A stretch of DNA of 54,112 nucleotides from a virus (taxonomy: Duplodnaviria; Caudoviricetes): IMG/VR virus record IMGVR_UViG_3300035704_000012, positions 1-54,112 of that record; one strand, given 5' to 3'. A program made the translations under genes and the position numbers. The notes beneath the pieces were generated by a model, which worked only from the letters and a program-made list of their open reading frames with translations, had not been told where the DNA came from and searched no databases. The first letter of the stretch is position 1, and the number at the start of each line of letters is the position of its first letter. Shown here one piece after another: positions 1-54,112 of the stretch.

Positions 1-127
1 ATTGTTACGACGCTCAGTTGTTTCGTATTGATTACGAACTGATTCGAGCAATGTATTACTCTTCTCTCAGTAGTAATGTATTTGATTGTCAAGTATCTGT
101 TGTTGTTGTTGATTTTTTTTTTCTTAT
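1..127. repeat. Terminal direct repeat, left copy
   Basis: Identical to 53984-54112 except for the poly-T run (T10 here, T12 on the right). Confidence 0.95.
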
Positions 128-292
128 AACTATATTATAATTCTTTACTCGCGATTCTACAAGACCCGAGGGTCTTCGAATTTGCCGCTACCCTTTCATG
201 TGTTACAGTAACAAGCAACGGCTCGTAAAAGGGGAAGGATGTGTTTTCTGCGAGGAACACAATGTGTTGCTGCTCCCTTGTTATGCCAATGT

Positions 293-308
293 GTTTCCCG
301 ATATAATG
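293..308 (+). promoter_or_regulatory. Putative late promoter GTTTCCCGATATAATG, probably giving a leaderless transcript
   Basis: TATAAT at 302-307 lies 7 nt before ATG 315. The same 16-mer occurs at 7969-7984. Confidence 0.7.
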
Positions 309-314
309 GTGAGT

Positions 315-587
315 ATGGCTGATAAGGAACTTGAGGACCTCTTCGGAGGCGACGGCGAAACGGCTGGCCAGCGTACGAAGCGGCTGTTCGACGAGAACGC
401 GCCTTTTGCGGCGGCTGCGATTATTGACTTGGTGCACAATGCTGGGAACGACAACACCAAGCTTCGGGCTGCCACTTATGTCGTCGACCGTGTCTTGGGG
501 CCTGTTGGCAAGGACGACCAGGAGAACGCGCTGAACGAGTTCCTAGCCGGCATTGAGGCGCTAGCCAACGGAGGAAGTAAGCCATGA
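315..587 (+). CDS. Probable terminase small subunit
   Basis: Short helical ORF (RLFDENAPFAAAAIIDLV...KLRAATYVVDRVLG) just upstream of the large terminase. Start chosen at ATG 315 after the -10 box. Confidence 0.55.
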   Translation: MADKELEDLFGGDGETAGQRTKRLFDENAPFAAAAIIDLVHNAGNDNTKLRAATYVVDRVLGPVGKDDQENALNEFLAGIEALANGGSKP

Positions 588-793
588 CACAACGACCGGC
601 CCCACAAGCCTCAGCCCCTCGATCCTACCCGGAATGGCGAGGGTACTCCCTATTCCACTGGGTCCTCTGCGTCGCAGCGCTTGTCTTCGCGCTCCTGTGG
701 ATTTTGACGTTTATAGCCGCGGGGTTCTCCATTCCGGCTTGGGTTCCCGCTGCTGCCGTCATCAGTATTGCTCTAGCGATGTGGGTGCCGTAA
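584..793 (+). CDS. Small membrane protein (2 TM)
   Basis: ATGA overlap with the upstream gene; two hydrophobic stretches. Confidence 0.65.
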   Translation: MTQRPAPQASAPRSYPEWRGYSLFHWVLCVAALVFALLWILTFIAAGFSIPAWVPAAAVISIALAMWVP

Positions 794-806
794 TGGGCGA
801 CGCGTA

Positions 807-2306
807 GTGGACAAACTCACCGAGGCGTTCTGGGCTAAGGTCGGGTACACGCCGCATGCTATGCAGCGGCTGTACCACGAAAGTGGTGCCAGATTCCGTG
901 TTCCGTGCTGCGGGAGGCGTTTCGGTAAGAGCACAATGGCCGCACGTGATGCCACGCCTAGGCATATTATGCGGCCGAATCAGATGATCTGGATTGTCGG
1001 ACCAACGTACGACCTTGCCGAGAAAGAGTTTCGTGTCATATGGAATGACCTCATTGTCAACCAAGGCCTTGGCAAGGATAAGAGGGTACGTAGAGCCTAT
1101 TCGAAGCGTGCGGGTGACATGTTCATTCAGTTTCCCTGGGGGACGCGAGTGGAATGTCGCAGCGCCGAACATCCAGAGTACCTCGTGGGGGAAGCCCTGG
1201 ACCACGTCATCATGTCCGAAGCTGCTAAGCACAAGCGTGAGACATGGGAACGCTACGTACGACCTGCGCTTGCTGACCGTAGGGGTTCCGCTGACTTCCC
1301 GACGACGCCTGAAGGTTTCAACTGGCTACATGACCTCTGGCAGCTTGGGCGTCAGGAGAGGTACCTAAAGAGGGGTATCTTCGAGTCCTGGAAGTTCCCA
1401 AGTTGGGCAAATGACGCCGTTTACCCTGGCGGACGGCAGGATGAAGAAATCCTTTTGCTAGAGGAAACCACCGAGCCTGAGTGGTTCCTGCAGGAGATTG
1501 GTGCAGACTTCGCCAGCTTCGTAGGGAAGATTTTCCCGGAGTGGGATGAGACCCGTCACGTGATGACGGAAGACTACAAGTTCATTCCCGGCTGGCCGAA
1601 CTACATTGCGTTCGACTGGGGCTTCACGAACCCTCTGGCCGCTGTCGAGTTCCAAATCAGCCCAAGCGATGAGATTTACGTTTGGCGAACGCATTACAAG
1701 AAGTACAAGACGATACCCGACCATATTCGTCTCATGATGCGTAGGGACCAGCCAGCTGGGTATCACATCGACTTGGCTTTTGGGGACCCCGCGGACCCAG
1801 AAGCGGCTGTACAGGTGTCGGAAGAGTTTAGAAAGCACAGCATGCACGTCATGTGTTGGGCGCCAAAGGAACTGAAGGGCGACTATACATGGCGTGATGG
1901 CATCGACTTGATGTCGAGTTTCATGCGCAACGTCAAGATAGCAGAGGACAAGTGGGGCGCTCCCATCGAGGCACCTCGCTACCACGTTGCGTGGGAATGC
2001 AAGGAACACATCAAGGAGATGAACAACTACCGCTCCACAGAGCCGGTAAAGGGACGCAATGTACCGGAACTGGGCAACAGGGTTGAGGACCATACCATCG
2101 ATGCAATGAGATATGCTCTCCTATGCCTATTCAAAATGGGCGCAAGGAATATGCACCTCAGAACCGGAATGGTTAACAGCGCCCCTGTGGAAGTTACGCC
2201 TAGGCAGAAGGCCGACAAGAGGGCATTGGACACGGAAACAAGCTTCGCTCAGATCCTAGCGGGCCAAGGTTCTGGTGGAATCTTTACGATGGGAGATAGC
2301 TTCTAG
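807..2306 (+). CDS. terL: Terminase large subunit
   Basis: Walker A CGRRFGKS, Walker B-like HVIMSEAA, coupling motif PTTP, nuclease motifs AFDWG and EDHTIDAMRY. Confidence 0.95.
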   Translation: MDKLTEAFWAKVGYTPHAMQRLYHESGARFRVPCCGRRFGKSTMAARDATPRHIMRPNQMIWIVGPTYDLAEKEFRVIWNDLIVNQGLGKDKRVRRAYSKRAGDMFIQFPWGTRVECRSAEHPEYLVGEALDHVIMSEAAKHKRETWERYVRPALADRRGSADFPTTPEGFNWLHDLWQLGRQERYLKRGIFESWKFPSWANDAVYPGGRQDEEILLLEETTEPEWFLQEIGADFASFVGKIFPEWDETRHVMTEDYKFIPGWPNYIAFDWGFTNPLAAVEFQISPSDEIYVWRTHYKKYKTIPDHIRLMMRRDQPAGYHIDLAFGDPADPEAAVQVSEEFRKHSMHVMCWAPKELKGDYTWRDGIDLMSSFMRNVKIAEDKWGAPIEAPRYHVAWECKEHIKEMNNYRSTEPVKGRNVPELGNRVEDHTIDAMRYALLCLFKMGARNMHLRTGMVNSAPVEVTPRQKADKRALDTETSFAQILAGQGSGGIFTMGDSF

Positions 2307-4186
2307 TGAACATGGACGAACTCCCACGTGTCTCGTTGCAGGAGATGCTCAACCAAGGCCTGCAGCCTGTAGCGGTCAGTCGCGAGCCTGGCAGGGAATT
2401 CATTGTCATGGCGCCGGAGGGTGGCGCAGCAGAACAGCTCCAAGGCACTCCAGTCACGCGTATGACGCCGCAAGAGCACTCCCAAATGATGTCGGAACGT
2501 GCAATGCAGATGACTGCTCCGCTTCGGCAGCAGGTTTCCGGGCTGGCAAGAAGGGGTAGGCCGCCTGAGGTCGATGGTTCGGGGTTGGGCTTCCCTCCGC
2601 CTCCGGACCAAGTCTTGGGGTTTGGACAGAACACAGGTGCAGTTAGGGTTCACAATCGTGTCGATATGGCACAGGGTAGGGGGGTCGGGCCTGAAGGTCT
2701 CGGTGCGGAACTGGGTTCTGCGTCTCCCTCGCCGTTCACCTCCTGGATGCGGCGGGAGTACAATCGTGACCTTGAGGGTATCAAGGGCCTCAAGGTATAC
2801 GACCGTATGCGGAAGTCGGACGGGACCGTAAGGGGGACGTTGAGGCTGGCTAAGACGCCAGTGCTGGCGGGGCAGTGGTCTATGAAACCAGCCTCAACGT
2901 CTACTAAGGATGTCATGATCCGCGACAAGATATGGAAGGCTTTGACTGACTGGCCTACCACTTCTTGGCCGCAGACGCTCACCGAGGGCCTGCTGATGCT
3001 GGACTTCGGCTACTACATGTTCGAGAATGTCTTCTGTCCAGGAGAGCAGCTCACCAACGACCCGGACGCTCGAGGCCTGATTGTCTGGAAGAAGTTCGCT
3101 CCTAGGCACCCGATGGATGTCAGGGAGTGGTTCTTCGACATTAACGGCGGACCCTTGTCGGTTGACATGTGGGAGCCTCCAGCTGATACGCGTTCCTTCG
3201 AGGGCGCTGTAGGACAGAGCTTCACTCAGATCGTGAACATTCCGATCAACAAGCTGGTTGTCCTCTCGTTCGACAAGGAAGCTGGCAACATCGAGGGCAT
3301 CAGCCTCCTCAGAAGCGCATACAAGCACTGGTACTACAAGGACAATCTGTACAAGATCGACGCAATCCAGAAGGAACGTCATGGTATTGGTGTACCTGTC
3401 GTCACGTTGCCAATGGGATACGACGACAACGATCTGCAGCTTGCCGATGCTCTTGGTCGCAATCTACGCACAAACGATCGGGCGCATGTAGTCCTACCGC
3501 CGAACTGGTTGCTTAGCTTCGCCGAGCTCAAGGGTCAGCCTGTCAACTGCATTACCAGCATCGAGCATCACGACAAGCAGATCGAGAAGCAGATCCTCGG
3601 CCAGTTCATGTCCTCGACTACGACAGGGAGTGATGAACAGTCTCACACCCTGTTCCTGAAGGCGACGAGGTTCACAGCCGACATCGTGGTCGACGCGATT
3701 AATAAGTATGCAATACCTCAGCTGGTAGACATGAACTGGCTAGGTGCGAGGTACCCCAAGCTAGTCGTGAAGCGGATCGGCGAGCAGGAGGACTGGAGGA
3801 CCGAGTCCTTCACAATCCGGAACTACATCGGCGCTGGAGCGATCACACCTGACGAGCCACTCGAGAACTACCTGCGTGAGGAACTAGGCCTACCTCAGGC
3901 AGACCCAGCGACCAGCAGACTTGTCGCCACGCAATTCAACAGGCAGGATGCTCCTGGGCCACCGATCGAGATGCCTGGTTCGCCAGAGGACCTAATACAG
4001 GCGCTCAAGGATGGTACGATCACCATGGAGCAACTCCAGCAGATGGCCAATCAGCAACCAGCAGCTAGTGGTCAGCAGCAAGGTCCCGACAAGCCTGGTA
4101 CACCGAGGCAGACAGCCAATCCGACCGTCAAGCCCTCGACTGGCAGCGGCGATGGTTCGGGCACATCCGGAAGGAGAGGACAGTAG
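2306..4186 (+). CDS. Portal protein (Mu gp29/DUF935-like)
   Basis: Follows terL; GISLLRSAYKHWYYK and ERHGIGVPV motifs; low-complexity N- and C-terminal extensions. Confidence 0.88.
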   Translation: MNMDELPRVSLQEMLNQGLQPVAVSREPGREFIVMAPEGGAAEQLQGTPVTRMTPQEHSQMMSERAMQMTAPLRQQVSGLARRGRPPEVDGSGLGFPPPPDQVLGFGQNTGAVRVHNRVDMAQGRGVGPEGLGAELGSASPSPFTSWMRREYNRDLEGIKGLKVYDRMRKSDGTVRGTLRLAKTPVLAGQWSMKPASTSTKDVMIRDKIWKALTDWPTTSWPQTLTEGLLMLDFGYYMFENVFCPGEQLTNDPDARGLIVWKKFAPRHPMDVREWFFDINGGPLSVDMWEPPADTRSFEGAVGQSFTQIVNIPINKLVVLSFDKEAGNIEGISLLRSAYKHWYYKDNLYKIDAIQKERHGIGVPVVTLPMGYDDNDLQLADALGRNLRTNDRAHVVLPPNWLLSFAELKGQPVNCITSIEHHDKQIEKQILGQFMSSTTTGSDEQSHTLFLKATRFTADIVVDAINKYAIPQLVDMNWLGARYPKLVVKRIGEQEDWRTESFTIRNYIGAGAITPDEPLENYLREELGLPQADPATSRLVATQFNRQDAPGPPIEMPGSPEDLIQALKDGTITMEQLQQMANQQPAASGQQQGPDKPGTPRQTANPTVKPSTGSGDGSGTSGRRGQ

Positions 4187-4497
4187 TGTACTATACGTAC
4201 GACCACCCCGAAGGTAAGGGGTTCGGTGAACATCACGTCGAGGAAGGGCATCCTGCTCTCGATCAGCGCTCCGCTGCGTGGCAAGGGGTAGATGGTCACG
4301 CTACTCCCCACGCGAGCGAGATGACGATGGCAGACCTCGACATGCCTTCCGGTACGCGCGTCGAGCTTCTGGAGCATGACAAGGAGCGCGACCTACACAG
4401 AGTGCAATGGGTTGACAGCCATGGCACCGAGCGCATCACCTCGATCGATCCTGACTTCTTCGTTAACCACTTCGCAGAGGTGGCTGATCCCGAATGA
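4186..4497 (+). CDS. Hypothetical protein
   Basis: Coupled to both neighbours, RBS GGAGAGGA, coding-like codon usage. Confidence 0.7.
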   Translation: MYYTYDHPEGKGFGEHHVEEGHPALDQRSAAWQGVDGHATPHASEMTMADLDMPSGTRVELLEHDKERDLHRVQWVDSHGTERITSIDPDFFVNHFAEVADPE

Positions 4498-4943
4498 GTA
4501 CCATCTCCGCAGGTCAGTTGATGACCTTCGCCGAGCAAGAGGCTCTGGCACAAGTCTTCAGGAAGACGCAGGGTCCTGCGACGAGCTCCTCGTTCTTGGC
4601 GCTTCTGACCAACGCTACTTCTGGCTCGGTGGACAACACCTGGACCACTATGGCGTCTGCTGCCGAGTACGGCGCGACGGGCTACGCACGTCAGTCCTTC
4701 GGTCCTACTACGCCTACGGTTGCTAGTCCATCGGTCATCTCCAACACGTCGACGATCACGTTTGGTCCTACCTCGTCTTCTCCTGGTACGACAATCAACT
4801 GGGGCATGGTCACGGACAACACCGGCGCAGGCTCGGGTACCACTGCGAAACTGATCTGTGCCTTCCTCGTGACCACACCTCGTACCCCGATCTCCGGCGA
4901 CTCGATCCAGGCAGCGGCTTCCGCATTCACCGCGCAGGTGTGA
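4494..4943 (+). CDS. Virion structural protein (fibre/decoration-associated)
   Basis: GYARQS motif; Thr/Ser-rich beta-type sequence typical of proteins preceding phage fibre genes. Confidence 0.55.
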   Translation: MSTISAGQLMTFAEQEALAQVFRKTQGPATSSSFLALLTNATSGSVDNTWTTMASAAEYGATGYARQSFGPTTPTVASPSVISNTSTITFGPTSSSPGTTINWGMVTDNTGAGSGTTAKLICAFLVTTPRTPISGDSIQAAASAFTAQV

Positions 4944-4944
4944 C

Positions 4945-5241
4945 ATGGCTGTGCATCAGCTTCAGTTCGGTGCTGGCTCGTCTACCAACGAGGCACGTGA
5001 GTACCCTTGTCAGGCAAAGGGTACGGGCGCTCACACAATGGTATGCGGTGCTACGCCATCTTCCCTTTGGGAGCGCTACTGTCGGAATGGACACAGTCGT
5101 GAAGTGAGACTATGTCCTAGCCACGCTAATCTGATCGCACGTGGCTACGGTGCTTGTAGCGACTGCATAGAGCGCGGCGTCTCAACCGAAGCGCTGTTGC
5201 GTCCTAAGGACCTGATCCTTCTTGGTCACATAGGCAGCTAA
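4945..5241 (+). CDS. Cys/His-rich hypothetical protein (possible Zn-binding)
   Basis: CRNGH, CPSH and CSDC motifs. Confidence 0.55.
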   Translation: MAVHQLQFGAGSSTNEAREYPCQAKGTGAHTMVCGATPSSLWERYCRNGHSREVRLCPSHANLIARGYGACSDCIERGVSTEALLRPKDLILLGHIGS

Positions 5242-5250
5242 GGTGGTCTA

Positions 5251-7935
5251 GTGACTACAGTCACCCACGCAGGTACTGGGATCTGGACCACGACTGCAGG
5301 CAACAAGACGTTCACTGGTACTCCTGCGGTGAACGACTTGATTGTAGTCGTTGCTCCCTGTACGCGCTCTGGTGGGACGACTAACGTCACAGACAACAAC
5401 TCCGATGGTAACGGCACATATACCAAGATCGGAGCGAGCTTTACTGGGTTTTCTACTGCTGGTGATCTTAGTGTCTGGGTACGTAATGCACTAGTTGGCT
5501 CTGCTACCTCTACTGTCTTCACAGCGGCTCAGGCTAGCTCTACTGGTGGCGGCCTGGATGTGTTTCGCATCTCTGGAATGGCTCGCGTTGGATCGGACGC
5601 AGTTAGGCAGTCAGCAGGACAATCGTCGGGGACATCTGGTACTACGCCTGCACCTGTTTTTGGCGTAGCTGCTTTGACTGGCAATCCATGCATCGGCTGC
5701 GTTTGTAATGGTACTAGCCCTGCCACATTGACTCCTCGTACAAGTTGGACTGAGGCTACTGACCTAGGTTACTCCACACCTACTACGGGCATGGAGACCA
5801 TGTCCCGGAGTTCGGGCGAGACAGGAACGACTCAGACGTGGGGCAGCACGTCAGCTAGTACGTTCGCCAGCGTCGTCGTCGAGCTCGATTCATCCGTTCC
5901 TCCTCTAGGTCTTGCAGGTACAGCTTCGAACTCTCCTGGGGTTGCAGGATGGTCAATCCTTCAGTCGAACAGTACCGACCCTGACCCTGGATCAGGTGCA
6001 CTAGCATATAGCACGGCCAACGTACAATCTGGCACCAAGTTGATTGCCTATATCACTTGCGGGGGAGGCAGCAACCCCGAGGTCACGGCGATGAAGGATG
6101 CCTCTCTCAACTCCATGACCAAGCTCGCGTCAGCATTCCTGAATGGGTCAGCAGGCAGTGGTGAGTTGAGCATGTGGGCAATGGACACGCCTGCAGGCGA
6201 TGTAGGTACCAAGCCGACTATCACGCCTACGATGACAGGTGGTAACCAGTCGCTTGGTCTTGTCATTCAGGAAGTCGCAGGCTTGCTAGCAGGTAATACG
6301 ACTGCGATGCTTGATGGTACGCCTGCGACGAACACTGGCGCGATTAGCAGCAACGGTAGTGTAAGTTGCGGTGCATATAGCTCTACTGCGTCAGGGGAGC
6401 TCCTCTTTGCGCTTGGTGGTGACAACGAGGTCAGTACCCTCACGTGGGCGGCACCGACAGGCTCCACAACGTATACACGTGACGCTCATGCAGTCAATAC
6501 TAGCTTCGTGTTCAACTGCGTGCCCTCGTCAGGTCTTTCGACTGGAGGAGCAGAGACAGCCTCGTCTGCGATAACGGGTGTCAGCGGTTCTAGCGCTTGG
6601 GCTACTATACTAGGCGCGTTCAAGCTTGCACCTGTATCAGGCTTGCAAGCAGCCAATGGCGACATCACTTCCGGTGCCAGTTCGACGACTTGGGCTATAG
6701 CTGGTACAGCTTCCAATACCAGTACAGGCTCTGGCAGTCTTAACCTTGTATCACCCGCAGCAGGAACTGCATCAACTACCTCTCACGCGTCAGGTTCGTT
6801 TACACCCCAGACGCTAGCAGGTACAGCTGCAACCACTTCACATGCTTCTGGCACGTTGGCCGTAGTCACACCCGTAGGTGGTACTAGTACAAACACAAGC
6901 GTGGCGTCGGGTACTCTGTCGCTGACAATGGGCCTAGCTGGTACGGCTTCTAATACAAGTGTCACTTCAGCTACAACAACGTTGCTTGCAGCCATTAGAG
7001 GCACTGCAGCTAACGTCAGCATAGCTAGCGGCATCTTGGCACTCATCCTCACACTAGCCGGTACAGCTACAAGTGTCTCTACAGCTACAGGTTCCTTCCC
7101 TCTCACAATCTCGGGCACATCCGTAACGACTAGCGCGGCTAACGGTTCCTTCACTATCACCGCTCCTGTGGCTGGAATTTCGTCAACCCTGAGTGGGGGG
7201 ACGGGAAGCCTAACCATACATGGTCTGGTACCACTGGCTGGTACAGCTGCGACTGTAAGCCATGCTAATGGTAGCCTGTCACTGCTTCTGACGTTGTCTG
7301 GCACAGCTACTAGTACGTCTTTGACTTCAGGCAATCTGACTACCGGGACACCACCCCGTACGCCGCAGCATCTGTCAGGTACTATTACCGAGACCAACCT
7401 ACTAGGTGGTACGGTCACAGGTAACCTACGTGGTGGCACAGTCGTAGGCAACCTGCTTAGTGGCACGGTCATAGGTAACTTGCGTGGTGGCACCGTTACA
7501 GATACCAACCACTTGTCTGGTTCGGTCGCAGATGCCAATCTCTTGGGAGGGACAGTTTCCGTTCTTCCTGTTACCAGCGGGTCACTAGAGGAGTGGACCA
7601 TGCAAGAAGTAGATATCATTCTCGGCGAGTTCAACGACGAGACTCTAGCCGTTGCTGTCTTGAACAACGGTGTCGCGCAGGACCTCACGGGCAAGACACT
7701 ACAGGCTCTGTTCAAGACCGCCGCAGGTGTTCTCGATACCGATCCATCAACGGTTACGCTGACTTCGTCTAGCGGTGGCATTGTCGTCACGAACGCCGTA
7801 GGTGGTTTGGCAACGATTACCATTCCTCGTGCCGACTTGGCGTCTGCTGGAGTCACGTTTTGGCGCCTCGACGTCGTTGCAGCAGGACTACAGAACACGG
7901 CTATGTATGGGAAGGTGTCTATTACTCTACTGTAA
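5251..7935 (+). CDS. 894-aa Thr/Ser/Gly-rich fibre/adhesin-like virion protein
   Basis: Two N-terminal beta-rich domains, ~19-aa AGTAxxTSxAxGxL repeats, 9-aa NLxGGTVxG repeats, and a BppU-like C-terminal domain. Confidence 0.65.
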   Translation: MTTVTHAGTGIWTTTAGNKTFTGTPAVNDLIVVVAPCTRSGGTTNVTDNNSDGNGTYTKIGASFTGFSTAGDLSVWVRNALVGSATSTVFTAAQASSTGGGLDVFRISGMARVGSDAVRQSAGQSSGTSGTTPAPVFGVAALTGNPCIGCVCNGTSPATLTPRTSWTEATDLGYSTPTTGMETMSRSSGETGTTQTWGSTSASTFASVVVELDSSVPPLGLAGTASNSPGVAGWSILQSNSTDPDPGSGALAYSTANVQSGTKLIAYITCGGGSNPEVTAMKDASLNSMTKLASAFLNGSAGSGELSMWAMDTPAGDVGTKPTITPTMTGGNQSLGLVIQEVAGLLAGNTTAMLDGTPATNTGAISSNGSVSCGAYSSTASGELLFALGGDNEVSTLTWAAPTGSTTYTRDAHAVNTSFVFNCVPSSGLSTGGAETASSAITGVSGSSAWATILGAFKLAPVSGLQAANGDITSGASSTTWAIAGTASNTSTGSGSLNLVSPAAGTASTTSHASGSFTPQTLAGTAATTSHASGTLAVVTPVGGTSTNTSVASGTLSLTMGLAGTASNTSVTSATTTLLAAIRGTAANVSIASGILALILTLAGTATSVSTATGSFPLTISGTSVTTSAANGSFTITAPVAGISSTLSGGTGSLTIHGLVPLAGTAATVSHANGSLSLLLTLSGTATSTSLTSGNLTTGTPPRTPQHLSGTITETNLLGGTVTGNLRGGTVVGNLLSGTVIGNLRGGTVTDTNHLSGSVADANLLGGTVSVLPVTSGSLEEWTMQEVDIILGEFNDETLAVAVLNNGVAQDLTGKTLQALFKTAAGVLDTDPSTVTLTSSSGGIVVTNAVGGLATITIPRADLASAGVTFWRLDVVAAGLQNTAMYGKVSITLL

Positions 7936-7968
7936 CAATGAAACCCTGAGCCCTAGTGGTATCTTAAG

Positions 7969-7984
7969 GTTTCCCGATATAATG
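7969..7984 (+). promoter_or_regulatory. Second copy of the putative late promoter
   Basis: Exact GTTTCCCGATATAATG upstream of the head operon, followed by RBS AGGAG. Confidence 0.7.
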
Positions 7985-8002
7985 AAGAGAATAGGAGTCT
8001 AG

Positions 8003-8332
8003 ATGTCCGTTTACGCCCCTAGTGGGTCAGGCAACGTACACGTCGACAAGGTCATGAGCGGAGGTAGGAAGCAAGTGCCACCTAGGAAGCCGGCAGCCAA
8101 GAAGCCTGCCACCAAGAAGGTGCCAGCCAAGAAGGGGATGGGCTTTCCCGCTGCCGCTGCTGCTGCCGGTAAGTCCTCCGGCAAGGGACCGAGGGCGGGG
8201 GCGGCGATAGTAGCTGCGGCCTCTCGTAAGGCCAGCCCCGCGGCCAAAAAGGCCAATCCCAACCTGAAGAAGGTCGCTATGCCCAAGACCAGGGGCAAGA
8301 TGGGCGGCAAGAAGGGTGGGAGAGGCAAGTGA
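8003..8332 (+). CDS. Lys/Ala-rich basic protein with a capsid-like N-terminus
   Basis: RBS AGGAG; H1-like PAAKK/PAKK repeats; N-terminal YAPSGSGNVHxD shared with the major capsid protein. Confidence 0.8.
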   Translation: MSVYAPSGSGNVHVDKVMSGGRKQVPPRKPAAKKPATKKVPAKKGMGFPAAAAAAGKSSGKGPRAGAAIVAAASRKASPAAKKANPNLKKVAMPKTRGKMGGKKGGRGK

Positions 8333-9480
8333 GTCGCTACGGGTACTGGGTCGATCTGGCGAACCACCAGTTCGACGAGCAGTCGTGGGTTCACGCACTC
8401 CCTGTCGGCAAGTTCGAACACCCCGTGTACGGTCCGATGGACTTCACGGCTGACAGGATCCAGCGTTTCGCCGACAGCGTAAAGACGAAGGTGCGGGGTA
8501 TCGACCTCGACATCGACTACGATCACAAGGACCAGACCGGCAAGGCTGCTGGGTGGGTCCGGGACGCTGACGTGCGCGCCGACGGACTCTACCTTCAGGT
8601 CGACTGGACGAGCCCAGCCGCTGAGGCCCTCCGGAATCGGGAGTACAGGTACTTCAGTCCCGAGTTCGACGACGAGTGGACCGACGGTGCGGGAATCAAG
8701 CACACTGACGTCCTGTTCGGCGGTGCACTGACCAACAGGCCATTCCTGAAGAACCTTCTTCCGGTCAACCTGTCGGAGATCACAGATCCAACACCACAAG
8801 GAGGTCAGATGGACCCTGAGCAGATTCGACTGCTGCTGGGTCTCGGAAAGGACGCCACGGACGATCAGGTCAAGGCGAAGATTGCGGAGCTGACGGCCGG
8901 ACCGCCGGCGCCCACTCCGCCATCTGACCCACCTGTTCCGCCCGTACCGGCGCCCACGCCGACTCCCGAGCCTGTGCTCGCCGGAGCCGCACTGTCCGAG
9001 GTCATCACCAAGGCTCTCGCCGAGTCGCCGCTGGCCAAGCAGTTCGCCGAGATGGAGAAGAAGCTCGCCGCCGCTGAGTCGGGTCGGCAGCTGGCCGAGA
9101 CCCGCGACAGGCTCGCAGGCATCGTCGCCAACCAGGGGGGCAGGCAGTTCGTCCTCCCGCCGTCGGTCGTCAACGCTATCGCCGAGGGTACGACCCTCGC
9201 CGAGCCATCCGCGATGGCCAAGAAGTTCGTCGACGCCGTCGAGCAGTTCGCCAAGGTCGGCTTCGTCGAGCTCGGCGAGCGCGGTCGCATGGGTGGTCAC
9301 GGTACCGAAGTGTCGGCCCAGGCCGAACTGATGAAGGCCGTCAGTGCGACGCGAACCAAGTACCTGTCGGAGACAGGCAAGGAGCTGGCCGTGACGGACG
9401 CGATCCGCATGGTCTGCACCGCCAACCCCGACCTGTACCTCGCCTACCGCGAGGGCAGCTACTCCGGAAGGGAGGCGTAA
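8329..9480 (+). CDS. Prohead protease/scaffold (Mu I-like)
   Basis: IDYDH, AAGW, YRYFSPEF and GGALTNRPF protease motifs; Pro-rich linker and helical scaffold; possible internal start at MDPEQ after GGAGG. Confidence 0.88.
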   Translation: MSRYGYWVDLANHQFDEQSWVHALPVGKFEHPVYGPMDFTADRIQRFADSVKTKVRGIDLDIDYDHKDQTGKAAGWVRDADVRADGLYLQVDWTSPAAEALRNREYRYFSPEFDDEWTDGAGIKHTDVLFGGALTNRPFLKNLLPVNLSEITDPTPQGGQMDPEQIRLLLGLGKDATDDQVKAKIAELTAGPPAPTPPSDPPVPPVPAPTPTPEPVLAGAALSEVITKALAESPLAKQFAEMEKKLAAAESGRQLAETRDRLAGIVANQGGRQFVLPPSVVNAIAEGTTLAEPSAMAKKFVDAVEQFAKVGFVELGERGRMGGHGTEVSAQAELMKAVSATRTKYLSETGKELAVTDAIRMVCTANPDLYLAYREGSYSGREA

Positions 9481-9483
9481 CCC

Positions 9484-9945
9484 ATGCCGGGTATGGACCA
9501 CCTTCTCACCAAGGCCTTCCTGGCCACCGGCGGAGCTGTCGCCTACAAGCAGTTCCAGGTCGTCAAGCAGGTCGCCGAGTCGACGCTGCAGCCGGCCCAG
9601 TGCGCGGTCATGACGGCAGCCGACACTTCGCCCGTGCTCGGTGTCGTTCAGGAACCGCTCGACGCTGTCAAGACGGCAACGGGCAAGGCGTTCGTCGGAG
9701 TGGCGCTCTCGGGCAACACCAAGGTGATCGTCGGAGTCACTACCAACATCGCCATCGGCAAGTTCGTCGTACCGTCGGCGACTGTCGCAGGAGCTGTCGA
9801 TGCTCTCGCGGCCAACCTGGGCGCAGGGCTGTACGTCGTCGGCAAGATCATCGGCGTCGGCGGTAACTCGATTGGTCAGGCCGTCACGGCTGGTGACCTG
9901 ATCGACATCGAGCTGCTGCCCGGCCACGTCGTCTACGCCAGCTAG
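9484..9945 (+). CDS. Capsid decoration/cement protein
   Basis: Lies between scaffold and MCP; VLGV...IAIG...AGDLIDIEL pattern. Confidence 0.7.
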   Translation: MPGMDHLLTKAFLATGGAVAYKQFQVVKQVAESTLQPAQCAVMTAADTSPVLGVVQEPLDAVKTATGKAFVGVALSGNTKVIVGVTTNIAIGKFVVPSATVAGAVDALAANLGAGLYVVGKIIGVGGNSIGQAVTAGDLIDIELLPGHVVYAS

Positions 9946-9959
9946 GAAGGAGGAAGTCA

Positions 9960-11093
9960 ATGCCCATCTACGCACCGTCAGGATCCGGCAACGTCCACAT
10001 CGACGTTGTGCTCACGCAGATCAGCGTGGCGTGGCCGAACGAAGGGCTGGTCGGACAGGTCCTCTTTCCGTCGGTCCCGGTCAACAAGCAGTCCAACAAG
10101 TACTACATCTTCCAGGGTCGCGAGGGCTGGTACCCGGCACTCGACGACGCCAGAGCTCCCGGTTCCGAGGCCAACGAGATTCCCGGCCTCACGGTTTCGA
10201 CCGGAAGCTACTACTGCCAGGAGCACGCGCTCCAGATCGCGGTCACCGACGAGGAGAGGGAGAACGCGGACAGTCCGCTGTCGCCCGACGTCGACGGCGC
10301 CGAGATGCTGGCCAGCAGGGTGGCTCTCGGCAAGGAGTACCGGATCTACAACCTGGTCACGACTGCGGCGAACTACCCCTCCGCGCTCACGCAGGCACTT
10401 CCTGGAACCGTGTCAGGCACGGGACAGTTTCCTGCCTCCATCCAGTGGGACCTGGTCAACTCGCAGCCTGTCAAGGACATCAGGATCGCGATGCGGGCGC
10501 TCCACAGGACCTCGTTCCTGAACGCCAACCTCGCCATCATCCCCTACCTGGTGATGTCCGCTCTCGAGGACAACCAGGACTTCATCACTCGCATCCAGTA
10601 CGTCGAGCGTGCCATCCTGACGCCCGACCTGGTCGCGTCGCTCTTGTCGCTGAGCAACGTCGTCGTGCCGGGCTTCGGCATCGCGACTAACAACCCCGGC
10701 CAGACGCTGGCGCTGTCGTACCTCTGGAACAAGGAAGTGCTGCTGGCGTACAACCCGCCGCGGCCCGGCCTCAAGGTGCCTGCCTACGGGTACCAGTTCA
10801 CGCAGGGTTACAGCGGCGGCGGGGGAGGCGGCCTCGGCTTCGGCTCTGGCGCGTTCTCAGGCGAAGGGATCGACAACGGTCCGGGTGGGAACCTCAACCC
10901 GACCAGCGGCGACACCTCCAGGTCGAGCAACCTCACAGGGAGCATCGTCGACAGGTGGCGGGAAGAGCGTCGAGCTTCCGACGTCGTCCGTCTCCGTCAG
11001 CGGTACGACCTCGAGCTGATCGGGCTCGACACCAACAACAAGTCCATCTGCGGCTTCCTGTTCACCACTGCCGTGTCTGCCGCGATCACCTAG
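9960..11093 (+). CDS. Major capsid protein (lambda E-like)
   Basis: HIDVVLTQIS, FPSVPV, RAPGSEA and C-terminal GFLF motifs; strong RBS; high GC3. Confidence 0.9.
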   Translation: MPIYAPSGSGNVHIDVVLTQISVAWPNEGLVGQVLFPSVPVNKQSNKYYIFQGREGWYPALDDARAPGSEANEIPGLTVSTGSYYCQEHALQIAVTDEERENADSPLSPDVDGAEMLASRVALGKEYRIYNLVTTAANYPSALTQALPGTVSGTGQFPASIQWDLVNSQPVKDIRIAMRALHRTSFLNANLAIIPYLVMSALEDNQDFITRIQYVERAILTPDLVASLLSLSNVVVPGFGIATNNPGQTLALSYLWNKEVLLAYNPPRPGLKVPAYGYQFTQGYSGGGGGGLGFGSGAFSGEGIDNGPGGNLNPTSGDTSRSSNLTGSIVDRWREERRASDVVRLRQRYDLELIGLDTNNKSICGFLFTTAVSAAIT

Positions 11094-11106
11094 GGAGGAG
11101 GAAACT

Positions 11107-11520
11107 ATGGCAATCCAGCATGTCGCGTACACCAACGGTCTCCGGACCAAGAATGCGGAGGAAGGCGAGGGCCTGATCGAGGTAGGCGGCGACGTCAACC
11201 CCGACATGTTCGAGCCCGAGGACTGGAACTATCACCTCGTACACGGCAACGTCGTCCGCAAGGGCGGGCCGAACGATCCCGAAGTGCTCGCCGCGGCTCT
11301 CGAGCCGGAGGAGGTCGACGAGGCCAACGAGGACCCGCTCGTCACGGAGAACAGGCGCCTCCGCGAGGCGCTAGCGCTCTACACGGGCCGCGGTGTCAGT
11401 CCTGCTCCTGGCGACCATCTCAGCGACGTCGCTCAGGCCGAGGAAGAGGCTCAGGCCGAAGAGGACAGGAAGCCTTCTGTCCCCAAGGCGCCAGCTACCA
11501 AGTCTGACGACAACAAGTAG
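11107..11520 (+). CDS. Hypothetical head-associated protein
   Basis: RBS GGAGGAGG; directly follows the MCP. Confidence 0.7.
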   Translation: MAIQHVAYTNGLRTKNAEEGEGLIEVGGDVNPDMFEPEDWNYHLVHGNVVRKGGPNDPEVLAAALEPEEVDEANEDPLVTENRRLREALALYTGRGVSPAPGDHLSDVAQAEEEAQAEEDRKPSVPKAPATKSDDNK

Positions 11521-11538
11521 CGGGAGGAGGTAGCCTTC

Positions 11539-12021
11539 GTGACACTGCATATCACAGCTAGCATGGTACAAACGTGGTTGGAACCCACGAAGGCTACCAT
11601 CTCCGCTGTCGATCCTGTCTTGGAAGGTCAGATCTCCAGCGAGGTCCTAGGCAGGCTAGCACAGACCTTCACACAGTCAGTAGTAGCGACTTGGGTCGAC
11701 ACTACTACCACACCTGCAGTCGTACAGCAAATCATTGCCATGTATTACGCGGGCTGGTTCTATGATCGTGCCTTCGCAGAGGTCGTCACCGATGAGAGCC
11801 AGACATCTTACGGAGCAACCCTTAGGAACTGGGCATCAACGCTGCTAGCTGACGTGATTCGAGGTGCAGTCGAGCTAGCCGATGTAGTTACAATACCGAA
11901 CGCTGGAGTGACGTTCTATCCCACAGACGCAAGCTCGACGAGGGACGCACTCCGTGCCAATACCGATTGCAACGACTTGTCGTTGGGGCCGGCTAAGTTC
12001 GGAATGAGTAAGGTGTTCTGA
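11539..12021 (+). CDS. Head-to-tail adaptor (Mu gp36-like)
   Basis: Position; TPAVVQQIIAMYYAG motif. Confidence 0.6.
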   Translation: MTLHITASMVQTWLEPTKATISAVDPVLEGQISSEVLGRLAQTFTQSVVATWVDTTTTPAVVQQIIAMYYAGWFYDRAFAEVVTDESQTSYGATLRNWASTLLADVIRGAVELADVVTIPNAGVTFYPTDASSTRDALRANTDCNDLSLGPAKFGMSKVF

Positions 12022-12851
12022 TGCCAGCATCTATGAGGGGCGGCATCAGGTTCGACAACATGGTCAACTTGGGCTACTCGTTTACGCCCTCGCTAGCCAT
12101 GTCCGCTAAGCAGTTCAACAAGCTCGATGTTGACATTCGTTCCTTCCGGGAGCCACTCAAGCGGTCGATCCAACGTGTCATCGCTCCGTCGATCGGCCAG
12201 AACTTCATTTCCAACGGGCGTCCCGAGGGCTGGGCACCCTACGCTAGTGACACTGCCGACATGAAGGCGAGAGACCCCAAGAGCAAGTTCGGTCCTGAGG
12301 ACATGCTTCGCAGGTCGGGGCTCCTGTGGAAGACGATGCAGCAGTACAATATCTGGACCGTGACACAAACGCAGGCTGCAATCCTGAGTCTGCCAGACAA
12401 GATCTGGTATGGTGCGCTTCACCAGGCAGGCTTTGGTATGTCGGCAGCTAGTGTTACACCTGCGAAGGAAGGCAGCTTGTTCTTGTCGCCTTCGGAACTG
12501 AAGGCAGCTGGCGGTGCAGCCAAGGTGTCTATTCCAGCACGTCCATTTGCCATGTTCCAGAATCAGGACATTGACAAGGTGCAGGAGATTTTTGCGGACT
12601 GGTTGCAGGAGCGTGTCGATGCAAGGCTGGCAGGTTACAAGATCGTGCACGGGACGGTGAGGGCTAAGTTATGCCTAACACTGCCAGTGCAGAAGTTGTC
12701 GCCAGTGCCATCTTCAATATCATCCAGGCGCAGGTCATCCCGCTCGGCGTTCAGGTCATGTACTATGGTGACCAGACGATACTTGACAAGACGCCAGCTG
12801 TTTGTGTCTCGCCTGGGAACAAGACACGTGACTACGAAGGTGCATCTCTAG
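12021..12851 (+). CDS. Virion morphogenesis/neck protein (Mu G-like); may effectively end at TTA 12669-12671
   Basis: FISNGRPEGWAP, YGALHQAG and IPARPF motifs. The last 60 codons overlap the next gene. Confidence 0.75.
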   Translation: MPASMRGGIRFDNMVNLGYSFTPSLAMSAKQFNKLDVDIRSFREPLKRSIQRVIAPSIGQNFISNGRPEGWAPYASDTADMKARDPKSKFGPEDMLRRSGLLWKTMQQYNIWTVTQTQAAILSLPDKIWYGALHQAGFGMSAASVTPAKEGSLFLSPSELKAAGGAAKVSIPARPFAMFQNQDIDKVQEIFADWLQERVDARLAGYKIVHGTVRAKLCLTLPVQKLSPVPSSISSRRRSSRSAFRSCTMVTRRYLTRRQLFVSRLGTRHVTTKVHL

Positions 12852-13105
12852 CCACGAAGAACGTATTCGAAACGTACGTGTACGTATACTATGGCAAGAT
12901 CCAAGATGTGCAGGTGAACTTGCATGCAGCGCAGACTTTGGCTGACGCTATCGAGCCTGTAGTGCAAGCAGACATCACACTAGGTGGACTTGTCATTGGT
13001 ACGCTTTGCACGCAGAATGAACCTGGCGTCATCAACAAGATGGGCTCACTGCTGATGGGTAACAGGATGACGTTTGAATCCTTCAGCAAGACGAGGCTCC
13101 CGTAA
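12671..13105 (+). CDS. Tail completion/terminator protein
   Basis: Position; TPAVCV and DITLGG motifs. Confidence 0.6.
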   Translation: MPNTASAEVVASAIFNIIQAQVIPLGVQVMYYGDQTILDKTPAVCVSPGNKTRDYEGASLATKNVFETYVYVYYGKIQDVQVNLHAAQTLADAIEPVVQADITLGGLVIGTLCTQNEPGVINKMGSLLMGNRMTFESFSKTRLP

Positions 13106-13114
13106 GGAGGGTAA

Positions 13115-13456
13115 GTGCCATATCTGGTAAAGGTTGATCATCCCAATGCGGGAGACCAGGACGTCTACATTCACGGTCTGGGTACGTTCCGTAACGGGAC
13201 TGAGACCGAGGTCGACGACGACCAGGTGACACGATTCCGTGTTGCCACAGGAACAACTCAGTCAGGCGTCTTTGACGAAGAAGGCAAGATCGTCGCTCCT
13301 CACAACGAGGATGGTACGTCTGAGACGCGATTCGTGATGGGTGCCGAGCCACACGAGCTTGACATCTTCGGTGTCACGGTCACCAAGAAGGAGGAGAAGC
13401 CTCCTGCCAAGCCGACGGCTCCTGCTCCTAAGGCCGGAGAGGAGGCGAAGTCATGA
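13115..13456 (+). CDS. Hypothetical protein preceding the tail tube gene
   Basis: RBS AGGAGG; ATGA-coupled to the tube gene. Confidence 0.7.
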   Translation: MPYLVKVDHPNAGDQDVYIHGLGTFRNGTETEVDDDQVTRFRVATGTTQSGVFDEEGKIVAPHNEDGTSETRFVMGAEPHELDIFGVTVTKKEEKPPAKPTAPAPKAGEEAKS

Positions 13457-14388
13457 CCTACGGTATGGGTGCGGGCGGCCTGGTTGGTGTCGCCTTCGAA
13501 ACCGTCTCTGGTACCTACACGGTACCGACGAAGTTCATTCCGATCCTCTCCGAGTCGCTGGAGCTCAAGGAACAGAACATCTACCGGACGCCGATTCGTC
13601 AGTCGGCAGCTCGGATCGGTGTCGTGCCAGGTGACTTCTCCGTCGAAGGTTCGATCACGATGGAGGCCCTCGAGGATTGCAGCTTGTACTTTACGGAGTG
13701 CAGTCGCGCGGCGGGGGTCAAGACCGGTACGACACCGAACTTCATCTACACCTACGGCCCGACCTCGGTTGCTGTGCCACCGAAGACTATGTCGATCACC
13801 GTGGTCAGGAACGGTGTCATCTTCGGCTACACAGGTTGCGTCGTTGGTAAGTCGACGTTCTCCGTGAACAACAACCTCATGGAGAACACGTTCGACATCT
13901 TCGGCTTGACCGACGCAAGCCCATCGCCGACGCTGGTGCCTGTCTGGCCGACCTCGGTTCCTTACGGGCCTGGCTCGTGGACGGTTCAGATCCCGACGGC
14001 GACGCAGGTGTTTGACATGGACACCTTCTCGTTCGAGATCGACGATGCAGGACAGGAGAACTTCCGCCTCAAGAACTCGCGCGGTGCACAGTTCGCTAGC
14101 TTCGGTGAGCGGACGTGCCAGATGACGGCCTCCAGGGACTTCCTCGACGCGACCGATTACACGGGCTTCAAGGCCGTGACCGGCCAGGCGATCAAGATCC
14201 TCGCCACCACGGGAGCTAACAACTCCATCCAGTTCGATCTGTTCAACGCAGTCAAGGACGTGTATCAGGTTCCGCTTTCTGGCGTCGGCGACCTGATTCG
14301 CGCAGCCATTACCTACCAGACAGTACTCGACGGCAGTGGTAACGAGTACGACATCGTTTACAAGACGCAGGAAGTCATCACTCCTTAG
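13453..14388 (+). CDS. Major tail tube protein
   Basis: GVAFETVSGT, SESL and YTGCVV pattern; high GC3; position. Confidence 0.85.
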   Translation: MTYGMGAGGLVGVAFETVSGTYTVPTKFIPILSESLELKEQNIYRTPIRQSAARIGVVPGDFSVEGSITMEALEDCSLYFTECSRAAGVKTGTTPNFIYTYGPTSVAVPPKTMSITVVRNGVIFGYTGCVVGKSTFSVNNNLMENTFDIFGLTDASPSPTLVPVWPTSVPYGPGSWTVQIPTATQVFDMDTFSFEIDDAGQENFRLKNSRGAQFASFGERTCQMTASRDFLDATDYTGFKAVTGQAIKILATTGANNSIQFDLFNAVKDVYQVPLSGVGDLIRAAITYQTVLDGSGNEYDIVYKTQEVITP

Positions 14389-14416
14389 CACACAAGATCC
14401 AGAGGGAGGATCTGCA

Positions 14417-14839
14417 ATGCCCAATGCAACAGTTTCTACCGAGTCTCAGCACTTCGACCTCAGCTCCTGTCCTGGCGGTTGGATTGACCTCAAGCGGATG
14501 ACGCATGGTCAGCGACTCCATCGTCAGGACATTGCTATGTCGATGTCCATGACTGCTGACACCAAGCACAAGACGGCGACGATGGGTGTCACGCCGACAC
14601 AGACCAGGGTCGCGCAGTATGAGTTCAAGACCTGCGTCGTCGATCACAATCTCGAGGATGACCAGGGACACAAGCTCAACTTCAACAACCCTTCGGACGT
14701 CGAACGGCTTGACGGCAGGATCGGTGAGGAGATTTCCGAGCTGATCGACACGATGCACAACTGGGAGAGCGACCTCCCAAACTCGGTCGTGAAATCCGAC
14801 GTCGTGTCTTCGGAGCTGGTAAGTCCCGCGAAGAGCTAG
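14417..14839 (+). CDS. Tail assembly chaperone (short form)
   Basis: Between tube and tape measure; RBS GGGAGGA; DHNLED...VERLD motif. Confidence 0.8.
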   Translation: MPNATVSTESQHFDLSSCPGGWIDLKRMTHGQRLHRQDIAMSMSMTADTKHKTATMGVTPTQTRVAQYEFKTCVVDHNLEDDQGHKLNFNNPSDVERLDGRIGEEISELIDTMHNWESDLPNSVVKSDVVSSELVSPAKS

Positions 14840-15063
14840 ACACAGTCGGTTGGGCTTCGGAAGAAGAACAGATAGCTGAGCAGTTGTATGGGCTTACTGT
14901 CATGTGCTTGGAGTTCCACTGTTTGCCTGGGCCCGGAGGTTGGCTTGACCAGGATTCGTTCGTTGCATACGGAATGGATCTGGTCATGATCAGCATCAAG
15001 GCCAAGGAACAGTTGGACCAGCACCAGGCGGAGCTCAATAGGGGCAAAGTTCCTGGGAGGTGA
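14776..15063 (+). CDS. -1 frameshift extension of the tail assembly chaperone
   Basis: In-frame slippery heptamer C CCA AAC at 14776-14782. The -1 frame stays open to TGA 15061-15063 and contains LPGPGGWLDQD. Confidence 0.85.
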   Translation, partial: PKLGREIRRRVFGAGKSREELDTVGWASEEEQIAEQLYGLTVMCLEFHCLPGPGGWLDQDSFVAYGMDLVMISIKAKEQLDQHQAELNRGKVPGR

Positions 15064-15066
15064 GAA

Positions 15067-18000
15067 GTGCCGCTAGGTGTCAGGGAAGTACTCCTGGTCG
15101 TACGTGCACAGAACATGGGTTCTGGCGTACTGCGGAATCTGGCGGGCGACTTCAACAACCTGAACGGGGCAGCCAAGAAGGCAGCTCAGCAGCAAATGCA
15201 GACAGGCTCGTCGCTCATGGCCGTCGGTGTAGCTATCGGCGCCGTCGGAGCGGCGGGCCTTGTCTTCTTGGGTAAGGCAACCTCTTCGGCGATCGAGTAC
15301 AACAAGCAAGTCGCCTTGACCAAGACACAGATGTATGGTGTCAAGGCTAGCTTCGATCAGGTGTCTGAAGCTGGTCTTGCCACTGCCAGGTCGATCGCAG
15401 TACCTCTGGATCAGATCCAGGGTGGTCTGTACGACATCTTCTCGTCGATGGATGTCAACCTTACACAGGCCAAGTTCCTCCTCAACAACTTCTCGAAGGA
15501 AGCTGTAGCAGGCCAGGTAGACCTCTCCACGGCAGAACGTGCCACTATTGGCATTTTGAATGCTTACGGGTTGAAGGTCCAGGATGTCACCAAGGTGCAG
15601 GACATCATGTTCAACCTGGTCAAGTACGGCGTTGGTACTTACGGTGACTTCGCCAACTCGATTGGTCGTGTAACGGGTCCAGCCGTTAGACAGAACCAGA
15701 CCTTCGAACAGACTGCAGCCTTGATGGCGTTCGTCACTAGGAACGGTCTGTCAGCTAGTCAGGCTGCCTCTACGGTTGGTCGTGCTCTCGATGCTCTAGG
15801 CAAGTCTCGTGACAAGGTCCAGAGTCTAGGTGCGACAGTTGAAGACGCCCTAGGTGTACAGACTGCACACAAGTTGGGCTTCACTCACGACCAGATGATC
15901 AAGGTCACGGACGCTGCTGGCAAGATGCTTCCGATCAACCAGATCATGACCAACCTGGGGATGGCTCTTAAGGGCTTGAACCCGACGCAGCTCAATGACG
16001 TCCTGACTACGATGTTCAAGGGCACTGGCGGAACGATTCAGGCGATGAGGTTCTTCGACATCGCCATTCACAACTTCGGCCAGTTGAACACCATGGTCGG
16101 CAACATGGCTAAGAGTAAGGGTGCACTCAAGGCCGCCTACGACATCATGTCGAACACACCTGCGGCTAAGATCCAACTGCTCAAGAACAACTTCCAGGCG
16201 TTCATGATCGTACTGGGGCAGCAGTTCCTTCCCATCGTGAAGGTAGTCGCGTCTGTTCTGGCAAACTTCTTCAAGTTCCTAGGTACGATTCCGAAGCCTT
16301 TCATTGCCATCATTGCCATCGTCATAGCTGTAGTGTCTGTCATGTTGGTGCTGACGGGTGTTGTCATGGTCGCTATAGGCGCATGGATGGTCTTCTCCGC
16401 GATCCTGGCCGCTACCGATATTGCCCTTGCGCCTATTGCACTTACGATCGGGCTCATCATTGCTGCCGTAGCTGCCTTGGCCGTTGCTGCGTATCTGATC
16501 TACAAGTACTGGGATCCGATCAGCAAGTGGTTCCACGACATGTGGTTCGACATGTGGCACTGGATCGATCACATCTGGTCGGCGATCGCCAACTCGATAT
16601 CCGATGCCTGGAACAACATCATGGGCGTGTTCAATCGGATCATGCACTTCATCTCAGGTAGCTTCGACCAGTGGTGGAAGACTCACGGTGAATCCGTCAA
16701 GGAGGTCTGGCACGCTGTCTGGGACAATGTCACAAGCGTTATCTCGGTAGCCTGGCAGATCATTGGTGGTATCATCAAGGTCGGTATGGCTGAACTAAAG
16801 TTCGCTTGGGATACAGGACTAGCCACAATTGAGCTCATATCCAAGACTGCATGGGCGATCATCGAGGGCATCTTCCGAATCGCTTGGACTATCCTATCGA
16901 ACGTATTCAAGATAGGCTGGGCAGAACTAATAGCCGTTGCGAAGATTGGTTGGGCAGGAATCACCTCAGTCGTGAAGATCGCTTGGGATGTGATAGTTGC
17001 CATCTTCAGCGTCTTCCTCGACATCCTAACGGGCCACTGGCATACAGCTCTAGTCGACATACAGAACCTAGGCAAGCAGATCTGGAACAATATCAAGGGC
17101 TTCTTGATTGCATCGTGGAACGCAATCAAGGGCGCTGCAGGTCCTATCTTCAATGCACTGAAGGCTATCGTCGTTAATGTCTGGCATTCGGTATACGATA
17201 CCACACAGTCTGTCTGGCACAACATCCTCAGCTTCCTGAATAGGGTCTGGGGTGACATGAAGTCGGGTGCTAGGTCGACTGTGAATGGTCTAAGTAGTAT
17301 CTGGCACGGAATCGAGAACATCTTCAGGGTTCCTGTCAACTTCGTGATCGGCACTGTCTACGACAACGGCATCAAGCGTCTCTGGAACGACGTCATGGGC
17401 GCTATTGGACTGAAGCGTTTCAACCTTCCGAACATCCCGATGATGGCTGCAGGTGGCAAGCTTCCTGGGTTCGGTGGCGGAGATGTAATTCCGGCACTAC
17501 TGGAAGGCGGCGAGACTGTTATTGACAAGCACAGGTCTCGTCAGTTCGGCTGGTTGTTCAGGATGATGGGTGTCAAGGGGTATCAGAGCGGCGGCCAGAT
17601 TCCACCTGCGGTTGCCAGGTTCGGTACTTCGGTCAATCCCACAGGGCCTGCTCTCGGACCTCTTCAGGGCATCCTCCACCTCGCTGGTGCTGCAGGTAAG
17701 ATGCTGATGGCAGCTGCGACTGGGAATGAGACGGCCTTCAGCAACGCACTCATAAGCGCACTTGGCATCAAGAGCGGTGCAGGAAGCCAGCTAGCTTCGA
17801 TGGCGGCTACTCTCCCTGTGGCACTTGCGAAGAAGGCAATCGGGGGCCTGTGGCATTCAATCACGGGCAGTGCTGGTGGGGCTGGTATTAACTACAAGGC
17901 CGGTGCAGGCGTTGCTCAGTGGCGAGGCTTGGTCCTACGTGCTCTTGGTATGGAGGGTTTGTCACCTTCACTCGTGGGTGCAGTACTCTACCAGATGCAA

Positions 18001-18432
18001 ACCGAGTCTGGCGGCAACCCACGTGCTATCAACTTGAGTGACATCAACGCTCAGCATGGCGACCCTTCTCGTGGCTTGATGCAGACCATCATGTCGACCT
18101 TCTTGGCCTACCATTGGCCCGGTACGTCGACGAACATCTACGACCCGCTAGCCAACATCGCAGCGGCCTTGAACTACGCTCGTCATGTGTACGGGCCTAC
18201 GTTGATGAGTGGCGGGCTAGGCATTGGCTCTGGTCACGGATACGCACTAGGTACGAACTGGGCTGCGCCAGGACATCATGTCGTAGGCGAGCATGGACCT
18301 GAAGTTGTCAGCATGCGCGGAGGCGAGCGCGTCACTCCAGGTGGACAGACGATCATCATCTACACCAACGAGATTAACCCGCGTAGGCATGCTGCCGAGC
18401 TGGGCTGGGAACTTGCAAGGAGGTCAGCGTGA
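15067..18432 (+). CDS. Tape measure protein with C-terminal lytic transglycosylase domain
   Basis: 1121 aa; TM segments; periodic Trp/Phe repeats; QTESGGNPRAIN...GLMQ SLT motifs. Confidence 0.93.
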   Translation: MPLGVREVLLVVRAQNMGSGVLRNLAGDFNNLNGAAKKAAQQQMQTGSSLMAVGVAIGAVGAAGLVFLGKATSSAIEYNKQVALTKTQMYGVKASFDQVSEAGLATARSIAVPLDQIQGGLYDIFSSMDVNLTQAKFLLNNFSKEAVAGQVDLSTAERATIGILNAYGLKVQDVTKVQDIMFNLVKYGVGTYGDFANSIGRVTGPAVRQNQTFEQTAALMAFVTRNGLSASQAASTVGRALDALGKSRDKVQSLGATVEDALGVQTAHKLGFTHDQMIKVTDAAGKMLPINQIMTNLGMALKGLNPTQLNDVLTTMFKGTGGTIQAMRFFDIAIHNFGQLNTMVGNMAKSKGALKAAYDIMSNTPAAKIQLLKNNFQAFMIVLGQQFLPIVKVVASVLANFFKFLGTIPKPFIAIIAIVIAVVSVMLVLTGVVMVAIGAWMVFSAILAATDIALAPIALTIGLIIAAVAALAVAAYLIYKYWDPISKWFHDMWFDMWHWIDHIWSAIANSISDAWNNIMGVFNRIMHFISGSFDQWWKTHGESVKEVWHAVWDNVTSVISVAWQIIGGIIKVGMAELKFAWDTGLATIELISKTAWAIIEGIFRIAWTILSNVFKIGWAELIAVAKIGWAGITSVVKIAWDVIVAIFSVFLDILTGHWHTALVDIQNLGKQIWNNIKGFLIASWNAIKGAAGPIFNALKAIVVNVWHSVYDTTQSVWHNILSFLNRVWGDMKSGARSTVNGLSSIWHGIENIFRVPVNFVIGTVYDNGIKRLWNDVMGAIGLKRFNLPNIPMMAAGGKLPGFGGGDVIPALLEGGETVIDKHRSRQFGWLFRMMGVKGYQSGGQIPPAVARFGTSVNPTGPALGPLQGILHLAGAAGKMLMAAATGNETAFSNALISALGIKSGAGSQLASMAATLPVALAKKAIGGLWHSITGSAGGAGINYKAGAGVAQWRGLVLRALGMEGLSPSLVGAVLYQMQTESGGNPRAINLSDINAQHGDPSRGLMQTIMSTFLAYHWPGTSTNIYDPLANIAAALNYARHVYGPTLMSGGLGIGSGHGYALGTNWAAPGHHVVGEHGPEVVSMRGGERVTPGGQTIIIYTNEINPRRHAAELGWELARRSA

Positions 18433-19292
18433 CTGCGCCCTCACTGAACGATTACGAGTTCCAGTTCGATGACACAGGCACTACGCTAAATACCGATAGT
18501 ATGGGCCTACCCTTCATCGACATTCAGAGCGTGAGTGGTATCGATACCGCTCCGTTGCGAACGTCGACAGATGAGCATCAGGGTATGGATGGTACCTACG
18601 TCGACTCGCCATTCATGTCAGCGCGGACGATCGTCCTGTCAGGGAACCTGTATACCGATCCTGACGACACTGATACGTTGCTGAATCAGCTACGAGCCGA
18701 CTACAACACGGATGATGTTAGACCATTTTACATCCAGCTACCAGGACAGCGTACCAAGTTCATCAACTGTCAGGGTGGCGGGCTTCGTTACGATGTCGAT
18801 GGTGGTAGGCGTGCAGGTCTTACTGCTGTACAGTTCACACTGGTAGCTGAGGACCCTTACATCTACGATGCAGTTCCGACGAGTGGTACGGTATCGGTAC
18901 CTACATTGTCGGTTCTGGGCACATCGTTCAACATGGCGTTTAACGTAGGCTTCGGCGGTGCGTTGCCGAACTTCGGTGCTACGGTTACGAATCAAGGTAA
19001 CCACACAGCCTATCCTCTCATCACTATCACAGGTCCCGTTACTAATCCTGTTCTGGTTGACAGCAACAGCGGTACTACGATGGCACTCAACATCTCGTTG
19101 TCTGCAGGCGATATCTTGACGATCGATACTAGGTTGAAGTCGATCGTGCTAAACAACTTTGTCAGCCGTCGCACATCGATGTCAGGCAGACAGTGGATCA
19201 GTGTTCCGTCTGGTGTCTCCGATACCATTTCGTTCACAGCGGACTCAGGAACAGGTTCCTGTACCGTACAGCTTTATAACACGTACTACTAG
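18429..19292 (+). CDS. Distal tail protein (Dit-like)
   Basis: Follows the TMP; ARTIVLSG, AEDPYIY and ITGPVTNP motifs. Confidence 0.82.
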   Translation: MTAPSLNDYEFQFDDTGTTLNTDSMGLPFIDIQSVSGIDTAPLRTSTDEHQGMDGTYVDSPFMSARTIVLSGNLYTDPDDTDTLLNQLRADYNTDDVRPFYIQLPGQRTKFINCQGGGLRYDVDGGRRAGLTAVQFTLVAEDPYIYDAVPTSGTVSVPTLSVLGTSFNMAFNVGFGGALPNFGATVTNQGNHTAYPLITITGPVTNPVLVDSNSGTTMALNISLSAGDILTIDTRLKSIVLNNFVSRRTSMSGRQWISVPSGVSDTISFTADSGTGSCTVQLYNTYY

Positions 19293-19301
19293 GAAGGTGC
19301 C

Positions 19302-20312
19302 ATGACTGCAGTCAACCCGCCATGGGCCTGCCAAGGCCGTTCTGACCACCCAGCACAACTGGTCAGAATGGCTCAGGCTGGTGCTACTGGTGCTCCGTTC
19401 GCGCTAGGTGGTACCTCTCCAGTAGGTGGCGTAGATCCTTACTTCGGTGCAGCTGCACTCATTACCGGTCTGGCATCTCTGAACGTCCAGGTCGGTACTG
19501 GTCTTATCTACATTCCCAACACTACGGCGTGGAACGGAATGTATGCAGGTTACAACACTGCAAACTTCAACGTCTCCATCGCTGCAGCTTCGAGTACGCA
19601 GTGGCGCACTGACCGTGTCGACGCCGTCTGCACAGACCCAGGTGACGCTACCGCTGCCTGGAATGCAGTAGTCACCACTGGTACGTTCTCGTCTAGCTCG
19701 CCTGGTGCAACGCCTGCCGCTCCTGCCAACTCGATACCACTGGCACTGATTCGTGTTGTGCCTAACATGACTGTCACCAACGGTGGTGGCACTGTCGTGG
19801 ACAATCGAACCATGAACGGGCTCAAGGGTGTATGGCCGACCACGTCAGCTCTTAGGCCGTCGCTGTCTTGTCCCAACGGGACAATGTGGTACGAGAGCGA
19901 CACGCAGGCACTGGGTGTCATAGTCGCAGGAGCTTATAGGTACATCAACGTTACTGCTCCTGCAGTACAGGACCCCTGGCACAACTTCAACCCACTCGTT
20001 ACGGGTTGGTCGGTTCCTGTGAGCGGTTTCGCCAAGTACAGGAAGACCTTCGACAATGAGGTGCAAATTACAGCCTCTCTCGCCACGACGACTGGAACAG
20101 CCGGCGACAACCTTGTAACCATTACATCGTCAGCACTGCCTGCGGGCTACCGTCCTATTAACAACCACCCATTCGCTGTCGCTACGAACATTCCTGCTAC
20201 TGCTCGACAGGCTTTTGGTCAGCTATTGACTACCGGCCACATCCAGCTCAACGACGTGTCTACTACAGCAAGTAACGTGTGGTGGGAAGTCAAGATTCCT
20301 TTGGATGTGTGA
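19302..20312 (+). CDS. Minor tail protein
   Basis: RTDRV, PANSIPLALIRV and LPAGYRP motifs. Confidence 0.78.
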   Translation: MTAVNPPWACQGRSDHPAQLVRMAQAGATGAPFALGGTSPVGGVDPYFGAAALITGLASLNVQVGTGLIYIPNTTAWNGMYAGYNTANFNVSIAAASSTQWRTDRVDAVCTDPGDATAAWNAVVTTGTFSSSSPGATPAAPANSIPLALIRVVPNMTVTNGGGTVVDNRTMNGLKGVWPTTSALRPSLSCPNGTMWYESDTQALGVIVAGAYRYINVTAPAVQDPWHNFNPLVTGWSVPVSGFAKYRKTFDNEVQITASLATTTGTAGDNLVTITSSALPAGYRPINNHPFAVATNIPATARQAFGQLLTTGHIQLNDVSTTASNVWWEVKIPLDV

Positions 20313-21424
20313 TGGTAGCACACTACACGTACTTGGCGACGGACCTGGTAAGCAATGCTATTCTGGGTGAGCTACCTGTCAACAACGTTTCCCTAGACTG
20401 TCAACTGAATAAGCCTGGCAACATGAATGCAGGCATGCGCTTGGACGATAAGCGCGTTAGCAACGATGAGCTGCTGTCCAGGTGCACTCCTGGCAAGACG
20501 GCGTTTTGGGTATACAGGGAGAACCAGATTGTCTGGGGCGGAATCGTTCTCAGTCGTGAGTACCAGTCGAATGGTAAGTCGTTGACCTTGACAGGTCAGA
20601 CATTCGAGGTCTATGCGACGAGAAGGTTTCCGCGTCTAATCCTTGGCAAGACCACACAGAACCTGAAACTGGGCCAGGCCGCCACAATCGACTACCTTTG
20701 GCATCAGCTACAGAACGTCACTGCAGGTAACATTGGTGTGAATGCTCTAGCAGCTATACCTCTGATCGACCCAGTCGTTCAGCTTACTATCAACGGGTAT
20801 GACTTGTCAACCTCGTATGACGACTTGATCCAGTCCGTAGTGACACAGAGTACTGGACCTGACTATACCATCGCTTGGTACGAAGATGGAGATGGGTTGC
20901 CACAGAAGCAGCTAGTCGTTGCAACGCCTATTGGTAACCCAGTTGGCCAGACGGATCTAACGGTTGACTATCCTGGACCGATAGCCGACTACATCTACAC
21001 TGAGAACTCATCGTCAGGAAACAACCAATGGTGGGCTGTAGGGGACGGCGACGGCGCTGCGGCTATTGTTGGCTCAGCAGGGGACCCTGTTTCGCGGGCG
21101 TCTGGGTACCCGATCTGGGAAGGTGTGAACAGCTACACTGGTGTTACGGACCAGGCGACGATAACGAGTCATGCGATCTCGGACTTGAGCTCTCTCCCTG
21201 TACCGATCGTGACACACCACGTCGACCTCCTGGGTGCAGCCTTCCCGATGTTCGGGTCTTATGGCATGGGCGACTACGTCGTAGCGAACGTGACTGATGC
21301 GCGTTTCCCAGAGGGCAACACCTTTAAGGTACGTGCGGTCGGATGGACGATTCAGCCTCCAGACGAAGGACAGGGCACCGAGCAAATCGCTCTCGTCTTC
21401 GATGAAGCTACTGGTGGTGACTAA
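20312..21424 (+). CDS. Minor tail/baseplate hub protein
   Basis: TGATG coupling; LGELP, VWGGIV and YGMGD motifs. Confidence 0.78.
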   Translation: MVAHYTYLATDLVSNAILGELPVNNVSLDCQLNKPGNMNAGMRLDDKRVSNDELLSRCTPGKTAFWVYRENQIVWGGIVLSREYQSNGKSLTLTGQTFEVYATRRFPRLILGKTTQNLKLGQAATIDYLWHQLQNVTAGNIGVNALAAIPLIDPVVQLTINGYDLSTSYDDLIQSVVTQSTGPDYTIAWYEDGDGLPQKQLVVATPIGNPVGQTDLTVDYPGPIADYIYTENSSSGNNQWWAVGDGDGAAAIVGSAGDPVSRASGYPIWEGVNSYTGVTDQATITSHAISDLSSLPVPIVTHHVDLLGAAFPMFGSYGMGDYVVANVTDARFPEGNTFKVRAVGWTIQPPDEGQGTEQIALVFDEATGGD

Positions 21425-22371
21425 TGCCTAGATACCAGCACGCACAGACCTTTGACATTGTAAGGTCTGTGAGAGGTGCACAGAATGATATCAGGTCCTT
21501 GCAGGTCCAGAACGCTGGAGTCGTACGCAAGAGTCTGAACCAGGTATCTGCGTCACTGAGTCTGAATCCGTACTTCTGGGGTATGGACGATACTGGTTGG
21601 GAAGCTACAGCAGGTACGTTTACAGTCGTAAGCGATCCGCCCGATCCTTCGCCGTACCCCTACGCAGGATTGTACGTCAACGATGGTTCCGGTGCTGGTG
21701 CGTTGATGTTGTCAGACACGCCATTTCCTGTCATACCATCGCAACAGTATCAGGTCCAAGCGTATGTCAACTCCAGTGTCTCGACGGTGCAGATAGGCTT
21801 TGATTTCGAGGATGTGACAAACACCGTCATTGCAGGACCAACTAACCTGTCGATAACGGTTACGCCAAACACTTGGACTCTGATCTCGGCTGTGTTGCAG
21901 GCTCCTGCAACTGCTGCCTTTGCCTATCCACGAGTCGGATCTGCTTCGGGTGACTTTGGTCAGACGTATGTGACTAGCATCGTTACGCAGCTGTCGACTG
22001 CTGCTTTCCAGCCTGGCAGTTCTCCGTCAGTTCCCGAGACTTGGCACGCAATGGGTGCGTTCAATGCCAACTTCTCTCACGGCTCGCCTGCTCCTGCTTA
22101 CAAGCTATACGCTGACAACACTGTAGGTCTAGCAGGTCTTGTTAGCGTTGTGTCGGGGACGACTAGTGGGACGGTCATCACCCTTCCGACGGCATACTTT
22201 CCTATCTCCACCAAAAAGTGGGCTGTGCCAATCAGCGCCGGAACGCCTGCTTCTACCGCCAACGTGCAGGTTACTGTCAACACAAGCGGACAGATCATTC
22301 TGAGTGCAGGGCCAACAGGCGCTGCTTATTCATTCGCTCTTGACACTATTAGGTACCCACTCGACTATTAG
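21424..22371 (+). CDS. Minor tail protein with CBM-like domain (candidate receptor binding)
   Basis: LNPYF...GW, PNTWT..S..LQAPATA jelly-roll pattern; C-terminal TLPTAYFP. Confidence 0.68.
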   Translation: MPRYQHAQTFDIVRSVRGAQNDIRSLQVQNAGVVRKSLNQVSASLSLNPYFWGMDDTGWEATAGTFTVVSDPPDPSPYPYAGLYVNDGSGAGALMLSDTPFPVIPSQQYQVQAYVNSSVSTVQIGFDFEDVTNTVIAGPTNLSITVTPNTWTLISAVLQAPATAAFAYPRVGSASGDFGQTYVTSIVTQLSTAAFQPGSSPSVPETWHAMGAFNANFSHGSPAPAYKLYADNTVGLAGLVSVVSGTTSGTVITLPTAYFPISTKKWAVPISAGTPASTANVQVTVNTSGQIILSAGPTGAAYSFALDTIRYPLDY

Positions 22372-22381
22372 GGGAGAGTTA

Positions 22382-22657
22382 ATGCCTATTAACGTACCCA
22401 ATTCCGGTGCATACCAGCAGCAGCTTGGACAGCACGTGACCCAGTTCCGTGATGCGCTGCAGCAACTGTTGAACGACGCAGCTTACCTTCAGTCGATGGG
22501 GGGTTCCGCCTTCCTGCAGGCAGCACCGTTCAACATGAGTCAAGTCGATGCTGACAAGATCATGGCTACCGTAGGAGCTGTTACACCTCAGAACAGCGTC
22601 GTGTCGAGCCTGCAGGCTTGGATAGCTACAACACAACCACTATGGGGCGGGCAATAA
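22382..22657 (+). CDS. Hypothetical protein
   Basis: RBS GGGGAG; helical ORF at the end of the tail module. Confidence 0.7.
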   Translation: MPINVPNSGAYQQQLGQHVTQFRDALQQLLNDAAYLQSMGGSAFLQAAPFNMSQVDADKIMATVGAVTPQNSVVSSLQAWIATTQPLWGGQ

Positions 22658-22666
22658 GGAGATGGT

Positions 22667-22948
22667 ATGCAGATCGGTGACTTCCTGTCACTCATTGGCG
22701 GGAGCACTGGTGGATCGGCTATCGTCTTCTTCATCCTATGGATGTGCGGGCTCATCCATACCAAGGCAGCCATGGATGAGAAGAAGGAAGAAATCGCCGA
22801 GCTGAAGGAAACGATCCGACTAGAGCGTGTACGAGGAGACTCGGCGGTCTTGACAGGCCAGATAGTCAGAGACGTTATGACTACCCTCCACAGGGAGATT
22901 GAGCATTTATGTGGAGCATCCGTGAATGGTGGCGATCAAGGGACATGA
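22667..22948 (+). CDS. Membrane protein of the lysis cassette (1 TM + coiled coil); may effectively end at TTA 22907-22909
   Basis: N-terminal TM and helical tail; RBS AAGGAG. Confidence 0.7.
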   Translation: MQIGDFLSLIGGSTGGSAIVFFILWMCGLIHTKAAMDEKKEEIAELKETIRLERVRGDSAVLTGQIVRDVMTTLHREIEHLCGASVNGGDQGT

Positions 22949-23115
22949 AGAGTGACCTAGAAGAGGCTCGTCAGGAACGAGAACTATCACAGCGGCGTTT
23001 GGACGAGGCAAAGATACAGGTAATAGTACCTCTGTCTGCCCTTCGTGAAGAGAATCACATTACAGAACTGGTGCGCAAAGCATTCCAACGTAGACCCAAT
23101 GAGGTGGATAAGTGA
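22909..23115 (+). CDS. Small lysis-cassette protein
   Basis: RBS GGGAG; LREENH motif typical of actinophage lysis modules. Confidence 0.7.
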   Translation: MWSIREWWRSRDMKSDLEEARQERELSQRRLDEAKIQVIVPLSALREENHITELVRKAFQRRPNEVDK

Positions 23116-23489
23116 CGCAACTCCAGTTTCTCAACGACTGGATTCAGGATGCAGTCTTTATCGGTTTCCTGTCGGCAGCGCTGTTTCCACTCGTGGGGAT
23201 CTACTTCCCATGGTGGCGTCACGCGTTCGGTTGGAATCTGATCGCGTTCGACTTCGCTGTTGCCGTAGCACTGTTTCCTGCGTTCCTGCACAGAGTGTTC
23301 GGCGTACCGGTTGCAGGGCTCTTCTATATCTACGTGGTCGCGGTAGCATTGACACTGGTACCTATCATCGTGGTTTGGAGAGCACACGTACTTTACCAGG
23401 AACAGAAGCGAGGCGCAGAGGAGGTGGCGCGACAGAGGCTAATACGACAGTCCCAACAGGAAGACAAAGACAGCCAGAGGGAGGCATAA
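23112..23489 (+). CDS. 3-TM putative holin
   Basis: Three hydrophobic helices, PWWR..FGW motif; adjacent to the endolysin. Confidence 0.65.
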   Translation: MTQLQFLNDWIQDAVFIGFLSAALFPLVGIYFPWWRHAFGWNLIAFDFAVAVALFPAFLHRVFGVPVAGLFYIYVVAVALTLVPIIVVWRAHVLYQEQKRGAEEVARQRLIRQSQQEDKDSQREA

Positions 23490-23490
23490 C

Positions 23491-24471
23491 ATGACTGTCA
23501 AAATGCCGGATGTGAGTGAATTCCAATCCGGCCCAACAGCACCAAACTGGGGCGGTATAAAGTCCCAGAACGGAGGTGCTACGATCATTCGAGTCGGGTA
23601 TGGGATCACTCATCTCGACGGAATGTTCGTCAGCAACTACACGGCTCTGAAGAGCAACAACTTCGCCTTCAAGGGCCTGTACCACTACCTACGAGCCGAC
23701 CAGGATGCGCACGCCCAAGCCGTCGCGTTCTGCAACTGGGTCGGCCCGCTCTCAGCCCTGGCTCCAGGTTCGATTCCGATGCTCGACCTGGAGGAAGGAA
23801 GTGGCAACCAGCTCAGTCGCGCCAACACGTGGTTGAACTTCGTCGACCACTTCTACGGGCTCGACAAGCTCACGCTCGACCAGAGGTCGTGGCTGTACAG
23901 CGGAGAGAGCTTCGCAGTCAGCAGCGGCCTAACGCCGATCTTCAACTCGGCTCGGCACACATGGGTCGCGGCCTACCGCGCCTCCGAACCTACGCTTCCA
24001 CACACCCTGTGGCAGTCGACGGACGGTCAGGTCGGCGCCAACATCACCAACTGGAGTGGATGCGGGAAGGTCGACACGTCGATCACCAGCTACTCACTCA
24101 CGGAGCTGGCAGCTATGGCCTACCAGCCAACAGTCGTCAACCCCCCACCGCCGCACCTGACCATCTCCGAGGAGGAGAACATGATCGCTGCAGACAGGAA
24201 GACCACTGCCGTCTCATTCGGAGGGGGCCAGTACGACTGGATCGCCTTCTTCAGCGACCCTGGCGTCGAGAGCAAGGGCGACCAGTCGCTCCGGCTCGCG
24301 ATGTACGCCTCAGGCGCGTTCACCGTCGCCAACATCACCGTCGGACCGAGCAGCGAGAAGGTCACGGTCTCGCTACCTGCAGGCTGCTCCGGCATCGGGA
24401 TCTCGCGGCCGGGTCAGGACCCCGACGGTACGCTCTGGGCTCCTGTCGCCTGGAACCTCGGCGCGAACTGA
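23491..24471 (+). CDS. GH25 muramidase endolysin
   Basis: DVSEFQ, GLYHY, LDLEE, WVAAY and LWQ..D motifs. Confidence 0.92.
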   Translation: MTVKMPDVSEFQSGPTAPNWGGIKSQNGGATIIRVGYGITHLDGMFVSNYTALKSNNFAFKGLYHYLRADQDAHAQAVAFCNWVGPLSALAPGSIPMLDLEEGSGNQLSRANTWLNFVDHFYGLDKLTLDQRSWLYSGESFAVSSGLTPIFNSARHTWVAAYRASEPTLPHTLWQSTDGQVGANITNWSGCGKVDTSITSYSLTELAAMAYQPTVVNPPPPHLTISEEENMIAADRKTTAVSFGGGQYDWIAFFSDPGVESKGDQSLRLAMYASGAFTVANITVGPSSEKVTVSLPAGCSGIGISRPGQDPDGTLWAPVAWNLGAN

Positions 24472-24743
24472 TGGCAGGGCCCATCGAGCGCAAGGTCACA
24501 GCCTCATCCTACACGGCAGCAGCCTCTGGGCTGGTACTATGGGCGCTTGGCACTTACGTGTTCAAGGGCAACGTGCCTGACGTCGTCGTCTCCTGGGTCT
24601 ACGTGCTGGTACCAGCTCTCGCCACCTTCGCGACAGGGTACCTGACCAAGCACACAGTCAGGGTCGACCTTCTGCCAAAGAACGTACCAGCTCCGCCACC
24701 TCCAGCTGCACCCAAGGAGGTCGTGACTCCTCCTGTTACGTAG
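24471..24743 (+). CDS. Holin (2 TM, actinophage type)
   Basis: IERKVTAS...FATGYLTKHT; TGATG-coupled to the endolysin. Confidence 0.78.
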   Translation: MAGPIERKVTASSYTAAASGLVLWALGTYVFKGNVPDVVVSWVYVLVPALATFATGYLTKHTVRVDLLPKNVPAPPPPAAPKEVVTPPVT

Positions 24744-24755
24744 GAGGTTAGTTCT

Positions 24756-24805
24756 CCTAGCCTGGTCCCCGGCGCTGCCGTGCCGTCCCTCGGGGCCAGG
24801 CTAGG
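24756..24805. terminator. Probable bidirectional terminator hairpin between the convergent arms
   Basis: CCTAGCCTGGTCCCCG ... CGGGGCCAGGCTAGG inverted repeat. Confidence 0.7.
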
Positions 24806-25283
24806 GGTCTGTTCGCATCATCTCAAGAAGGAGTAGCCTCATGGTGCTGAACTCCTTAGGAGCGTAGAAGCAAATCCAGTAGAGTGCATGGCGCATAGCA
24901 TCGTTGGCATGCTTCCACTTTGACACTGGTGTGATAATAAGCGTAGTCATGGCGAGTTTGTCATTGGGTGCCCAGTTCTTGGCCATGTCTGCACCTTGCC
25001 ACACAACCTTGACGTCGAACAGCTGTGCGTATAGCTTGACGATGCCGATGTACTCGAGGGAGATCATCTTGGCTGCAGCATCTCCCGAATTGTCGAATCG
25101 CTCACATACGATGGTGTCCGGGTGCTCGTGGACGAGAAAAGTCCACAGCCTCTTGTGATGCGCACTGTTGTTTCCTATATGGATTGCCTTGAAGTGCTTC
25201 CGGACGAATCCCTGCGTATGTCCATCGAAGTTGATGATGACGATGCCCGTAGTGCCACCGGGGTCGATGACAATGATCTTCAC
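24801..25283 (-). CDS. RuvC-like Holliday junction resolvase
   Basis: IDPGGTTG, VCERF and HANDAMRHA motifs. Confidence 0.8.
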   Translation of the reverse strand: MKIIVIDPGGTTGIVIINFDGHTQGFVRKHFKAIHIGNNSAHHKRLWTFLVHEHPDTIVCERFDNSGDAAAKMISLEYIGIVKLYAQLFDVKVVWQGADMAKNWAPNDKLAMTTLIITPVSKWKHANDAMRHALYWICFYAPKEFSTMRLLLLEMMRTDP

Positions 25284-25312
25284 GTATGTCCCTCTGTAGT
25301 CTATTCCTAAGT

Positions 25313-25416
25313 TTAGACTTTGTTAGACCGCTTGCGTCCAGCACCCGTAAGTAAGGTGCGAGAGCTATGGTTTAAGTTTGTTAGACGCTAGTAGACTGCG
25401 GTCTATAAGAGTCTAA
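25313..25416. repeat. TTAGAC-repeat element, copy 1
   Basis: Six (T/G)TAGAC or GTCTA(A/T) hexamers in 10-bp-spaced pairs around a GTCCAGCACC..GGTGCG core; homologous to 45659-45764 in inverted orientation. Confidence 0.8.
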
Positions 25417-25418
25417 AC

Positions 25419-25742
25419 TCAGGGAGCTTTCTGAGAAGTGAGAATCTTGACGAGCTCCTCTCGTTCGGCTTGGAGCTCCTCGATCTGGGCATCGATCGTA
25501 TCGATACGTGACTGCGGTCCTTTTCGGTCTCCGCGAGTACGTAGTTCGAGGTTGTCGATGCCGTAGTGACTTCTATCGCCGTCTACGAACTTGACATACT
25601 CGTGAGGCAGGAGAGGACGGCCCAGCTTCTCCTCCATGTTGATGACGTGAGTAGCTCTCCAGCCAGTCTCCGTCTTGGTGTGATGGTAACCGTTCTGGTT
25701 GATGAATGTGTCGCCTATAGCTGCTGCTACGCCTTTAGGCAT
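25419..25742 (-). CDS. HNH-like protein, probably catalytically degenerate, with coiled-coil tail
   Basis: GY...H...LGRPL...DGD..DNL scaffold, but KF/SHY in place of the usual HH/N residues. Confidence 0.6.
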   Translation of the reverse strand: MPKGVAAAIGDTFINQNGYHHTKTETGWRATHVINMEEKLGRPLLPHEYVKFVDGDRSHYGIDNLELRTRGDRKGPQSRIDTIDAQIEELQAEREELVKILTSQKAP

Positions 25743-25905
25743 GCTTCGCACAACTCCTTACAGTAGCAGTATTGCATTGACGGAAACTTATCCCGCTCTC
25801 TTTTGGTCGATAGCATTCGTGCATTGCGTCTGGCACGTAGCGCACCTTCCAAGTCGCCTTTGACTCCTCGCAATCTAGCGACGTGAAGCCAGAGATGGTA
25901 AGTGT

Positions 25906-28266
25906 TCAGAGCTGGCCCCAATCTGTTCCGGTTGTGATGTCGACGTCGATGTTAACGTAGTTACCTACGACCAGCTTGCCTGACTTGATCATGTTGTCTA
26001 CGACTATGTCTGATACCTTACCTAGGTCGTTCGGATGGGTCTCGATTAGCATCGAGTCGTGTACGAGGTTACGTACCTGCCCTATGCCCTTAAGAGCTGG
26101 CCTTACCCAAGTGAAAGCCTGGAGGCATGTGTCCGAAGCGATCGACTGAGGTTTGAACGCCAAAGCCTCGTTTAGGATCTCGTGTTTGTTGTCCTTGGTG
26201 ATCAGAGTGAATCGTCGATGTCTTCCGAAACAAGTCGTGAGATCCTTTCCATCCAGGACTGCGCGGCGAGTTTCTTCACGAAAGTCAACAACCCTGGGAA
26301 TGACAGCAAAAAACGCACGCATTCCTCTCTGAGCTTCTGGGACTGACATGCCATGCTCTTCTGCAATGGATTTGGCTTCTCGTCCATATCCGAGTCCGTA
26401 GAAGTATGCCTTGACACGGATCCTCAACTCCTTCATCTGTGCCTTGTCGAGATGTGATACGTCGCCGTAGAGAACACCTGTTAGTTCGTCGAATAGGTCC
26501 CGAGTAGGATCGTTGAAGATGTCACGCAGGTACGGTTCCTGTGCGAGCCAGGTCAGTACACGTGCCTCGATCTGCTTGTAGTCGAACTGTACGAATATGT
26601 TCCCAGGAGTACAAGGCACGAATTGCTTACGGAGTCGCCATCCGCGAGTGATGTTCTGGATGTTCGGGTTTCTGGAACTCAAGCGCCCTGTGGTAGTGCC
26701 GTGAAGTAGGTACGTGGGAAACAGGCGTCCCTTGTACAGCCGAAGTCGAATGCCCTTGACATAGGTACCGTAGGACTTGGCATCTAGTCGGTGCTCTGCG
26801 AGACAGGATAGGAAGTCGTAGTACTCGCCCCATGGCTCGCACTTCTCCAGCAAGTGCTCGATCGTTTCCTTGTCCGTAGTCTTTGCCCACTCGCCCTTCT
26901 GGTTGCGCTTGCGTGGCACTCGGATATGGAATACTTCTTCTAGTACCTCTACGATCTGCTTAGGCGAATTCGGATTGAAGGCGTGACGTCCTGACGTGAG
27001 TTGCATGTCACGACGCAACACAGAAAGACGACGTATGTAAAACCTTTCCAGTTCCGCGTTATAGGGCTTGTCGACTCCGATGCCGTTGAGCTCGGGGTAC
27101 ATGAGCTCGTTGGAGGCTCTGACGAGGAAATCATGAAGGGCTCGAAGTCCAGGCTCCTTCTCCATGAGAGTGGTGAAAAGCTGCCATAGCGCGTATGTAG
27201 CAGCGCAGTCGTAGGCGTTGTAACGGTAAAGGATGTCACGGGGTATTGCTCCATAGCCTACCTTCGGTGATAGGTACTGCTTGATCTCGTCGTCGTAGCG
27301 TGGTGCACCTAGTAGCTCGACGGCTAGGTACTTGAGGCCGTGAATTCCTCGTCGCTCATCGAGGCAGTATGAAGCCAGCATCGTGTCGAACCAGAGACGG
27401 ATTGAGCCCAGGCGATGGAAGAGCCCACCAAGGTCGAACTTTCCATTCTGTGCAATGACGCGGTTGTGAGAGCGAAGGTATTGCCCCAGACGTGACATGA
27501 AACGAATATCGTTACATACCGTTTCGCCGAAGACCACGACTTTGCCGGGAGCATAACCGACTCCGATACAAAGGAGTTTGTAATGCGACGCATGTTCGAA
27601 TGTCACATCCTTGTCTACGTCGGTTTCGATGTCGACAGTGATTGGCGTCATAGGCAGTTCGTCTACTGCCTTGAGAGCCGTCTCTACATCGTCGATGACT
27701 ACGAAGAGCGGCTCGGTCCAGTCATCAGTCGGCCTGAACAGCTTGCCGAAGTCGTTGACTATGGATGGGAAGAAAGCGTCCCCTTTTGGTCGTAGGCAGG
27801 CTGCGGGGTGTAGGGTTGGTATGACTGAAAGTCCAAGCTCCGGTACTTCCCTCGGCGGCCCGACACGTAGCTTCGTGATACCGCCTGAAGTGCCCAGGAG
27901 CGTTCCGGCCGCACTGTTACCCATAGCCACAACCGTTTTGACACCGTGGTCTTGTAGCTCCTGAAGCAGACGGGGCCTACACGAACGTATCGCTGTCTGG
28001 GAGGGCGTCGCATTGTCGGGAGGCCTACAGAGGCAAGCATTCGTGAGTAGGGTGGCGGACCTGTCGATGTGGTAGTGCTCCATGATCTTGTCGAGGAGCT
28101 TACCGGAGACCCCCACAAAAGGACGTCCGAGGCGTGCCTCGTTCGCTCCTGGAGCTTCCCCAAGTACACACAGGCTAGCCTTTTCAGGTCCCTCTGAAGG
28201 AACGAATCGGCCGATGTCATTCAGATCGCACTCCTCACATAGTGCGGCCGGATGCTTCCTGGCCAT
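25906..28266 (-). CDS. polA: Family A DNA polymerase with N-terminal family-4 uracil-DNA glycosylase domain
   Basis: GEAPG, CRPPDN, HPAA (UDG); DIET exonuclease; TTGRLSS, DYKQIEAR, YGLGYG and VHDS (Pol A). Confidence 0.95.
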   Translation of the reverse strand: MARKHPAALCEECDLNDIGRFVPSEGPEKASLCVLGEAPGANEARLGRPFVGVSGKLLDKIMEHYHIDRSATLLTNACLCRPPDNATPSQTAIRSCRPRLLQELQDHGVKTVVAMGNSAAGTLLGTSGGITKLRVGPPREVPELGLSVIPTLHPAACLRPKGDAFFPSIVNDFGKLFRPTDDWTEPLFVVIDDVETALKAVDELPMTPITVDIETDVDKDVTFEHASHYKLLCIGVGYAPGKVVVFGETVCNDIRFMSRLGQYLRSHNRVIAQNGKFDLGGLFHRLGSIRLWFDTMLASYCLDERRGIHGLKYLAVELLGAPRYDDEIKQYLSPKVGYGAIPRDILYRYNAYDCAATYALWQLFTTLMEKEPGLRALHDFLVRASNELMYPELNGIGVDKPYNAELERFYIRRLSVLRRDMQLTSGRHAFNPNSPKQIVEVLEEVFHIRVPRKRNQKGEWAKTTDKETIEHLLEKCEPWGEYYDFLSCLAEHRLDAKSYGTYVKGIRLRLYKGRLFPTYLLHGTTTGRLSSRNPNIQNITRGWRLRKQFVPCTPGNIFVQFDYKQIEARVLTWLAQEPYLRDIFNDPTRDLFDELTGVLYGDVSHLDKAQMKELRIRVKAYFYGLGYGREAKSIAEEHGMSVPEAQRGMRAFFAVIPRVVDFREETRRAVLDGKDLTTCFGRHRRFTLITKDNKHEILNEALAFKPQSIASDTCLQAFTWVRPALKGIGQVRNLVHDSMLIETHPNDLGKVSDIVVDNMIKSGKLVVGNYVNIDVDITTGTDWGQL

Positions 28267-29032
28267 TGGCCCACCTCCACAGGGTGTCGATGTTCCGTGT
28301 CACGAGCTCCTCGTCCACGAGTCGGGAGTCGGTACTAAAGTAGTTCGCGGTACGCTCTACCGGACGGTCGTCGATTCCGAGTCGCATGCCTGCGATAGCC
28401 CAGGAGAACGGTGCCGAGGTGTCGATGCTGGCGACTAGCTCGTTGTGATACTGGATCTCGTTTGGCCAGTCAGGACACATACCCAGCAGGTGAATCGGAT
28501 GCGGTACGTGCGTAGCGATCCAGTCCGCCAACGTGATCCGCACGTGTCTACCTATCTCATCTGCGAGCCATCGAGGTAGACCGAAGGTGAGGGGGATCTC
28601 GAAGTCCTCTTCGAGCTGACAGTACTTCTCGATGCATACCTTCAGCTGCTCTTCATCTCCGCCTTGCACTGCAGCGATGAACTGGATCGGCTTGTGCCTG
28701 ATCGTCTGCTGGTGCAGGTTCCAGACGTGGAGGAAGCGCTCTGCAGCGTCGACCGACTTGTGAGCGTCCGCGAGGTAGTCTGGCAGCACGAACTTGTCGA
28801 TGTTGTACTCGAAGATCATCTGAATGAGTTGATCGTCACTCAGAGGCCCCTGTGGACTTGCGGCTTCGAAGGCGCCGTTGTCCAACATGAGGGTAGTAGT
28901 AGGCTTCTGACTCAGGACCTTGTAGAAGTTCCTGTATCCAGACAGCTTCAGGCCCTCCGGAATCACCATGTGCAAAGGTTGCTCGGCGACCATGTAGAGC
29001 ATGCTTGTTGGCGGGATAAGGGCTACTTGCAT
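28235..29032 (-). CDS. dpdA: TGT-fold DNA deazaguanine transglycosylase-like protein (DpdA-like)
   Basis: LDNGAF, LPD, VQG, HLLG and SIDTS TGT-barrel motifs; lies beside folE/queE/queD/queC. Confidence 0.7.
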   Translation of the reverse strand: MQVALIPPTSMLYMVAEQPLHMVIPEGLKLSGYRNFYKVLSQKPTTTLMLDNGAFEAASPQGPLSDDQLIQMIFEYNIDKFVLPDYLADAHKSVDAAERFLHVWNLHQQTIRHKPIQFIAAVQGGDEEQLKVCIEKYCQLEEDFEIPLTFGLPRWLADEIGRHVRITLADWIATHVPHPIHLLGMCPDWPNEIQYHNELVASIDTSAPFSWAIAGMRLGIDDRPVERTANYFSTDSRLVDEELVTRNIDTLWRWANGQEASGRTM

Positions 29033-29156
29033 TGTGTCTCCTATGCCAGTGGCGTCTATACCTTGTGAGTACCTTCCGGCGCCGGAACCTTCGCCATCCG
29101 CAGTCAGGACAGCGTACCATATGCTTGGTGAAGAGCGGAAGCGGTGAAGATGTCAC
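28836..29156 (-). CDS. Possible Arg-rich C2H2-type zinc-finger protein
   Basis: GTGA-coupled start; CPDC...RRHWHRRH; long overlap into the dpdA-like gene makes it doubtful. Confidence 0.4.
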   Translation of the reverse strand: MTSSPLPLFTKHMVRCPDCGWRRFRRRKVLTRYRRHWHRRHNASSPYPANKHALHGRRATFAHGDSGGPEAVWIQELLQGPESEAYYYPHVGQRRLRSRKSTGASE

Positions 29157-29701
29157 AGCTTGTCGAAGCCGACGTGGAAGTTGTTCTTGATGATGAAGTT
29201 GGTCCAGTCGCCGGGGTCGCACTGGCGCTCGTCTCCGGTATTGGGATGTGCCCACTGAACGGTGTCGTAGAGGTAGGCCCAGTATGAAGAGCACACGACC
29301 TCGCCGGGGACGAGACCGTGAGGCCAGGTCAAGTTGTAGAGCTTAACGTGCAGAGCGCCGAGGGCCGAGCCACCGATCATTTCCCAGTCGTACTTCGTAC
29401 CGATCATCTCGACAGCCTCGGATGCTACCGTGACGCGAGTGGCTTCGGTCCTGTTCTGTGCGACATTGTTGTAGGCGAAGGGGTGGCCGATGTACTTCCG
29501 CATGTCGACCCAGCCGACGCCGCCAGGACGTCCTTCCAGACCCCACGGAACCTTGCCGTCCCACTTGACGAAGCCTGCGACGTGGTTGTCCATGTTCGGT
29601 TCACCCATGAGACTCTCACCGAACTGAATCACGTCGTAGTTGTTCCCCGAGTGGACTGCGAACACGTCGCCGGGCTTGAGTGTGTCGATGGTTGCCTTCA
29701 T
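29153..29701 (-). CDS. Permuted papain-like (NlpC/P60, YaeF/YiiX-type) cysteine hydrolase
   Basis: LKPGD, DNHVAG (His first), IGTKYD, VCSSY (Cys later) and PGD motifs. Confidence 0.75.
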   Translation of the reverse strand: MKATIDTLKPGDVFAVHSGNNYDVIQFGESLMGEPNMDNHVAGFVKWDGKVPWGLEGRPGGVGWVDMRKYIGHPFAYNNVAQNRTEATRVTVASEAVEMIGTKYDWEMIGGSALGALHVKLYNLTWPHGLVPGEVVCSSYWAYLYDTVQWAHPNTGDERQCDPGDWTNFIIKNNFHVGFDKL

Positions 29702-29943
29702 CGCCCTTGCTCCGTCTCTGCGATCTTGGCACGGACTGCACAGTCCTTGGCGCGTACTAGGTTGTTGATGGTGTGTGTCACCATCGGGTCTTCGGCCTTG
29801 CAGAGGTGCAGGAACGTCGAGGCTGCATCCTCGAAGATCATGGCGATAGCGTGTAGCTCGGGTGGCAGGTGTGAAGTGTCGAGCCAGCGAGCGGCGTCGG
29901 CAACTGCACGGTGACGACCTTCGAGTAGTGACTTGTCGATCAT
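29698..29943 (-). CDS. Small helical-hairpin protein, possibly Acb2/Tad1-like
   Basis: HLPPEL...F...A...P......L..AKDCAVRA pattern. Confidence 0.5.
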   Translation of the reverse strand: MIDKSLLEGRHRAVADAARWLDTSHLPPELHAIAMIFEDAASTFLHLCKAEDPMVTHTINNLVRAKDCAVRAKIAETEQGR

Positions 29944-29945
29944 GG

Positions 29946-30245
29946 TTACATCTCCTTGAGTGGAATGAATCCTTCTGAGTCTGCTGCGGGATGCTTCTCG
30001 ACGATCTTGTAAATGGATCGACGTAGGAGCCAGAGCTTGATCCAGGTGTAGCGCATGTAGTTCATCATGTCAGCTACTTCTTCCATCGCCATCTCGACCG
30101 TGTCGGCGTCGAAGAAGGTGAGGTCGCCGTACTTCTCCTGGCCACGCTGGTGACGCTGCAGGCAGGTATTGTCGAGTTCGTCACTCGCCTGCTGGATCAG
30201 GGCTGGTAGGTCCGAAGCGCTTGACGTTTCGTGCTCGCTTGGCAT
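29946..30245 (-). CDS. MazG-like all-alpha nucleotide pyrophosphohydrolase
   Basis: RGQEKYG and EEVADMMNY motifs; RBS GGAGG. Confidence 0.65.
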   Translation of the reverse strand: MPSEHETSSASDLPALIQQASDELDNTCLQRHQRGQEKYGDLTFFDADTVEMAMEEVADMMNYMRYTWIKLWLLRRSIYKIVEKHPAADSEGFIPLKEM

Positions 30246-30624
30246 TGTAGACCTCCGTGACGTCGGTGCCGAGGATGTACCAGATGTTGGCCAGGTAGAT
30301 GAGGACGTCGATCGACTCCTCCTCGATGTGTGCCTGCAGAGCCTTGAGGTCGTCCGTACCTCGTTTGACCTTCTTGGTGGCGTTGAAGAGCTCGCCAGCT
30401 TCGCCGTTAGCACAAGCTGCCTGCCAGGGCAGGTCGTCGGCTGTCTCGGGGAACCAGGCGATCGAGTCCTCGCCACACTCCCTGATGATGTTGCTCAGCG
30501 TGATGAAGTTCTTCAGGGTGCCAGGAGGTAGCGTCTGCATCAGGCCGTAGCTCATGTCCTTGCCCCTCTTGCTGTAGGGGGCTAGTGGATCATTGGGCCA
30601 GGAGTTGTATCCGGGATCGTTCAT
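30181..30624 (-). CDS. mazG: MazG nucleotide pyrophosphohydrolase
   Basis: GEAGE, EESIDVLIY and K...N..RF motifs. Confidence 0.85.
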   Translation of the reverse strand: MNDPGYNSWPNDPLAPYSKRGKDMSYGLMQTLPPGTLKNFITLSNIIRECGEDSIAWFPETADDLPWQAACANGEAGELFNATKKVKRGTDDLKALQAHIEEESIDVLIYLANIWYILGTDVTEVYNAKRARNVKRFGPTSPDPAGE

Positions 30625-31187
30625 CGTCCTATCGCTCTCAGGAACTCGTCCTTTGCGGTTCGTTCGTGTAGTCCGAACACACCGCGCATGACTGCCGTGT
30701 AGGTGGTAGTGCCTGGGGCCTGTACGCCCCGGATGGTCATGCAGAGATGCTCACACTCCATGACCACTGCGACATCGTCGGTCTCCAGCTTCTCCTCGAG
30801 CTGGTTGGCGATGTCAGTCGTGAGCTCTTCCTGTACGGAGAGCTTGGCCGCGCAGTTCCTTACTAGGCGTGGGATCTTGCTCAGGCCGACTATCGTCGCC
30901 TTGGGAATGTAGCCAACGTAGGCTACGCCGCGGTAGGGTACGACGTGATGAGCGCACAGCGACACGACTGGGATCTGCTTGATCACGATCATGTCGCGAC
31001 TCGTTGCAGGGAACGTCGTGAAGTTGAACGGTATAGGAGTTGTCATCTCCGTGAGCATCTGCACGAACCGCTCAGGTGTTCGCTGCATGTGCTCGACGTT
31101 GGTGTCGAGTCCTACAACGTCTCTGAGCAGCCTTCCTGCCAAGTCGGTCGTGTCCAGCTGTACTTGGCTAAGATCGAATATGCTCAT
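30621..31187 (-). CDS. folE: GTP cyclohydrolase I
   Basis: TPER, SLCAHH, GLSK, QEELT and HLCMTIRGV motifs. Confidence 0.96.
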   Translation of the reverse strand: MSIFDLSQVQLDTTDLAGRLLRDVVGLDTNVEHMQRTPERFVQMLTEMTTPIPFNFTTFPATSRDMIVIKQIPVVSLCAHHVVPYRGVAYVGYIPKATIVGLSKIPRLVRNCAAKLSVQEELTTDIANQLEEKLETDDVAVVMECEHLCMTIRGVQAPGTTTYTAVMRGVFGLHERTAKDEFLRAIGR

Positions 31188-31882
31188 GTTCCCCTCACGT
31201 TGACGCCGAAGATGTAGTTGTGTGCCTGGATGTTGAGTCGCCAAGGGAGTCGATAAAACCTAATCCAGTCGACAACTTGCTGGGGTGCTACCTTACCCCA
31301 AACAGGACCGACGAAGACTTCGAGCGTCCCATCCTGTAGGAAGTCCGTCCAGAGCGCTCGGGCCATCTCGAAGTCGTCTCTGTCAGCGACGGTGAACTTG
31401 ATCGAGCCGAGGTGACGACCCTTCATAGTCTCGACGTTCCTGATCCTGTTCGGGTTCGCGCTAGTCTCACCAGAGCCAGGAAGCTTCCAGTCGAGCACGG
31501 GCGCTACGCTCATGTCAAGCATGGAAGCAGGAATGAGGAACGTGCCGTTGGTGAAGACCTCGAACCTGAAGCCCTGGTAAGAGAGTTCCTCCACCAGGGC
31601 GATGAGGTCACTGTGCCTCTGCAGGAACGGCTCGCCTCCTGTGAAGCAGATGTTCCTGGAACCGTCCATAGCCTCGACGGTTCGTATGCGGTTAGCAAGC
31701 TCGTCGTACGAGACTTGTTGTTGCTCGGTCCTGTACTGAGTAGGATCGATAGCGAACTGTGAGTCGCATGGCCACGACGGACATTTCAGGTTGCAGCCTG
31801 CGAACCGTACGAACTGAGTGAGCATGCCTACACGAGGACCTTCGCCCTGAGTGGACGTGTAGTGCTCCAGGAGCCTAAGCAT
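31184..31882 (-). CDS. queE: 7-carboxy-7-deazaguanine synthase (radical SAM)
   Basis: STQGEG, FVRFAGCNLKC...CD, TGGEP, TNGT and QAH motifs. Confidence 0.93.
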   Translation of the reverse strand: MLRLLEHYTSTQGEGPRVGMLTQFVRFAGCNLKCPSWPCDSQFAIDPTQYRTEQQQVSYDELANRIRTVEAMDGSRNICFTGGEPFLQRHSDLIALVEELSYQGFRFEVFTNGTFLIPASMLDMSVAPVLDWKLPGSGETSANPNRIRNVETMKGRHLGSIKFTVADRDDFEMARALWTDFLQDGTLEVFVGPVWGKVAPQQVVDWIRFYRLPWRLNIQAHNYIFGVNVRGT

Positions 31883-32333
31883 TCTTGATCCAGTTCGTCC
31901 AGGTACCGCAGTTGGTGTCCGTCTCCCAGACCGTAACGTCGAACATGGTGACACCGAACCTCGCGAACGTACCTTGCGCCCAGATGCCGATCCTGGCAGC
32001 GAGGTTCTCCGTCGTCGGATCGACCGACATCACCTTCAGGCCAGGGAGCGTGAACCAACCTTCGGTGTCCTGGGCGTTGAGATTGCCTGCGAGGGGGTCG
32101 TCTACGTTGAGCAAGATCGCGTGGTCGTAGTCCGTGTCCAGGTAGTTGCGGAAGCCTGCCTTCACCTGGCCGAAGTCGAGTCCGCACAGCAGCCCTCTGG
32201 AGTTGACATCGCCACCGAGCTCGAGCTGTACCTTGAACGAGTGACCGTGGATGCGCTCGCACTTGCCGTGTGTCAGGAAGAGACGATGAGCCGCCTCGAA
32301 GTTGTGCTTGACCTTGATGGTTTGTACGATCAT
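31875..32333 (-). CDS. queD: 6-carboxytetrahydropterin synthase
   Basis: FEAAHRL, CERIHGHS, DF, DH, PTTENLA and WET motifs. Confidence 0.95.
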   Translation of the reverse strand: MIVQTIKVKHNFEAAHRLFLTHGKCERIHGHSFKVQLELGGDVNSRGLLCGLDFGQVKAGFRNYLDTDYDHAILLNVDDPLAGNLNAQDTEGWFTLPGLKVMSVDPTTENLAARIGIWAQGTFARFGVTMFDVTVWETDTNCGTWTNWIKNA

Positions 32334-33043
32334 GCGCCTACCTGCACCTTCCAGAACTCTGTGTCCTCGTACCGAGTCGTGTCGTTGATGCCTGCCGCAT
32401 GCATGGCCTCGAGGCGCTCGACGCAGGTGCCGCAGCGTCCGCAGTGCTTAGTGCCTCCCTTGTAACAGGACCAGGTCAGCTCGACCGGAACCTTGAGCCG
32501 CTTCGCCTCGAGTGCGATGTCGTTCTTGCCCCAGTAGATGAACGGGAGCTTGAAGTGCCAACCGTGAGGAAGGAAACCCAAGTTGGCACGTCGGATAGTG
32601 TCCTCGAGTGAGTGCCAGAACACCGGACGGCAGTCGGGGTAGATAGCAGCGTCGCCGTTGTGCGGGCCAGCTGCGACCCAGTGACCATCCTGGGCGATGC
32701 AGATACTCGTGGCGATCGCGGCCATCATCATGTTGCGGTTCGGTACGACTGTAGCCTTCATCGTGTCGTCGGCGTAGTGGCCCTCGGGCACATCGACACT
32801 GTTGTTGACGAGCGACGAGCCTGATGCGGCCATGAGCTCGCCGACACTACTCAGGTCGATGAGCGACCAGGGAAGGTTGAGGCGCTCCGCTGCCAGTTGT
32901 GCGAAGCCGAGTTCCTTGGCGTGCTTCTGGTTGTAGTCGAACGAGAGCACCTGCGGTGTTGCTCCGTTCTCATGAAGGTGGTGCAGCAGCGTGACACTGT
33001 CGAGACCGCCACTAACGATTGCTACTCCGTGGGGATGATTCAT
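32330..33043 (-). CDS. queC: 7-cyano-7-deazaguanine (preQ0) synthase
   Basis: SGGLDS, VPNRN, YPDCR, TWSCY and CGRCGTC motifs. Confidence 0.96.
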   Translation of the reverse strand: MNHPHGVAIVSGGLDSVTLLHHLHENGATPQVLSFDYNQKHAKELGFAQLAAERLNLPWSLIDLSSVGELMAASGSSLVNNSVDVPEGHYADDTMKATVVPNRNMMMAAIATSICIAQDGHWVAAGPHNGDAAIYPDCRPVFWHSLEDTIRRANLGFLPHGWHFKLPFIYWGKNDIALEAKRLKVPVELTWSCYKGGTKHCGRCGTCVERLEAMHAAGINDTTRYEDTEFWKVQVGA

Positions 33044-35214
33044 TCCTTCTCTTCTCCCTTGCCTGCCAGGTCGTTGTATGTAACGGATCTGCCTTCACCA
33101 CCAACTCGGACTATCTGTCCTCTGTTGACTAGTGTCTTCTCGATGTCGTCCATCTCTCGTGCCGTCAGATGGTACGACTGCATCAGCCTCGACCGTGGGA
33201 ACGAACTCTTAGCCTGTATCGCACGGTACACAAGTTGGATCTTGTGTTCGATCGGGCCACGGCCGACATTCATGATTATGTCTTGTGCGTAGCGCCGCCA
33301 TACATCTCCATAGGCGGCTGCGCGGATGATATCGACTTCGTCAACAACCACAGGGCCTTCGAGGCATCTTGATGCGGCAAGTAGGATGGCTGCCTTCAAG
33401 ATACTGACAGCGAGTCGAACATACATGGGCACCATGATGTCCTTCAGTTCCTCACCGGCATCGACTCCCAGTTGCGTCAGTGTCTGTTCTACTACGTTGT
33501 ATCTATCCCAAGCAGGTCCTGTCAGTGCTGCATCTGTAACAGCTGGCCGTTCGCCTACGACCTTGCCTCCGAACAGGATAGGCTGTGTCTTACGATGCGC
33601 GGCTGCTATCTGACGTAGCTCTGCTAGGATCTCGGCTCTTCCGTTGTCAGTTGTCTCTTCTGGTGGTCCTAGTGGCCTAACGCGTGCTGGATCAGAGTCT
33701 GCCGTAATGAACACGAAGCGAGGCATGAAGCCTGACTCAATGTCCTCGTGCGTTACAATTCGCTGCATCTTGGAACGAATGCCTCCAGCGAACAGTATCA
33801 GACGAGGATCTCGAATCGTAACCTCTTCCTTCCTGAGAAGACGCTTCTGTGTCCTACCGTCGTACAGCTTGGTCAGGAACTCCTTGAACCCTGACATATA
33901 GTCCTTATGCGACATCTGGTCCATGAAGCCTGTGAACTCGTCACGGAGGAACAGACTTACCTGTCCCGGTCTCGTCGACAGGTTCTGCATAAACCCCTCG
34001 ATCGATCCGTCCGTCGCTAGCAACAATGAATCGTCGACTTCTAGCATCAGGTCCACTGCTAGGTCCATCGCTGTCGACTTCCTCGTCAGCGTGGTGTCTG
34101 CTAGGATCATGAACCATAGGTTCGGTGATATAGACCCATACCGTGTAGGTAGTCGGACGGATCCAGCCAGGAAGCTCGACAAGAGAATGAATGCGCCAGC
34201 CTCGTGATACTGGACAGCCGCATCTCCCACTTGTCTCGCCCACGCAATGTACCTTTCTATGAAGGAAGGATCTGCATCTATGACTGCCTTCTCTTGCGCC
34301 GTGACGAGAGCCATCTCAGATCCAGGAGGAGCAGTTGCTTGTTTCGCCTGTTCCTTATGACGAGCCGACGCCCTGCATACGTCCTTCCAAAGTCGTATGT
34401 CGTGGGCTCCGAACTTATTGCAGGCCGCATCACGGCAGACCTGGTAAACCTCGTCCAGATGAAGTTGAGCCTCCAGACAGTACATTTCGAGTCGGAAGAG
34501 TGCGGACGACCTGTCTGTCTCCGGAGCCCTGTGGTATAGTGTGAACGCGGCCCCGTTGATCTTGTGCCGATATCTTTCAAGGATCTTCTCTCCTTCCTCG
34601 AACACGAAGTCGGGAAACGGTATGTCTAGGTATTCGTATCCGGCAGCTTGAGGGTAGCGATTGCGGAATTCCTCAAGGGGGTATACGTTATCGTTCCATC
34701 CCAGGATGAGTACCTTAGGAGCGCCTGTACCGAGTCCGTACTTGAAGTTCCTAGTACCAGGTATCCGTAGTAGCTGTGTGAGGTCCCATCCACTTCGATC
34801 AGAACCCTGGTCGACGTGATAGTATGCGATGCGTCGGGATACCTCTTCAGCGTCTTCAGCATCGACATCGCTATCCAAAGCCCAAATCGCCTGATAGCGA
34901 CCAGGGGATGTCTCATATGAAATGGTAGGTTGGATGAGCATATGGCGCGGATGACACTCATCCAGGTCAGCCCATACACAAGCCACTCGTGCAACGTTAG
35001 TCTTGACACGTTTCCGCTCCGTCAGAATTTGAGGGCAGAAGTAGATGTTCTCGGTTAGGACCTTGGAACGAAGGATTACAACGGCTTTATTGACTTCGCC
35101 TGGGTACTCGTAGAACGCCTCTTGGAATCGTCCTTCAGGGTGTCTGGTAGCAACACACATGTATCCAGTTGTGTTTCCATACGCTGTCGCAAATACCTCA
35201 TCCAGTCCTGGCAT
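33040..35214 (-). CDS. RepB-type primase fused to a DUF3987-like helicase domain
   Basis: WADLD, ETSPGRYQAIW and LLRIPGT (primase); RKST, RDEF and GFMPRF (ATPase). Confidence 0.82.
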   Translation of the reverse strand: MPGLDEVFATAYGNTTGYMCVATRHPEGRFQEAFYEYPGEVNKAVVILRSKVLTENIYFCPQILTERKRVKTNVARVACVWADLDECHPRHMLIQPTISYETSPGRYQAIWALDSDVDAEDAEEVSRRIAYYHVDQGSDRSGWDLTQLLRIPGTRNFKYGLGTGAPKVLILGWNDNVYPLEEFRNRYPQAAGYEYLDIPFPDFVFEEGEKILERYRHKINGAAFTLYHRAPETDRSSALFRLEMYCLEAQLHLDEVYQVCRDAACNKFGAHDIRLWKDVCRASARHKEQAKQATAPPGSEMALVTAQEKAVIDADPSFIERYIAWARQVGDAAVQYHEAGAFILLSSFLAGSVRLPTRYGSISPNLWFMILADTTLTRKSTAMDLAVDLMLEVDDSLLLATDGSIEGFMQNLSTRPGQVSLFLRDEFTGFMDQMSHKDYMSGFKEFLTKLYDGRTQKRLLRKEEVTIRDPRLILFAGGIRSKMQRIVTHEDIESGFMPRFVFITADSDPARVRPLGPPEETTDNGRAEILAELRQIAAAHRKTQPILFGGKVVGERPAVTDAALTGPAWDRYNVVEQTLTQLGVDAGEELKDIMVPMYVRLAVSILKAAILLAASRCLEGPVVVDEVDIIRAAAYGDVWRRYAQDIIMNVGRGPIEHKIQLVYRAIQAKSSFPRSRLMQSYHLTAREMDDIEKTLVNRGQIVRVGGEGRSVTYNDLAGKGEEKE

Positions 35215-35277
35215 ACGATGCCCCAGTCAGTAGTGTGAGGCCTGGCCGAGAGCGATCGACCAGGCCCCACGTCTGTG

Positions 35278-35772
35278 TTATGGCAGGACGGATGCCGTGG
35301 CGGCCTTGCCCAGCGTGCCCTTAGGCGCCGAGGTCGTGCCTTCCTTCCACGGCTCGAACCCGCGGACCTCGATCCAGTCCATCGGGTCGCCCTCCGGGTC
35401 CTTCTCCTTGGCCTTCTTGTTGATGCCGCGGCGGACCATGATGTGCCGAGTGATGTAGAACTCCGGCGCGTCCGGAATAGCGAGGCTGCCGCCCTTCATG
35501 GCGTTCTCGTACTCGCCGAGCGCCTTCAGGACACCGATGATCGTGTACAGCGCGCCGCTCCAGCAGCACGCAGTCCAGGTCATGAGCTTGTCGGCGTACT
35601 CGCCGTCCTGCACCATCGCACGGAACTTGAGGAGCGGCTTGCCGGGGTTGGCTTCCGACTGTGACTCGGCCTGCTCGACCTCGGTGATGACGCAGTGGTA
35701 CTTGCCCGACGGGAGTGGTACGAATTCGCCTGACTTGTTTTCCTGATCACTGACGTTGACCCTGATTGCCAT
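35278..35772 (-). CDS. ssDNA-binding protein (DUF669-like)
   Basis: PLPSGKYHCVITEVE...NPGKP motif; lies in the Sak4/exonuclease module. Confidence 0.75.
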   Translation of the reverse strand: MAIRVNVSDQENKSGEFVPLPSGKYHCVITEVEQAESQSEANPGKPLLKFRAMVQDGEYADKLMTWTACCWSGALYTIIGVLKALGEYENAMKGGSLAIPDAPEFYITRHIMVRRGINKKAKEKDPEGDPMDWIEVRGFEPWKEGTTSAPKGTLGKAATASVLP

Positions 35773-35792
35773 TACCTTGTACCTTGTCCCTA

Positions 35793-36170
35793 CTACTTGT
35801 GTTTGAGCTGTTTGAGCTCTTGACTGATTTGTTCACGTCTAGCGTGAACGTCCATCGAGTGACTGTGTCCGTTGGTTCCTATCGTAGAAGCGAACTCCAC
35901 GCCTAGCACGGCTTGGGGCCGCTTTAGGACTAGGTACGGAAGCATCTGTTCTAGTACGTATCCGGCCTTTCTTCCCGATACGGTCCAGACGTAGTGCACG
36001 TAGGTGTGCGAGCTAAGGACGATGCTTCCACGTTGGAGCACATCGAGGAACACCTCAAGCGGCTCTCTGTACTTCTGTCCGACAGTTACCTGTAGGTTGT
36101 ACCCGTAAGCTCCGATACAGCCTTCACCATCGAAGAAGCCTGCGCACCAGATAAGGCGTTCGTCTACCAT
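35793..36170 (-). CDS. Free-standing LAGLIDADG homing endonuclease
   Basis: WCAGFFDGEGCI and LPYLVLKRPQA motifs. Confidence 0.88.
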   Translation of the reverse strand: MVDERLIWCAGFFDGEGCIGAYGYNLQVTVGQKYREPLEVFLDVLQRGSIVLSSHTYVHYVWTVSGRKAGYVLEQMLPYLVLKRPQAVLGVEFASTIGTNGHSHSMDVHARREQISQELKQLKHK

Positions 36171-37174
36171 TATTTATGGATCAACTCGAAGATGTCGTTC
36201 ATGTTGGGCTCGACGACTACGAGCGGGAGGTTGCCTGACCTGTCCTTGGTCACGTAACCCTCGAGTGCGCCGGTGAGCAACATGCGCCGGATTTCGCTGG
36301 GCTTGGTTTCGTCGCCCTTGTCCCCTTCCTTCGTGTAGAGGTACATTACCTGATCAAACAGGCCGGCGACCTGATTGGTCAGCTTCCCGGGCAGGTCGGG
36401 ACGCTTCCACATAACGCCCTTGTTGTCCCGCTCGGTCTGCTCGTGGCAGAGGAAGATGAAGTTCATCGGCAGGTCCCGGTACAGCCGAAGGTACTTCCTC
36501 ATAGCGTTGGTCGATGCGCCCCAGTCGTGGAGGCCGGGCACGTCGGGGTCACGGTCCGGATGCGCCGAGAGCGTACGAGCCATGACCGAGTCCATGTTGA
36601 TCTTCTGCAGCTCCGTGCCGGTGTCGATGACAACCGTCTGGAAGTCAGGCGAGTCGTTGCCTTGGTAGCACTGCCTGTCGAGCTCGTCGTAGACCTGGAC
36701 GAACTGCGCCCACGTGATCGATCCCTGCGCCGAAGGATCGGGGATGATCTGGATGTTGTCCTCGATCGCCAGCTTGATGAGCGTCGAAGACCCTGCCTCG
36801 GCGTTGACATAGAGCAGCGGCGCTAGGTGTCTGGACTTCACGCCTGTGCCGGCGAGATGTGTCTTGCCCGAACCAGGCAGCCCGTAGATCATGTTGTTGA
36901 CGAACGGGATCACGTGTCCTGGTACGGCGATCGGAATGCCCGCGAACATTCGCCTTGGCGTCGGCGTCTCTGCTACTGCCGGAGTTGTCACGCGTGCTTC
37001 CTTCTCACCTTCGGTTGGCATGTTGTCGTCGAACGGTCTCGAATCTACTGCCCCTTCGGCTTCGTGTCCGAGCTGTTCTCGCCGTGACTCGTTGAGGGCC
37101 ATCAACTCGTCCTGTTCGAGTATACGTTCCGAGTCCTTTGTGAAGTTGAAGTCGTCGTCGGGATCAGGTGTCAT
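36170..37174 (-). CDS. Sak4-like AAA ATPase (ssDNA annealing)
   Basis: YGLPGSGKT, AEAG, VIDT, LCHE and TKDR motifs. Confidence 0.85.
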   Translation of the reverse strand: MTPDPDDDFNFTKDSERILEQDELMALNESRREQLGHEAEGAVDSRPFDDNMPTEGEKEARVTTPAVAETPTPRRMFAGIPIAVPGHVIPFVNNMIYGLPGSGKTHLAGTGVKSRHLAPLLYVNAEAGSSTLIKLAIEDNIQIIPDPSAQGSITWAQFVQVYDELDRQCYQGNDSPDFQTVVIDTGTELQKINMDSVMARTLSAHPDRDPDVPGLHDWGASTNAMRKYLRLYRDLPMNFIFLCHEQTERDNKGVMWKRPDLPGKLTNQVAGLFDQVMYLYTKEGDKGDETKPSEIRRMLLTGALEGYVTKDRSGNLPLVVVEPNMNDIFELIHK

Positions 37175-38397
37175 TGTCCTACTCCTGCGTGATCGGTTGT
37201 AGCTTCCTTGAGTACGTAGTATCTTGGTTTGATTTGGTACATTGTTTCAAGTGCGTATTGGTAGTCGCCGCCCTGGTTCTTGTCCAGGCACGGCTCCCTG
37301 TAGGCGCAAAAACCACAGGAGAAGCGCCCAGGTGACGGGTAAATCCGCGTAAGGGGATCTGTCATCTCGATCGCCTGAGCTAGGAGGTCAGCTTCGAAGT
37401 TGTTGAGCTGCGTAAGGGTACGACGGACTGTATGGTGCCTGATGAAGGTCGAGCCTTCGGTTCGCAGGTAGTTGATGAACTCGTCGTAGAGGCCTGCCTT
37501 GTAAGCGCCTGCGTCACGAGTGGAAACTGTGCGCATGTACGTGTCTACGTCGGTGTCTAGGTTCTTACTGACAGAGAACGACCTGCCTAGGCGTACGACC
37601 TTCATCTCTTCGGGCGGCTTAGGATAGCCCTTCTTCAGCTCGACGTAGATGAAGCCTCGTATCGCTAGACCCAGCTTTTTCCGAAGTGCCCAAATGTAGC
37701 CGGTGATCTGGTCGTCCAGCTCGAGGACGATGTCTGCATCCTCGTTCATCATCCGAGCTGTTGTCTTCCAGTCCAGGATCCAGTAGTTGCCGTGCTTGTC
37801 ACGTACGATGGCGTCGACTCGGCCTTCGTAGACGACAGGCAGCCCTGTCCAGTTCTCACGTCCTGGTGCATCTAGATTGATGGGCATATGAGACGTGGTC
37901 TTAGGTGCGTGGAAGCGGCAGAACTTCATCCAGCACTTGTCGCACGTGCACATGAGCTGCTGACCGTGCTCGTCGAGGACAGGAACCTGGAACTTCTCCT
38001 CGACGAAGACAGGTGTGTACTGGTCGAGTGGTAGGTGGTTCATCACGTACCAGTGAATCATGCCCCGGCCAAGTGCTAGCAGCTCGTCGTAGTTGCGTTC
38101 CTCGTCGTCGCTCAGGCCTCGTTCGTTCTCGAGGTTGAACTTCTTCCTCTGTGCCGAACAGGCATCGTAGAAGGCAGCCTCAGCGAACTGAGCGATGAGC
38201 ATACGCGGAGAACCCCATGTCTCGGGGTTGTACATCTTCTCCATGGCGTAGTGGTAAGCGATGCCGAACTCGAGGGGTACTGCTGTTCGAGTAGGCTGTA
38301 GGTCTTCTCCGAATGCCCAACTCCAGCGTCGACGACAGCCTCGGTAGGAGCGTAGCTCCGTAGTGTGAATCTCATGCACCAGGTCTATAGCCTGCAC
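37171..38397 (-). CDS. Cas4-like PD-(D/E)XK exonuclease
   Basis: CRRRW, GIAYH, GRVD, DWKT, QITGY and CGFCAYREPC motifs. Confidence 0.88.
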   Translation of the reverse strand: MQAIDLVHEIHTTELRSYRGCRRRWSWAFGEDLQPTRTAVPLEFGIAYHYAMEKMYNPETWGSPRMLIAQFAEAAFYDACSAQRKKFNLENERGLSDDEERNYDELLALGRGMIHWYVMNHLPLDQYTPVFVEEKFQVPVLDEHGQQLMCTCDKCWMKFCRFHAPKTTSHMPINLDAPGRENWTGLPVVYEGRVDAIVRDKHGNYWILDWKTTARMMNEDADIVLELDDQITGYIWALRKKLGLAIRGFIYVELKKGYPKPPEEMKVVRLGRSFSVSKNLDTDVDTYMRTVSTRDAGAYKAGLYDEFINYLRTEGSTFIRHHTVRRTLTQLNNFEADLLAQAIEMTDPLTRIYPSPGRFSCGFCAYREPCLDKNQGGDYQYALETMYQIKPRYYVLKEATTDHAGVGQ

Positions 38398-38433
38398 CTT
38401 CAGCTTACCTCCCTCTGAATTAAGCTGATACTT

Positions 38434-38470
38434 ATAGTATATAGTGGGTCATCGGTGAAACACAAGGGGG
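38434..38470 (-). promoter_or_regulatory. sigma70-like promoter for the replication operon
   Basis: Minus strand CCCTTGTGT-18 nt-TATACT; same layout as the promoters at ~48.2 and ~52.3 kb. Confidence 0.6.
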
Positions 38471-38485
38471 TTCATTTACCTTGTG

Positions 38486-38716
38486 TTACTTGTCCAGAGG
38501 ATTGACGACTTCCATGTTGTCGCCTAGGAAGAGCTTCCGCATCTTCCCTTCGAAGCGCTTAGCCGACTCCTCGTCGTCGAACTCAGTCTCCATGTTCACT
38601 TGGAACTTCGGCCTGTAGTACGGGTCCGTCCAGGGGTGCGTTGGGTACGAGCTGATCAGGACTAGCGATTGTGATACTAGTCCCGTCAGTGGCTCCCTCG
38701 GGTTCGGTATTGGCAT
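38486..38716 (-). CDS. Hypothetical protein
   Basis: RBS AAGGAG; coding-like codon usage. Confidence 0.55.
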   Translation of the reverse strand: MPIPNPREPLTGLVSQSLVLISSYPTHPWTDPYYRPKFQVNMETEFDDEESAKRFEGKMRKLFLGDNMEVVNPLDK

Positions 38717-39164
38717 TGCGTCGCTCCTTGATCTCGTTGAGTAGGTTGTTGCATCCGATTCCAATGAGCATGTTCTGGATGAAGCGATGAACTACGTAGT
38801 AGTTAGGACGCTTGCACTTCGTATGAATGAGCCAGCCGAAGCGCTCGGTCTTGTGCCACTGGCCGATCGAGGCGACGTACTCCTCACGTTGGGGACCGTC
38901 TTGGAACTTGCCCATGCCACGCGTCTTCTTGCGCTGGTTGTTTAGCCTTGCCCACTCGGTCATGCCGACGATACGGCAGCGACACGACACAGTAGGCCGA
39001 GCGATCACGGCCTCGACCGTAGCGTAAGCGGAAGCGACGATACCTACGGTGTTAGGACGAGTTGTCCGATGACGCCAGTTGTCACTCTGCGCCTCTAGCA
39101 GCGCCGTGGTGAACTGCTCAGCAGCGTCGTTGTCGTCGAAGGACAGTACTACTATCCTAGCCAT
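38583..39164 (-). CDS. Hypothetical protein (possible Zn-binding)
   Basis: RBS GGAGG; CRC and H..C motifs. Confidence 0.65.
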   Translation of the reverse strand: MARIVVLSFDDNDAAEQFTTALLEAQSDNWRHRTTRPNTVGIVASAYATVEAVIARPTVSCRCRIVGMTEWARLNNQRKKTRGMGKFQDGPQREEYVASIGQWHKTERFGWLIHTKCKRPNYYVVHRFIQNMLIGIGCNNLLNEIKERRNANTEPEGATDGTSITIASPDQLVPNAPLDGPVLQAEVPSEHGD

Positions 39165-39324
39165 CCTTCGCCTCCACTAGGTCTCCTTCCCAGCGCTTGC
39201 CGTTGAGCCAGATGATGCAGCGACGCTTGCGCACATCATCCCAGTAGCCTGAGATTTCGCCGAGGTGTACTTCCATGGCAGGAGTATCCTCGGTCTCCCG
39301 TGTCACGTGGTCATCCTTCGGCAT
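39157..39324 (-). CDS. Small hypothetical protein (55 aa, not in the ORF track)
   Basis: MPKDDHVTRETEDTPAMEVHLGEISGYWDDVRKRRCIIWLNGKRWEGDLVEAKDG fills the gap exactly; its ATG overlaps an upstream in-frame TTA. Confidence 0.6.
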   Translation of the reverse strand: MPKDDHVTRETEDTPAMEVHLGEISGYWDDVRKRRCIIWLNGKRWEGDLVEAKDG

Positions 39325-39536
39325 AACGCAGCGCCGCCCTGGTTAAGTACGTGTTCGTAGCCGTCCTGGAAGATGAGGTGCCTCGTCTTCGAGTCGCACT
39401 GCTCAGCTGCTGGATGGTAGTGAACCTGGACAGCGTCGCCGTCTGGGTTCCACTTCGGGTGCCTCTTCGACTTGTCTCTGGCCTGTGCTATGACGACCTT
39501 CTCGTCTAGCGTGGGACTGACGTATGCGTGATTCAT
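39303..39536 (-). CDS. Hypothetical protein
   Basis: ATGA-coupled start (MNHAYVS). Confidence 0.65.
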   Translation of the reverse strand: MNHAYVSPTLDEKVVIAQARDKSKRHPKWNPDGDAVQVHYHPAAEQCDSKTRHLIFQDGYEHVLNQGGAALCRRMTT

Positions 39537-40018
39537 GATGACCTCGCAGTCTTGTAAGCGGCCCAGACCATCTTGCAGAAGATCCGAGTACGGCGCCAGT
39601 GTCGACGTCCGAGCTTGATGGCCTCGAGGTTCCATGCCGTATCGATCTTGTCGAAGCGTTCGAAGTACTCGTCCTCGATGAAGATCGGAGGCTCGTCGAT
39701 CTTGATCGCACGCATCGGACCCGTCTCGGCGACGCTGAAGGTCGCGATGGGCTGAAGGGGAGGAGGTGTACCCAGAGCGTAGGCTTCCACCTGCTCGTGA
39801 ATACGTGTGTCATGCTCGACATGGTCGGACCGGAAGGTGAAGACGTGCTGCTCCACACGGGTGAGTTCGATGACCTCTTGGTAAAGATGGCCCTGTAGCT
39901 CCGTGACCGTCTCGGAGATACCTTCCCAGTGAGTCAGGAGGTTGGCGAACTCGGGTGAGTCGGCGACGTCGATTTCGATCGGGTAGTCGGCGTCGAGAGG
40001 ACAGAGTGTCGTAGTCAT
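39533..40018 (-). CDS. Hypothetical protein
   Basis: Operon-embedded, coding-like codon usage. Confidence 0.65.
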   Translation of the reverse strand: MTTTLCPLDADYPIEIDVADSPEFANLLTHWEGISETVTELQGHLYQEVIELTRVEQHVFTFRSDHVEHDTRIHEQVEAYALGTPPPLQPIATFSVAETGPMRAIKIDEPPIFIEDEYFERFDKIDTAWNLEAIKLGRRHWRRTRIFCKMVWAAYKTARSS

Positions 40019-40019
40019 G

Positions 40020-40358
40020 TCAGCCCTTTCCGTTGAGTTTATTCTTCTGTGCGACCATTGAGCGGAGGGCCTCGCAGCCGTTGGCGATGGCGTCGTTGAC
40101 CTGATCCTGAGTGGCGTAAGGGTTGGAGATCATCGTCAGATGACTGACGTTGTTGGCGAAGAGCGACTGACCGAGATCAGGAATGCACGCTGCCTGGTAG
40201 TACAGCCCCCAGGACCACGTCATGCCTGTTTCGGTCTGTGTCAACGCACTGATGAACGACGTCGCCACGATACGAAGGCCGAAGCTCTGCGTCGTGATAG
40301 CCTCCATGAACATCGGCTTGAGGCGCTCGTCGATGTCGAAGTGGTCTGTGCCGATCAT
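40020..40358 (-). CDS. Hypothetical protein
   Basis: RBS AGGAG; operon-embedded. Confidence 0.65.
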   Translation of the reverse strand: MIGTDHFDIDERLKPMFMEAITTQSFGLRIVATSFISALTQTETGMTWSWGLYYQAACIPDLGQSLFANNVSHLTMISNPYATQDQVNDAIANGCEALRSMVAQKNKLNGKG

Positions 40359-40359
40359 G

Positions 40360-41883
40360 TCAACTCCTGAATATTGAGAGGGCGTCGTGTACAGCTTCGC
40401 CTACACCGTCTGAACTGAGATAGGCTGCCCTGTTCTCCAGGGGAACCTTGTCGCTAAGGATAAGCGCCAGCATCTTCAGCGCCTGCTCCTTGCCGGCTAT
40501 CTTCTGGGATCGACCGAGGTCTACGGTGTCTCGGGCGATGATGTCGATGACCTGTACCGGGTGACCCTGACCGATACGATGCACTCGTTTCTCCGCCTGG
40601 CGGTTCCTGTTCGGATTCCAAGCACGGTCAAAGAATACGACAGTGTGGGCGCGATGAAGTGTGATACTTTCCCCTCCAGCCGCAATCGTCCCGCAGAGAA
40701 CTTGTATGTCACCCGCCTGGAACTGCGCTTCGTAACGGTCTCGGTCGTGCTGAGACACAGTACCAGTGTACGGCCGAGCGACAATTCCTCGAGCCTCAAG
40801 ACGCCGTACAGCAAGATGACTCATACCTCTCGACTGGCTGAAGACCACCAGTGACTCGTCAGGGTTACCGTCAACGATCTCCTCCAGGTCGTCGAGCTTG
40901 ACTGATGGATCGATCAGCGTCACCTTGCCGTCGGCATCGAAGTCGAGAGTGGCCAAGGCGAACTGCTGAAGGCGTACGAGCTGGGCGACGATGGCACCTG
41001 CCGTGAGAGGTGTTTCCTGGTGCTCTCCGACCCAGGCGATCATGTCCTTACGCATCTGGTCGTAGGCCTTACGCTGCTTAGGCGGAAGCGTGACGAAGCG
41101 CTCGGTCCACGTCATGTCGGGTAGATCGATGCCGACGTCCTCGACCTGACGTGATAGGTAGTTCGGACGGATAGCCTTCAGCATCAGGTTTGCACCCTCG
41201 ATGTTGACGCCGACGATCTTCTTGAACGACCTGCCATACTTGGCCTTCTGGAGACCTTCGTCTTCGAACACGCAGCACGCGTTGACGAACTTCCAGTACG
41301 ACTTGAACGTCTTGGGCCAGAGCCAGTTCAGTACTGACCAGATGTCCTGCGGCTTGTCGTCGGCAGGTGTTCCACTGATGCCCGTCTTGTACTTCGTCGG
41401 AAGTGCCTTCAGAGCTCGCGTCTGCTGGGCAGTGCGGTTCTTGACCCTGTGGACTTCATCACACATGATGTGGAACCACTCGACCTGCTTGAGCAGGTCA
41501 CGCATGATGCGGAGGCCTTCGTAGTGAATGATGATGTACTGAGGCCACGGTACGAAGCCGCTCTTGGCTGAGTCGATGTCCGCTTCCAGAACATGACGCT
41601 TCTTACGATCGACGATCCAGACCGTCGCTCTGGGCTCGTAGGCCATGATCGTCATGTACCAGGTGTTCCAGTGCGAACCCGAAGGCGCGACGATCAGAGT
41701 AGGCCCGCCACCGTTGACTAGGCGTAGCTCACGATCACGAGCGACTGCTGACCAGGTCTTGCCAAGGCCCATTCCGTCGGCGAGGAGGACGGAAGGAAGT
41801 CCTGGTTCGCCTTCGGGATTGAACTTGTCGACTCCTGTCTGCTGGAACTTGTAAAGCAGTTCCCACGATGAATGTCTTGTCAT
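40360..41883 (-). CDS. SNF2-family helicase
   Basis: DGMGLGKT, DEVH, SGTP, VFSQ and QAEKRVHRIGQ motifs. Confidence 0.92.
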   Translation of the reverse strand: MTRHSSWELLYKFQQTGVDKFNPEGEPGLPSVLLADGMGLGKTWSAVARDRELRLVNGGGPTLIVAPSGSHWNTWYMTIMAYEPRATVWIVDRKKRHVLEADIDSAKSGFVPWPQYIIIHYEGLRIMRDLLKQVEWFHIMCDEVHRVKNRTAQQTRALKALPTKYKTGISGTPADDKPQDIWSVLNWLWPKTFKSYWKFVNACCVFEDEGLQKAKYGRSFKKIVGVNIEGANLMLKAIRPNYLSRQVEDVGIDLPDMTWTERFVTLPPKQRKAYDQMRKDMIAWVGEHQETPLTAGAIVAQLVRLQQFALATLDFDADGKVTLIDPSVKLDDLEEIVDGNPDESLVVFSQSRGMSHLAVRRLEARGIVARPYTGTVSQHDRDRYEAQFQAGDIQVLCGTIAAGGESITLHRAHTVVFFDRAWNPNRNRQAEKRVHRIGQGHPVQVIDIIARDTVDLGRSQKIAGKEQALKMLALILSDKVPLENRAAYLSSDGVGEAVHDALSIFRS

Positions 41884-42152
41884 TGCCCTTCCCTCTCAGG
41901 CAGTTGACCGATGACTTGTCCTGTCACTGGACATAGCCACATAAATACGAACTTCCCTTCGTGCAACTCGTAGGTCATACCGCACTTGTCTTTGCCGTTG
42001 TACGGATGTCGAATGTGACAGTTACTGCACCACGCTCCTGCTCCTACGTCTTGGAGAGTCGGTGGCTGCCACTCCTTGCCCACTACGGACCGTTTCCGGC
42101 GTCGCCATCTTCGTGGCGCGACGTACCTTCGCCTCCAGCTTTCGCCGTTCAA
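41880..42152 (-). CDS. Cys-containing hypothetical protein (start uncertain)
   Basis: CSNC and CPVT motifs; ATGA-coupled to the helicase. Confidence 0.45.
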   Translation of the reverse strand: MNGESWRRRYVAPRRWRRRKRSVVGKEWQPPTLQDVGAGAWCSNCHIRHPYNGKDKCGMTYELHEGKFVFMWLCPVTGQVIGQLPEREGQ

Positions 42153-42218
42153 CTATGCACCTCTTATGCCCTCTGTGATGCCTTCCATGGTAGATTGCAT
42201 CCTTCATGTCACAGATCA

Positions 42219-42392
42219 TTAGTCCTCGCTCTCGAGCAGGAACAGGCCGTTCTTCTGATCCGGCTCTATGCCCTTGATGCCTGTCCAACGTCCTGCTACG
42301 TTCAGCATGATGCTTGTGTCCTCATCAAGCCATTCGTCATCTGCTAGGACCTTGTTAAGGTAATTGATAAGGTCCCCTATTGTCCTGATCAT
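42219..42392 (-). CDS. Small hypothetical protein
   Basis: RBS AAGGAG; TIGDLINYL motif. Confidence 0.65.
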   Translation of the reverse strand: MIRTIGDLINYLNKVLADDEWLDEDTSIMLNVAGRWTGIKGIEPDQKNGLFLLESED

Positions 42393-42493
42393 CGTATCTC
42401 CTTTCACCGTCGTACAAGGACCTGGTAGCGGTGCTTGGGATCTCGGCCTTGTACGACGGTGACTTGAGATGCGGTCAAGTCACTTCCCGTTGG

Positions 42494-42553
42494 CTAGCGA
42501 AGGACCCGAAGCCTTCGCAACTGGTACCGACCAGCTAGCATCAGTTTCCGCAT
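42494..42553 (-). CDS. Candidate 19-aa basic micropeptide MRKLMLAGRYQLRRLRVLR
   Basis: Preceded by a very strong RBS (GGAGGAGGT) and flanked by two conserved hairpins. Confidence 0.4.
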   Translation of the reverse strand: MRKLMLAGRYQLRRLRVLR

Positions 42554-42651
42554 ATTGCACCTCCTCCACTCAAGGCCCTGCTCAGGCGCTACTTGCTCGT
42601 TCTGGACGCCGACTTAACGACGCTACCTACCTGAGCAGGACGTTCAGGGGA

Positions 42652-43287
42652 CTAGGCTGGCGGGTAGTACTTGAAGCAGAGCGCGATCTGCTTGTTCAGG
42701 TACATGTGACTACCGTTCACCCAGTGATCATCAGGACCGAGGTACCCGCTGGTAGCGCCCGTCCAGTGCGCGTTCCGGAAGTAGTACTGTCCTGACGGGC
42801 AGGTACCCTGTCCGACGAACGTGAAGTCAACTCCCCAGCCTTCGCCCACGCCGTTGCTGCCGCAACTGTCCAGGCTCGTACGGGCGTCGTTAGGATCGTT
42901 GTTAGCGTCTCCGACGCAACGGCCAGCCCACGCGCCGCCGCCCGTGAACTCCAGGGCGAGGTTAGTGGAAGGCGAAAGTCGGATTGTCGTGAAGTCGCCG
43001 TTAGACGGGCCGGGGCACCCGTTGTACGAGTTGACCCAGGGACCTCCGCTCCATGCGTTGATCTGTGCTTGTCCGTAGCACCAGCGGTTGCCTGTACCCA
43101 CGGTCCGCTGGAGGTGGATCATCTTGCCGGTCTTCACGTTGACAGCTGTGTCGGTCATACTGAACCGACCGCCGTTCAGGTTGGGACTAGCACTGGCTGT
43201 ACCAGTCACACCAGCTACGGTACCTGCCGTAGCGAGCAGCGTCGCAGCGCCTGCGATACCCAGCGCTACCCTTCTGGAAATGTGCAT
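42652..43287 (-). CDS. Secreted ricin-B-like (beta-trefoil) protein
   Basis: Signal peptide (SRR, hydrophobic core, ASA); RCVGD...LDSC...W Cys-pair pattern. Confidence 0.6.
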   Translation of the reverse strand: MHISRRVALGIAGAATLLATAGTVAGVTGTASASPNLNGGRFSMTDTAVNVKTGKMIHLQRTVGTGNRWCYGQAQINAWSGGPWVNSYNGCPGPSNGDFTTIRLSPSTNLALEFTGGGAWAGRCVGDANNDPNDARTSLDSCGSNGVGEGWGVDFTFVGQGTCPSGQYYFRNAHWTGATSGYLGPDDHWVNGSHMYLNKQIALCFKYYPPA

Positions 43288-43374
43288 ATACATCTCCCTC
43301 AGAGGTCTACGGTCCATCCGTAGTCCCTCGGCGCCAGCCCCAGTACCCTGCGCACTGGGGCTGACACTCAGGGG

Positions 43375-43650
43375 CTAGCCCAGGCCGCCGAGCAGAGTCA
43401 CTGTGACTTGCTTGCTCACAGCGTTCTGCACGGACCAGTTGTCAGGCGAGGCACTGGTCACCCAGCACCGCACCTTGACGGACTTCTGTCCTGTGACCTG
43501 CGCCGAAGCGCTGACCAGGCCGGTGTCGCCGCCCACCTGCGGGGCGTTCACGGAGACCATCACCTTGTCGATCGGGTTGTCGAACGAGAAGTTGAAGTTG
43601 CCGCTGCTGTCGGTTGTGGCCGTGACTTCGACCATCTGGTAGGTGGTCAT
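43375..43650 (-). CDS. Small beta-rich hypothetical protein
   Basis: ATGA-coupled to the upstream lectin gene. Confidence 0.65.
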   Translation of the reverse strand: MTTYQMVEVTATTDSSGNFNFSFDNPIDKVMVSVNAPQVGGDTGLVSASAQVTGQKSVKVRCWVTSASPDNWSVQNAVSKQVTVTLLGGLG

Positions 43651-44258
43651 GAGGTAGCCGGAGCCTGAACGAACGTCCAGAGCTGCGACTCAGCGCCAGT
43701 GGGCTGGTTGTTGTTGACGTTGCCGACCGAGCCGTCCTTCACGTCGGTCAGCTGGACGCGAAGACCGTTGTCGGTGATGAACTGGTTCGAGGCCATGTTC
43801 CGCCAGGAGTAGTAACTGGTGTCACCGTTCTGGATGGGCGTCCAGGTCTGGAACCTCGAGCCGTTGCACGGCCGCAGAACGAGCAGGTCGGTCGCGCCAT
43901 AGCCAGGGCCGGGGTCAGACAGGCACAGACCGGAGGGCACGTTGTTCGGAGCGTACTTGAACTCCTTGATCTGGGCGCTGAGGTTGGCAGTCGGACCGTT
44001 CGACGGGTGGTCCGCGATGATGTCAGTCGCCTTGTCGACGCCGTTGGTGTACGCGATGACCTTGTTGTTGCTCTTGGCTACCTGGTGGAGCACGTCGAAC
44101 ACGAGACCGTCGTGGAAGTTGGCCTGGTTACCGCAGAAGCCGTTGGCGACACATGTGGTAGTGCTCGCGCTCGCAGGGAGGGTCGTGATGCCCACCGCAG
44201 CGAAAGCGCCAAGCACCAGCGGCACAAACGTACGTACCACCTTCTTGATGCTATTCAT
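43647..44258 (-). CDS. Secreted ricin-B lectin-like protein
   Basis: Signal peptide ending in ASA; GLCLSD, LRPCNGSRFQTW and SQLW (QxW) motifs. Confidence 0.72.
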   Translation of the reverse strand: MNSIKKVVRTFVPLVLGAFAAVGITTLPASASTTTCVANGFCGNQANFHDGLVFDVLHQVAKSNNKVIAYTNGVDKATDIIADHPSNGPTANLSAQIKEFKYAPNNVPSGLCLSDPGPGYGATDLLVLRPCNGSRFQTWTPIQNGDTSYYSWRNMASNQFITDNGLRVQLTDVKDGSVGNVNNNQPTGAESQLWTFVQAPATS

Positions 44259-44360
44259 TTGGACCCTTTCGGGTTGGGAGACGCACCTATTGTGCGACCT
44301 CTCAAGGTCCGGCTGGTACCGATCGGTCCTATCCCCAGTACCAGCCGGACGTTCAGGGGC

Positions 44361-44684
44361 CTACCTCAGGCGTCCTTGGCGGGACAGCGCGTACCCTTCA
44401 TGCCTGTCCACCTGCACAGCATGACGTGATGTCCGCCACCGCAGTGAGGCCTGAGCGGGTTGATCCGGTAGATTGCGATCAGGATGTTCAGCATGGAACT
44501 CTTCTTCTTTCCGAGAGGGCAAGCCCACGGATTGGGGTTTGCAGGGTAGCCCTTGGGCTGTTTGAACACTTCCAAGATGCACCTTTGCTCCGTTGTGTCC
44601 GTTCTTTGCGCAGTCACAGTTGCCTGTGCATTCGTAGTGGATGCCCTTGTTACAGGGTCCGCAGTTCTGAACCCAGGTCGCCAT
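44361..44684 (-). CDS. Cys-rich hypothetical protein
   Basis: TAATG-coupled; CGPC..H..C...CDC motif. Confidence 0.45.
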   Translation of the reverse strand: MATWVQNCGPCNKGIHYECTGNCDCAKNGHNGAKVHLGSVQTAQGLPCKPQSVGLPSRKEEEFHAEHPDRNLPDQPAQASLRWRTSRHAVQVDRHEGYALSRQGRLR

Positions 44685-44785
44685 TACTTGCCCTTGCCCC
44701 CCTTCTCGTGTGCGCCACCGCCCTTGCTTTCCTTGCTGTCAGCACCCTTGCTGTCGCCGTGCTTTCCGTACCGAACTGTCTCCAT
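44684..44785 (-). CDS. 33-aa Gly/Lys-rich peptide
   Basis: RBS GAGGA; METVRYGKHGDSKGADSKESKGGGAHEKGGKGK; TAATG overlap with the next gene. Confidence 0.45.
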   Translation of the reverse strand: METVRYGKHGDSKGADSKESKGGGAHEKGGKGK

Positions 44786-44899
44786 TACATCCTCTTCCCG
44801 CACCAGTTACAGACCGATACTAGAATGGGCTTACCGTCCTGAATGATCGTGTCGTTGACTGGCTCGTGTTGTCCGTTAGGTGAACTACTGCATGGTCCC

Positions 44900-45091
44900 T
44901 TAGACATTTTTCACTTTCCCTGTCCCGTCACATCGGATGCAGTTGTTACCTCGTTTGTTCTTGCCTGTGCCACCGCACCACGAACATGTACGTGTACGTG
45001 TACCTTTCGCTGGACGTCCTGCACGTTTACCTGTGTAGGATGGACAGCCTGGAAAGTGTCCTCTCTTCGCGCCGCACTTGCCGCACGCCAT
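44900..45091 (-). CDS. DnaJ-type zinc-finger small protein
   Basis: CSWCGGTG and CIRCDGTG repeats. Confidence 0.7.
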   Translation of the reverse strand: MACGKCGAKRGHFPGCPSYTGKRAGRPAKGTRTRTCSWCGGTGKNKRGNNCIRCDGTGKVKNV

Positions 45092-45142
45092 TATGCACCT
45101 GGTGGTAGTAGCCCTGCTTCACGCGCGGCCTGCACAGGATCG

Positions 45143-45439
45143 CTAAGATCCACAGGGCCTCTGAGCCGCTGCTTCCTCGGCTACTCTGGCTTCGCGCGCA
45201 AGTCGACGCTGCTTGTCGTACTCTTCCTGTGTAGCGTCGTTGAACTCCTCAGAGAGGTAGATGTCGTCATTATCTACCTTGAGCACTCCGTGCCAGTGAA
45301 CGACCTGCTCGTACTCGTCGTCCCAGAACCCGAAGGGCTTGTCAAGACTCCTCGGGTCCTCCAGCTCCATTGCGTGGAGCAGGTTCAGTAGGTCCCTCGC
45401 GGTGGGTTGCGAGCTTGCCGATTGAACGGAAGTAGCCAT
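45143..45439 (-). CDS. Hypothetical protein
   Basis: RBS GGAGG. Confidence 0.6.
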   Translation of the reverse strand: MATSVQSASSQPTARDLLNLLHAMELEDPRSLDKPFGFWDDEYEQVVHWHGVLKVDNDDIYLSEEFNDATQEEYDKQRRLAREARVAEEAAAQRPCGS

Positions 45440-45629
45440 CTGCTTCCTCCTTCCTGACTACTCGTCGTCCGCATTCGCACCTGAATGCTACTATGTGTCC
45501 GGCCTTGATATGGTAGTATACGAGCTGAGGTGCCATGCCCCTTAGATGTCCGTAGTTCACTGGGGTGATACACGGAGCATCCTCTTCTTCGTCCGCCATC
45601 ATCTGCTTGATGGTCTCGTCGATGTTCAT
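45342..45629 (-). CDS. Excisionase/MerR-like HTH DNA-binding protein
   Basis: ITPVNYGHLRGMAPQLVYYHIKAGHI...GRRVV pattern. Confidence 0.6.
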   Translation of the reverse strand: MNIDETIKQMMADEEEDAPCITPVNYGHLRGMAPQLVYYHIKAGHIVAFRCECGRRVVRKEEADGYFRSIGKLATHREGPTEPAPRNGAGGPEES

Positions 45630-45658
45630 AGCTCTTCTTCTAACGCTTGCTCTCTAGC

Positions 45659-45764
45659 TTAGACAGCGCTTAGACCGCAGTCTAACGGAGTCTAACAGCT
45701 TTTGTCCAGTGCTTGCGCACCTAACTATAGGGCGCTGGACTCACGAGGTTAGACTTCCTTAGAC
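45659..45764. repeat. TTAGAC-repeat element, copy 2 (inverted relative to copy 1)
   Basis: Hexamers at 45659, 45670, 45680, 45690, 45749 and 45759; core CGCACC...GCGCTGGAC. Confidence 0.8.
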
Positions 45765-45972
45765 TCTCGCGGGCACAGGTCGAACCGAGAAGGTCTGCGA
45801 CAGGTACTGCGAGTTGTTGGGATCTTGGTAGCAGGTGCCCATCACCCTCTGCGAGTTCCAGCACCTTCGGCAGTTGCACCAGCAGGAGTGCAGGACGCCT
45901 TGCTCGAACAGGAGGTGCAGGTTGTCGTGTTCCTTCTTGTCGTTGACCGTATAGGTTCCGTGGATTGGCATA

Positions 45973-46341
45973 TCATCTCCCTGTGGATCTGTGCCGTCGG
46001 TACCCGCCAAGAGCCTGACGAGCTTCTTCCTCGAGCATCGTTGGATGCCGAGTCATGTAGTCAATGAGCTCGAGTTCTTCCCGAGCTCGAATGGCCAGAG
46101 CTGAGTGTCGACCAGGAAGGTCGAAGGTCTTCGGTCCCTTCTTGTACTCAGGGATCGTACCGTCGGGGTTGACCTGGACGAGCCAGCGCTCCTCGTAGAA
46201 CTTGCACCTGTTGTTGTCGCAGGCAACGACGAGGACTCTAGCTCCTCGTGGAAGGTGAGGAGGACGCATTGTCTGTACGACCTTGCCAGGGAACAGGCAA
46301 GTTGTACACCTCTGCGTCTCCTCCAGAGTCGTGTCGGGCAC
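45973..46341 (-). CDS. Zn-ribbon hypothetical protein
   Basis: CTTC and CDNNRC motifs. Confidence 0.65.
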   Translation of the reverse strand: MPDTTLEETQRCTTCLFPGKVVQTMRPPHLPRGARVLVVACDNNRCKFYEERWLVQVNPDGTIPEYKKGPKTFDLPGRHSALAIRAREELELIDYMTRHPTMLEEEARQALGGYRRHRSTGR

Positions 46342-46496
46342 TAGGTGACCTTCCGGTACTCCGCCTTGACGACTCCGAACTCGACCTCGTCGCCAGCCTC
46401 GTTGACGTAGCAGATGGAGTCTGTCTCCTGAAGGTCTTCGACGAAGGTCTTAGCGACTTCCTCGTCAGCGACTTCGAGGTGGATGATGGTGCTCAT
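46341..46496 (-). CDS. Small acidic hypothetical protein (51 aa)
   Basis: RBS AAGGAGG; coupled on both sides. Confidence 0.6.
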   Translation of the reverse strand: MSTIIHLEVADEEVAKTFVEDLQETDSICYVNEAGDEVEFGVVKAEYRKVT

Positions 46497-46924
46497 GATG
46501 CCTCCTTCACTTCTGTCATGGCAGCGACCATCTCCTCGACGTCATCGAGACGGTCTCGTAGGTCGCTGACCTGCTGCTGCATCTGCCCGCGCCAGGTGTT
46601 GTCGTGCAGCTTCCTAGCTTGCGTGGCAGTGAACAGTTCTACCGTGGGTTCCTGAAGCAGCTCCCACTTCGACGGCGAAGCACCGCCTCCTCGTGATAGC
46701 TGCTTGACGCAGCCCATCTTGCGAAGGCACTGCATGACGCTGGTGTAGTAAGGGGTGGCAAGACTCAACTTGTTGAACAGCCGAGTCAAGAATCCCTCGT
46801 ACACGAACGCGTGTGTGCCTTCGACTTCGACAGGCTTAGCCTCCAGCTTCATCTGCGCGAACACAGTCAAGCAGTGTTCGTACAGCTTAGGAGGTGCTGA
46901 CTGCTCCTCCTGAAGCGATGTCAT
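46493..46924 (-). CDS. Winged-helix-like protein with coiled-coil tail
   Basis: YYTSVMQCLRKMGCVKQLSRGGG..PSKWEL pattern. Confidence 0.55.
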   Translation of the reverse strand: MTSLQEEQSAPPKLYEHCLTVFAQMKLEAKPVEVEGTHAFVYEGFLTRLFNKLSLATPYYTSVMQCLRKMGCVKQLSRGGGASPSKWELLQEPTVELFTATQARKLHDNTWRGQMQQQVSDLRDRLDDVEEMVAAMTEVKEAS

Positions 46925-47114
46925 CGTCTACCTTCTTCCTAATGCCCTCGAGGATTTGAATCGTCTCCCCGTGGCCGCCTGTCGTCTGGAGAAGGGCTTC
47001 CCAGCTGTCGAAGCCTCTCTCACTTTCTGTGTGCATCGCATGTTCGAAGGACTCGATGTCCATATCGAGCATGTCTCGAAGCACTACTCGTTCCTGCTCG
47101 TTGAGCTGGACCAT
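46887..47114 (-). CDS. Hypothetical protein
   Basis: RBS GAGGGAG; start at MVQLNE. Confidence 0.6.
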   Translation of the reverse strand: MVQLNEQERVVLRDMLDMDIESFEHAMHTESERGFDSWEALLQTTGGHGETIQILEGIRKKVDDDIASGGAVSTS

Positions 47115-47673
47115 GTAATACTCCCTCTGTTGTAAAATGTAAGGGAGGGGCTCCGACACAAGGCCACCATGGGGGGGAAATGGTAAGGAGCCCCTCCCCT
47201 CGTTCAGGACACCAGTGCCTGGTTTGCCTATCGTCCCTTGCTGACATCCACCAACCTCGGACGAATCGACGACGCTCAGCAGCGTTGTCCCTCACGTGAT
47301 GAACAGACAGCGGTGAAAGGGGATAGCAATCGCTCTTCTCCGCCAAGGAGGCCGGGGCATCTCGTCTTCCTCAGCTGCCCAACACCCGATCCGGTGCATA
47401 GATCGCCGCGACTCGCACTGCCTGTTCAAATCTGATAGAGAGCGAATGTGTCTTGCGGCCCATACGCTCCCTACTGCAGCTCCTGGCTCCTCAGGTCGGA
47501 CTCTATACCGAACTTGACCGAAGACTTCTGTACCTTACCTAAGGGTACGTCGAGGCTAGGTAACCTACCAGGATGTCTTAAGTTGTCAAGTGGCTTGTGG
47601 GCGCCAGTACAGAGGAACTGACGCCCTAGTGAGGTCGTGCGGTCTGACCCGCACGACCCCTGAGTGAAGAAGG

Positions 47674-48117
47674 TCACTCGGCCTCGTGGAAGTCACCGTC
47701 CGCACCCTCGGGCTCGGTGGCCTGGGCCTCAGCGACGGCCGGAACCGGCTCGCTGGCCTCGGTCGTGGTCGCGGTGGCCTTCTCGGCGATGCGGGCCTTG
47801 CGCCTGTCCCACCACGCGACGCCCTCGTCCAGGTCGAGTCCCGGCCGGGTGTTGACGTTGCCGTCGGGCCCACCCTTCTGCGGGTACTCGGTGCCGTCCT
47901 CGGCGTAGTGCTTGACGGGGAATGGGTCCGCCTTGCCGGGGTTGTTGACGAAGGTGTAGAACATCTGCGGCTGCGTGGCCTTGGGGGTCTTGCCCAGCTG
48001 GATGAGCTTGTTCTTCAGCTGGATCGGGGTGACCTTCCCCTCGGGCAGCGAGAAGCGGGTGTTCGGGGCTGCCGTCTCGGCCGCCGTGTTCTCGGTTTCG
48101 GTCGCGGTCTCAGCCAT
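47674..48117 (-). CDS. Putative HTH DNA-binding protein, probably highly expressed
   Basis: Own promoter, RBS AGGAGG, very high GC3; TPIQL...PQMFY motif. Confidence 0.65.
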   Translation of the reverse strand: MAETATETENTAAETAAPNTRFSLPEGKVTPIQLKNKLIQLGKTPKATQPQMFYTFVNNPGKADPFPVKHYAEDGTEYPQKGGPDGNVNTRPGLDLDEGVAWWDRRKARIAEKATATTTEASEPVPAVAEAQATEPEGADGDFHEAE

Positions 48118-48153
48118 GATTTTTCCTCCTGATTGATCGGCTGATGTTTTTGT

Positions 48154-48200
48154 TGCTATTCTAATTATATAGCGGCTCCACTAGGAAACACAAGGGTTTT
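48154..48200 (-). promoter_or_regulatory. sigma70-like early promoter
   Basis: Minus strand CCCTTGTGT-18 nt-TATAAT-TAGAATAGCA. Confidence 0.7.
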
Positions 48201-48247
48201 CATTGGGTTATTTTGAGAAATTTCTTGGTCCCTAGTGGAGTCGCCTA

Positions 48248-48460
48248 CTAGCAACTGTCGCAGATGCTCTGCATGTCATTGCCGTACTTGGCGAGCTGTA
48301 CAGCGATGTAGATCGTTCCGATGATGGTCAGCACCGAGAAGATGCAGACTACCCACGCAATGACCGTGCAGGCAATGCTAGTCCGACGCTGGTACTTCAG
48401 CATGGCCACGTCGATCGGGTGGGCCTCGGTGTGCTCTACCGTACCCTGGATGGGCTCCAT
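48248..48460 (-). CDS. Small membrane protein
   Basis: TAATG coupling; one long TM segment. Confidence 0.6.
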   Translation of the reverse strand: MEPIQGTVEHTEAHPIDVAMLKYQRRTSIACTVIAWVVCIFSVLTIIGTIYIAVQLAKYGNDMQSICDSC

Positions 48461-48861
48461 TACTTCTTCTCTCCAGTGGGCTCGCAGACCCACTTCATGA
48501 TGGGCTCTTCGTGAGCAGGAACGGCGTCGACGCTCTTGACGCCGACCTGTACTTGGTGACAGGTCGTCGACGTACTCTTGTCGACGTAGATGCTGTAGCT
48601 GACGCGATCGTTCGGGCCCCACGTTCTGCTGTAGTGGATGTAGTTGCCGTTGTCTTCCTTCTTCCAGCCGTGAGTACCCTCACGGCCCTTGCGTGCCTCG
48701 TTCTCCTCCAGGAAGCAGGCACCACCGATGCCATAGGGAATCGGTAGTTGCGGGTGCTCACGGAGGAAGGTGATCATATCCTCCATCGCTTCGAGCACCT
48801 GCTGGCGAACTTCAGCCTCAGTGTAGGCGAAGTTTACCAAGTCGTCAGGATCGGTAGTCAT
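48460..48861 (-). CDS. Hypothetical protein
   Basis: RBS GAGGAG; TC..VQVG...VPA......W.C motif. Confidence 0.7.
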   Translation of the reverse strand: MTTDPDDLVNFAYTEAEVRQQVLEAMEDMITFLREHPQLPIPYGIGGACFLEENEARKGREGTHGWKKEDNGNYIHYSRTWGPNDRVSYSIYVDKSTSTTCHQVQVGVKSVDAVPAHEEPIMKWVCEPTGEKK

Positions 48862-49112
48862 AAGTTCAGTTCTCCTCGTTGCCACGGCTCTTCTTGTTCC
48901 TTCACACTCTGGATTGCCTTCTCGGCAAAGTATTCCTTCAAGGGTCGAATGCCCAATAGGAACAATGGAATGCCGATCGGTGCACCAATTACGGATCCGA
49001 TCAGCGGGATGGCTACCAGAGTGCAGACGATAGCCAGTACGTACCTACGCGCAAGCGTAGTGTCGAACCGGCTTGAGTGGCTCGAGCCGTCCGGTGTCCC
49101 ATTCGGTACCAT
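48858..49112 (-). CDS. Small membrane protein ending TTA-TGA
   Basis: SVIGAPIGIPLFLLG hydrophobic hairpin. Confidence 0.6.
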   Translation of the reverse strand: MVPNGTPDGSSHSSRFDTTLARRYVLAIVCTLVAIPLIGSVIGAPIGIPLFLLGIRPLKEYFAEKAIQSVKEQEEPWQRGELNL

Positions 49113-49266
49113 CGGGTCCTCTCACCGTGTAGCGGTTGCGAATCCGGGCCCTGTGGATCTCTACCAACTCCACAGGGACTCTCTCGGCCCAGATGCGGTG
49201 TAGGTCGACGAGACTACCAGTAGTCATCGTCGGGTCTATTGCGAGGTATGTCTCGCCTACCTTCAT
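49045..49266 (-). CDS. Hypothetical SH3-like small protein
   Basis: RBS AAGGAGG; MKVGETY...RLEP. Confidence 0.6.
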   Translation of the reverse strand: MKVGETYLAIDPTMTTGSLVDLHRIWAERVPVELVEIHRARIRNRYTVRGPDGTEWDTGRLEPLKPVRHYACA

Positions 49267-49325
49267 GTTGCTCACCTCCTTTCCGCAGGAGCCTGGCCAC
49301 TGACCAGACCCCCACGCACTGGAGG

Positions 49326-49541
49326 TCAGCGCTGCGGTCCCTTCGCGAGGCCGCGGATCTTCTTCCTGTCCTGCACCTGCTTGTAGTAGGGCAGAGCACG
49401 TAGTTCGTCTGCCGACATCAGATGCTTGAGGCCGTAGCGGAAGATGTGGATTACGCCGTCGCGCTTCGTCAGTCCGTTGATCTCGGCGAAGACGGCTATG
49501 TGCTCTTCCTCTTCCGGAGTGACTGTCATTGTCACTCTCAT
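49326..49541 (-). CDS. Ribbon-helix-helix-like protein
   Basis: MRVTMTVTPEE...FAEINGLT pattern. Confidence 0.5.
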   Translation of the reverse strand: MRVTMTVTPEEEEHIAVFAEINGLTKRDGVIHIFRYGLKHLMSADELRALPYYKQVQDRKKIRGLAKGPQR

Positions 49542-49691
49542 GTTCAGGCTCCCTGGTGGCCTGCGCTCGCCGTGGTCTTCTGCTCCACGACAATGTCGAC
49601 CGCTGACTTGAGGTTCAGCAGGTCGTCGACCGACATCTCGTTGCACGCCTGAACGAGTTCCTCGTGGCTGCTATCGGTTGCGTTCGGGTCT

Positions 49692-50024
49692 TCAGTGATC
49701 TTGATCTTCACTGTCCACTTCCTTCATCTTGTAGTAAGCGGTGTCGCCTTCCATCCTGTCGAAGACGACTGTGTACTCCCCTTGGGGGAGGTCCTTGGGT
49801 GCACCTTCGATCACGTGCTTGAGAACCATGATGTCGTCGTTCTCGACAGGTACAACGTGTGTCCTGTTGCACAGGTCTGAGGTCTTTACGATGCCGTGGA
49901 GACCGCACTTGCTGGCGTAGTTCCAGCACTGCATATGTGCACAGTGTTCATTCTGGTAGTGCGCGTGACCGCAATCGAGCTCGTACCGTCCTGTGATGAC
50001 CATTGTCACCTTTCCAGTAGCCAT
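49692..50024 (-). CDS. Cys/His-rich hypothetical protein
   Basis: RBS AAGGAGG; CGH, C..C and C..H motifs. Confidence 0.6.
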   Translation of the reverse strand: MATGKVTMVITGRYELDCGHAHYQNEHCAHMQCWNYASKCGLHGIVKTSDLCNRTHVVPVENDDIMVLKHVIEGAPKDLPQGEYTVVFDRMEGDTAYYKMKEVDSEDQDH

Positions 50025-50088
50025 ATTCACCTCCTTCCTTCAAGGGCCTGCTCGAACTCATACGTACGAGCAGGCCGTTCAGGGAAGG

Positions 50089-50511
50089 TCAGTCTTCGCT
50101 CATGGCGTCACGTGCCATGAAGACGAAGTACCAGAGCTCGCCGAGGCTGGTGTGTAGGAACATCAGATCCTCGTCGGCTTGGTACTTGCTGTTCGACGCG
50201 ACGATGATGGCGATCGACCCTTGCTCTCCGCCTGCCGTGATCTTGTGCACCTCGGCGTACGTGAACCCTGCACGCTCGTAGAGCTCGTACTTGCTGGCGT
50301 CACGTCGCATGCCCGCGATGTGTCCGAGACATGAGTCAACGCACCTGGCCAGCTCGAACTTGGTGAGGACGAATCGCTTGTTCTCGTCCTCGTACGTCTC
50401 CGGCCTGTCGATCTCGGGGTCGACATACAGGCCCGTCCACTGCTGCATACAGATGCCGAGATGTAGCACGAACGCCTTACCCTGACGTTCGATTACCGTT
50501 GTGTTGCACAT
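50089..50511 (-). CDS. Hypothetical protein
   Basis: TGATG coupling. Confidence 0.6.
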   Translation of the reverse strand: MCNTTVIERQGKAFVLHLGICMQQWTGLYVDPEIDRPETYEDENKRFVLTKFELARCVDSCLGHIAGMRRDASKYELYERAGFTYAEVHKITAGGEQGSIAIIVASNSKYQADEDLMFLHTSLGELWYFVFMARDAMSED

Positions 50512-50744
50512 CAGAGGATCAGTCCCAGCCGACGAGCGCGGTACTCGTTCATCCTCGTAATGATGCGGCCGTTGACGCGGAGAATGAACTCCGTGTCCGG
50601 CTGGAAGCTGGCGTTGTCGTCAGCGGAGATGTTCACGTCGAACACCTGCTGCGTAATCGTCTTGCTGGTGACCTCACCGACACGCTGGAAGTCATTGTAC
50701 GGTGTTGCTACCGCCGTCGTGTACGTTCCCTTGCTTGCTACCAT
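50511..50744 (-). CDS. Hypothetical protein
   Basis: RBS AGGAGAAGG. Confidence 0.6.
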   Translation of the reverse strand: MVASKGTYTTAVATPYNDFQRVGEVTSKTITQQVFDVNISADDNASFQPDTEFILRVNGRIITRMNEYRARRLGLIL

Positions 50745-50760
50745 TTCCTTCTCCTAACTG

Positions 50761-51099
50761 CTAGTATGTGCCCCAGACTCGAATGTCCAGCATCAGCTCG
50801 CGCTTGCCGTTGAGGACAACGCCGACGCGAAGCTCCGCCTTCTGCTCTTGCTGTCCGGCTTGTGCGTACTGTCGAGCCTTGTACACCTTCTTGCCGAAGC
50901 GGTCCTTGATTGACGTCCAGCCGACGACATCCTTCAGGTCGCTGATCGCCAGCTCCGGATTCATGCCGTGCGTCTCGTCGGTATAGTTGTCCTGAACGTC
51001 TTGGATTGCCTCTCGTATGAAGCCGAGGATGTCCTCATTGCATACGAGATGTGCACCTTTGAGTGGCTTCAGGTCCTTGTTCGACTTGAACTCTTCCAT
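50761..51099 (-). CDS. Hypothetical protein with a PC4/YdbC-like C-terminus
   Basis: ELRVGVV....LDIRVW motif; RBS AAGGAGG. Confidence 0.55.
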   Translation of the reverse strand: MEEFKSNKDLKPLKGAHLVCNEDILGFIREAIQDVQDNYTDETHGMNPELAISDLKDVVGWTSIKDRFGKKVYKARQYAQAGQQEQKAELRVGVVLNGKRELMLDIRVWGTY

Positions 51100-51151
51100 T
51101 TTGTTACCTCCTTTCCTGACCGACCTCCTTAGAGGCCGATCAGCACTGGAG

Positions 51152-51286
51152 CTAACCATGCATGTACGTCTCGCATGCCTTCTGCAGTTCGTACACGTCT
51201 TCTGCTGTCTCGCCGAAGTGGCACAGATACCCGTCCTCGTTGTGGAGCTCGAGTCCCTCGTCGCCTTCGATGATCTTGAACTTCAT
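51152..51286 (-). CDS. Small hypothetical protein (44 aa)
   Basis: RBS AGGAGG; MKFKIIEGDEG... Confidence 0.6.
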   Translation of the reverse strand: MKFKIIEGDEGLELHNEDGYLCHFGETAEDVYELQKACETYMHG

Positions 51287-51294
51287 GGTTCCTC

Positions 51295-51663
51295 CTACAG
51301 GTGTTGACGTGGAATGTCAGTTTCACACGTGTGACAGTACTCGAATGCCCTATCCCGCGCGAACACGCCCGGATGAATACACTCCACAGGGTCTTCGGTG
51401 TACGAGATGAAGTCGAAGAGCGTGTAGACCAGGCAGTTCGGTCCTTCATCTTGTTCGCCATCGAGCTGCTCGATACCGCAGTCGGTACCTCGAAGGTACG
51501 TGGCGATCTTGCGAACGGCAGCGACTGTCGCTTTCCCGTCGAACTCCTCTTTCGACGCCATAGCGCGGTAAGAACGCGCAACGGCCTCTTCCCATACCGC
51601 GAGTGGCGCTTCGCGGTAAAGCGCCTGATACCTTGCGGCCTCGATGTCGTCACTGTTCGACAT
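51295..51663 (-). CDS. Hypothetical protein with C-terminal Zn motif
   Basis: RBS GAGGAGGAG; CIH...CHTC. Confidence 0.65.
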   Translation of the reverse strand: MSNSDDIEAARYQALYREAPLAVWEEAVARSYRAMASKEEFDGKATVAAVRKIATYLRGTDCGIEQLDGEQDEGPNCLVYTLFDFISYTEDPVECIHPGVFARDRAFEYCHTCETDIPRQHL

Positions 51664-51747
51664 AGCTCCTCCTCTGTTAGGAACTAGGTTTATCTGCTAT
51701 TCTAATTGAATATGGGAACTAGGGGAAAATCTAGATCCCATGCGCGG

Positions 51748-51924
51748 TTATCTTTGGGCTAGCTTGGATATCCAGTCCAAGTAGTCCTCGACACGTACTT
51801 TGTGGAATAGCTGACTTGCCTGTGCGTGTTTGTTGAAGCATCGGAGTCCTGGTCCTGCCCAACAATAACGGCACCTAACGTTAAGTACCCATTCGTTATT
51901 CTTGAGCAGGTTCAGGTCGGTCAT
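51748..51924 (-). CDS. Small zinc-finger protein (58 aa, not in the ORF track)
   Basis: MTDLNLL...CRYCWAGPGLRC...H..R. Confidence 0.55.
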   Translation of the reverse strand: MTDLNLLKNNEWVLNVRCRYCWAGPGLRCFNKHAQASQLFHKVRVEDYLDWISKLAQR

Positions 51925-51925
51925 G

Positions 51926-52222
51926 TCAGCTGGTCTTCTCGAACTCGAAGTCGCCCTCGACGTCCTTCTCGGTCAGGCCGGGAGTGTAGGTCACATCGAT
52001 GTAGCGGCCGTTCTCGTCCTCGCCGAGGGAAGTGTGCGCTCGACCGCCACGCTTCGTGGCCTGGTTGTGAGCCTGAGGCCGCATCGAGCTAGGTTCGATC
52101 TTGAAGTCCTCGCCCTGATGCAGTCTGACTGTCTTTTCGGGGATTAGCCACCGATCCCACGGGTACAGTGACGGCCGACCACGCGTCTCACCAGGCACTT
52201 CGGTTTCGTCTAGGATTCTCAT
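51926..52222 (-). CDS. Hypothetical (putative DNA-binding) protein
   Basis: RBS AAGGAGG; RGRP..YPW motif. Confidence 0.65.
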   Translation of the reverse strand: MRILDETEVPGETRGRPSLYPWDRWLIPEKTVRLHQGEDFKIEPSSMRPQAHNQATKRGGRAHTSLGEDENGRYIDVTYTPGLTEKDVEGDFEFEKTS

Positions 52223-52319
52223 CTATCCTCCTTAGTTATTACGTGATACGTAACGTTATACTGCTTGTTAACTCCTTTTGCTACCCTGGGGGTAGCTCGA
52301 GAGAACCTGTCTGTCTTTT

Positions 52320-52354
52320 AATTATATAAGACGTCAATTAGACTTTACAAGGGT
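52320..52354 (-). promoter_or_regulatory. sigma70-like early promoter
   Basis: Minus strand CCCTTGTAA-18 nt-TATAAT in an AT-rich gap. Confidence 0.6.
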
Positions 52355-52648
52355 AACGATTTACTGGTATTACCCGACGAGCGTTTCGTAAAGCTCCCGA
52401 GGGTCTACAATTCTCATGTAATCGGTTTCAAACTAGCCCAACTGGTAAACTCGCAGTTAGTCCACTCCGTCCATCCCGAAGAACAGTGATCTCTCCTAGG
52501 TATTAGGTCTTTATAGATTGAGAGTATTATATATAAGTAATGTTGAAGACATTGTTGGAGTTTCCTTGTTAAACTCCTTGGTAGTTTCTAAGCTTAAAGC
52601 ACCAGATTGTCGATATGAATTACAGTAGCTACTGTTATCACGACCTTA

Positions 52649-52948
52649 TCACGACCTGCTGTCGGTAGCCTTACCTGTCGGCCAGTCGGTTAGGTTCATG
52701 TCCTTCGGCCAGAGCCAGAGCGTCTCGTTCGAGACAGGTGTCGGATACGCATCGGCCTTCTGGAATCCCGCTTTGTACGTGTCCGGAGTTTGTCCGGACT
52801 GTACTCGTCGCATCCGGTCCGACTGGTGTCGAGTTACTTTCCGTTCGTGACGTTTTGTCGGAGGAGACTCCTGGATGACTCGTTCCATCCGAGTCCACTC
52901 TTCTAGCCACGATGCCGGAAGCTTCCGTGGTCGCTTCCTCTTCTCCAC
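52649..52948 (-). CDS. Basic hypothetical protein
   Basis: RBS AAGGAGG before a GTG start. Confidence 0.55.
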   Translation of the reverse strand: MEKRKRPRKLPASWLEEWTRMERVIQESPPTKRHERKVTRHQSDRMRRVQSGQTPDTYKAGFQKADAYPTPVSNETLWLWPKDMNLTDWPTGKATDSRS

Positions 52949-53008
52949 TAGACCTCCTTAGTCGGTCAGGAAGGACGACCGCGAGCTGCGATCGTCCAAC
53001 CTCATCGA

Positions 53009-53257
53009 CTACTTGTGACAGGTGTTGTACGAGGTCGTCGAGTGATGCGGTGACGAGTAGGCCTCGTACCGGTTGTCCTTCGTCACCCAGTGGAAGTTCG
53101 TGGCCGACTTGCCGGAGTGGTGGTAGCACTTCGCTGAGATCAGCGAGTTCGTCGAAGTGCTCTGGTTCGTGGCCGTAGCGGCCTGTGCCACTAGCGTACC
53201 TCCGACCCCGAAGGCGAGACTTCCAGCTACGACTGCGACAACGATGCCCTTACGCAT
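53009..53257 (-). CDS. Small secreted protein
   Basis: RBS AAGGAG; signal peptide ending in AQA; one Cys pair. Confidence 0.65.
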   Translation of the reverse strand: MRKGIVVAVVAGSLAFGVGGTLVAQAATATNQSTSTNSLISAKCYHHSGKSATNFHWVTKDNRYEAYSSPHHSTTSYNTCHK

Positions 53258-53289
53258 TCGTACTCCTTATTCGGTTTTGTTCGTCGCCT

Positions 53290-53319
53290 CTTGACAACGA
53301 ATAGGATATAGGTACGCTC
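53290..53319 (+). promoter_or_regulatory. Promoter-like inverted-repeat copy, antisense to 53328-53672
   Basis: TTGACA-16 nt-TACGCT. Confidence 0.6.
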
Positions 53320-53327
53320 GAGGTGTT

Positions 53328-53672
53328 CTAGCGGTACTGCTCGGCCATCTTGGCGTAGTCCGCCGTACGGCCGGAGCCGCCGTTCTGCAGCTTCTGCACG
53401 TACGTGTTCAGCCAGCGGACGAAGTCGGCGCCGTCCAACATCACAGGCTCGAGCTTGCCGTTCACGGTGGCGCGAGTGTGGTAGTTGGACTGAACCGCAC
53501 CGTTCTTGGCCGCGTTGTACATCTGCGGACCCGCGATCTCCTTGTCGATCCCGGCCTCTTCGAGGCGGAGGTTGACGATGAAGTGCGCGGCGTACGGCGA
53601 CAGGTCCTCGTAGGTACGCTCGTCGTTCTCGGAGACTTCGACGTTCTCGGTGGTCTCGTTGATCTCGGTCAT
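53328..53672 (-). CDS. Putative HTH DNA-binding protein
   Basis: RBS GAGGAG; high GC3; SPY....N..L...G...I.GPQMYN..KNG pattern. Confidence 0.65.
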   Translation of the reverse strand: MTEINETTENVEVSENDERTYEDLSPYAAHFIVNLRLEEAGIDKEIAGPQMYNAAKNGAVQSNYHTRATVNGKLEPVMLDGADFVRWLNTYVQKLQNGGSGRTADYAKMAEQYR

Positions 53673-53719
53673 GATATGCTCCTCTGTATGTACTGCGTTG
53701 ATACTGATGGTGGTACGAG

Positions 53720-53750
53720 GAGCGTACCTATATCCTATTCGATTGTCAAG
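53720..53750 (-). promoter_or_regulatory. Promoter for the 53672 gene
   Basis: TTGACA-17 nt-TACGCT. Confidence 0.7.
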
Positions 53751-53983
53751 ATGCATAGTACTTGTTAGTACTAGTTAGTACGTATGTAGTATGTACTCTA
53801 TACGTACTAGTACTACTAACAACTACACGTTCCGTTAACTGAACGATACTCGTTACAGTCTGTACATAGATTCGACTTACGTAGTTTATATCCGCCGCTG
53901 AACTTTCGATCTGCTTCAGCATCAGCAGCGTCGGAGTTGAAGTACGACTTACGATCTGATCGTATATGTACGAGATGTTGAGT

Positions 53984-54112
53984 ATTGTTACGACGCTCAG
54001 TTGTTTCGTATTGATTACGAACTGATTCGAGCAATGTATTACTCTTCTCTCAGTAGTAATGTATTTGATTGTCAAGTATCTGTTGTTGTTGTTGATTTTT
54101 TTTTTTTCTTAT
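53984..54112. repeat. Terminal direct repeat, right copy
   Basis: Matches 1-127, with T12 in place of T10. Confidence 0.95.

Follow-up and report, generated by a model that had tools for sequence, protein, structure and literature searches.

A small basic phage protein carries a copy of the N-terminus of the major capsid protein, a candidate head-addressing tag

A gene encoding a 109-aa basic protein (8003..8332, + strand) was identified whose N-terminus is a copy of the N-terminal motif of the major capsid protein (MCP) encoded by the same virus. The whole stretch of DNA analysed (the window; 54,112 bases) makes up a complete virus record. The copy, referred to here as the tag, is encoded by codons 1-18 of the small gene (8003..8056, +). 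The original of the tag is encoded by codons 1-18 of the MCP gene (9960..10013, +) and is a segment of the MCP N-arm without confident structure in the monomer model. The tag corresponds to the MCP N-terminus, originated in the MCP, is under purifying selection, has been kept when the body of the protein was swapped, and has been grafted independently onto a protease-scaffold protein. There are very few systems in which the addressing of internal proteins to the phage head is understood in detail, and the tag is discussed here as a candidate for such an address.

Gene organization of the head module

The genes encoding the terminase large subunit (807-2306), the portal (2306-4186) and the tape measure (15067-18432) were identified by PHROG matches, as were the genes for a DNA polymerase and a primase on the minus strand. 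An open reading frame (5251-7935, +) encoding an 894-aa Thr/Ser/Gly/Ala-rich repeat protein, which has no Pfam or PHROG match, separates the portal region from the head genes. Conservation of this protein in relatives is limited to its C-terminal ~190-410 residues (37-51% identity), and several relatives have no 894-aa gene at that position. The G+C content over the head genes (8001-12000) is 0.62-0.64, as compared with 0.52-0.60 in the rest of the genome.

The gene for the small basic protein comes after this repeat-rich open reading frame in the window, and directly after the portal gene in several relatives. An AGGAG Shine-Dalgarno sequence is present 6 nt upstream of its ATG, and its stop codon shares nucleotides with the GTG start codon of the following gene (GTGA at 8329-8332). 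The small gene had been described in the initial annotation as the first gene of the head operon; this position is not established, because 0 promoter-like and 0 terminator-like sites were found in 7700-11300.

The following gene (8329..9480, +) encodes a fusion, called the protease-scaffold here, of a Mu-like gpI-type head maturation protease with a scaffold domain. This protein matches the Mu-like prophage protein I family of proteases (PF10123) with an E-value of 1.9e-29 and 103.7 bits, against a gathering cutoff of 25.2, and phrog_328 (head maturation protease) with an E-value of 2.1e-30. A 153-aa protein without Pfam or PHROG family is encoded between the protease and the MCP (9484..9945, +). 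Its position is conserved, the gene being syntenic in relatives with 32-89% identity, and this position suggests a head accessory role.

The MCP gene (9960..11093, +) encodes a protein of the HK97 fold, an assignment in which phrog_1005 (E 1.1e-56), the sequence match to PDB entry 3bjq (E 6e-11) and the structural model agree. The model (pTM 0.72) has 3bjq as its best Foldseek match (E 9.1e-19), with phage capsids and encapsulins as the next matches. A Gly-rich insertion with pLDDT <50 occupies residues 286-324 of the MCP (10815-10931 in the window). The 319-336-aa MCPs of sister clades are without this insertion, which explains the ~372-aa length in the clade of the window. Deposited phages show at most 31% identity with the MCP and no match with the small protein, and no close cultured relative was found among them; the lineage is known from metagenomes only. 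Acidimicrobiaceae was considered as the host on the basis of one MCP match on a MAG contig so labelled, obtained in a scan of species-representative genomes, but this single match is too weak for a host to be named.

The N-terminal motif shared by the small protein and the MCP

Residues 4-13 of the small protein are identical to those of the MCP, a run of 10. Over the first 17 residues, 13/17 amino acids and 35/51 nucleotides are identical, and the codons of 7 of the 13 identical residues differ synonymously, six of them within the 10-residue run and the seventh at V17. The initial annotation had quoted the N-terminal peptides of the two proteins, ten consecutive identical residues and six pairs of synonymous codons within the run; the open reading frame sequences agree with it on each of these points. 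The match is far beyond chance, because an identical run of 10 residues occurs at an equal distance from both start codons. Scans of the window with regular expressions for the tag returned only two sites, one in the small protein and one in the MCP.

The tag motif of the small protein reads Y4-x-P-x-G-x-G-N-V-H-x-D15-x-[VI]-[MI], and the residues G8, G10, V12, H13 and D15 are invariant in the tags of 32 sequences. The pairing of an MCP with a tagged partner recurs in relatives, where at least 24 distinct pairs were found. The tags of partners differ consistently from those of the MCPs at positions 7, 14, 16 and 18; these differences (partner vs MCP) include S7 vs T7, V14 vs I14, and M/I18 vs L18. 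The two copies have therefore long evolved separately.

Selection on the motif

Sequence conservation was measured over 17 genomes (136 pairs). Codons 2-18 of the small protein, which encode the tag, show a mean amino acid identity of 0.85, and 55% of the codons for identical residues differ. The corresponding values for codons 2-18 of the MCP are 0.84 and 49%, whereas the mean identity falls to 0.26 over codons 19-35 of the small protein (linker, ungapped). The peptide is thus conserved and the synonymous sites are saturated, which argues for purifying selection on the protein. It follows from the same figures that neither recent gene conversion nor a nucleotide-level signal maintains the tag. 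The earlier statement that the match is kept at the protein level is borne out, as is a function of the match, by this selection on the tag, by the retention of the tag where the body of the protein has been replaced, and by the independent graft onto the protease-scaffold in another clade.

Co-variation of the two N-termini, which had been put forward as a check on the initial proposal, is absent over the genome pairs. Cognate tags are identical at 10.42/15 positions on average, as compared with 10.29/15 for shuffled pairs, and 2476 of 10000 shuffles reached or exceeded the observed value. As judged from these alignments, both copies of the tag appear to track a common conserved partner and not each other. 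Matches at the level of clades are seen in both tags, such as N5 (L028/L099/L163), S5 (L102), G-A-G (L031) and I-Y-N-P-S (L013); these matches are anecdotal and confounded by phylogeny.

Origin of the motif

At least 119 stretches were returned when IMG/VR was scanned at the DNA level with a degenerate form of the motif. The sequence Y-x-P-x-G-x-G-N-V-H-x-D begins at residue 3-6 in at least 119 MCP open reading frames, which correspond to 49 representatives, and the motif-bearing family consists of HK97-fold MCPs of uncultured phages. Upstream sequence of 2.6 kb or more was available for 41 MCP loci that have no tagged partner within 4 kb among the matches listed. In 40 of these 41 loci no tagged partner was found anywhere in the fetched locus; the exception, L157, has one 6.2 kb upstream of the MCP. 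The direction of copying was from the MCP to the small protein, since the motif is family-wide in the MCPs and the tagged partner is absent in 40/41 loci. On the sequences compared, the motif is a family-wide feature of the MCP N-arm, and the possession of a second carrier is a derived, clade-restricted state.

The MCPs of RDJL Phi 1 and Salgado, which are distant cultured relatives, contain the inner part of the motif only (H-x-[DN]-x-x-L-T-N-I-S). MCP relatives at 27-29% identity have a different N-terminus.

Organization of the small protein

The small protein contains 27 Lys and Arg residues among its 109 residues, with a pI of 12.0 and a net charge of +25.6. Its sole acidic residue is D15, in agreement with the earlier remark that no acidic residue occurs beyond this position. 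A search of 5.8 billion proteins yielded 303 candidate homologues, 173 of them with E<=0.001, and their alignment divides the protein into four parts: the 18-residue tag, a hypervariable linker, a core of ~50 aa and a variable basic tail. The linker (residues 19-42; 8057..8128, +) is rich in Gly, Lys, Arg, Pro and Ala and begins with a conserved small-residue G-G element. The basic core domain (residues 43-91; 8129..8275, +), delimited by the alignment of homologues, extends from KKGMGF to ANPNLKKV, and the tail (residues 92-109; 8276..8329, +) consists of a variable Lys/Gly/Arg sequence. In the window (8057-8068) and in homologues, the tag of the small proteins leads into a conserved [MI]-x-G-G and then into Lys/Arg. 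This junction is of the double-glycine type and is a candidate processing site; the G-G element is absent from the MCP.

The core is a block of ~50 aa in which M-G-F and A-N-x-N-L-x-x-V are invariant in the alignment, and it defines a protein family. An exhaustive search with the core profile identified 670 representative proteins at E<=0.001, 169 of which reached E<=1e-10, and the tag is present in 4 of the best 150 of these 670 matches. Most often the core stands alone as a protein of ~60 aa, or it forms the C-terminal end of a longer Lys-rich protein (up to 335 aa); no annotated domain was found in the longer forms. Core proteins noted beyond the window include P0036, P0041, P0099 and P0123-P0130. 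In a 41-kb phage contig of freshwater type, the gene for an untagged form has structural genes, including those for tail fibres, as its neighbours. In a 71-kb phage whose MCP is of the same family as that of the window, the gene for an untagged 69-aa form is close to the terminase and ~15 kb away from the MCP. Since most members of the core family have no tag, the tag is an addition to the core. The analysis thereby brings to light a widespread, unnamed basic phage domain of ~50 aa (670 representative clusters).

No family was found for the small protein in Pfam at E<=0.01 or in PHROG. Extension of the Pfam limit to E 10 gave just one chance-level DUF (E 1.7), and the PDB sequences gave nothing better than E 0.21. 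An Atlas search for the core returned unnamed viral clusters only, the nearest named family being DUF6496 (17% of members, score 0.78), which is below the lead threshold. The protein had been called histone-H1-like in the initial annotation. The likeness stands for its composition but does not extend to the winged-helix H1/H5 fold or another known histone-like fold, because the protein has no Pfam, PHROG or PDB sequence match. A comparison of the core A-N-P-N-L with the scaffold C-terminal N-P-x-L-Y revealed no likeness. A relationship between the small-protein and protease-scaffold families was also considered and rejected; their profile-profile match covers 15 columns, which are those of the tag, at a probability of 1.4%, and is attributed to chance.

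Other carriers of the tag

Among the matches listed, the 24 distinct pairs comprise 18 in which the partner is a basic protein with the core, 4 in which the basic partner has no core and 2 in which the protease-scaffold is the partner. In the nearest relatives of the phage (L001/L002, MCP 90% identical), the tag is kept and the core is replaced by Lys/Pro/Ala-rich repeats. Tagged basic proteins without the core were also detected in L237, L245 and L246 in the metagenome scan. As far as these sequences indicate, the tag is modular and stays in place when the rest of the protein changes.

The metagenome scan for the partner-type tag yielded 26 stretches with 24 distinct open reading frames, comprising 18 proteins with the core, 3 basic proteins without it, 2 MCPs and 1 fragment of 13 residues. 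A protease open reading frame is located directly 3' of the tagged one in 16 of the 24. Adjacency to the protease is common but not obligatory, since the tagged core protein of L157 (minus strand) is encoded elsewhere, with no protease gene adjacent to it. All tagged small partners are polycations, with lengths of 87-189 aa. No enzyme or other unrelated cargo with the tag was found among the 24 metagenome open reading frames or the viral-scan matches listed.

A different carrier was identified in L102, L156 and L195, which have no small gene. In these genomes the protease-scaffold itself (L102:5219-6583, -; L156:2183-3550, +; L195:6783-8147, -) has a 75-residue N-terminal extension, and the first 26 residues of this extension copy the cognate MCP N-terminus. 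Over the 15-residue motif counted from Tyr, the L102-type extension and its own MCP still match at 14/15 amino acids and 38/45 nucleotides, and the tag on the protease-scaffold is therefore a separate, more recent graft. Residues ~30-69 of the extension contain Cys and His and are modelled as a small domain of three strands and a helix (pLDDT 75-79).

The L108 clade (MCP 72% identical) encodes a 279-aa basic protein upstream of the protease (L108:606-1445, +), whose C-terminus is formed by the core and whose conserved N-terminal element differs from the tag. This element, D-H-V-P-A-H-x-F-A-x-x-T-x-P-R, was found in L108, in L159 and L196 (minus strand), and in P0028; the core is C-terminal in both the L108 protein and P0028. 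The L108-type element is possibly an address module of a second type. Since the L108 clade has another modular basic protein in the slot before the protease, this slot seems generally to accommodate proteins of that kind.

Structure prediction and the scaffold C-terminus

Residues 5-26 of the MCP monomer model have pLDDT <50, and the tag region of the MCP is presumably a free N-arm that needs a partner. In the model of the L102 tag-protease fusion, residues 1-19 and 24-28 have pLDDT <50, with values of 27-37 over the first 20 residues. Residues 30-69 of this model form a small folded domain, and the tag is not docked in cis. Prediction of a complex of the protease-scaffold, MCP residues 19-377 and small-protein residues 1-35, with their own alignments, gave a score of 0.00 in each of two runs and is given no weight for or against docking.

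The C-terminal ~30 residues are the best-conserved part of the scaffold half. Among 37 sequences, A358 is conserved in 37/37, L369 in 35, P367 and Y373 in 34 each, and R374 in 33. The predicted net charges of the protease-scaffold and the MCP are -13.7 and -9.2, respectively.

Proposed role of the tag

The reading that we favour is that the tag is a procapsid-incorporation signal derived from the MCP N-arm, and possibly also a protease propeptide, which loads a polycation into the head; we consider this proposal about evenly balanced between holding and failing. Residues 1 to ~18 of the small protein would be a functional copy of the tip of the MCP N-arm, and during assembly the tag would engage whatever that tip engages. 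The partner would most likely be the conserved C-terminal 'hook' of the protease-scaffold, and less likely a neighbouring MCP subunit. By analogy with P22, the invariant H13 and D15 of the N-arm tip would be held by the conserved scaffold C-terminus. The overlapping stop and start codons would bring about translational coupling, through which the small protein would be supplied in amounts matching the protease-scaffold. The polycation (+26) would thus be drawn into the head interior, where it could neutralise the charge of the DNA and/or exit with it, and the Mu-like protease may then remove the tag, as occurs with the capsid-targeting sequence (CTS) of T4. In this scheme we infer the binding partner, the encapsidation, the cleavage and the DNA-related role; condensation or shielding of the DNA, in particular, is suggested by the charge of the protein.

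Incorporation through the tag is consistent with the conservation of the tag, which resembles that of an essential MCP segment (0.85, as compared with 0.26 for the next 17 codons), and, on the P22 analogy, with a near-invariant scaffold R374 that would lie opposite the invariant D15. It is likewise in line with the modularity of the tag, its second graft onto a protease-scaffold, its ancestral place in the MCP and later addition to the core, the unstructured N-arm of the MCP model, and the precedents of the P22 scaffold hook and the T4 CTS. Against it stand the lack of genome-by-genome co-variation of the two tags and the natural fusion, which in the model leaves the tag undocked in cis. The consistent S7/T7, V14/I14 and M/I18 vs L18 differences also count against it and could reflect a slightly different partner for the two copies. 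A broader form of the proposal is that the tip of the HK97-fold N-arm is a transferable encapsidation code, by which any protein bearing the first ~18 residues of the MCP would be co-assembled into the head lumen. The scaffold hook, or a capsomer, would then take the tagged protein for a capsid subunit, and the code would have been used at least twice, for polycations and for a protease. This generalization is tentative, and we lean somewhat against it. The portability of the tag is narrower than that of the T4 CTS, because the carriers found are polycations or the protease only.

A role of the motif as a protease-recognition propeptide only is unlikely in our judgement, but several features of the locus would fit it. 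The Mu-like protease would cut the MCP, the small protein and, in the L102 clade, itself, and the small protein would be a substrate, a competitive regulator or a decoy that tunes the protease, and not packaged cargo. Translational coupling of the small gene to the protease gene through the overlapping GTGA, a protease directly after 16/24 distinct tagged metagenome open reading frames, the tag on the L102-type protease itself and the conserved [MI]-x-G-G with basic residues after the tag, a possible cleavage site, all agree with such a function. A precedent is the N-terminal motif shared by the capsid and scaffolding proteins of 80alpha, which is cleaved according to the available part of PMC5744158. 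However, 15 conserved residues far exceed what a protease usually recognizes, the MCP is without the G-G element, the tagged gene of L157 lies 6.2 kb from the MCP and away from the protease, and a decoy need not be polycationic, yet all tagged small partners are. A cleavage-site consensus for this family of Mu-like proteases was not found in the literature searched. The small protein could instead be an assembly modulator that mimics the N-arm and acts on nucleation, curvature or scaffold release, without being retained with the DNA. It would occupy the N-arm contact sites on capsomers or scaffold, as external or internal size-determination proteins do. This role is in line with a tag that equals the tip of the N-arm in an HK97-fold MCP and with the contacts that N-arms mediate with scaffold and between subunits in model phages (as far as described in the accessible parts of PMC12005531 and PMC5744158), and a +26 protein could bridge the acidic scaffold (-13.7) and MCP (-9.2). 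A geometric role is nevertheless a poor fit to a body of 87-189 aa that can be replaced by any polycation, and most phages of this MCP family have no tagged partner among the matches listed; we therefore hold modulation to be quite improbable.

The figures on selection bear most directly on the proposal that the tag is a neutral remnant of a duplicated 5' gene segment, or that it has a nucleotide-level role in translation initiation. Both genes have a strong Shine-Dalgarno sequence and the match begins at the start codon, as would be expected. Against such an origin or role, the codons differ at 7/13 identical residues in the window and at 55% across genomes, the linker has diverged down to 26% identity, and independent grafts have arisen in different clades. 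This explanation is very improbable.

If the tag does direct incorporation, the loading of cargo that mimics the shell protein itself would represent a principle distinct from the T4 CTS and from the targeting peptides of encapsulins. Duplication of the 5' end of a capsid gene would then provide a simple evolutionary route to cargo loading. The tag would also pinpoint the part of the MCP that contacts the scaffold in this family, and would be a short, natural and minimal tag for filling HK97-type shells.

Comparison with known systems

Encapsulin cargo-loading peptides address proteins to the lumen of an HK97-fold shell; to our knowledge they are unrelated in sequence to the tag. The CTS of T4 directs proteins to the scaffolding core and is cleaved by gp21, and we know of no indication that it is a copy of the MCP N-terminus. 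The phage described here differs from T4 in that its tag is paralogous to the tip of its own MCP N-arm, its protease is a Mu-like one (PF10123), and polycations and the protease are the only candidate cargo seen; targeting and cleavage are putative. The likeness to T4 lies in a short N-terminal peptide that is conserved on diverse, largely basic head-internal proteins, IPI-IPIII. The T4 CTS loads these diverse internal proteins into the head and is able to carry foreign proteins, according to the part of PMC3012670 that was available.

In 80alpha, the capsid and scaffolding proteins share an N-terminal motif that mimics the host ribosomal protein L27 and that the host protease Prp cuts between F and A; the motif is essential on the scaffold and dispensable on the capsid protein, and it is also present on non-homologous proteins of other phages (available portion of PMC5744158). 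In both systems the MCP and a second head-interior protein bear the same N-terminal peptide. Unlike the 80alpha motif, the tag lacks F-A; the protease gene is part of the operon itself, and a polycation takes the place of the scaffold as second carrier, except in the L102 clade. An 80alpha-type leader ending in F/A was not found, the 18-residue tag being without Phe.

In P22, the scaffold hook residues Arg293 and Lys296 meet the coat N-arm residues Asp14, Glu15 and Glu18 (PMC12005531, accessible sections). An acidic residue at about position 14-15 of the N-arm (here D15) and a basic scaffold C-terminus (here R374) are common to both phages, the contact being a predicted one in the present case, but there is no sequence relation. 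Loading of other proteins through N-arm copies is not reported for P22 in the same sections of PMC12005531. The Dar proteins of P1 are likewise directed into an HK97-fold shell, where they touch its inner surface or the DNA, but DarA binds capsomers through its own domains and not through an MCP-derived peptide (PMC12810830, in the part available).

The initial annotation knew of no description of the arrangement, a statement that calls for qualification. N-terminal addressing to the head has been described for T4 (PMC3012670), and a shared N-terminal motif for 80alpha (PMC5744158), each as given in the parts available. For a tag paralogous to the MCP N-arm on an internal protein, the openly accessible main texts searched contained no precedent closer than these two. 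N-terminal addressing itself is thus known, and what is apparently new is a tag that is paralogous to the tip of the MCP's own N-arm and has been grafted repeatedly onto polycations and a protease.

What the first reader, a model, noticed from the sequence alone, without database searches (positions are those of the whole stretch)
12660..12680. TTA codon sits where the stop should be: recurrent TTA-TG gene junctions (junction 1 of 4)
Seen: the neck gene reads AAG TTA TGC, and the A of TTA (12671) is the A of the next gene's ATG, the geometry of the TAATG/TGATG couplings elsewhere in this genome. After the TTA the ORF runs 60 implausible codons over the next gene. The same in-frame TTA-TG occurs at 22907 (+), 39326 (-) and 48863 (-). 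By-eye scanning found no in-frame TTA in terL, portal, the 894-aa protein, TMP, Dit, PolA or primase (about 4,900 codons), although CTA is common. Known: UUA is the rarest codon in Streptomyces and related actinomycetes, read by the developmentally regulated bldA tRNA. Inference: UUA acts here as a stop or conditional stop, or as a tRNA-sensing stall that controls re-initiation or frameshifting into the next gene. That would tie tail completion and lysis to host state; alternatively the host has lost or reassigned UUA. Caveat: long overlaps without TTA exist here too, in the other frame.
Basis: partly seen in the sequence, partly recalled or inferred. Interest (0 to 1): 0.88.

Follow-up and report, generated by a model that had tools for sequence, protein, structure and literature searches.

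The report
Leucine codon TTA ends phage genes
In this uncultured soil phage and its relatives the leucine codon TTA is never used inside genes and sits exactly where related phages have a stop codon overlapping the next gene's start, so it most likely ends translation there, something published so far only for mitochondria and plastids.

Summary
Observation confirmed. In 77 curated genes (16,405 codons) in-frame TTA occurs four times, always on the next gene's ATG. At 12669, 22907 and 39326(-) no stop follows. At 48863(-) TGA follows directly. In 21 long genes TTA counts are 0, 73 and 32 in phases 0, 1 and 2.

In IMG/VR relatives the same neck junction reads TTA-TG, TAA-TG or TGA-TG, with at least three TTA/stop switches on the tree. 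Other gene families show further TTA-TG junctions. Relatives L001-L060 hold 9 TTA in 129,799 aligned codons, at most one of them internal. Post-TTA extensions look non-coding.

TTA ends genes only at tight stop/start junctions or directly before a real stop: 0 of 11 elsewhere, against 211 of 430 standard stops.

Best reading (0.6): UUA is not decoded in the unknown host, probably a soil actinobacterium, and ends translation. How the peptide is released is open. No tRNA or release-factor gene is in the phage.

The bldA/host-state idea is untested. Frameshift, bypass and artefact readings are not supported.

Earlier notes of this scan report the same habit in other uncultured phages. I did not test them.

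The parts
12021..12671 (+). Neck / tail-completion gene (216 aa, Mu gpG-like) ending at the TTA
   Evidence: Pfam Phage_tail_S covers residues 43-195 = profile 20-147 of 148. PHROG 26 'tail completion or Neck1'. Coding score +0.26 per codon. Homologues stop at this point.
12669..12671 (+). In-frame TTA in the stop slot, sharing its A with ATG 12671 (junction 1)
   Evidence: relatives have TTA, TAA or TGA here in the same TRATG geometry.
12672..12851 (+). 59-codon continuation of the neck frame plus TAG; not coding in this frame
   Evidence: Coding score -0.29 per codon. Length and sequence differ in 85%-identical relatives, 59 against 81-82 codons. Arg/Ser-rich translation.
12671..13105 (+). 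Downstream virion gene (144 aa), start ATG 12671
   Evidence: N-terminus MP(N/L/P)TASAEVVA is conserved from the same Met in 13 loci. Its frame is closed by TAA 12665-12667. SD-like GGTGAGGG lies upstream.
22667..22909 (+). 80-aa membrane/coiled-coil gene of the lysis block ending at TTA 22907-22909 (junction 2)
   Evidence: The one homologue found (L019) has AAG TAA TG in the same geometry.
22909..23115 (+). Downstream 68-aa gene, start ATG 22909
   Evidence: DUF7620 match is below the Pfam cut-off (24.7 against 27 bits). A holin (PF23778) and a GH25 lysin follow.
39324..39536 (-). 70-aa early-region gene: start ATG 39536 (ATGA overlap with 39533..40018), ending at TTA 39326-39324 (junction 3)
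   Evidence: Relatives L023 and L024 have TAA TG and L027 has TGA TG at the end of the homologue.
39157..39324 (-). Downstream 55-aa gene, start ATG 39324
48858..49112 (-). 84-aa gene whose last sense codon is TTA (48863-48861), followed directly by TGA (junction 4, TTATGA)
   Evidence: Conserved as TTA TGA in L030/L031.
48460..48861 (-). Downstream 133-aa gene, start ATG 48861

Best explanation
UUA is not decoded as an amino acid in this phage-host system. A ribosome translating the upstream gene ends its work at UUA, so TTA-TG is the working equivalent of the TAA-TG / TGA-TG stop/start overlap.

Shown:
- TTA is purged from gene bodies.
- TTA alternates with TAA and TGA at homologous junctions.
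- What follows it in frame is not under coding constraint.

Inferred:
- The host lacks a usable tRNA-Leu(UAA).
- The peptide is released at UUA, either by a release factor 2 that accepts UUA (as in organelles) or by a slower stall-and-release route.

In this clade the codon is used only where the next start codon lies within one base, or where a true stop follows. This suggests a weak or context-dependent terminator and not a general fourth stop.
For: (1) Window: 4 in-frame TTA in 16,405 codons, all terminal. Phase counts are 0/73/32.

(2) Relatives L001-L060: 129,799 unique aligned codons hold 9 TTA. Five lie before the real start, three are junction TTAs, and one possible internal case is in a 35%-identical tape-measure match. 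CTA = 1,322 and TTG = 1,077 in the same set.

(3) More distant relatives of the same portal family use TTA as Leu. L098 has 43 in 3,321 codons, 19 of them aligned to Leu. L106 (55.5% GC, like the window) has 9 in 2,802. Arthrobacter phage Wollypog (59% GC) has 10 in 15,672 codons, all internal.

(4) Neck junction over 14 rows: TTA-TG in 9 (window, L001-3, L006-8, L011, L013), TAA-TG in 2, TGA-TG in 1, and ATG 7 nt before TGA in 2.

(5) Tree of 42 neck proteins: the TTA label needs 5 changes, at least 3 of them forced by well-supported branches. TGA-bearing L047 is nested among TTA rows.

(6) Of 120 aligned homologue clusters, 12 run past the common end, and all 12 continue with Leu then Cys or Trp. 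Where I held DNA, that Leu is TTA in 5 of 5.

(7) Other gene families: the homologue of 11539..12021 ends ...KVF then TTA-TG in L043 and L010, where 40-odd others have TGA, TAG or TAA. The homologue of 13115..13456 ends TTA-TG in L002/3/30/31. The PolA homologue ends DWGQL-TTA in L026 and L027, where the window has its stop.

(8) Annotation-free scan of NNATG frame switches with no stop within 3 codons: TTA 10, and the other 13 sense NNA codons together 12.

(9) Extensions hold 2 TTA in 318 codons. That matches the out-of-frame rate and not the in-frame rate.

(10) No tRNA in the window or in 60 loci, apart from one tRNA-Gly. No RF-1, PTH2 or Pth domain in the phage.

(11) Precedent: organellar RF2 with a Ser204 change reads UUA (PMC12574857, passages read).
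Against: - The host is unknown, so neither tRNA loss nor an altered release factor is shown.
- There is no protein, RNA or ribosome data.
- Use is restricted by context. 0 of 11 TTA ends lie away from a start or stop, against 211 of 430 standard stops, and 0 of 37 gapped junctions in the window use TTA. A general stop codon would not show this, and I have no tested reason for it.
- Shine-Dalgarno strength, RNA structure and the base at -2 of starts do not set TTA junctions apart.
- The gene models are my own.
- Relatives overlap in contigs, so counts are not fully independent.
- The record is estimated to be 86% complete, so a tRNA or factor gene could lie in the missing part.
Confidence: 0.6

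Rival explanations
1. Conditional stop or sensor of a bldA type. The host has a tRNA-Leu(UAA) that is available only in some growth states. Without it ribosomes end or stall at UUA. With it they read through, extend the upstream protein and cover the next start, which would tie neck, lysis and early genes to host state.
For: - UUA control by the bldA tRNA, UUA pausing in the adpA upstream ORF a few bases before the main start, and UUA-triggered bypassing in the phiHau3 terminase are published (PMC10732093: outline, section 3.4 and passages).
- The host may be an actinobacterium. TerL best hits are actinophages at 33-35% identity. The lysin's nearest Atlas clusters are commonest in Actinomycetota, but scores of 0.84-0.90 make this only a lead.
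- The sample is soil.
Against: - The exclusion of TTA, at most 1 internal in 129,799 codons, is far stricter than in Arthrobacter phage Wollypog, which has 10 scattered in 15,672.
- TTA swaps freely with constitutive TAA and TGA between close relatives. That is not expected of a conserved regulatory switch.
- The junctions affected differ from lineage to lineage.
- In Streptomyces TTA codons are biased to gene starts, not ends (PMC4255298, passages).
Confidence: 0.17
2. Tolerated stop loss. UUA is read slowly as leucine, and the upstream proteins really carry 6-82 extra residues.
For: The standard code gives open frames beyond each TTA. Gene callers in public databases called the long forms, for example 298- and 299-aa clusters.
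Against: - Only TTA takes the stop slot, in at least 8 independent cases. Other single-step sense codons (CAA, GAA, AAA, TCA, CGA, GGA, AGA) do not.
- Extensions vary from 6 to 82 codons, change between 85%-identical phages, score as non-coding, and carry further TTAs at the out-of-frame rate.
Confidence: 0.08
3. Programmed recoding at a hungry UUA: a frameshift or hop into the next gene (giving a fusion protein), or a shift onto a nearby out-of-frame stop, as proposed for AGA/AGG in human mitochondria.
For: - Hungry codons promote shifts (PMC10732093 introduction, passages).
- The downstream frame is the -1 frame at TTA-TG.
- In the window the +1 frame hits TAA after two codons.
Against: - P-site codons differ at each junction (AAG, ATG, CGC, TTG, TTC, CAT, GCG), so there is no slippery re-pairing.
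- The +1 TAA is absent in L001.
- Relatives keep the two genes apart with ordinary stops.
- None of the 120 listed homologues exceeds 299 aa, although lengths up to 378 were searched and a fusion would be about 361 aa.
- No conserved RNA structure.
Confidence: 0.05
4. Sequencing or assembly error, or miscalling at a modified base (the phage is said to carry a 7-deazaguanine cluster): the true codon would be TAA or TGA.
For: The window comes from one soil run that is held only as contigs, so I could not inspect reads.
Against: - The same TTA-TG is present in independently assembled IMG/VR contigs from several metagenomes, with different flanking codons.
- 88 TGATG and 16 TAATG sites on the + strand are read normally.
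- An error cannot explain the absence of in-frame TTA from gene bodies.
Confidence: 0.02

Closest known systems
UUA = stop in organelles: labyrinthulean (Thraustochytrium) mitochondria (NCBI table 23), peDinoflagellate plastids (UUA/UCA), Marsupiomonadales mitochondria (UUA/UUG)
   Same: A leucine codon is absent from gene bodies and found where homologues have stops. No cognate tRNA is seen. Table 23 ends the neck gene at residue 217. PMC12574857 (abstract and passages) links UUA termination to a Ser204 change in organellar RF2.
   Different: - Those are organelle genomes, in which over half of the genes can end in the new stop. Here it is a tailed phage of a free-living soil bacterium, with 3 of 77 genes, and only at tight stop/start junctions or directly before a real stop.
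- The release factor could not be examined.
- That paper calls its plastid case the first sense-to-stop change outside mitochondria.
Streptomyces UUA/bldA system, the adpA upstream ORF, and UUA-triggered bypassing in the phiHau3 terminase (PMC10732093)
   Same: UUA is a near-unused codon whose shortage of tRNA halts ribosomes. In adpA the UUA sits a few bases before the main start codon. Phages exploit it.
   Different: There UUA is decoded as Leu when the tRNA is present, or is skipped together with a 7-10 nt gap inside one conserved gene. Here it separates two genes and alternates with TAA and TGA in relatives, with no interrupted gene.
Stop/start overlap coupling (TAATG, TGATG, ATGA)
   Same: Identical geometry and Shine-Dalgarno placement. 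The window has 2 TAATG, 2 TGATG and 3 TTATG junctions.
   Different: The overlapping 'stop' is a sense codon of the standard code.
Unassigned codons in bacteria
   Same: A codon disappears from genes when its tRNA is lost.
   Different: As I recall, those codons are not reported to mark gene ends.
Loss of tRNA-Leu(TAA) expression as phage resistance in Synechococcus WH5701 (PMC11726456; one passage read)
   Same: Shortage of UUA decoding in the host limits translation of phage genes rich in UUA.
   Different: That phage still uses UUA as Leu. Here a whole phage clade has purged it and re-used it at gene ends.

Membership tests
Sense-to-stop reassigned code (UUA = stop, table 23-like) | Codon absent from conserved positions inside genes | tested here: met
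   0 in 9,395 codons. 4 terminal in 16,405. At most 1 internal in 129,799 aligned codons of relatives.
Sense-to-stop reassigned code (UUA = stop, table 23-like) | Codon stands where homologues have standard stops | tested here: met
   Neck junction. Homologues of 11539..12021, 13115..13456, 22667..22909 and 39324..39536. PolA end.
Sense-to-stop reassigned code (UUA = stop, table 23-like) | Used as terminator in all gene-end contexts | tested here: not met
   0 of 11 TTA ends lie away from a start or stop, against 211 of 430 standard stops. 0 of 37 gapped junctions in the window use TTA.
Sense-to-stop reassigned code (UUA = stop, table 23-like) | No cognate tRNA-Leu(UAA) | tested here: inconclusive
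   None in the phage or in 60 related loci. The host is unknown.
Sense-to-stop reassigned code (UUA = stop, table 23-like) | Release factor with altered codon-reading motif | not testable with these tools
   No RF-1 domain in the phage. No host genome identified.
bldA-type regulatory UUA | UUA inside a coding sequence, read as Leu when the tRNA is present | tested here: not met
   No internal TTA. Sequence after the TTA is non-coding in that frame.
bldA-type regulatory UUA | Host with a growth-phase-regulated tRNA-Leu(UAA) | not testable with these tools
   Host unknown. Only weak leads point to Actinomycetota.
UUA-triggered translational bypassing (phiHau3 terminase type) | UUA plus a short gap interrupts one conserved gene, and coding resumes to give a single protein | tested here: not met
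   The two sides are separate genes with ordinary stops in relatives. No homologue longer than 299 aa among the 120 listed.
Hungry-codon shift onto an adjacent stop (human mitochondrial AGA/AGG model) | Conserved out-of-frame stop one base before or after the codon | tested here: not met
   At TTA-TG the +1 codon is TAT and the -1 codon is NTT. The TAA two codons on in the window is not kept in L001.
Canonical stop/start overlap coupling | The upstream terminator overlaps the downstream ATG by one base, with a Shine-Dalgarno site upstream | tested here: met
Canonical stop/start overlap coupling | The terminator is TAA, TAG or TGA | tested here: not met
   TTA at 12669, 22907 and 39326(-).

The most novel reading that the evidence does not exclude
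UUA is a true fourth stop codon of an uncultured soil bacterial lineage, the host. It would be read by a release factor 2 altered as in organelles, after loss of tRNA-Leu(UAA). This would be the first sense-to-stop change of the genetic code in free-living bacteria and their viruses. This phage clade would show an early or weak stage, in which the new stop is used only at coupled junctions.
Probability: 0.33. Interest if true: 0.92.

Novelty: new variant of a known kind. Interest (0 to 1): 0.8.

Why it matters
If UUA ends translation here, the genetic code of some soil bacteria and their phages differs from table 11 in a way that current tools miss:
- Gene callers extend these genes by up to 82 false residues; public clusters of 298-299 aa are examples.
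- As I recall, code-prediction tools that infer the amino acid meaning of codons cannot see a sense codon turned into a stop.

It would also give a natural system for studying three things: how a sense codon is captured by the termination machinery outside organelles, how phages follow a host's loss of a tRNA, and why a weak terminator is tolerated only at stop/start overlaps.

In practice, proteins predicted from such phages should be trimmed at in-frame TTA.

In my six literature searches (listings and abstract starts) no listed paper reported UUA as a terminator in bacteria or phages.

Tried and rejected
DNA search of the neck region against cultured phages found nothing. A protein search with the neck protein gave one weak Klebsiella phage hit.

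Host search:
UASB270 is the same contig as L098, a TTA-using relative.
- The listing of cluster members gave no names.
- The Atlas search gave only leads.

Reads: the look-up of sequencing runs listed one DNA run, a soil metagenome that is the probable source and is held as contigs. No RNA holder was listed. I did not use read laying, because contigs of the source sample cannot test a consensus error.

Features that do not set TTA junctions apart:
- RNA structure. Junction 1 lies in the loop of a hairpin (z = -2.5), but the other three junctions do not (z = +0.98, -1.03, -0.69), and no consensus structure exists across 9 relatives.
- Shine-Dalgarno match length: 4.6 for TTA, 4.9 for TAA and 4.4 for TGA junctions.
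- The base at -2 of start codons: T in 24 of 77 starts.

Noisy counts not used:
- The long-ORF count and the score-only census picked up antisense and pre-start frames. I replaced them with the homology-based counts.
- A first self-trained scan of Wollypog was likewise replaced by counts on its annotated genes.

ORFs rejected as genes:
- 47471..47677(-), with three TTAs, is an intergenic region with a hairpin and a TTGACA-type promoter.
- 51129..51653(-) has a negative coding score.
- 53746..54075(-) is AT-rich and of doubtful coding status. Its TTA at 53838 remains unresolved.

P0007 has a longer C-terminal tail that does not begin with Leu. I did not explain it.

For 7 of the 12 extended homologue clusters I saw only the protein, so the junction Leu could be TTA or CTA.

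Supplements of the papers were not opened. Those of PMC10732093 may list phage TTA positions that bear on novelty.
Full report
WHAT THE WINDOW IS. The window is the whole held record, one contig of 54,112 bp. CheckV estimates it to be 86% complete. It comes from a soil metagenome and has about 56% G+C. Virion and lysis genes lie on the + strand up to about 24.5 kb. Replication and other genes lie on the - strand beyond that. It has no DNA match among cultured phages. Its large terminase is 33-35% identical to those of Arthrobacter, Gordonia, Mycobacterium, Curtobacterium and Microbacterium phages. It has no tRNA gene.

At 12669-12671 a TTA lies in frame with ORF 12021..12851, and its A starts ATG 12671 of ORF 12671..13105. 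The upstream gene is a Mu gpG-like tail-completion/neck protein. Its Pfam domain is complete by residue 195, matching profile positions 20-147 of 148 (PHROG 26). The 59 codons after the TTA translate to an Arg/Ser-rich string and score -0.29 per codon in a codon-usage test. The gene before the TTA scores +0.26, and the overlapping downstream gene +0.27.

The other three sites exist as described, with two corrections:
- The gene at junction 3 starts at ATG 39536, in an ATGA overlap with the gene before it, so its other TTA (39557) lies upstream of the start.
- Junction 4 is TTA TGA, an ordinary ATGA overlap whose last sense codon is TTA.

TTA IS EXCLUDED FROM READING FRAMES LIKE A STOP CODON. 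In 21 long genes (9,395 codons) TTA occurs 0, 73 and 32 times in phases 0, 1 and 2. Positional base frequencies predict about 57 in-frame TTAs. CTA (125), ATA (61), GTA (151) and TCA (88) are all in normal use. In 77 hand-curated genes (16,405 codons) the four junction TTAs are the only in-frame ones. Three other ORFs that contain TTA are not convincing genes.

RELATIVES PUT STOP CODONS IN THE SAME PLACE. Five IMG/VR scans gave 108 related loci. The neck junction over 14 rows reads as follows:
- TTA-TG in the window, L001-3, L006-8, L011 and L013.
- TAA-TG in L005 and L012.
- TGA-TG in L010.
- ATG seven bases before TGA in L004 and L009.
In every row the downstream protein starts at the same conserved Met.

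A tree of 42 distinct neck proteins needs five changes of the TTA label, at least three of them forced by well-supported branches. Within one clade of 19 rows (support 100/100), seven TTA rows fall in three separate subclades, and TGA-bearing L047 is nested among TTA rows.

Among 120 aligned homologue clusters from the large protein collection, 12 continue beyond the common C-terminus. All 12 continue with Leu followed by Cys or Trp, for example ...ARLGL stop against ...ARLGL-L-C.... Where I held the DNA, that Leu is TTA in 5 of 5.

The same substitution appears in other gene families:
- The homologue of 11539..12021 ends with the conserved ...KVF and then TTA-TG in L043 and L010, where the other rows have TGA, TAG or TAA.
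- The homologue of 13115..13456 ends TTA-TG in L002/3/30/31, and TTA-G-TTG in L043.
- The PolA homologue ends DWGQL-TTA in L026 and L027, exactly where the window has its stop.
- The homologues of the window's junction 2 and 3 genes end in TAA-TG or TGA-TG.

A scan that uses no annotation looked for NNATG frame switches with no stop within three codons. It found TTA 10 times, and the other 13 sense NNA codons together 12 times.

THE CLADE-WIDE PURGE. In loci L001-L060, tblastn matches to window proteins cover 129,799 unique codons with 9 TTA:
- Five lie just upstream of the real start, for example TTAGTG, where TAG is the upstream stop.
- Three are junction TTAs.
- One sits in a 35%-identical tape-measure match.
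CTA and TTG each make up about 1% of the same codons.

More distant members of the same portal family use TTA freely, mostly aligned to Leu. Some of them have the same G+C as the window, such as L106 and L101. Arthrobacter phage Wollypog (59% G+C) has 10 TTA in 15,672 annotated codons, all of them inside genes. So base composition does not explain the purge.

WHAT FOLLOWS THE TTA IS NOT TRANSLATED SEQUENCE. Extensions range from 6 to 82 codons and differ between 85%-identical phages. They contain further TTAs: 2 in 318 codons, plus one in L002 seen. That matches the out-of-frame rate of 0.3-0.8% and not the in-frame rate.

A RESTRICTION I CANNOT EXPLAIN. TTA ends genes only in three settings: where the next start overlaps it or lies one base away, or where a true stop follows at once (TTA TGA, TTA TAA, TTA TAG). 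Over unique junctions of the relatives, 0 of 11 TTA ends fall in any other context, against 211 of 430 standard stops. In the window, 0 of 37 gapped junctions use TTA, but 3 of 7 xxATG overlaps do. TGA is also uncommon at free gene ends (30 of 211), where TAG dominates (119 of 211). If UUA were read by RF2, a general weakness of RF2-type stops might contribute, but it does not account for a zero. Shine-Dalgarno strength, local RNA structure and the base at -2 do not differ.

MECHANISM. The phage has no tRNA and no RF-1/GGQ, PTH2 or Pth domain, so the behaviour must come from the host. The host could not be identified. Weak leads point to Actinomycetota. So does the avoidance of A-ending codons in two-codon boxes, such as AAA 22 against AAG 322; that this is an actinobacterial trait is my own knowledge.

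I commit to this reading (0.6): UUA is not decoded, and translation of the upstream gene ends there. The release step is inferred. It could work through an RF2 that accepts UUA, for which organelles give a precedent (PMC12574857, abstract and passages; table 23), or through a slower stall-and-release route.

Rivals:
- A bldA-like conditional stop (0.17).
- Tolerated read-through (0.08).
- Frameshift or hop (0.05).
- Artefact (0.02).

COMPARISON WITH WHAT IS KNOWN. The closest mechanisms in print are the organellar UUA stops and the Streptomyces UUA system with phage terminase bypassing (PMC10732093; outline, section 3.4 and passages). The finding meets two defining features of a sense-to-stop code: the codon is absent inside genes, and it stands at homologous stops. 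It fails one, use in all gene-end contexts. Two could not be tested, the host tRNA and the host release factor. It fails the tests for bypassing, for a shift onto an adjacent stop, and for bldA-type internal codons. My six literature searches (listings and abstract starts) showed no report of UUA as a terminator in bacteria or phages.

EARLIER NOTES OF THIS SCAN. Searches list follow-up notes on other uncultured phages that report the same habit. Some of those phages are said to have a sixth to a third of genes ending in TTA. Two notes name candidate host groups, soil actinobacteria and a myxobacterial branch, with an altered RF2 and no tRNA for UUA. I did not test any of these notes. They are leads and not evidence, but they raise the option that this window is a mild case of a wider code change.

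LIMITS.
- Loci from the same contig overlap. I removed duplicates by sequence context, but related contigs are not independent.
- No reads, RNA or protein data were available.
- Supplements of the papers were not seen.

Noticed in passing
window 12630-12705 (+): Junction 1 sits in the apical loop of a long imperfect hairpin (-36.1 kcal/mol, z = -2.5 against shuffles). No consensus structure was found across 9 relatives, so it is probably lineage-specific.
   Followed up: partly
window 25906-28266 (-): The family A DNA polymerase carries an N-terminal uracil-DNA-glycosylase-superfamily domain (residues 23-173) ahead of the 3'-5' exonuclease and polymerase domains.
   Followed up: no
window 47440-47700 (-): Intergenic region with a G+C-rich hairpin after the TGA of gene 47674..48117 and a TTGACA-type promoter-like site. 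The ORF 47471..47677, which has three in-frame TTAs, is probably not a gene.
   Followed up: partly
window 53730-54112 (-): AT-rich end of the record, with an A13 run, CAA repeats, two CTTGACAAT promoter-like sites and a doubtful 109-aa TTG-started ORF. That ORF holds an in-frame TTA at 53838 that is not at a junction. Its coding status is unresolved.
   Followed up: partly
relatives L001-L060, gene ends: Stop codon use depends strongly on context. At ends not adjacent to a start, TAG = 119, TAA = 62 and TGA = 30. TGA dominates the overlaps (104 ATGA-type, 33 TGATG).
   Followed up: no
L036 221-290 (-): The only tRNA in 60 related loci is a tRNA-Gly that ARAGORN reads with anticodon ACC. As I recall, that anticodon is unusual for bacteria.
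   Followed up: no
L109-L113: Distant portal relatives (30-54% identity) lie on contigs binned into SAR202, Dehalococcoidia and Ktedonobacterales MAGs and 'Bacterium UASB270'. The UASB270 contig uses TTA freely as Leu.
   Followed up: partly
window 14336-15063 (+): The start of the tail-assembly-chaperone gene is unclear: the start I guessed at 14402 is not a start codon. A second frame is open over 14728-15063 before the tape-measure gene, the usual place of a chaperone frameshift.
   Followed up: no
I did not check it. I considered it only as a possible source of base miscalls and rejected that.
   Followed up: no
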